Positions 1-23,685 of a stretch of 23,685 bases of DNA are shown in pieces. Origin of the DNA: an uncultured virus (IMG/VR IMGVR_UViG_3300007735_000789) (Duplodnaviria > Heunggongvirae > Uroviricota > Caudoviricetes); the IMG/VR virus record IMGVR_UViG_3300007735_000789. One strand, given 5' to 3'. Each line of letters starts with the position of its first letter. Within the stretch, counting starts at the first letter, position 1. Under the pieces are notes generated by a model, which was given only the letters and a program-made list of their open reading frames with translations, had not been told where the DNA came from and did not search any database. Made by a program: the position numbers and the translations under genes.

Positions 1-526
1 AGAAACGGAAAAAAATTGGTGTTTCTTTTCCCACCGGGATCTTCTGCACTGTTTGTATTCAATACGCCCGTTAGTGATCGAACGGGAGGGATTGCCCGCA
101 ATTCGTGTAGACAGTGATATTTTAAATTCCGTAACTCAAGGGGCTCCTACGTTTTGTTCATTGCCCCCGTTATTAATTGGTTCTGAGCAACTTATATTCT
201 ACCATTGGAAACACATGACATATAATGATCTAGGTAACCCGTATCTAGTTTATCATCTTAGTGCATTTATGACAGACGAAGAGTTTACAGAAATTACTCA
301 TATAGCCCCACAACCGCTGTTCACAGGTTCTTTAGAAGATACCTTAATCACCTGGACGGACTACGTAGGCAACCCAGTATCCAATCAACCTGCCGTAATT
401 TTGCCATTCGGCGCTACTCTAGATGGCGAAGAATTCGCTATGTCCTTAGGTGTGAACGATGCTTTTATGGGTATCTTTAGGTGCCCAATAAACGAAGTAC
501 TTAAGAAACTTATAAAAGCGTCTTAG
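1..526 (+). CDS. 5'-truncated beta-propeller glycosidase/phosphorylase-like protein (GH130/DUF377-like), C-terminal part
   Basis: The frame is open from base 2 (ETEKNWCFF...LYSIRPL). The EKNW motif and the C-terminal V-x-x-P-F-G...SLGVND pattern are typical of this propeller family. Confidence 0.55.
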   Translation, partial: ETEKNWCFFSHRDLLHCLYSIRPLVIEREGLPAIRVDSDILNSVTQGAPTFCSLPPLLIGSEQLIFYHWKHMTYNDLGNPYLVYHLSAFMTDEEFTEITHIAPQPLFTGSLEDTLITWTDYVGNPVSNQPAVILPFGATLDGEEFAMSLGVNDAFMGIFRCPINEVLKKLIKAS

Positions 527-1050
527 GACTTTTCTTCCCGTTCAAGAGTAGACCAAACAATCAGCCCAGCATCTTCTAATAAAGACAAAATGGTGGGTTG
601 ATCTTGGAAGGTATTAGAAAGTTCACGTAAGCATCGGTCTGCGCCAGCTAGCAGTAGCCCACGGCGATCTAACCCGTCCGTAATTGCTCGCACCGTTTGA
701 ATGTGGGAGCGTAATTCTTTTTGTAAAGACGAAATTTTTGTAGCCGCTGTGGCATAATCCAGCATATTGTTTAGTGTCATATTGCGCACCTGCGTTATAT
801 CGTTTCTGAGTTCATCTATTTCTATTAGTAAGACCTTGCGCAAATCTTCTTTTGGGTATTTTTCTTGAATCCACGCGGTCAAATCGGCAATACTACCTTG
901 ATACGAAGGCTGTAAAAACCGTGCAAAAAGATAAGATTCTACATCACTTGTCGCGTTTTTAGCGTAGTGTATAAAAGAATCTTTCTGAACTTTTTCTAAC
1001 GAACTTAACCAACTGGCTACAGTTGTGTCGGCTTCAATAGTTGTTGTCAT
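523..1050 (-). CDS. Hypothetical helical phage protein (175 aa)
   Basis: Long ORF, 1-bp overlap with the upstream gene, coiled-coil-like central part. Confidence 0.8.
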   Translation of the reverse strand: MTTTIEADTTVASWLSSLEKVQKDSFIHYAKNATSDVESYLFARFLQPSYQGSIADLTAWIQEKYPKEDLRKVLLIEIDELRNDITQVRNMTLNNMLDYATAATKISSLQKELRSHIQTVRAITDGLDRRGLLLAGADRCLRELSNTFQDQPTILSLLEDAGLIVWSTLEREEKS

Positions 1051-1943
1051 TAAGCAAACATAGCATGGCCGCCTAACGCAGCTTGCAAGCCAAACCGTTT
1101 CATGGCTAGTTGACCTTCAACTTGACCACGCTGTAAAGCAAGTTGATTTCGTGTTGATTCTTGCTGTTTTCTTATATCTAAGTTTGTCTTAGCAATATTT
1201 TGTGCCAATGCATTTTCCCCAGCTAGAGCGGCTGTTGCTGAGTCCGCCAACTTAGTTGCTGTGGGCTGAAGCAGATTAGTTTCACCACTCAGAGTTGTTT
1301 TTCCAAGTTCGGTAGTTCCTTGTTGCAGTGTATTTGCAAGTAAACTAGTCCCTTGTTGAGCTGCTGCTCCTTGCTCACTAGCTGCACCAATAGTTTTTTC
1401 AGCTATTCCTTGTTGAGCTTGAATACCTTGCTGACCTAATGCTTGCGTACCAGAAATTTCTTTTCCTGCTATATCCCCAAGACTTAAAGTACCTTGCTGA
1501 GATATTTTACTAGCAGCATCAGCATAAGACTTAGCTAACTCTCCTGCAGTTTGAACGGGCTGCAATTCAGCAGCTAATTTACCCTTACCCGCTGATTCTT
1601 CTAAACCTAACTCTGCTCCAGCAGATTGACTAGCAATTCCAGTTTGAAGTCCAACGGCAGCGTTTTGTTCCCGAAGACCTTGTTCAAATGCCCCCAACTG
1701 AGCATTTGTTTCTGCTCCGCCATACATAGCCTGGAGCCCTGCGAGTTTACCGGCTTCTATCTGTGCTGTAGTTGTGGCAAAAGTTTGAGCTTGAGCTAAG
1801 CCACCAGACATAGGCCCAAAAATTTGAGCGTACAAGTCAGCGGAAGTATCAACTTTAGGTTCTTTAGGTTTAGTTAAATTATTTGCAACAGCACCAATTC
1901 CACTTATTGCACCACCAATAGCTAAAGTAGTTAAAGGATCCAT
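1050..1943 (-). CDS. Ala/Gly/Gln-rich putative internal virion (DNA pilot/ejection-like) protein
   Basis: N-terminus MDPLTTLAIGGAISGIGAVA, A/G/Q-rich composition, 11-residue repeats. The function is inference. Confidence 0.6.
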   Translation of the reverse strand: MDPLTTLAIGGAISGIGAVANNLTKPKEPKVDTSADLYAQIFGPMSGGLAQAQTFATTTAQIEAGKLAGLQAMYGGAETNAQLGAFEQGLREQNAAVGLQTGIASQSAGAELGLEESAGKGKLAAELQPVQTAGELAKSYADAASKISQQGTLSLGDIAGKEISGTQALGQQGIQAQQGIAEKTIGAASEQGAAAQQGTSLLANTLQQGTTELGKTTLSGETNLLQPTATKLADSATAALAGENALAQNIAKTNLDIRKQQESTRNQLALQRGQVEGQLAMKRFGLQAALGGHAMFA

Positions 1944-1975
1944 ACCGCCACCGCCTGTGATGCTTGGGACATAAG

Positions 1976-2731
1976 TTAACCTACTCTAGCAGCAGCTCTT
2001 GCATAAGGTGCAGCTGCAGCCTGGAATAACTGAGAAGCCGCATTCATATAACCCGTGTCGGGTCGTTGTGCCGCTGTCATAGCCGCAGCATTTGCAGCAG
2101 CAATAGCAGCATTGGCATTTATTTTGGTTTGAGTTATAGCTCGCCAAGCATCAATATTGCTTAACTCAATCTGACGAGCAGTATTGGCCTCCGTTTTGGC
2201 CATTGCTGAACGTTCTGCGTTTTGACTAACAATCTGCGATCGATCCCAATCTGCCGCTTTAGAAGCTGCCATTTGAGCATAATTTTCTTTTATAAGACCA
2301 AGTAAGTCAAGATTAGAATTAGCCGTTTCCTTGCCTATATTCGTAGTTGGATTTGTTGAGAAAGGTCCGATCTTATCTTGAACAGCCGGGTCAAATCCGG
2401 GCAAAGACGGATTATTGCCACCAGGGGGAGTCGTAGAACTCTCAGGTTTTTTAGGTGGAATACTAAGGGGAAGACTTTTATCAGCCGGAAGAGGAAATAG
2501 TTTTGTATAAGACGGAACACTTTGCCACCCATAGTCATGGCCCGCATATAACTCAACTTCATTTTTAGGGTTACGTCGAGATGCTCCAATTTTAGGAGCT
2601 AAAACATCGGCTAATACTTTTGAGCCAAATGCACCTAAAGCAATTGGAGTTGCAAACGTGGGAGAAAAGGCATCCCACGCAGTGCGTATGGCGTTATCTA
2701 GAAAAACATTAGGAGGAGTAGTGTCAGCCAT
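1976..2731 (-). CDS. Putative internal virion protein (Pro-rich linker, Ala-rich helical C-terminus)
   Basis: 251-aa ORF packed in the same minus-strand block; composition resembles its neighbours. Confidence 0.55.
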   Translation of the reverse strand: MADTTPPNVFLDNAIRTAWDAFSPTFATPIALGAFGSKVLADVLAPKIGASRRNPKNEVELYAGHDYGWQSVPSYTKLFPLPADKSLPLSIPPKKPESSTTPPGGNNPSLPGFDPAVQDKIGPFSTNPTTNIGKETANSNLDLLGLIKENYAQMAASKAADWDRSQIVSQNAERSAMAKTEANTARQIELSNIDAWRAITQTKINANAAIAAANAAAMTAAQRPDTGYMNAASQLFQAAAAPYARAAARVG

Positions 2732-2733
2732 GA

Positions 2734-3414
2734 TTACACAGGAACAGCGATTTGACGAAGAATAGGACTATCGGAATATGGTACTTGCGAGAATACGTTA
2801 GTAATGGCGGAATTAAGCATTCCTCCCGCCACACCGTATTCAGAAGCTACTCGTTGTTTTTCGATCTGACCAATCTGTTCTTGTTTAGTATTTTCAACTT
2901 TATATTGTCCTTGGAGCCCAGCAATAGCCTGATCGTACTGGCGCTCCATTTGTGCTTGATGGTACGCAATCTCACCCTTTACCTTTGCAAGTGCTTGTTC
3001 ACGAAGGGAAAGACTAGTGGCTTGCTCCTCTGCTTTTTTAACAAGAGTATCGTATACGTATTCTGTTGTATCAACATCTGGAATCTCTATTCCAAATTTG
3101 CGGAGTATTCCTCGTTTAAAATTTTCTCGAAACTCAGTTTGTTCTCGTTGCAGGTATGGATTACTACCTAAAAAATAACTACTTTTATTAGGTCCCACAG
3201 AAACTGCAGAAGTGTCCCCAGGAGCCACGGCGGAAGTAACGGCCCCTACACCAGATCGAACAGCTTGATCCGTAAGATTAGCTGCAGTGTTTGCTAAAAA
3301 CAACTGCATTAACTGATTAAATGCACTGCTGCCACCAGCAGCTGTAGCCGCTTCAATACCAACAAGAGGAGCTAGGGTACTTGCAGCAGGGGCGAGAAGA
3401 GGAGCGACAGTCAT
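2734..3414 (-). CDS. Putative internal virion protein (Ala-rich N-terminus, Gln/Glu coiled coil)
   Basis: 226-aa ORF, 1-bp overlap upstream and 2-bp gap downstream. Confidence 0.55.
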   Translation of the reverse strand: MTVAPLLAPAASTLAPLVGIEAATAAGGSSAFNQLMQLFLANTAANLTDQAVRSGVGAVTSAVAPGDTSAVSVGPNKSSYFLGSNPYLQREQTEFRENFKRGILRKFGIEIPDVDTTEYVYDTLVKKAEEQATSLSLREQALAKVKGEIAYHQAQMERQYDQAIAGLQGQYKVENTKQEQIGQIEKQRVASEYGVAGGMLNSAITNVFSQVPYSDSPILRQIAVPV

Positions 3415-3647
3415 CAGGAACTCGCTGGATTATCGTATGATGTGCCAGATAAAGGCTTCTTGCTATATTCTATACCCTTAGAGTCTTGTTGTGGAAACAC
3501 TCCGTATTTTTGTTGTTCGGGAGATGGATGTGCCACAGTCTGTGGAAAATTAGATTTTAAATACGACTGCAAGAAAAAAGTCGGATTAATTTCCGGACTT
3601 TCATTACGAACATCTTTCTCAGTTAATTGTTGTTGCCGAACATTCAT
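3414..3647 (-). CDS. Hypothetical protein (77 aa)
   Basis: ATGA overlap with the upstream gene, TGATG overlap with the downstream gene. Confidence 0.7.
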   Translation of the reverse strand: MNVRQQQLTEKDVRNESPEINPTFFLQSYLKSNFPQTVAHPSPEQQKYGVFPQQDSKGIEYSKKPLSGTSYDNPASS

Positions 3648-4153
3648 AGAGCCAACTCCTGATACCGCTGTGAAGGCGGAATCGAAGAATTAGTTGGGGC
3701 ATTCAACATAGAATAGTTGCTGCCGTAATTAGGCATATCGTACTCAGCAGGACGTTGAGCACTCAACATGTCCATATGTTCATCACCTTGCTGCTCTAAA
3801 TTATGTACAAAGTTTAAAAATAACTCAGCAATGTGTGGGTCGTTCGTTATCAGCTCAATTAAGTGCTGGATCTCTTCATCTTGCGGTTCATTAACCACAC
3901 CGGCTTGCAACCGATGCATCAATTGACTTTTATATTCGGGTTGAGTGGTATCAGGAAGTGCATTTAAAGACCTTGTGGCGCCCATCTGTACGCCATCTTG
4001 ATCTTCAAACCCGGGAGCAGGGGGCACTGCCCTTCCAAAGTTCTTCAAGACCATGGCGGTCATAGGAGCAGCTGCTGCTTGCTCCGCCGCTGTACAAGGA
4101 ACCGGTAAACCGAGGACCTTAGCTGCTAATTGATATTCCTGAGGCGAAAACAC
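3644..4153 (-). CDS. Hypothetical protein (169 aa, GTG start)
   Basis: Long ORF coupled to the downstream gene; start uncertain. Confidence 0.7.
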   Translation of the reverse strand: MFSPQEYQLAAKVLGLPVPCTAAEQAAAAPMTAMVLKNFGRAVPPAPGFEDQDGVQMGATRSLNALPDTTQPEYKSQLMHRLQAGVVNEPQDEEIQHLIELITNDPHIAELFLNFVHNLEQQGDEHMDMLSAQRPAEYDMPNYGSNYSMLNAPTNSSIPPSQRYQELAL

Positions 4154-4415
4154 CTGAGCACACTACTACTGATTCCTCTATTGTAGGCAGAATTTTCAAC
4201 AAATCGCCAGGTGTAATGTCCAATGTGACACATATTCGCTCAATAACATCTGGCGAAGGTATATATTTATCGTCATAATAAATTTTGCGAGTAGTCGTAG
4301 GCGACAAATCGGCAAGTTTACTGAGTTTAAAAGACGAAACTCCTCTAGAATCAATGATCAACTTAAGATCATTGATCAACCTACTGTAAGTTGTATAAGA
4401 GGAGTAAAAAGGCAT
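4119..4415 (-). CDS. Cro/C1-type (XRE, HTH_26-like) helix-turn-helix regulator
   Basis: LKLIIDSRGVSSFKLSKLADLSPTTTRKI...PSPDVIERICVTLDITPGDLL matches the XRE HTH pattern. Confidence 0.85.
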   Translation of the reverse strand: MPFYSSYTTYSRLINDLKLIIDSRGVSSFKLSKLADLSPTTTRKIYYDDKYIPSPDVIERICVTLDITPGDLLKILPTIEESVVVCSGVFASGISISS

Positions 4416-4447
4416 GAGGCTGTATCAATATAAAACCATTATACTAT

Positions 4448-5218
4448 TCAGAATCCTAAAGTTTTACTACGGACAAACTCTAAATCATACGTTGTGAAGT
4501 CAATAGGCAAACTGGGGATATTAAAAGGTGTCTCATGAACTTCCCCCTCAACGTGTCCTTGCCACGCTGGTGACCATTTTGCATGCATATAGCCTTTGTT
4601 CATCTCATGAGCTTGATGAATCTTCTGAGCTAGCTCGGGTTCGCTGCGCCAAGTCTGACTTCCGTCGTCATATGAGTTAGTCGCCCACCCGTGGTAGTAC
4701 GGAACCCCTACTGAAAGTTCGCGTTTAAGCTCTTTATGTTTAAAACGCATACCGTAATCCATATCTTCGCAGTAACCAGGATACAGATTTTCATCAAAAA
4801 GCCCAAAATGTTGCACAACCCAGTCCTTTAACAAGAAAACATCCCAACCACCATTCAATCCGTGAACAACACCTGTATCAGGATCCTCGACCTTTTTAGC
4901 TAATGCCGCCAGGAACCCAGGCGTAAACATAACATCGTGATTTGAAATCAGCCAATGCGGTGCTTGAAGAGCCGACTTGATGATTAGATTCCACGCGCCT
5001 GCACATCCGATGTTTGCCGGTAGGTGACACACTTTAACTTCTTTAACAAAAGCATGAGGCGCGGTCTTTAAAGCATCTAGTTCTTCTGTAATCTGTCCGC
5101 GACCATTGTTATTTAAAACAACAAAAGTATCTACAGGATAATCAATACTATAAAATAACCTATACACCCAATGCGGAGCATTTACAACGGCAGTGCCAAT
5201 AACAGGTATAGAGGTCAT
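4448..5218 (-). CDS. Glycosyltransferase family 2-like protein
   Basis: VVLNNNG, NIGCAGAWN, ISNHDV (DxD-like) and GLFDENLYPGYCEDMDY are GT-A/GT2 motifs. Confidence 0.8.
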   Translation of the reverse strand: MTSIPVIGTAVVNAPHWVYRLFYSIDYPVDTFVVLNNNGRGQITEELDALKTAPHAFVKEVKVCHLPANIGCAGAWNLIIKSALQAPHWLISNHDVMFTPGFLAALAKKVEDPDTGVVHGLNGGWDVFLLKDWVVQHFGLFDENLYPGYCEDMDYGMRFKHKELKRELSVGVPYYHGWATNSYDDGSQTWRSEPELAQKIHQAHEMNKGYMHAKWSPAWQGHVEGEVHETPFNIPSLPIDFTTYDLEFVRSKTLGF

Positions 5219-5231
5219 GAAACAAACTTGG

Positions 5232-5249
5232 CTGCTACTATAGTAGCAG
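5232..5249. promoter_or_regulatory. Perfect 18-bp palindrome CTGCTACTATAGTAGCAG; candidate bidirectional -10 promoter
   Basis: Carries TATAGT on both strands and is centred in the 44-bp gap between the divergent starts at 5218 and 5263. Confidence 0.6.
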
Positions 5250-5262
5250 TTATAGAAGGCGG

Positions 5263-5970
5263 ATGTCCACGTATCTTTGGGGTCCTGAAGACCATTTAAT
5301 GGTGCCCGTACCTAGCGTGGCATTCTTAATGCACAAAGATGATTCTGGAATGTGCCAGATGCAAAGGGTAGGAATACCTGAGCATCAGATAATTCAATGG
5401 TCTAAAAAGTTTGGGAATAAGAAAAAAAGATTTTTAGATTGTGGCGCCCACATGGGCAGTTACTCTCTACTATTAGCAGACGACTTCAAGGAAGTTAATG
5501 CGTTTGAAGCGCAGAGACGTACTTACTACCAGCTGTGCGGAAACATCTTTTTGTACGAAAAAACTAATGTGTTCCCTTTCCACCTCGCTCTTACCGACAA
5601 AGACCACGCAAGTGCCTACGCTCAATTGAATGTAGTCTCAGAAGACGGAGGGGGTTCGACAATACTTCCAACACAAGCGGGTCAAAAAATAATACGCACA
5701 GAGGAAGTAGAAACGGAGTATATCGATAACTTTGAATGGAACGACGTAGGGCTACTAAAACTAGATGTCAAAGGCAACGAACTGGCCGTACTTGTTGGTG
5801 CCCACGAGACGCTTTTAGCGTCAAACAAGCCGCCAATAATATTTGAAGCAAACAACCACGAATGGTTTGCAGCAAGAAAACGTGAGCTGTTTAGTTATAT
5901 AATTTCACTTGACTACACAATCTCTGAACTTAGGCCATTTGACAATATGTACATAGCCATACACCAATAA
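5263..5970 (+). CDS. FkbM family SAM-dependent methyltransferase
   Basis: FLDCGAHMGSYS, AFEA, LLKLDV(K)GNE and KPPIIFE motifs. Confidence 0.9.
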   Translation: MSTYLWGPEDHLMVPVPSVAFLMHKDDSGMCQMQRVGIPEHQIIQWSKKFGNKKKRFLDCGAHMGSYSLLLADDFKEVNAFEAQRRTYYQLCGNIFLYEKTNVFPFHLALTDKDHASAYAQLNVVSEDGGGSTILPTQAGQKIIRTEEVETEYIDNFEWNDVGLLKLDVKGNELAVLVGAHETLLASNKPPIIFEANNHEWFAARKRELFSYIISLDYTISELRPFDNMYIAIHQ

Positions 5971-5979
5971 TCTGAAAAG

Positions 5980-6052
5980 TACCCGAGGTGGGATTCGGAC
6001 CCACGCTGTAACGATTTTAAGTCGTTTGCCTCTTCCGCTGGGCTACTCGGGC
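5980..6052 (-). tRNA. trnL: tRNA-Leu(UAA), 73 nt, short variable loop, no encoded CCA
   Basis: GCCCGAG/CTCGGGT acceptor, D-arm with GG, AACGA-CTTAAAA-TCGTT anticodon arm, GTGGG-TCCGAAT-CCCAC T-arm, discriminator A. Confidence 0.9.
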
Positions 6053-6065
6053 GTTTCAAAAAATT

Positions 6066-6293
6066 CTATTCTAAATTTTTTAACAAAGCCGTTTCTTTTG
6101 ATTCTTTTAGTAACCAGTACCGAGCTACGATGCGAGCTTGATTATCTTTACTTGAACATTTATAATTACAGTAAGGACCTTGTGTAGTAGGTTTTTTTTC
6201 TTTTTTGTCGTTCCATCGGCGCAGTTTAGATCCTTTTAAGTTAAACTGCATTTTACACACAGGGCACACAAAAGTCATTACGTTGGTTGTCAT
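6066..6293 (-). CDS. Small basic putative Zn-binding protein
   Basis: CPVC...YCNYKC cysteine pairs, Lys-rich. Confidence 0.65.
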   Translation of the reverse strand: MTTNVMTFVCPVCKMQFNLKGSKLRRWNDKKEKKPTTQGPYCNYKCSSKDNQARIVARYWLLKESKETALLKNLE

Positions 6294-6327
6294 ACAAACT
6301 CCACGGATATAAAAAAAATGTTAAAGG

Positions 6328-6690
6328 TTAAAAACCTTTGGCGGAGAGCTGAGCCAGTTTACCTGCACGTTGAGCGTCACCTAAGCAGTCAGCAACAGGA
6401 TACTGTCCGACTAAAAAACCTTCTGAGTTGTAAATAGCTCCGCCGCTATTAGGATTGTTGTTTCGGCACTGAGTGTATGTAGTGTTATAAGCTCTGTCAT
6501 AAACCGCTACACTAGCTTCAGCTTGTTGTGCAGCTGGACCTAGCGATTTCATAGCATTACCCAACATTGCTACAACGCCCCAAAAAGATACAAATACCAA
6601 AATTATCTGCAGCAGTGCTGCTGAGTTGACCGCCACGGCGGTGGCCGGAAGATCTTTGCTGTTGAGCTTGATGTCGATGTTGTTAGGCAT
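6328..6690 (-). CDS. Hypothetical single-pass membrane protein
   Basis: The ATG at 6690 (MPNNIDIK) is preferred over the TTG at 6744. Hydrophobic stretch LLQIILVFVSFWGVVAML. Confidence 0.65.
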   Translation of the reverse strand: MPNNIDIKLNSKDLPATAVAVNSAALLQIILVFVSFWGVVAMLGNAMKSLGPAAQQAEASVAVYDRAYNTTYTQCRNNNPNSGGAIYNSEGFLVGQYPVADCLGDAQRAGKLAQLSAKGF

Positions 6691-6753
6691 GTGAGCTAGG
6701 TAAGGACCAGTATCATGGTAGCACTTTTTTCTGGTTTGCGGCAACCCCAGGGG

Positions 6754-6767
6754 GCTGCTAGTATAGT
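6754..6767 (+). promoter_or_regulatory. Candidate -10 promoter GCTGCTAGTATAGT
   Basis: 13/14 identical to 5231-5244 and 24 bp upstream of the ATG at 6792. Confidence 0.5.
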
Positions 6768-6791
6768 GATGTCAATAAACTGTCACATAAA

Positions 6792-7418
6792 ATGGACGGA
6801 GCCCCGATCCTAGACTCAAAATATACAATTACCCACGGGTGGTACAAATATCTAACAGGTTCTTACGAAATTATTAAAAAAAGTCAACAAGCCCAAAAAC
6901 TGGTGTTTGACCCCGCCGGAAAGCGGTTGATCGTAGAAATAGGTGTGTATGAAGGCGCTTCGACAGTTTGGTGGTCTGATAACTTTCTGGAGCACCCAGA
7001 CAGCAAATTGATCTCGATCGACCCGTTTACCGGATCTGAAGAAAACATAAGAGACCCCAAGAACCACCCGACTTTGGGTCAAATTGAAAAAATCGCCAAG
7101 AAGAACGTATCTCTGAGTAAATACCCAGAAAAAGTTGACTTGAGGAAAGGCTGTAGCTGGGACTTGTACCCCGTAGTATCAACAGAACTAACAGAAGGCA
7201 TCGATATCCTTTACATCGACGGTGCCCACGACAGCGTGTCGGTATGCCGTGACCTCTCTTTGTACTACCCGCACCTAAAACCAGGCGGAGCTTTGATTTT
7301 TGACGATTACGGCGCGGAGAGCGTTAAAAGTGCAGCAGATACTTGCATGCATCTGTTTGGAAACGTAGAGAACGCATTTTTTGCTGGTTGGCAGCTCTGG
7401 TGCTTGAACGCAAAATGA
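6792..7418 (+). CDS. Class I SAM-dependent methyltransferase (Methyltransf_24-like)
   Basis: VEIGVYEGAS, SIDPF, DILYIDGAH and LKPGGALIFDDY motifs. Confidence 0.9.
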   Translation: MDGAPILDSKYTITHGWYKYLTGSYEIIKKSQQAQKLVFDPAGKRLIVEIGVYEGASTVWWSDNFLEHPDSKLISIDPFTGSEENIRDPKNHPTLGQIEKIAKKNVSLSKYPEKVDLRKGCSWDLYPVVSTELTEGIDILYIDGAHDSVSVCRDLSLYYPHLKPGGALIFDDYGAESVKSAADTCMHLFGNVENAFFAGWQLWCLNAK

Positions 7419-8311
7419 CAACACGACCAAAAGTGGTGTGGTTTGGTGATGATTACCAGCAATGGGGCGGAACCTGGGTCGCTTCCATGCTCAGTAAGGC
7501 AGGAGCAACGCCGTATTTTGGCCAAAAATTAGAAAATTTTCCAGTTCTGGAAGATTGTGTGGTAATAACTAACAACAGCAAGGCTTACGAATACATCCAC
7601 AGGCTGAGCGAAAACGGCAATAAGTTCGGCGTGGTTCTTTTATCGGACGAAACTCTAGAAGAACCCATGTTTTACTTAGAGGATTCCAGCTGTTTGTTTG
7701 CCGCCCGTAATTATTTCAGCCCTAAGTACTACCAAGATCCAAAAGTATTTACGTTTCCGCTTGGGTACAGGCACTGCTTTGAGCATTTTGTTAAAGAAAC
7801 AAAGAAAGCATCCGACAGACGTTTGGCCTGGAGCTTTGCGGGATCTCTAAAAGCAGACCGCAGTACAGCCATAAATTGTTTTACAAAGCTCAGACCGTAT
7901 CAATTAAACGTATGCGAATCGTTTAATGATCCAAAACAACTAACGACACGGGAATATGCACAAGTAATGGCGGACAGTGTGTTCGCTATTGCACCTCAAG
8001 GCGGGTACAACATAGATTCGTTCAGGATTTATGAAGCACTGGAAGCAGGTACTATACCTGTCGTCATGAACTCAACGACATATTTTCAAGTAAAACCGTC
8101 TTACTGGCACGTAATTTTTCAAGGCGAAGTAGAAATGCCGTTCGTGCGAGCGGACAGTTGGGATGAAGCTGCGGACAAATGCGCAAAAATTATCCACGAG
8201 GGTCGGTTAGACAAAGTTCAAGCAGAGTGTCGTGCGTTTTGGGACAAGTGGAAAGACCTATGGCGCAAGCGGTTTTGCCAAGAAATTAGCAAATTTAGTT
8301 TAGACCGCTAA
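7415..8311 (+). CDS. Exostosin/GT47-like glycosyltransferase
   Basis: The ATG at 7415 overlaps the upstream stop (ATGA). WSFAGS and YAQVMADSVFAIAPQG...DSFRIYEALEAGTIPVV are the exostosin signature. Confidence 0.8.
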   Translation: MTTRPKVVWFGDDYQQWGGTWVASMLSKAGATPYFGQKLENFPVLEDCVVITNNSKAYEYIHRLSENGNKFGVVLLSDETLEEPMFYLEDSSCLFAARNYFSPKYYQDPKVFTFPLGYRHCFEHFVKETKKASDRRLAWSFAGSLKADRSTAINCFTKLRPYQLNVCESFNDPKQLTTREYAQVMADSVFAIAPQGGYNIDSFRIYEALEAGTIPVVMNSTTYFQVKPSYWHVIFQGEVEMPFVRADSWDEAADKCAKIIHEGRLDKVQAECRAFWDKWKDLWRKRFCQEISKFSLDR

Positions 8312-8461
8312 AAGTGCGACAAAAATTTTTTTAATATGGGCCTGACAGCATATTAACACTAAAGCGTTTGGGGCCACTTTACCCCGCTGATTCCAATAGG
8401 GTTCTCGCCGCCCCCGTCGTATAGTAGCCATATATAAAAAAAAGGCCGAAATTGCGGGCAG

Positions 8462-8579
8462 GTACGCGTACATGCGCGTGTGCGCGTGTGTATGCGCGTG
8501 TGCGCGTGTGTATGCGCGTGTGCGCGTGTGTATGCGCGTGTGTGTGCGCGTGGGCGCATGCGTGTGTGTGCGTGTGCGT
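8462..8579. repeat. Alternating purine-pyrimidine tract with a 20-bp unit (TATGCGCGTGTGCGCGTGTG, about 3.5 copies)
   Basis: Unbroken RY alternation over 8462-8552, one exception at 8553, then alternation continues to 8579. Confidence 0.95.
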
Positions 8580-8646
8580 CTCGTTCTGATCGGAGCAAAC
8601 AACCGAGGTTATTAGTACAATTGTATTATTATTAGGCGGGGATCAA

Positions 8647-8688
8647 AGGTTAAGAAACTTTAACCTAACCTTAACCTGTTCTTAATTG
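8647..8688 (+). promoter_or_regulatory. Cyanobacterial-type Pho box (PhoB/SphR site)
   Basis: TTTAACCT-aac-CTTAACCT-gtt-CTTAATTG at 11-bp period (8659-8688), plus an inverted perfect half-site AGGTTAAG (8647-8654). The cyanobacterial consensus is a CTTAACCT repeat with 3-bp spacers. Confidence 0.65.
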
Positions 8689-8715
8689 ACAGATGCGCCG
8701 GACCTGAGGCATGCT
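8686..8715 (+). promoter_or_regulatory. Sigma70-type promoter (TTGACA-N18-CATGCT)
   Basis: Perfect -35, weaker -10, directly upstream of the first hairpin at 8722. Confidence 0.55.
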
Positions 8716-8721
8716 TTGCTC

Positions 8722-8755
8722 ATCGATCACAGGTTGATCGATCGAACCTAGACAA
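8722..8755 (+). promoter_or_regulatory. boxB-like hairpin plus rrn-type boxA (GAACCTAGACAA)
   Basis: ATCGATCA/TGATCGAT stem (8722-8742) immediately followed by a motif resembling cyanobacterial rrn boxA, GAACCTTGA(A/C)AA. Confidence 0.55.
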
Positions 8756-8906
8756 CTTAAAGATCCTTGCCAGGCCGCGAACCGTTCGCGTCGCTTGCCA
8801 CGGGCTCCCTGTCCTTGCCACTTAACTGTGCCCAGGGCCGGAGCCTAGGACAGGCTTAGTGTAACTATGCGAGAAGCAGTAAGGATCTTAAAGTATCTAG
8901 GTTTGC

Positions 8907-8918
8907 GAACCTTGACAT
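8907..8918 (+). promoter_or_regulatory. Second boxA-like motif (GAACCTTGACAT)
   Basis: Lies directly after the first long stem closes; 10/12 identical to 8744-8755. Confidence 0.45.
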
Positions 8919-9630
8919 TCTGAATAGTTTGCCCGTAGTTAGATAGCTAGCACGGATAGCCTACGCTATGGGTAAACTATTCTTTATAGCTTCCTAACTT
9001 TAACTAAGCGAATGTGACAATTGCTTAGTTAAAGTTACAGCGGATAAGCATTATCTAGGCGCGCGTTATTCCCTAGAGTGTGAAGTTTGATCTAGCATAC
9101 ATCAGCTAGATACTTTACCATGCTTACTAATACATATAGTGGCAGCTGATAAGTTCTCTCAACTACTACAGCGAATCAGTATAGGTCGCACCTATATATT
9201 CTTCCACGTCGCCTTTAATGGATGCCAGCGTGGCAACTGAATACATAAGACTAAGGTTAATCTAGTTAGTTACAGTGCTGACTACTGCTTACTTGTCTTA
9301 GTGCAGGTATGCAAACTATTCAAATCATTCTCTCACTACAGCGTTATCTGTTAGATGGCGAGAATAGATATTAATTGAATAGTATACTTTAAGCACTGTA
9401 ACTAACTAGACAATACCTAAAGGCCTGTCACTTTTTGTGCGCTGTAAATTATTTGGCTAAGTTAGCCAGGGTTACATTCTGCTGGCAATCTTAGTTAATG
9501 TACTGCACATAATGTAGTTATTAATTAAGGATCACATTAGATCATTTATGATCATACACTAGAATCTCTCCCCTTATGTATTACATAAGGTGAGGGACTT
9601 TATGTCTCTCATTCACCTTAACTTCACATC

Positions 9631-9789
9631 ATGTTTACCATTTTCTATTGTTCTTTTGACGGTTTAATTGACAAAGAGTGTGAGTCTTACAACACTCGGA
9701 ATGAGGCTGAAACAGTACTTAAGGCTTTAGAATCTCTCCCCACTAAATCATCAGGTGGTAGGTTCTTTATCATTCCTTCTTCTTTCTAA
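9631..9789 (+). CDS. Small hypothetical early protein (52 aa, MFTIFYCSFDG...)
   Basis: Read manually, below the ORF-track cutoff. Same CATCATG start context as its neighbours. Confidence 0.6.
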   Translation: MFTIFYCSFDGLIDKECESYNTRNEAETVLKALESLPTKSSGGRFFIIPSSF

Positions 9790-9809
9790 ATCACCTCAAC
9801 TTAATTATC

Positions 9810-10079
9810 ATGATTAAACATTTTTGCGCTGTTAACGATGTTAACGGTAACCCTCAACGTTGTTATGTCTTAGTTAATGAAGATGGTTGCAACTTAGCTG
9901 TCTGGGATGAAGGCTACCTAGGTAGTGACGCTGTGCCAGGTATATGGCGCAGAGAAGCATATGCTGCTGAGCGTATAAATTGCAGTACCAGATGGTACCG
10001 CAAGATGTTAAGAACTTTACCATCCCCAGCTTATGCTTATGATGTACCCACTTATTCTCACTTATGGAATGCATTATGA
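9810..10079 (+). CDS. Hypothetical early protein (NGNP-R motif)
   Basis: 89-aa ORF with an apparent distant paralog at 11179. Confidence 0.75.
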   Translation: MIKHFCAVNDVNGNPQRCYVLVNEDGCNLAVWDEGYLGSDAVPGIWRREAYAAERINCSTRWYRKMLRTLPSPAYAYDVPTYSHLWNAL

Positions 10080-10252
10080 CGGGACTGAAACCATTCGCTG
10101 GCACATTCTTTTTTAAGAATGTTCAGGTTAATTGTATTGACACTAGCCGCCGATTAGGCGGTGATCTGTTCTACTTTAAGTCACCGACTGGCCGTTTAGT
10201 GTGGGCAGCCACGCCGGGTAAGGCCCGCAAATTAATTAAGGAGCTTGTCTGA
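10064..10252 (+). CDS. Small hypothetical protein (start may be 10076)
   Basis: Overlaps both neighbours in operon fashion. Confidence 0.6.
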   Translation: MECIMTGLKPFAGTFFFKNVQVNCIDTSRRLGGDLFYFKSPTGRLVWAATPGKARKLIKELV

Positions 10253-10491
10253 TGTTCTCACTTCACCGCCGAACTTCCCATGGAGTGTATCACTTAATGG
10301 GAGAGTATGAGACTGATTATGTAGCGTTCGCTTTTAAGGATTGTGTTAACAATCATGTGGGTAGCAATGTGTGGATCAGCACTGATTTAAATGTTCCTTA
10401 TGCACACAGGCTAGTACATTATGATCCTGATCATGATGATTATGGTGACGTAGATAATTGGGTAATTGAGTTACCTGTTACTTGTAATTAA
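10252..10491 (+). CDS. Small hypothetical protein
   Basis: TGATG coupling with the upstream gene. Confidence 0.7.
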   Translation: MFSLHRRTSHGVYHLMGEYETDYVAFAFKDCVNNHVGSNVWISTDLNVPYAHRLVHYDPDHDDYGDVDNWVIELPVTCN

Positions 10492-10511
10492 TTCCTTTGC
10501 TCTTCAACATC

Positions 10512-10772
10512 ATGGCTAAACGTAAGACGTTTGAGGTATCACAGTTCAGAGTCTGGATTAATGACAGACTAGCATCTGATACATTATCTCCTCACGAGAA
10601 GTATGGTTTAATGTGTGCCCTTGATCATATACTACACGAAACCGGAAACTACAAAGGGTTCGGTTATGCTTACAAGGATGATGTAAGGCCTTGTTTTCCG
10701 GATAAAGTAGGAGCGGAGGCATGTAACCCTGAATGGGATATGACTAGGGACATGCGCAGAAAGTATTACTAA
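10512..10772 (+). CDS. Small hypothetical phage protein (MAKRKTFEV...LHETGNYKGF)
   Basis: The ATG at 10512 in CAACATCATG context is preferred over the TTG at 10497. Confidence 0.75.
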   Translation: MAKRKTFEVSQFRVWINDRLASDTLSPHEKYGLMCALDHILHETGNYKGFGYAYKDDVRPCFPDKVGAEACNPEWDMTRDMRRKYY

Positions 10773-10795
10773 ACCACACTAAACTCACACTAACA

Positions 10796-11008
10796 ATGGA
10801 TCTTCATTCACAACTTGATCACCTACTAACTCAGTGGGATATCAAACAATCCACTAAGCGTGGATACAATCCGTTTGCCTTAGGTATTTACTTAAGGCAA
10901 GCGGAACGTATTGTCGAAAGTGTTAACCAAGGCGCCACAATTAGTGACGCTATAGATAAACATTTCAGCGACAGAATTGCAGCAATGCTGCACAAAAAGT
11001 TCTCTTAA
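10796..11008 (+). CDS. Hypothetical protein, copy 1 of a duplicated gene
   Basis: 61/70 aa identical to 11724-11936. Confidence 0.85.
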   Translation: MDLHSQLDHLLTQWDIKQSTKRGYNPFALGIYLRQAERIVESVNQGATISDAIDKHFSDRIAAMLHKKFS

Positions 11009-11044
11009 TTGTTGAGTCCCCATATTAACTATGGGAGCACTACT

Positions 11045-11097
11045 TGCCCAGTTCAATCTTATCCCAAACTCTAAATGGGATAAGATTGAACTTGGCA
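11045..11097 (+). other. Long intergenic hairpin (17-bp perfect stem); possible RNase III site
   Basis: AGTTCAATCTTATCCCA (11050-11066) pairs with TGGGATAAGATTGAACT (11076-11092), extended by TGCC/GGCA. Confidence 0.7.
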
Positions 11098-11178
11098 GAA
11101 AGTATTACTAATCAATTATTTATAGTGGGCCGCGCATACTTACCACGCGGACAATCAACATCTACAGACACAATCACC

Positions 11179-11493
11179 ATGGCCAACGTTAAATTCTTGA
11201 TTCGTTTTACTGATGGTAGCAGTAGCTATGTGCATAACATCTTGCATATAGTTACATCAAACACTAGCAATGGTAACAGTCGTCAATTAATACTACCGCT
11301 AGATGACTATGGTCATGTCTTAGCTGTTATCCACGCTGGCGTTACTTGGGGAGACTTAGACTCATTTAATAAGGAGTTTGCCCAATGGTCCAGGTTACAT
11401 AGTGTGCGAATCAATGTGTCACCCACAGAATTCAAACGCTGGGCATCTATGACTCCCGGAGAACTTGAATCAATTACTACCGAAACTATTTAA
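11179..11493 (+). CDS. Hypothetical early protein, distant paralog of 9810-10079
   Basis: ATG at 11179 in ACACAATCACCATG context. The upstream TTG extension runs through the hairpin. Confidence 0.7.
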   Translation: MANVKFLIRFTDGSSSYVHNILHIVTSNTSNGNSRQLILPLDDYGHVLAVIHAGVTWGDLDSFNKEFAQWSRLHSVRINVSPTEFKRWASMTPGELESITTETI

Positions 11494-11517
11494 CACAATT
11501 ACAAATTAACTATCATC

Positions 11518-11685
11518 ATGGCCCGCACATTTAAACCTCAGCTATCCCTGATTCCCTATTTACAGGTGCCAGAAAATAGGCTAGAACTTGCATATAAATG
11601 GTATGCAAGAGAACCAAATTACGCGGATAACTTTGCAGCTTTTTCTTACTGGCTGGAAAGATGTATTGAAGAGTCACACTATTAA
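11518..11685 (+). CDS. Small hypothetical protein (55 aa, MARTFKPQL...)
   Basis: Read manually; ATCATCATG context; fills the gap between genes. Confidence 0.65.
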   Translation: MARTFKPQLSLIPYLQVPENRLELAYKWYAREPNYADNFAAFSYWLERCIEESHY

Positions 11686-11740
11686 CGGAACCATGAACTT
11701 GCAGTCACACTATTAACGGAACCATGAACTTGCAGTCACA
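11672..11740 (+). repeat. Perfect 31-bp tandem duplication (AGTCACACTATTAACGGAACCATGAACTTGC x2 + AGTCACA)
   Basis: Units at 11672-11702 and 11703-11733. Confidence 0.95.
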
Positions 11741-11936
11741 ACTTGATCATTGTCTCACTCAGTGGGACATCAAACAATCTGCCAAACGTTATTACAATCC
11801 GTTTGCCTTAGGTATTTACTTAAGGCAGGCAGAACGTATTGTTGAAAGTGTTAGCCAAGGCGCCACAATTAGTGACGCTATAGATGAACATTTTAACGAC
11901 AGAATTGCAGCAATGCTGCACAAAAAGTTTTTTTAA
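11724..11936 (+). CDS. Hypothetical protein, copy 2 of a duplicated gene
   Basis: 61/70 aa identical to 10796-11008. Confidence 0.85.
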   Translation: MNLQSQLDHCLTQWDIKQSAKRYYNPFALGIYLRQAERIVESVSQGATISDAIDEHFNDRIAAMLHKKFF

Positions 11937-11958
11937 TCCATTTTTACACACAATCATC

Positions 11959-12156
11959 ATGGCTAAGTATGTTCATTTAGTATGGATTCCTAAAGAGAAT
12001 AGGATTGATCAGTGCTTCAGCAACGTTAACGAAGCCTATAAGTATGCAAGACATACTTACGGCACTGATGAATACGTGGAATCATATAGATTATGGGATG
12101 AGTTTCAACTACTACAAGAAGATGAAGAATCAAACATACTGTACGGAACTAAGTAA
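11959..12156 (+). CDS. Small hypothetical protein (MAKYVHLVW...)
   Basis: ATG at 11959 in ACACAATCATCATG context. Confidence 0.7.
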   Translation: MAKYVHLVWIPKENRIDQCFSNVNEAYKYARHTYGTDEYVESYRLWDEFQLLQEDEESNILYGTK

Positions 12157-12187
12157 CAATTCTGTCACAAATTAACTATTATCACGG

Positions 12188-12355
12188 ATGGCACAAAATG
12201 ACAACTTGCGGACTTACAAAATTGAATTAGTTATCAGTGTGCGTAAGGACATTAGCAGCCCGTTAGTGTGGCTGCCCGACTGTATCTATGACAACATAGA
12301 TATGCCAACTGGCGAAAACCTATTAACATTCAACATGGAGGAATTAAACTCATGA
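12188..12355 (+). CDS. Small hypothetical protein (55 aa, MAQNDNLRTYK...)
   Basis: Read manually; ATGA overlap with the next gene. Confidence 0.6.
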   Translation: MAQNDNLRTYKIELVISVRKDISSPLVWLPDCIYDNIDMPTGENLLTFNMEELNS

Positions 12356-12501
12356 TCAACACTGAATGGCGCCAACTTATTGAGAATATTAATGAGTTGG
12401 ACAAACAACTTATCAACACAACTAACACATTGGAGTATGAATCTTTGCTGCTACAAATTGAACATCTAGAGACTAAATTGCAGCAGGTAACTGTTGTTTA
12501 A
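12352..12501 (+). CDS. Small coiled-coil protein (49 aa, MINTEWRQL...)
   Basis: Read manually; ATGA coupling, heptad-like pattern. Confidence 0.6.
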   Translation: MINTEWRQLIENINELDKQLINTTNTLEYESLLLQIEHLETKLQQVTVV

Positions 12502-12561
12502 CTCCGCTTCGCGGGGCCAAATCACACACTACTCTAGCACTCACTCACTAACACAATCGCC

Positions 12562-12789
12562 ATGTTCTTTGAGATTATTTCTATTGCGTTTGACGCTTCA
12601 GATGAAGATCGAACAGCACAACAAGCACACAATTTAGAGATGGAACTTAACAACGAATTCAGAGGATTATTAATAGAAGCTGACAACTCAGATGAAGTAC
12701 CTGAGCTAGTTGAAACACTAGCTAGGGTTCCACTTGTGGACATTATGGTTAAGCCTGTAAATCCTTTCTCAAAGTTAACATCAAACTAA
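12562..12789 (+). CDS. Small acidic hypothetical protein
   Basis: ACACAATCGCCATG context; D/E-rich. Confidence 0.7.
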   Translation: MFFEIISIAFDASDEDRTAQQAHNLEMELNNEFRGLLIEADNSDEVPELVETLARVPLVDIMVKPVNPFSKLTSN

Positions 12790-12796
12790 ACACACA

Positions 12797-13564
12797 ATGA
12801 CTAACTCAAATCTATTGTCTATTGGAGTTGGCAACGCCAAACTTAGCAAGTCCACGCTGACATTTTCCCTACCTGCGGGTAGGACTTGCCCAGGTGCTAA
12901 AGACTGTAAGGCTTGGGTTAATTTATTTGGCAAAATTCAAGACGGCGAACACACCATATTTAGATGTTTTGCCGCATCTAACGAGGTTATGTACCCTAAC
13001 GTACATAAGTCTAGGATGCACAATCTGCACACAATAACAGACGCATTCCAATCTGGTACTGTACATAGTGCATGCGATTTACTAAAGGCAAGCATCGACA
13101 ATAAGTTAACTAAATCAATCGATAAGTTTAGAATCCATCCTAGCGGTGACTTTTTCAGCGCCGCATACTTACAAATGTGGCTTAACGTAATCGAACAATA
13201 CCCAACTATAAAGTTTTACGCTTACACAAAGTCGTTAAAGCTGTTTGTCTTTAACAACAGCCTGATACAGTTGCCTGATAACTTCTTTGTAACAGCTTCG
13301 CACGGTGGCTGGGATGAACATCTTGAAAGTCTATTCCCACGGGTGGCTTATGTTGTAAACACTGAAGATGAAGCTGCGGAACGTAACTTAGAGGTTGATC
13401 ATGACGATAGCCACTGCTTTGGTTCAAAATCATTCGCTCTCCTAGTACATGGAACACAGCCAGCTAATAGTATTGCCGGGGCCGCTATTAGAGCACGTCG
13501 CAAAGCTGGCAAACATGCTGGCTACTCTTACAAGACTAAGCAACCATCACTCGCAGTAATTTAA
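12797..13564 (+). CDS. Gene product 88 (GP88)-like Cys-motif protein
   Basis: GNAKL, FSLPAGRTCPGA..C...CFA, FRIHPSGDF and FYAYTKS motifs. Confidence 0.75.
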   Translation: MTNSNLLSIGVGNAKLSKSTLTFSLPAGRTCPGAKDCKAWVNLFGKIQDGEHTIFRCFAASNEVMYPNVHKSRMHNLHTITDAFQSGTVHSACDLLKASIDNKLTKSIDKFRIHPSGDFFSAAYLQMWLNVIEQYPTIKFYAYTKSLKLFVFNNSLIQLPDNFFVTASHGGWDEHLESLFPRVAYVVNTEDEAAERNLEVDHDDSHCFGSKSFALLVHGTQPANSIAGAAIRARRKAGKHAGYSYKTKQPSLAVI

Positions 13565-13927
13565 ATGTCTACAAATCAAGACTCAAGTATTAAGTTTCCT
13601 TGCACATCGTGCGGCTTATGTTGCACTATGGTCGGAGACATACTAGACAATAAGGACAAAGTAGAAGACCCCTTAACTAAACAACTGATCGATGAGTTTC
13701 CGTATGTAACCCACGCGGGTGTGTGTGAGAAACTTGTAAATAACAAGTGTTCAGTTTATGAAAATCGACCAACCCTATGTAACATAACCAAAGTCGCAAC
13801 TTTAAGAGGGTTTGATTTACCAACCTACTACAAATTTAACGCCACTTTATGTAACAGTTGGATCCAACTCAACAAACTAGACAAGTCCTTCCTGATCAAC
13901 ATGGAGCAATTTGATGACTTTAACTAA
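13565..13927 (+). CDS. YkgJ family cysteine-cluster (CxxCxxCC) protein
   Basis: FPCTSCGLCC...C...KCSVYENRPTLC. Confidence 0.85.
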   Translation: MSTNQDSSIKFPCTSCGLCCTMVGDILDNKDKVEDPLTKQLIDEFPYVTHAGVCEKLVNNKCSVYENRPTLCNITKVATLRGFDLPTYYKFNATLCNSWIQLNKLDKSFLINMEQFDDFN

Positions 13928-14102
13928 GTACGTAGTAACCGTGGACTTTGAGTCAAACGATGGCGAACAATTTAGTAAAACAATTGTTCGACATTTCCCT
14001 ACAACTAAAGATTTAGAAAGGTATGCTGCTGGGTTTGCAGATGGATTAGCTTTAAGTTGCGACGGTGCAGTATTAAGCTGCACAACTTTACCAGTTAATT
14101 AA
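13914..14102 (+). CDS. Small hypothetical protein
   Basis: ATG at 13914, overlapping the end of the upstream gene. Confidence 0.55.
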   Translation: MTLTKYVVTVDFESNDGEQFSKTIVRHFPTTKDLERYAAGFADGLALSCDGAVLSCTTLPVN

Positions 14103-14334
14103 CAATCCAACCTTTCCAAGGGTCTTTACCCTCATCAGATAACTTCTTTAATAACTTAATTGTTTGATCGGGTAAATGTTGCCCAAGGAAGTTTAAGGAA
14201 GCGTCAACATCAGAATACGAGCCAGAATCAAAATTAGGATAAGATTTATTATTTAATACGGGTGACGAAAAAGAGTCACCTTGCCCAGCCAGCATGGCTG
14301 ATATTACTCCATTAAGTAAATCGTCAGCCTTCAC
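14095..14334 (-). CDS. Hypothetical protein on the opposite strand
   Basis: The only ORF filling this gap; protein-like composition; start uncertain. Confidence 0.5.
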   Translation of the reverse strand: MKADDLLNGVISAMLAGQGDSFSSPVLNNKSYPNFDSGSYSDVDASLNFLGQHLPDQTIKLLKKLSDEGKDPWKGWIVN

Positions 14335-14364
14335 AACATCAACCCAAGTATCTGAATTCTAACC

Positions 14365-14703
14365 ATGAAACTCACAGTCAACGTTTATGCGGATCCCGGC
14401 CACAGCTGGGCCGCAATTAAACGACACAAAGCTATAGAAATTATGAAGATTCATTTTGCAGATATAAGCAATTTCAGTTATCAACGAGGTAAGACTATTT
14501 ATCTAGAGGAAGATGATGACTTCCCGTTGTTTGTGTCGTGCGCTAAAGCTGAGAAAATTAAGTTAGACATTTGCCACCATCACACAAATCGAGTCAGTCA
14601 AATACGTAATTATGCTTCGTTTGACCCAAATTGTAACGACGTTTATAGTATTTTGCGTTTAATAGAAGATGATAGTACTTGCTTACAACAAGCTAAGAAC
14701 TAA
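14365..14703 (+). CDS. Conserved-looking small phage protein (DPGH-x-W...SYQRG..YLEED)
   Basis: Motif pattern recalled from uncharacterised phage proteins. Confidence 0.75.
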   Translation: MKLTVNVYADPGHSWAAIKRHKAIEIMKIHFADISNFSYQRGKTIYLEEDDDFPLFVSCAKAEKIKLDICHHHTNRVSQIRNYASFDPNCNDVYSILRLIEDDSTCLQQAKN

Positions 14704-14731
14704 CAATTACAAATCCCTACACTTTTTGCAA

Positions 14732-14953
14732 ATGAATCACCCTACTTCAGCTAGTGCCGCCATTGTTTGCGGTACTTTACTTGGTTTTGGATTAACACTG
14801 ATTCTTCAAAATTTGATCAACATTCACGTGTCCAAAAACTGCGACACAACGCTAAACCAAGTAATCACCGTTTCCGGTGTGACTGGTAAAGTTAAATATT
14901 GCATCTCTACAAAACTTCTTCACGGTCCTAGTGACCTAAACCTAAATCAATGA
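14732..14953 (+). CDS. Small membrane protein
   Basis: ATG at 14732; hydrophobic stretch AAIVCGTLLGFGLTLIL and a C-terminal Cys pair. Confidence 0.65.
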   Translation: MNHPTSASAAIVCGTLLGFGLTLILQNLINIHVSKNCDTTLNQVITVSGVTGKVKYCISTKLLHGPSDLNLNQ

Positions 14954-15282
14954 TCAGCTTTATAAAATTCAAACATTGGTACTTCTTACTCCGTGGACCC
15001 ACGCGGTGGCGCGTTAGTTTTTAAAAAGTATCGTTAACGTCAAATTGAGTCGCAAATTGCGTACAAATTGGGTTATTTAACTTATACAAAAAATTAAATT
15101 AGTATTACTATTAACACAGTCGTAAAGTGTGCCACGCGGCGACTTTAAATGCAATTAAATACACCTTAGGGTCTAAAACATGTATAGTTTTCTAAAGATT
15201 CGCAAATCGGACTAGGATTTATTAGTAGAAAAAGAGGTTTAAAACTATAGTACGACCAGGAAACCCTCTCCTTCTGTGCGTT

Positions 15283-15510
15283 GTGTGCCTTTCTCCTTTG
15301 CGCTATGATTATCCAGTGATCCCTCGGATTTCCGTGCCTCAAGAACAACAAACCCAGACTACGACTCAGTTTGATGTATTTGCCAAAGATAAAGGTTCTT
15401 GGCGCTTTAAGTGTCGAATACCTGCTACAACGGCTGAACAAGCCAAACACAAAGCGTTAATGGACTTCAACCTGTTGCCCGAATCTGTAACTGTCTACCC
15501 TGCTCGCTGA
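15283..15510 (+). CDS. Small hypothetical protein (start uncertain)
   Basis: The C-terminal half has the A-x-T-A-E-Q-A-K pattern common in small phage proteins. Confidence 0.55.
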   Translation: MCLSPLRYDYPVIPRISVPQEQQTQTTTQFDVFAKDKGSWRFKCRIPATTAEQAKHKALMDFNLLPESVTVYPAR

Positions 15511-15516
15511 GGCCCC

Positions 15517-15651
15517 ATGTATATTTCTGTAAAGATAACTAGGGCTCTTGGTTTAACGTACTATATTCTCGGTTGGTACGCTCTGTTCACCTCTAGTCTT
15601 GTGCTCAGTCTGTTTCTGCTGTTATGCGGTCTAACTCTGCTGCACCTTTAG
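15517..15651 (+). CDS. Small hydrophobic peptide (44 aa, MYISVKIT...)
   Basis: Read manually; long Leu-rich transmembrane-like segment. Confidence 0.4.
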   Translation: MYISVKITRALGLTYYILGWYALFTSSLVLSLFLLLCGLTLLHL

Positions 15652-15652
15652 C

Positions 15653-15716
15653 GGCAATGCTTGGGGCTCCTAAGCCATTGGCTTTAGGGGTAGGGGTTCG
15701 ATTCCCCTCATTGTCT
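15653..15716 (+). ncRNA. tRNA-like element lacking a D-arm
   Basis: GGCAATG/CATTGTC 7-bp acceptor, AGGGG-TTCGATT-CCCCT T-arm, central hairpin 15667-15690. Confidence 0.6.
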
Positions 15717-15759
15717 TTGCCTCCCGTGGAGGCATCTGTTCCCTTCAACATCAAATCAC

Positions 15760-16185
15760 ATGGCAACAATCAACTTTCAGCGTCTAGTTCAGGAAGGTCG
15801 GGCAGCAGCTACGGCTTGGAATGAGTGCGACAATGCTCTAACAGCCTGTAACGAAGCTTTTGGTGCTCCGTTTGAGATCACCAAAGACAAGCTACAGACT
15901 GACATTACCGTGGCTAGCGCACACAACTTTGATCTGTCTGTGTTCAGCGGCAAGGATTCTGCTTTTAAGTTTCCTGAGGTTGAAACGAACATAATTGTAC
16001 GGGTCACCCGTATCCCCACGGCGCACAACAAGATCGATAAGATTGACGAAAAGATCTTTAAGCTTGAGCAGCAACTTAAAGTTGCTAAGGTCGAGCGCAA
16101 GAAGCTTGTCGAACAACTAGCAATAACCGGTAACGTAGATATGGTTACTGATAAAATTTCCCTTGCTTTCACCCGTTTAAAATGA
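15760..16185 (+). CDS. Hypothetical protein with C-terminal coiled coil
   Basis: 141-aa ORF with an A/C-rich start context. Confidence 0.8.
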   Translation: MATINFQRLVQEGRAAATAWNECDNALTACNEAFGAPFEITKDKLQTDITVASAHNFDLSVFSGKDSAFKFPEVETNIIVRVTRIPTAHNKIDKIDEKIFKLEQQLKVAKVERKKLVEQLAITGNVDMVTDKISLAFTRLK

Positions 16186-16322
16186 CAAGCCCGTATCCTT
16201 TTTTCTTGATCTTGACTGGACTTCTCCTTATAGCAACATCTGCGGGTTTGAAGCACAAGCCCCAGATGCATCAAGAAGCCCAAATCTGTAGAAACCCGGT
16301 GATGTATGGTCCAGGGTGCTGA
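16182..16322 (+). CDS. Small signal/TM peptide (46 aa, MTSPYPFFLILTGLLLIA...)
   Basis: Read manually; ATGA overlap with the upstream gene. Confidence 0.55.
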   Translation: MTSPYPFFLILTGLLLIATSAGLKHKPQMHQEAQICRNPVMYGPGC

Positions 16323-16348
16323 CTGTGATACACTTCCGTGGGATCCAG

Positions 16349-16381
16349 TGGTCGTCTTACGTAGGGCGACCATTTCTCTTT
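16349..16381 (+). terminator. Hairpin plus T-rich tail (possible intrinsic terminator or 5' stabilising hairpin)
   Basis: TGGTCGTCTT/AGGGCGACCA stem followed by TTTCTCTTT. Confidence 0.45.
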
Positions 16382-16410
16382 GTTAACTAGTTCAATTCAT
16401 TTAACTAACC

Positions 16411-17595
16411 ATGAATTCTTATTTGCTTTCTTGTTCTATCTCTGCCAACGTTAGGCAATCAATCCAGGTCAAATTTAACGATCTTAAATTGCCTGCATCA
16501 GTTGTAGACACTTTGGAGAAGAACAACACTGTTTCTTTGCGTCCAAACCTGTCTAATGCTCTTAAGGCTGAACTTGATGCGTTGCGTGTCATGCAACGGG
16601 AACTATACGACAGTTATTGTTTGCACTTTGGCGACAATCATTTTGTAACTTCAAATTATTTTGAGGAAGCCAACAACCTCATTAAGTTTATTCGTGCCCA
16701 GGCTACAGTTTCTAACGCAAAACTATTTGAACTCTGGGAGGAAGAGCACAGCAAATGGTGTGAAACAGTCGAAGGTTTCTTGCACCCATTGTTTTCTGAT
16801 GAGACAGAATATTCTCTGGCCCGCGAAGCTTATTTAAAGGTGTTTCCCACGCGGCAAGAATATCGAAACCCCATCAGGGTTCACGTTGTTGGTCCATTAC
16901 CTGTTTCACTTGAAACTGTTACAGAACCGATTGAAGGGGACATTGAATCTTTAATTGCTCACGAAAATCTTATTAACACTAAGGAAGTTATCGAGGCAGC
17001 GCACGCTAACGCAGCAGATAAAGCACTGTTTATGAGTGCTGAATTATTAGATGATTTGGATGTGCGGACTGCGACAAAGATCGGTCGTCAACAAACTGGT
17101 GGAGACAAGAAACGTGGTTCGTGGCAGATTACCGCTCAAAGATTAAAGTTGATTAGCGATTCTGTGCCAGGTTTTGATAATTTGGCAACATTGGCTGAAA
17201 AATTACTTAAAGCTGGTGAGTCTATTCAGGCAATAAACAGAACAGTGCGCGAAGAGGGTTGTCAGATGTTTCAGCAAGTGCAGAGTGATATTCGTTTAGA
17301 GCTTGAGTCAATTGTATCTATGCGGGATTCTTCTAAAGGACTTGAAACTTTGCAAAAGTCTTTAGCTTTGTCAAATAACTATAAGACTTTGTGCGAACAG
17401 TTAAAAACTGCGGAGACAGTTAGTGTATTAGAGAAAGTAATAGCCGATGCTAACATAGAACTTGATATTTACACTCAACGTTCTAAACATATTAACAAGA
17501 TAATTGCTCAGCGACGTGAGTTGTTTGACGCTCTTAATGGTGATAGTACCTTTACACATGTTGAAGAAGAACAACTAAAGGAGGTTGACTTTTAA
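16411..17595 (+). CDS. DUF3150-like helical protein associated with AAA+/VWA modules
   Basis: Size, helical character, the YLKVFPT-x-x-E motif and its position upstream of AAA and VWA genes. The family call rests partly on context. Confidence 0.55.
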   Translation: MNSYLLSCSISANVRQSIQVKFNDLKLPASVVDTLEKNNTVSLRPNLSNALKAELDALRVMQRELYDSYCLHFGDNHFVTSNYFEEANNLIKFIRAQATVSNAKLFELWEEEHSKWCETVEGFLHPLFSDETEYSLAREAYLKVFPTRQEYRNPIRVHVVGPLPVSLETVTEPIEGDIESLIAHENLINTKEVIEAAHANAADKALFMSAELLDDLDVRTATKIGRQQTGGDKKRGSWQITAQRLKLISDSVPGFDNLATLAEKLLKAGESIQAINRTVREEGCQMFQQVQSDIRLELESIVSMRDSSKGLETLQKSLALSNNYKTLCEQLKTAETVSVLEKVIADANIELDIYTQRSKHINKIIAQRRELFDALNGDSTFTHVEEEQLKEVDF

Positions 17596-17816
17596 TGACC
17601 ATAACTTTATATGCAATACAGTCTGATGCAGGTTATCTTAAAGACATTGAGGAGTACACAACCGATATTGAACAAGCAGTAACTTTTGTTTGTTTTGATA
17701 CTGCGATTCATCGGTTATTTTTATGTTTAAATCAATTAACACATGAATGTAAAGTAGTTCCCGTCAAAACTTTATTCCCACGCAAAACTGCAAAACAATT
17801 TTATGGCTCGCACTAA
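17595..17816 (+). CDS. Small hypothetical protein
   Basis: TAATG coupling with the upstream gene. Confidence 0.7.
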   Translation: MTITLYAIQSDAGYLKDIEEYTTDIEQAVTFVCFDTAIHRLFLCLNQLTHECKVVPVKTLFPRKTAKQFYGSH

Positions 17817-18459
17817 AATCAATCGAATTTTTCAAACAATTCCGCTTAACATACCAAATTTAGTAACACCTAAAACAATAGAAATACGTTATTTATGTGG
17901 CTCTAATAGTAGCGTTGGGGTATTTCGTGTGGAAAGTTTTTTGGCTCAATTTAAGAGTGACATAGTGCATGAAGTATCTAGAACGGAAGATTCAGATATA
18001 GCTGTTGTAGTTAACAAAATAATTAAAGAATTAGAAGAACCAGCAAAGGATAAGTCTATAATATGGACTACATATTATAAAAAATTTCCTTTGGAGTTTA
18101 ACATAACAAAAATTAATTCATACTGTTGGACACAAAGTTTAGAAGAGTTAACAATAGATATAGGACACGACGAGGACGGTATTCAGTATTCAAAACATAT
18201 AAACCGTTCTACAGAGTGGAAAGCCAAAAGTGAAGGTTGCATTGACAACTTTAAAAAGTTCAATGAAGATCTTCATGATAAATATGTGTCTGCTATTGAA
18301 AAAATAAGACAAGACTATTGCGAAGAACGTGAACAACTGACAAATAAATACAAACAGTTATACGACAAAGAACATAATAAAATATTTAACAATTCTGTCC
18401 CTGAGAATCAAATTAATTTAACCCCATTGGACAAAGTATTAAAGACTTACATTTTGTAA
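17803..18459 (+). CDS. Hypothetical protein (AT-rich gene)
   Basis: 218-aa ORF. Confidence 0.75.
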   Translation: MARTKINRIFQTIPLNIPNLVTPKTIEIRYLCGSNSSVGVFRVESFLAQFKSDIVHEVSRTEDSDIAVVVNKIIKELEEPAKDKSIIWTTYYKKFPLEFNITKINSYCWTQSLEELTIDIGHDEDGIQYSKHINRSTEWKAKSEGCIDNFKKFNEDLHDKYVSAIEKIRQDYCEEREQLTNKYKQLYDKEHNKIFNNSVPENQINLTPLDKVLKTYIL

Positions 18460-18527
18460 GTTTTTGCTTTTCGGACTGCGAACCTCCGCACCATTTACTA
18501 TAGTACTCAAACAATTACATCAACATC

Positions 18528-19715
18528 ATGGACAACAAACTTGTTACTGCACTTCAATCTTTTCGAGCATCTCTTAACGAAGCTACGCTGGAAAGAACAT
18601 CTATTATCGATGGGCTGCTAGCTACGCTGATCAGCAAACAGAATGCTTTTCTCCTCGGAGAGCCAGGCACAGGTAAATCCGACCTGGTGCGCAACATATG
18701 CAGTGGTATTTCCGACGCTAACTACTTTGGTTACCTTTTAACTCCTACGACAGATCCTTCCGAGATTTTCGGTCCGGTTGCTGTATCTAAGCTGCTTAAC
18801 GATGAGTACACACGGGATGTTGTAGGGTATCTTCCTAATGCACACATTGCATTTACAGACGAGTTGTTCCGTGGGTCTTCTGCAATCCTCAACTCGCTTC
18901 TTACTCTGTTAAACGAACGCACATTTAACAATGGCAAAGAGGTCATCAACACTCCGATTCAATCTATTGTCGCTGCTACAAACTCCTGGCCTGACGAAGA
19001 ATCTTTACAAGCATTCGCTGATCGATTTTTGTTCAGACCCACGGTGGAGTTTCTTAAAAAACCAGTATCGAAACGGATCCTTGATTCGTGGGCTCTTGGG
19101 ATTACACAGCGACCAACAGTAGGTAAGCACATAACCCTTAAACAACTAGAACAACTACAACAGGAAGCAGCCACACTGCCTGTGTCTGAGGAGTTCTTAG
19201 GTAAATACGGTGAGCTGTGGGATTTGTTGGCTGCCCGAGGGATCACAATCAGTGATCGCCGTCGTGTTCAGATACTTAAGTTTCTTCGTGCTTGGGCTTT
19301 AGTTCAAGGAAGCGAAGAGCTGTACCCCGAACACATGCACGATTCTTTAATTCATATTGTGTACAGAACACAAGAGGATCAAGATGTGATTAAAGAAGTC
19401 CTAGAGCAAGCTGTGCCCACGGCGGAAAAGATGTTTAGTGATGTAAAACGAGCTGCATCAGGTGTTATGACTCAGTATCAAGCGTACGCACATAAAGCTC
19501 AGTCACGCGCCCTTTCCGAACTGAATGAACTGGTTGTTCAGTATCGTGCATTCCACAGGGATATTCAAGTTCTGCGAGACAAAACCAGCGAGATGCTAGA
19601 CAGTGGTAACTACCGTATGACACTACCCGTCCGCCAAGTTGGCATGAAGCTGCACCAACAGCTACAGAGTTACACGGACACACTTGCAGTCGCCATAAGC
19701 GACTTCTCCAAGTAA
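18528..19715 (+). CDS. MoxR/RavA-like AAA+ ATPase
   Basis: Walker A GEPGTGKS, Walker B AFTDELFR, LNSLLTLLNER, AATN, DRFLFR and ISDRR. Confidence 0.92.
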   Translation: MDNKLVTALQSFRASLNEATLERTSIIDGLLATLISKQNAFLLGEPGTGKSDLVRNICSGISDANYFGYLLTPTTDPSEIFGPVAVSKLLNDEYTRDVVGYLPNAHIAFTDELFRGSSAILNSLLTLLNERTFNNGKEVINTPIQSIVAATNSWPDEESLQAFADRFLFRPTVEFLKKPVSKRILDSWALGITQRPTVGKHITLKQLEQLQQEAATLPVSEEFLGKYGELWDLLAARGITISDRRRVQILKFLRAWALVQGSEELYPEHMHDSLIHIVYRTQEDQDVIKEVLEQAVPTAEKMFSDVKRAASGVMTQYQAYAHKAQSRALSELNELVVQYRAFHRDIQVLRDKTSEMLDSGNYRMTLPVRQVGMKLHQQLQSYTDTLAVAISDFSK

Positions 19716-19721
19716 GCTGGG

Positions 19722-19898
19722 ATGTCTCTTCAAGATCACATGTCAGTCAAACCCGAAGACCTCGCTTTAATCCGAAAGCGACTCTCAGACTTTATAGATG
19801 CTGCGGAGGAGATTCAACCGCCAAGTGCTTATGACCAGCTGGTTAATTTGCTAATTGACTTAGATAAAGTAATCACTCGTTCTAAAAAACAAACATGA
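19722..19898 (+). CDS. Small helical protein between the AAA and VWA genes (58 aa, MSLQDHMSVKP...)
   Basis: Read manually; ATGA overlap with the VWA start. Confidence 0.6.
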   Translation: MSLQDHMSVKPEDLALIRKRLSDFIDAAEEIQPPSAYDQLVNLLIDLDKVITRSKKQT

Positions 19899-21445
19899 AC
19901 TTAAACAAACACACAGAATTCATTCGGTTATCCAAGAACGAACCACTAACTCTTGCTTGTTCTGCTTTAACAGATTTCTTGTGGGAAGATTTCATCAGAG
20001 ACGCAAGACCTAGCGTTACGTATTTGATGGATCATTACAACGTGGTTCAGCTAAGTCGCTTTGGCAAGGAAGTTTTTGAGCGTCTTTACCAAGGCGACAT
20101 GGTGACATGGTTGATATCTCCAGATGATTACGAAGATTACTTTCGGGCAAAACAGAACGGGGAACAAGTTAGTTTTCCACGCGGATATAAACCAGAACAT
20201 GCGTTGTGGTGGGCCATAATGAATGACCTCAGTGCGGCAGCAGCGTGGCCCCAGCTCCTGGGAAGGAGTGTAGGTAATCAATTTAACGCAGGTAACAATG
20301 CTGTAAATATTCTCAATCAACTGTCTGAGGTTATAGAGAAGCTTATCGAACAACAACAGTTTGATGTAGAACTGCTTATACAAGCAGGGGAACAACTAGA
20401 AGAGTTTCGCAAACAGTATCAAGAAGCTACCGCTAAAGGTGACAAAGCTGCGGCAGAGGAAGCTCGTACGAAGGGAAAGCAACTAGGCCAAGCGATAGAA
20501 GATGCTGTGGCTGAGGTTAAGGATAAGATTGGAGCACAAGCCAGCAATATCGTAGACAAAACAAATAAAGATTCTGACAGCAACGAAAATGCTCTGTCAG
20601 ACCTGTGGGGCATATCTGCAGGCGAAGGATCCCACGGTATTGATTTGCAGGAAAAAAAAGATTTAGCCAAGAAGCTTGCAACTAACGCTAAATTAAAAGC
20701 TATAGCTAAACAGCTAGGAGCACTTAGGAGAGTATGGCGTGAACGCAAGCGAGCAAAGAAAGTAAAAGCAAGCTACGAATCTATTAACGGTGCAGTATTT
20801 TCTGATGATATAACCCGTGCTTATCCGGTCGAGTTGGCACTAGCTAGCTCACCTAACGGACGTGCTTTATTTGCACTTAAGTATTCCCAAAAGACTCTTT
20901 TGACTAAAGATTACACAGCACATCAAAAGAACTTAGGCAAAGGTCCCATTGTTATGTACGTTGATGTATCCGGTTCAATGAGCGGAGCGTACGAAATCTG
21001 GAGCAAAGCAATCAGCTTTGTTATTGCAGAGGATGCTCTAAAAGAGAATAGAGAAGTTCAGATACATTTATTTGACACCAGGGTTTTGGATTCCGTAACA
21101 TTATCTTCCGGCAGAAAGAACAACAAGGAGTTACTTGACTTTGTAGGGACTTGGCACCTTGGCGGAGGTACTAGCTTCAACTCAGTTATACAGCATGCTG
21201 TATCCACAACAGATGTTGGCGATCGTGCTGACATCCTAATGATCACCGATGGGCATTCCTCTGTCTGTGATTCATTCATTTGTACCCTGAACAGGTTTAA
21301 AACCCAAACAGGTACTCAATGGAATACTATTTGTTTGGGGATTGATGTACCCGACATTGTGCATTCATTCTCAGACGATGCCTACTCTGTTAACTTATAT
21401 GACGAAGAAGGCACTACAGACATTATTCAAAAATGCATTAGGTGA
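19895..21445 (+). CDS. VWA-domain protein (ViaA/CoxE-like AAA partner)
   Basis: MIDAS DVSGSMSG, GGGTSF and ITDG in the C-terminal domain. Confidence 0.9.
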   Translation: MNLNKHTEFIRLSKNEPLTLACSALTDFLWEDFIRDARPSVTYLMDHYNVVQLSRFGKEVFERLYQGDMVTWLISPDDYEDYFRAKQNGEQVSFPRGYKPEHALWWAIMNDLSAAAAWPQLLGRSVGNQFNAGNNAVNILNQLSEVIEKLIEQQQFDVELLIQAGEQLEEFRKQYQEATAKGDKAAAEEARTKGKQLGQAIEDAVAEVKDKIGAQASNIVDKTNKDSDSNENALSDLWGISAGEGSHGIDLQEKKDLAKKLATNAKLKAIAKQLGALRRVWRERKRAKKVKASYESINGAVFSDDITRAYPVELALASSPNGRALFALKYSQKTLLTKDYTAHQKNLGKGPIVMYVDVSGSMSGAYEIWSKAISFVIAEDALKENREVQIHLFDTRVLDSVTLSSGRKNNKELLDFVGTWHLGGGTSFNSVIQHAVSTTDVGDRADILMITDGHSSVCDSFICTLNRFKTQTGTQWNTICLGIDVPDIVHSFSDDAYSVNLYDEEGTTDIIQKCIR

Positions 21446-21708
21446 CTACCATGCCGCGCCCCTCGATGGAACAAGTATTGGAACTGTGGCACTCGCTACA
21501 AGACCCCTCGTGCCCTAAGCACGTTGATCCCCTCATGGATGAAATGATAGGGCAGTTTGCTGATGCCCTACTGGACAAGTGGCAGTACGCAGACGATGGA
21601 TGCGAAGAAGAGTGGGATAGTGAAGAGTTTGACTGGAAAGCTTGGGAGAATGTCACTCATGGTAGACTAGGCATGCCGCCAGACAACGGCGAGCTTCTTT
21701 ACACCTAA
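21442..21708 (+). CDS. Small acidic hypothetical protein
   Basis: GTGA overlap with the VWA stop; D/E/W-rich. Confidence 0.65.
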   Translation: MTTMPRPSMEQVLELWHSLQDPSCPKHVDPLMDEMIGQFADALLDKWQYADDGCEEEWDSEEFDWKAWENVTHGRLGMPPDNGELLYT

Positions 21709-21786
21709 AGTTAAGTTTAGTTAAAAATAAACATACACATTAATTCAGCCTTCACTAATTTAAAAAATCACAACTAGGACAAGTAA

Positions 21787-22284
21787 ATGATTCTTTCTGA
21801 TCAAAACATACGCGAACTGTGTTTACAAGGTTTAGTCGATCCTTTTGATGAAGAACTAATAAACCCAGCCAGTTTAGACGTGAGGTTGGGTACAAGATTG
21901 CTTATCGAAGCTGCACAGTCACCCGAACTTGTGCCTTACACGATGGAAGAACCTTACTTACTTGTTCCAGGTCAATTTGTTTTAGCTGAAACATTAGAGA
22001 TCTTTAACTTACCTGATTCAATCTGTGCAAATTTTGCACTCAAATCAAGTCGAGCTAGAGAAGGTCTAAGCCACGCTTTGGCCGGATTTGCGGACCCAGG
22101 CTGGCACGGGAGCAGGCTTACACTGGAGCTACATAACATACGACAGTTACACTCAGTATCTATTTGGCCTGGAATGAAAATTGGTCAAGCAATATTCCAT
22201 AAGTTAACTCAACCGCCTTTAAAGAGTTACGCTGTTACAGGTCGATACAATAACGACTTAAAAGTAATGGGAAGTAAAGGATGA
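21787..22284 (+). CDS. dcd: dCTP deaminase
   Basis: MILSD, INPASLDVRLG, KSSRAREG, DPGWHG..LTLEL and PGMKIGQ. Confidence 0.92.
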   Translation: MILSDQNIRELCLQGLVDPFDEELINPASLDVRLGTRLLIEAAQSPELVPYTMEEPYLLVPGQFVLAETLEIFNLPDSICANFALKSSRAREGLSHALAGFADPGWHGSRLTLELHNIRQLHSVSIWPGMKIGQAIFHKLTQPPLKSYAVTGRYNNDLKVMGSKG

Positions 22285-22739
22285 CTAATCTTTTAGACAC
22301 ATCTTCATCCTCTAACGAAAACTTGCGCCCCTTACGACATAAAGTTCGTTTTCAAGCAGGTTATAAATCCCCGTTAAAAACTTGTACCGAATGTGGTTGC
22401 ACTACGCTAAGAGTTTTAGAATCACTACCTTACGCCACTTTTATTAAGCGACGTAAGCAGTGCGTATCGTGCGGGCATCGCATCTCCACGCATGAAATAC
22501 TAGTTAGTGAAGGTGGCGAAGCTCTGAACTATGTTCCTAAACATTTTAAAAATAAAGAAAAACCTATTACTGCACCGAAAGAACTTAAAAAACCAATAAA
22601 ATCCAAAGTACCTTTATGTGTCAGAGATGGTTGTGTCCACTGGGACGGTTCATGCACAATGGGGTTCAGTACAGACGAGCTAGACGGTAAGAACTGTGCT
22701 TGCTTTGTCGCCGAAAATGCTCCTGACTTTATTCTGTAA
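22281..22739 (+). CDS. NrdR-like Zn-ribbon protein without an ATP-cone
   Basis: CTECG...RVLES...IKRRKQCVSCGHRISTHE plus a second C-terminal Cys cluster. Confidence 0.7.
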   Translation: MTNLLDTSSSSNENLRPLRHKVRFQAGYKSPLKTCTECGCTTLRVLESLPYATFIKRRKQCVSCGHRISTHEILVSEGGEALNYVPKHFKNKEKPITAPKELKKPIKSKVPLCVRDGCVHWDGSCTMGFSTDELDGKNCACFVAENAPDFIL

Positions 22740-22761
22740 AACTTTTATTCGGAAAATTTAA

Positions 22762-22962
22762 ATGACTGAGACTAACTGCTCAAACAACTGCATCAAGACC
22801 CAGCTGAAGCAAATGCGTCTTCTCATTCAAGAAGAGATCGAGTATGCTTTTGCAGAGCGCGAAGGGAGACCATTCGCATTTGAAACCAGAGAAGCAAACG
22901 ATAAGCTTTGGGAGTTGTTTGCAGAATCTTGGATAGCCAAGAAAGAACATAATCATATTTAA
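22762..22962 (+). CDS. Small hypothetical protein
   Basis: 66-aa ORF in operon orientation. Confidence 0.65.
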   Translation: MTETNCSNNCIKTQLKQMRLLIQEEIEYAFAEREGRPFAFETREANDKLWELFAESWIAKKEHNHI

Positions 22963-23039
22963 AAATTACAAGAATATAACCACGACGATAAGGCTGAGTC
23001 GTTAACCCTGCCTGTTCTTTATCCTTTTTCTTTACAACA

Positions 23040-23354
23040 ATGGAAACTTCTGTGTCTAACATTCAAATCAACGGCGTTGACTATGTTCGCGCTGATTCTG
23101 TTCCTGCTACCCAGCCCAACGGCACCCGCGCAGTGATAGTCGTGGATCGCGGCTGGATCTTTGCTGGTGATGTCACCAGGGAGAATGGCCGCATCCGCCT
23201 GAGCCGTGCGTTGCATGTATTCAAATGGGAAAGCATTGGTTTCGCCAAAATGGTTGAAACAGCAAATGCTGATCTGCGCCCTATTGCTGATGTAGACATT
23301 CCTGCTGGCGCAGAGATTTTCTGTGTACCAGTTTCCGAAAACTGGGGTTTGTGA
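23040..23354 (+). CDS. DUF6948-like beta-rich phage protein
   Basis: INGVDYVR, VIVVDRGWIFAG and L..A..V.KW pattern, adjacent to Gly-rich genes. Recalled family, not searched. Confidence 0.6.
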   Translation: METSVSNIQINGVDYVRADSVPATQPNGTRAVIVVDRGWIFAGDVTRENGRIRLSRALHVFKWESIGFAKMVETANADLRPIADVDIPAGAEIFCVPVSENWGL

Positions 23355-23629
23355 TGTTTAGACCAGTTGGCGACGGCTACGGCTACGGTTCTGGCTACGG
23401 CACCGGCAACGGCGACGGCAACGGCACCGGCTACGGCAGCGGCTATGGCAACGGCTACGGCTACGGCTATGGCAACGGCGACGGCGGCGGCTACGGCGGT
23501 GGCGGCGGCTACGGCTGGGGCTACGGCTCCAGCTACGGCAACGGCGGCGGCTACGGCTACGGCAACGGCTACGGCTATGGCTATGGCTGGGGCACTTGTT
23601 CACCTCACCGCAACAGGAGGGTTGAATGA
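23351..23629 (+). CDS. Gly-Tyr/Asn (GX)n repeat protein 1
   Basis: Start overlaps the upstream stop (GTGATG); FRPVG followed by (GY/GN/GD/GT)n. Confidence 0.75.
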   Translation: MMFRPVGDGYGYGSGYGTGNGDGNGTGYGSGYGNGYGYGYGNGDGGGYGGGGGYGWGYGSSYGNGGGYGYGNGYGYGYGWGTCSPHRNRRVE

Positions 23630-23685
23630 CTAAACTGTTCAGACCAGTTGGCTACGGCAACGGCTACGGCACCGGATACGGCACC
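23626..23685 (+). CDS. Gly-Tyr repeat protein 2 (3'-truncated; MTKLFRPVGYGNGYGTGYGT...)
   Basis: ATGA overlap with the previous gene and the same FRPVG leader. Confidence 0.7.
   Translation, partial: MTKLFRPVGYGNGYGTGYGT

Follow-up and report, generated by a model that had tools for sequence, protein, structure and literature searches.

A gene-free 0.9-kb region of an uncultured freshwater phage most likely encodes a large, heavily folded leader RNA with two boxA copies

Introduction

In rRNA (rrn) operons, boxA elements stand ahead of the 16S and 23S processing stems; the rrn antitermination complex comprises NusA, NusB, NusE/S10, NusG, SuhB and S4, with boxB-boxA-boxC as its signals. The nut sites of phage lambda span about 40 nt and require the N protein bound to boxB, and the N leader is RNase III-sensitive. 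To our knowledge, large structured RNAs are rare in phages and their jobs are mostly unknown.

Here, we analysed a 23,685-nt stretch of DNA from an uncultured virus of the Caudoviricetes (IMG/VR record IMGVR_UViG_3300007735_000789; hereafter, the window). Its gene-free 0.9 kb most likely encodes a large and extensively folded leader RNA that belongs to no catalogued family and carries two copies of boxA. We put at roughly 55% the probability that this RNA is the transcribed 5' leader of an early operon and recruits host Nus factors in an uncultured freshwater tailed phage. We found no published description of the element in the literature searched; further papers could exist.

Results

A gene-free region with relatives in three clades

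According to the ORF list, neither strand has an ORF of at least 40 aa between 8636 and 9630, in agreement with an initial sequence-only reading in which 8722-9600 appeared as an ORF-free stretch. Just eight shorter ORFs overlap 8650-9640, plus the 52-aa first gene at 9631; because they are merely 20-33 aa long and sit within covarying stems, we rejected leader peptides as the function of the region. The region lies directly behind a conserved putative promoter of sigma-70 type and directly before the first small early gene (Table 1), as first proposed. The identity of this first gene varies by clade and its spacing from the terminal hairpin is constant. None of the 12 small early ORFs (9631-12789) reached the Pfam gathering score, one giving a sub-threshold DUF7036 match, and no early protein is common to all three clades in the available clade DNA.

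We collected 14 related leader copies from viral and metagenome contigs. They form three clades (A, B and C) with identity down to ~45%, and the leader, about 880 nt long here, measures 724-773 nt in relatives. Searching via the 322-aa upstream gene gave G001 only, and among 80 loci reached via the GP88-family gene the leader is present in L005 and L007 alone. The 17-mer AGATCATTTATGATCAC occurs at five loci in viral contigs, four of them chance matches and one a true relative (L113). Profiles of three modules, run with nhmmer on 114 loci, detected no further relatives, and blastn with 8600-9650 as query found nothing among 50,697 phage records. A search with 4227 Rfam models left 8722-9600 without a match, both at gathering score and with the limit relaxed to E 1; the 13 weak matches (E up to 1) all fall on a (GC/GT)n tract at 8422-8628. 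Thus, the element is neither GOLLD nor ROOL, and the first inspection had not recognised it as either.

A conserved promoter-like sequence precedes the leader

The -35 site keeps TTGAC[AC] in 13 of the 14 copies that cover it (the exception is L093), the -10 keeps A2 and T6, and the spacer sequence differs among clades. A consensus promoter scan did not list 8685-8714, CATGCT being below its threshold. From the position of this putative promoter, transcription is predicted to start at ~8722, the first base of the 5' hairpin. The phased TTAACC/GGTTAA repeats are found in clades A and B, with a concerted TTAATC change in L093, and are missing from clade C; they are probably promoter-upstream sites acting at the DNA level. 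TRF detects an 11-nt period at 8656-8677 and another array at 8472-8576, both outside the fold.

Other promoter candidates fared less well. An inner TTGACA (8912) was rejected as a second promoter for want of a conserved -10, and TAGAAT (9560) was rejected as promoter of the first gene because clades B and C do not conserve it; TTAATTGACA is weak as a phage-specific promoter word, with eight sites at ≤1 mismatch against 3.2 expected. We also dropped the motif TACAGCG: the window has seven copies, four of them within the leader, but a total of seven is reached by 2 of 100 shuffles, and the motif is not preserved in G001.

The search for transcripts covered 24 metagenome runs, all as assembled contigs, of which four were compared and two (X15 and X18) are probably DNA. 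The RNA library X17 contained a single 253-nt assembled contig (8697-8949, depth 3.2), which may be DNA carry-over and starts 25 nt upstream of the predicted start.

The fold is conserved through compensatory changes

The + strand folds at -316.9 kcal/mol, whereas 20 dinucleotide shuffles average -225.3 ± 8.0 (z -11.5; none of the 20 folds as well), and four relatives are also hyper-structured (+ strand z -4.7 to -9.8, 15 shuffles each). A repeat search found 11 pairs of inverted repeats in 8300-9800. The long stems picked out in the sequence-only reading were recovered: 8922-8938/8966-8982 (17 nt, 88%) and 9261-9279/9392-9410 (19 nt, 100%) as described, 8995-9009/9023-9037 as 8995-9015/9017-9037 (21 nt, 90%), and 8743-8770/8879-8905 through its core 8755-8768/8881-8894 (14 nt, 93%). 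The hairpins listed with them (8776-8790, 8808-8854, 9091-9110, 9180-9196, 9223-9235, 9490-9529 and 9572-9590) all appear in the minimum-energy fold.

In domain 1, 98.1% of 836 alignment cells are paired, and 17 of the 76 pairs show changes on both sides, against 9.3 ± 1.6 when shuffled; none of 500 shuffles reached the observed score, and a control with partners slid gave 1-6 both-side-changed pairs. In alignments across all three clades, both-side changes were found in 10 of 18 pairs of P5 and in 9 of 21 pairs of the terminal module. The suspicion of selection at the RNA level is supported by these compensatory base-pair changes among homologs and by a folding energy unlike that of shuffles.

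Could the same stems act in DNA? An origin, packaging or other site working through cruciforms or single-stranded DNA hairpins, with any RNA incidental, would explain why both strands are far better folded than their shuffles (− strand, -290.7 kcal/mol against -227.0 ± 6.6; z -9.6) and why the wobble asymmetry is weak, a strand-symmetric helix search giving G-T 42 against A-C 26. A Z-DNA-capable (GC/GT)n tract 100 nt upstream, enrichment of GATC (10 against 3.9 expected in 8601-9640) and a local maximum of cumulative GC skew around 9-11 kb would also suit a DNA element, which we nevertheless regard as very improbable. The stability excess over shuffles is greater on the + strand in five of five sequences (+ against −, in kcal/mol: window, 91.6 and 63.7; L007, 66.8 and 53.9; L093, 58.9 and 39.1; L097, 42.0 and 19.7; L100, 58.4 and 33.1). 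Raw minimum energies are better on the + strand in 10 of 10 clade A/B copies, and in clade C the + strand is weaker by 7.7 and 0.6 kcal/mol. Five G-U positions in domain 1 are invariant or near-invariant and would be A-C mismatches on the other strand. The initial claim that deviations from pairing are often G-U on the + strand is only partly borne out by these positions and the symmetric count. In P5 and the terminal hairpin the transitional pair states are G-U, not A-C, and the domain 2 union count is G-T 5 against A-C 20. Overall, the strand asymmetry of the leader is moderate.

Further features disagree with a DNA-level element: there are no iterons, the only direct repeats in 8722-9600 being two short families, of 12 and 14 nt, with two copies each, and the promoter, boxA and gene orientation all fit a + strand RNA. 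Moreover, duplex DNA could hardly accommodate a nested multi-branch fold whose pairings exclude one another; together with the strands that have two partners (see below), such a fold points to a single-stranded molecule rather than a cruciform. Features with a DNA-level look are the three GATC sites, spaced 10 nt apart, and the promoter-upstream repeats.

Anatomy of the leader

The features of the leader and its surroundings are collected in Table 1.

Table 1. Features of the leader region (positions are those of the window).
Feature	Position	Strand	Description
Phased TTAACC/GGTTAA repeats	8646..8684	+	Period about 11; directly upstream of the -35
Putative early promoter	8685..8714	+	-35 TTGACA 8685-8690, 18-nt spacer, -10 CATGCT 8709-8714
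P1, 5'-terminal hairpin	8722..8742	+	8722-8729 with 8735-8742; at predicted first transcribed base
Multi-branch domain	8743..8905	+	Closing helix P2, 8743-8770 with 8879-8905
boxA copy 1, GAACCTAGACAA	8744..8755	+	5' base of helix P2; one mismatch to GAACCTTGAMAA
boxA copy 2 and extension, GAACCTTGACAT TCTGAATAG	8907..8927	+	12-mer 8907-8918, one mismatch to the boxA 12-mer
P5, 17-bp hairpin	8922..8982	+	Apical 24 nt, 8940-8963, TAGATAGCTAGCACGGATAGCCTA: bulged stem, 7-nt loop
Perfect hairpin module	8995..9037	+	In relatives, unrelated replacement sequence, again hairpin-forming
Three-way domain	9045..9128	+	Closing helix around hairpins 9052-9075 and 9091-9110
Hairpin, helix and single-stranded motif	9180..9253	+	Hairpin 9180-9196 (loop CGC), helix 9205-9234, motif AATACATAAGA 9243-9253
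Long hairpin, variable top	9261..9410	+	19-bp perfect base, helix conserved
Two hairpins, then three GATC sites	9463..9553	+	Hairpins 9463-9477 and 9490-9529; GATC at 9530, 9540 and 9550, exactly 10 nt apart
Terminal hairpin	9561..9610	+	9561-9579 with 9583-9601; 8/16 pairs changed on both sides
First small early gene, 52 aa	9631..9789	+	Starts 30 nt past the terminal hairpin; leader boundary
Conserved tRNA-like element	15653-15715		Same early operon as the leader

In the 5' half, P1 has seven pairs, two of them changed on both sides, with 93.5% of cells paired, and clade C has a hairpin here too. The multi-branch domain encloses hairpins 8776-8790 and 8796-8860 and the conserved single-stranded stretch GGACAGGCTTAGTGTAACTAT; both sides changed in four of eight pairs of helix 3 and in five of 17 pairs of helix 7. 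The apical 24 nt of P5 are invariant in 13 of 14 copies, and in L113 the apical stem shows A-U replaced by U-A and C-G by U-G. The perfect hairpin module exists in three or four sequence versions, all of which fold, and is missing from clade C. In the three-way domain, clade C shares loop CGCGNNGTNAT of hairpin 9052-9075, and the closing helix is AAGCAT/ATGCTT in the window, GAGTAT/ATACTC in G001 and CAGTTTGG/CCAAACTG in clade B. An inverted repeat would also pair 8878-8900 with 9106-9128, a partner that is replaced in G001.

In the 3' half, the helix arms within 9180-9253 read TATAGGT/ACCTATA in the window and TACAGTT/AACTGTA in clade B, and the conserved motif AATACATAAGA is complementary to 9573-9582. 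The base helix of the long hairpin occurs as TAGTTAGTTACA in the window, TAGTGGGTCACA in G001 and GAGTTAGCTAC in clade B. The perfect 19-bp stem singled out by the sequence-only reading is thus real, but what it encloses is in large part a lineage-specific expansion: its nested top of roughly 110 nt is specific to the window's lineage, the hairpin being that much shorter in the closest relatives. The exact 19-mer of the 9261 stem, likewise lineage-specific, had no match in viral contigs. The last two GATC sites form a conserved hairpin or palindrome, GATCATTTATGATC (9540-9553), with a helix of five pairs; among 13 distinct sequences its closing pair is A-U in seven and U-A in six. At the 3' end, GAGGGAC (9592-9598) has two conserved, covarying partners, 9565-9571 or GTCTCTC at 9604-9610, and all 14 copies permit the alternative 9592-9610 hairpin of 6-7 bp, which comes in four sequence versions. 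Directly after the terminal hairpin stands ACTTTATG, with no T-run.

Hairpin modules were exchanged as units between lineages, including L093 and L094. Such independent exchange and loss (8995-9037 missing in clade C; the 9261-9410 top lineage-specific) would be expected if the region were a long UTR with independent local hairpins or protein sites, serving as attenuators, operators or stabilisers, and had no overall RNA architecture; the boxA-like 12-mers would then be fortuitous or there for another purpose. The operator-type palindrome GATCATTTATGATC, with GATC phased at 10 nt, and the TTGACA within boxA copy 2, which also reads as a -35 box, fit this possibility as well. We find it doubtful, since that TTGACA has no conserved -10, compensatory changes accompany the conservation of the long-range closing helices (P2, over 160 nt, and 9045-9128), and both boxA copies change jointly in clade C and share 17-21 nt of identity with rrn boxA regions.

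Two boxA copies of the rrn type

At ≤1 mismatch, GAACCTTGAMAA has two sites in the 23.7 kb, both on the + strand and both in the leader (0.29 expected; two attained in 4 of 100 shuffles). The boxA copies, about 25 of the 880 nt of the leader, are conserved in all three clades. The position of copy 1 is kept in clades A and B, and clade C carries GCACCT[TC]GA[TAC]AA at its place. In clade C, GAACC changed to GCACC in both copies together, and over 17-21 nt these copies are identical to boxA regions of bacterial rrn spacers; beyond the boxA stretch, there is no similarity to host rrn sequence. Of the roles first considered for the RNA (antiterminator, scaffold, decoy or ribozyme), that of antiterminator has gained specific support from these two rrn-type elements in three clades.

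A cyanobacterial taxonomy paper gives the boxA of the ITS as GAACCTTGAAAA (PMC8461337). When 12 genome loci with the motif were scanned with Rfam, six had it between 16S/tRNA-Ile/tRNA-Ala and 23S and two had it 24-130 nt ahead of a tRNA array; the other four had no rRNA or same-strand tRNA within 700 nt downstream. The 19-mer GAACCTTGAMAACTGMATA is present at at least 120 genome loci. The boxA variant occurs in cyanobacteria, Clostridia, Chloroflexota and other groups, and so does not identify the host.

How accessible are the boxA copies? Copy 1 is base-paired in P2, and GGTTT has two conserved, covarying partners, namely either boxA copy. Copy 2 extends into the 5' arm of P5 and adjoins a possible small UGCG-capped hairpin, which its 5' half can enter; in clades A and B this 5-bp hairpin (8895-8911) overlaps copy 2 and competes with P2. 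In L100, a GCAA-capped hairpin stands just upstream. Both capped hairpins, considered as possible boxB-type neighbours of boxA, were read from the sequences; the consensus fold did not predict them.

Synechococcus phage S-EIVl is the sole cultured relative found for the source phage, and metagenome run labels assign the lineage to freshwater, river, estuary and drinking-water habitats. In S-EIVl, the invariant loop was not found within 3 mismatches, and a boxA-like site is absent from the leader, a looser pattern matching coding sequence only; the corresponding 516-nt stretch between genes shows only mild structure (z -3.2 and -4.5).

Operon leader or precursor of a stable RNA?

On the + strand, no terminator-like site occurs between 8200 and 10145, and a G+C-rich hairpin followed by a T-run, as in intrinsic terminators and attenuators, is absent both within the leader and at its end. 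Because no terminator-like site closes the element, an operon leader fits better than the free-standing large RNA first envisaged, of which the non-coding, structured and conserved character stands. In the early operon itself, weak terminator-like sites number 18 (11.4 ± 3.9 expected), and a single strong one lies at 16347-16374. It is not obvious why antitermination would be needed, with no terminator-like site in the leader and mostly weak ones in the operon.

It is also possible, though rather unlikely, that the leader mainly serves as the precursor of one or more stable trans-acting RNAs excised by RNase III or RNase P. The head of the early operon would then be disguised as a miniature stable-RNA operon, with two boxA copies, each with a processing-type helix, and the tRNA-like element further down. 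The host machinery of rRNA transcription and RNase III/RNase P processing would make and excise a large RNA, in which P5 would be the effector, its invariant bulged hairpin (8940-8963) capturing or decoying a host or phage factor early in infection (e.g., as an anti-defence or takeover RNA). As boxA would merely secure synthesis, this possibility overlaps with the leader reading.

Several observations are consistent with a precursor: (i) the P5 apex is invariant in 13 of 14 copies at ~45% identity while its stem covaries; (ii) unit-wise swaps of hairpin modules are the pattern of an arms-race locus; (iii) stems of 15-25 bp suit RNase III; (iv) the covarying refolding hairpin at 9592-9610 suits release of the leader from the mRNA; and (v) the conserved tRNA-like element suggests stable-RNA processing in the operon. 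However, no + strand terminator (8200-10145) delimits a free RNA, and the P5 24-mer is without an evident target. Its reverse complement has no + strand match of at least 9 nt except at 18616, where the match falls within the 24-mer's own palindromic GCTAGC part, and the invariant 20-mer is absent from 185,579 species genomes (one per species) and therefore not copied from host sequence. If the precursor reading were true, the element would define a new class of large functional RNAs encoded by phages, restricted to a widespread lineage of freshwater (probably cyanobacterial) phages.

Discussion

What might an operon leader of this kind do? We infer that the + strand is transcribed, host RNA polymerase starting near 8722 from the sigma-70-type promoter. 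The nascent RNA would fold into about 15 helices, and its 5'-terminal hairpin should shield the 5' end. As they emerge, the exposed boxA copies may recruit host NusB/NusE (S10) and other Nus factors, on the model of rRNA/tRNA operons and lambda nut, and the polymerase would then transcribe the whole early operon, roughly 7 kb of small genes, without terminating. A long helix (P2, P5) follows each boxA, much like the processing stems after boxA in rrn operons; P2, P5 and the other 15-25-bp stems are probable RNase III sites, and the alternative partners of GAGGGAC suggest refolding once the leader is cut off.

The leader has a clear anatomy, with covariation at three levels of divergence. The two boxA elements, which are of host type, suggest that a freshwater phage lineage has captured the host's rRNA antitermination machinery. 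If the host is cyanobacterial, this would apparently be the earliest indication that cyanophage early transcription is under Nus/boxA-dependent control; no paper in the literature searched treats cyanophage together with boxA or antitermination, the single one mentioning all three concerning PCR counting of picocyanobacteria. The invariant 24-nt hairpin of P5 is a candidate binding site.

How does the leader compare with known systems? Like GOLLD and ROOL (RF01998, RF03087), it is over 700 nt long, phage-borne, non-coding and supported by covariation. Unlike them, it strings long near-perfect hairpins together along an mRNA leader instead of forming a compact multi-junction fold, has no flanking tRNAs and matches no Rfam model. 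With lambda nutL and nutR, in the pL and pR leaders, it shares the place at the head of a phage early operon, boxA together with hairpins and, putatively, a termination-resistant polymerase. In contrast to lambda, its boxA belongs to the rrn type found in the host phylum, its length is some 20-fold greater, and no N-like protein was recognised among the 12 ORFs compared with Pfam, N-like proteins being small and diverse. The closest likeness in signals is to rrn and tRNA operons: GAACCTAGACAA and GAACCTTGACAT are of the same class as the cyanobacterial GAACCTTGA[AC]AA of 16S-23S spacers and tRNA-operon leaders. The phage element heads protein-coding genes, not rRNA. As in rrn operons, there are two boxA copies, each with a long helix after it; what rrn leaders have no counterpart to is the phage leader's further conserved structure of about 850 nt.

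A non-coding, hyper-folded stretch

The sequence-only reading described 8722–9600 as ORF-free and packed with stems, and this description is correct, far beyond chance. No ORF of at least 40 aa lies on either strand of 8636–9630, and only eight small ORFs (20–33 aa) overlap the leader. A repeat search of 8300–9800 returned 11 inverted-repeat pairs, recovering all four long stems of that reading (see table). Against dinucleotide shuffles, the comparison it had proposed, the + strand RNA folds at −316.9 kcal/mol (shuffles −225.3 ± 8.0, z −11.5) and the − strand RNA at −290.7 (−227.0 ± 6.6, z −9.6).

Rfam 15, searched over the whole window at gathering score, found only a tRNA-Leu (5980–6052) and no match on the fold. 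At E up to 1 over 8300–9800 it gave 13 weak matches, all on a (GC/GT)n tract (8422–8628) and none on the fold. Because the fold has no match even at this threshold, GOLLD and ROOL are excluded as families; the sequence-only reading had recognised neither.

Features of the leader and its surroundings
Feature	Position	Strand	Details
tRNA-Leu(TAA) gene	5979–6052	−	amid glycosyltransferase/methyltransferase genes, other side of promoter region
(GC/GT)n tract	8460–8580		alternating purine-pyrimidine, roughly 100 nt, Z-DNA-capable; perfect 20-nt period x3.5
TTAACC/GGTTAA words	8646–8684		three or four, about 11-nt spacing, directly upstream of −35
Putative promoter	8685–8690, 8709–8714	+	−35 TTGACA, 18-nt spacer, −10 CATGCT; upstream of fold
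boxA copy 1	8744–8755	+	GAACCTAGACAA, within one mismatch of GAACCTTGAMAA
Inverted-repeat stem	8755–8768/8881–8894
boxA copy 2	8907–8918	+	GAACCTTGACAT, within one mismatch of GAACCTTGAMAA
Inverted-repeat stem	8922–8938/8966–8982
Inverted-repeat stem	8995–9015/9017–9037
Inverted-repeat stem	9261–9279/9392–9410		perfect 19-mer
GATC sites	9530, 9540, 9550		spaced by exactly 10 nt, in [GAT]GATCA[CT]; immediately ahead of terminal hairpin
14-nt exact direct repeat TAGAATCTCTCCCC	9560–9573, 9728–9741		terminal hairpin 5' arm; inside first early gene
Paralogous 70-aa early genes	10796–11008, 11724–11936		about 90% alike, one operon
tRNA-like element	15653–15715		inside early operon
Strong terminator-like site	16347–16374		end of early operon

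The fold is conserved and covaries

The closest virus record, G001, has 53% of sampled words in common with the window and an 88% match in the leader region; blastn of 8600–9650 against 50,697 phage records found no DNA-level match among cultured phages. Queried with the invariant 20-mer of the P5 loop (hairpin 8922–8982), databases yielded 3 viral and 10 metagenome contigs, and a 3'-end 17-mer yielded 5 loci including one true relative, L113. Together with the window, the 14 relatives give 15 copies, which fall into three clades: A (window, L005, which is G001, L091, L099), B (L007, L087, L092–L096, L098, with L092 and L098 partial) and C (L097, L100, L113), the last only about 45% identical to other copies. 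All four relatives tested folded far better than shuffles on the + strand (z −4.7 to −9.8).

In close relatives, some blocks are nearly identical and others are wholly replaced yet form a hairpin again at the same place (e.g., 8995–9037 and 9091–9110 in G001); per-module folds of nine sequences agree. At 9261/9392 the 19-bp stem persists as a helix, and the nested top in the window exceeds that of the closest relatives by about 110 nt. Covariation among homologs, proposed earlier as a check, was borne out in three modules. Both sides changed in 17 of 76 pairs of domain 1 (8720–8992; 11 copies of clades A and B, 98.1% of cells paired; shuffles 9.3 ± 1.6), in 10 of 18 of the P5 hairpin (14 copies, all clades, 95.4%) and in 9 of 21 of the 3' module (14 copies, all clades, 98.2%). 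None of 500 shuffles reached the observed value in any module, although related sequences may beat shuffles without structure; sliding the partners (1–6, 0–3 and 0–2 pairs, respectively) is the more telling control because it keeps that relatedness. The leader structure is under selection.

Among the genes of G001 are those for a terminase, a portal and a major head protein; the single cultured-phage match of its portal is Synechococcus phage S-EIVl (41% identity, 79 kb), and a cyanobacterial host is likely. The leader element was not found in S-EIVl. A 516-nt gene-free region there (44032–44547; L107:4032–4547), at the start of an operon of small genes read leftward, shows mild structure (operon strand z −4.5), repeats the word CTGACTACGTTA and has no sequence likeness to the window leader.

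Host-type boxA signals

We re-read a conserved leader motif, ACCTTGACA, as an rRNA-style boxA; cyanobacterial 16S–23S spacers are described as carrying boxA GAACCTTGAAAA (PMC8461337). The two copies are the only sites within one mismatch of GAACCTTGAMAA in 23.7 kb (0.29 expected; 4 of 100 shuffles reach two). Clade B reads GAACCTTGACAA and clade C GCACCTTGA[CA]AA, then CTGAATAG, with the first copy altered in parallel. In one genome per species, GAACCTTGAMAACTGMATA occurs at at least 120 loci, and the matches listed include many cyanobacteria (Prochlorococcus, Synechococcus, Vulcanococcus, Nostoc, Microcoleus and others), Clostridia, Chloroflexota and others. Of 12 such loci examined, six have the motif between 16S/tRNA-Ile/tRNA-Ala and 23S, and two have it just before a tRNA array. 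The clade C contig L097 is identical to genomic boxA sites over 17–21 nt; beyond the boxA stretch, no likeness of the leader to host rrn sequence was found.

Transcribed RNA or DNA-level element?

Several features argue for a + strand RNA. The fold is nested and multi-branched, and two strands each have two alternative, covarying partners. GAGGGAC (9592–9598) can pair with the 5' arm of the terminal hairpin (9561–9579/9583–9601) or with GTCTCTC (9604–9610); all three strands co-change in clade B (GAGAACC, GTTCTC, GGTTCTC), L098 and clade C, and the alternative small 3' hairpin can be drawn in 14/14 copies. The stability excess over shuffles is greater on the + strand in 5/5 sequences, and where P5 and the terminal hairpin show transitional pairs, these are G-U, not A-C. 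In L113, the otherwise invariant P5 apical stem changes A-U to U-A and C-G to U-G. Against this reading, raw MFE shows no + preference in clade C, and union G-T/A-C counts by domain are 64/32, 5/20 and 31/15. The earlier claim that deviations are often G-U on the + strand thus stands in part: five G-U positions of domain 1 are invariant or nearly so, but a strand-symmetric helix search gave G-T 42 versus A-C 26, and one domain runs the other way (5/20). The sole true RNA library (all runs being contigs) holds one 253-nt contig, 8697–8949, at depth 3.2, beginning 25 nt before the predicted start. Support for a + strand RNA is moderate, not decisive.

Near the 3' end, the second copy of TAGAATCTCTCCCC could be an extra alternative partner for 9587–9601. 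GATC is 2.6-fold enriched in 8601–9640, and clade C keeps two of the three phased sites. The pac site of phage P1 has Dam-sensitive hexamer repeats, which these phased sites resemble.

Promoter and operon context

The −35 reads TTGAC[AC] in 13/14 copies; in the −10, A2 and T6 are conserved. The spacer differs among clades, as would be expected if this putative sigma-70-type promoter is genuine. The predicted start, about 8722, would be the first base of the P1 hairpin. The TTAACC/GGTTAA words suggest either protein-binding sites in phase or a curved, UP-like element; every TTAACC copy reads TTAATC in the clade B contig L093, a concerted change, and clade C has none. The (GC/GT)n tract separates the upstream operon from the early promoter; clades B and C have shorter CG/CA-rich tracts in its place. 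Metagenome contigs break at the (GC/GT)n tract, which also gives very high spurious depth (2234 in bin 8470–8563 of run X15).

No terminator-like site was found within the leader, and the last hairpin stands 30 nt from the first gene in every clade, though that gene itself differs by clade. Thus, the element is an operon leader and not a separately terminated gene: the RNA proposed to head the early operon does adjoin its first small gene, but lacks a closing terminator-like site of its own. Glycosyl- and methyltransferase genes lie upstream. Directly behind come small genes without assigned function and, farther on, GP88, a MoxR-type ATPase, a VWA protein and dCTP deaminase, in an operon of roughly 7 kb. 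The operon is mosaic: within the sequences compared, clade pairs have small ORFs in common, and none is common to all three.

The tRNA-like element combines a 7-bp acceptor-type stem and a perfect T-arm (GGGGTTCGATTCCCC) with a 5-nt "anticodon" loop; it lacks a D-arm. G001, L006 and L007 carry nearly identical copies. ARAGORN called no tRNA on it; in Rfam, mascRNA matched weakly (24.5 bits, E 0.022), as did the T-arm of tmRNA. The element may be a processing signal for RNase P/Z.

A possible mechanism

What is the function of the leader? From the sequence and structure facts we infer every step of the following mechanism. Host polymerase would start at about 8722, with P1 shielding the 5' end; boxA would draw in NusB/NusE and other Nus factors, allowing fast, termination-resistant transcription of the early operon as far as its terminator-like site. 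The long stems would serve as processing sites and the 3' switch would refold once cleavage has occurred. The invariant bulged hairpin 8940–8963 is probably a binding site for some partner.

The structured family is real, conserved and uncatalogued, carries host-type boxA signals and is most likely a large leader RNA. In rrn operons, boxA precedes the rRNA processing stems; likewise, a long helix comes after each boxA copy here (P2 and P5). The known kind to which the window leader would belong is that of Nus-dependent leaders in phages and rrn operons, and to this it would add about 850 nt of conserved fold.
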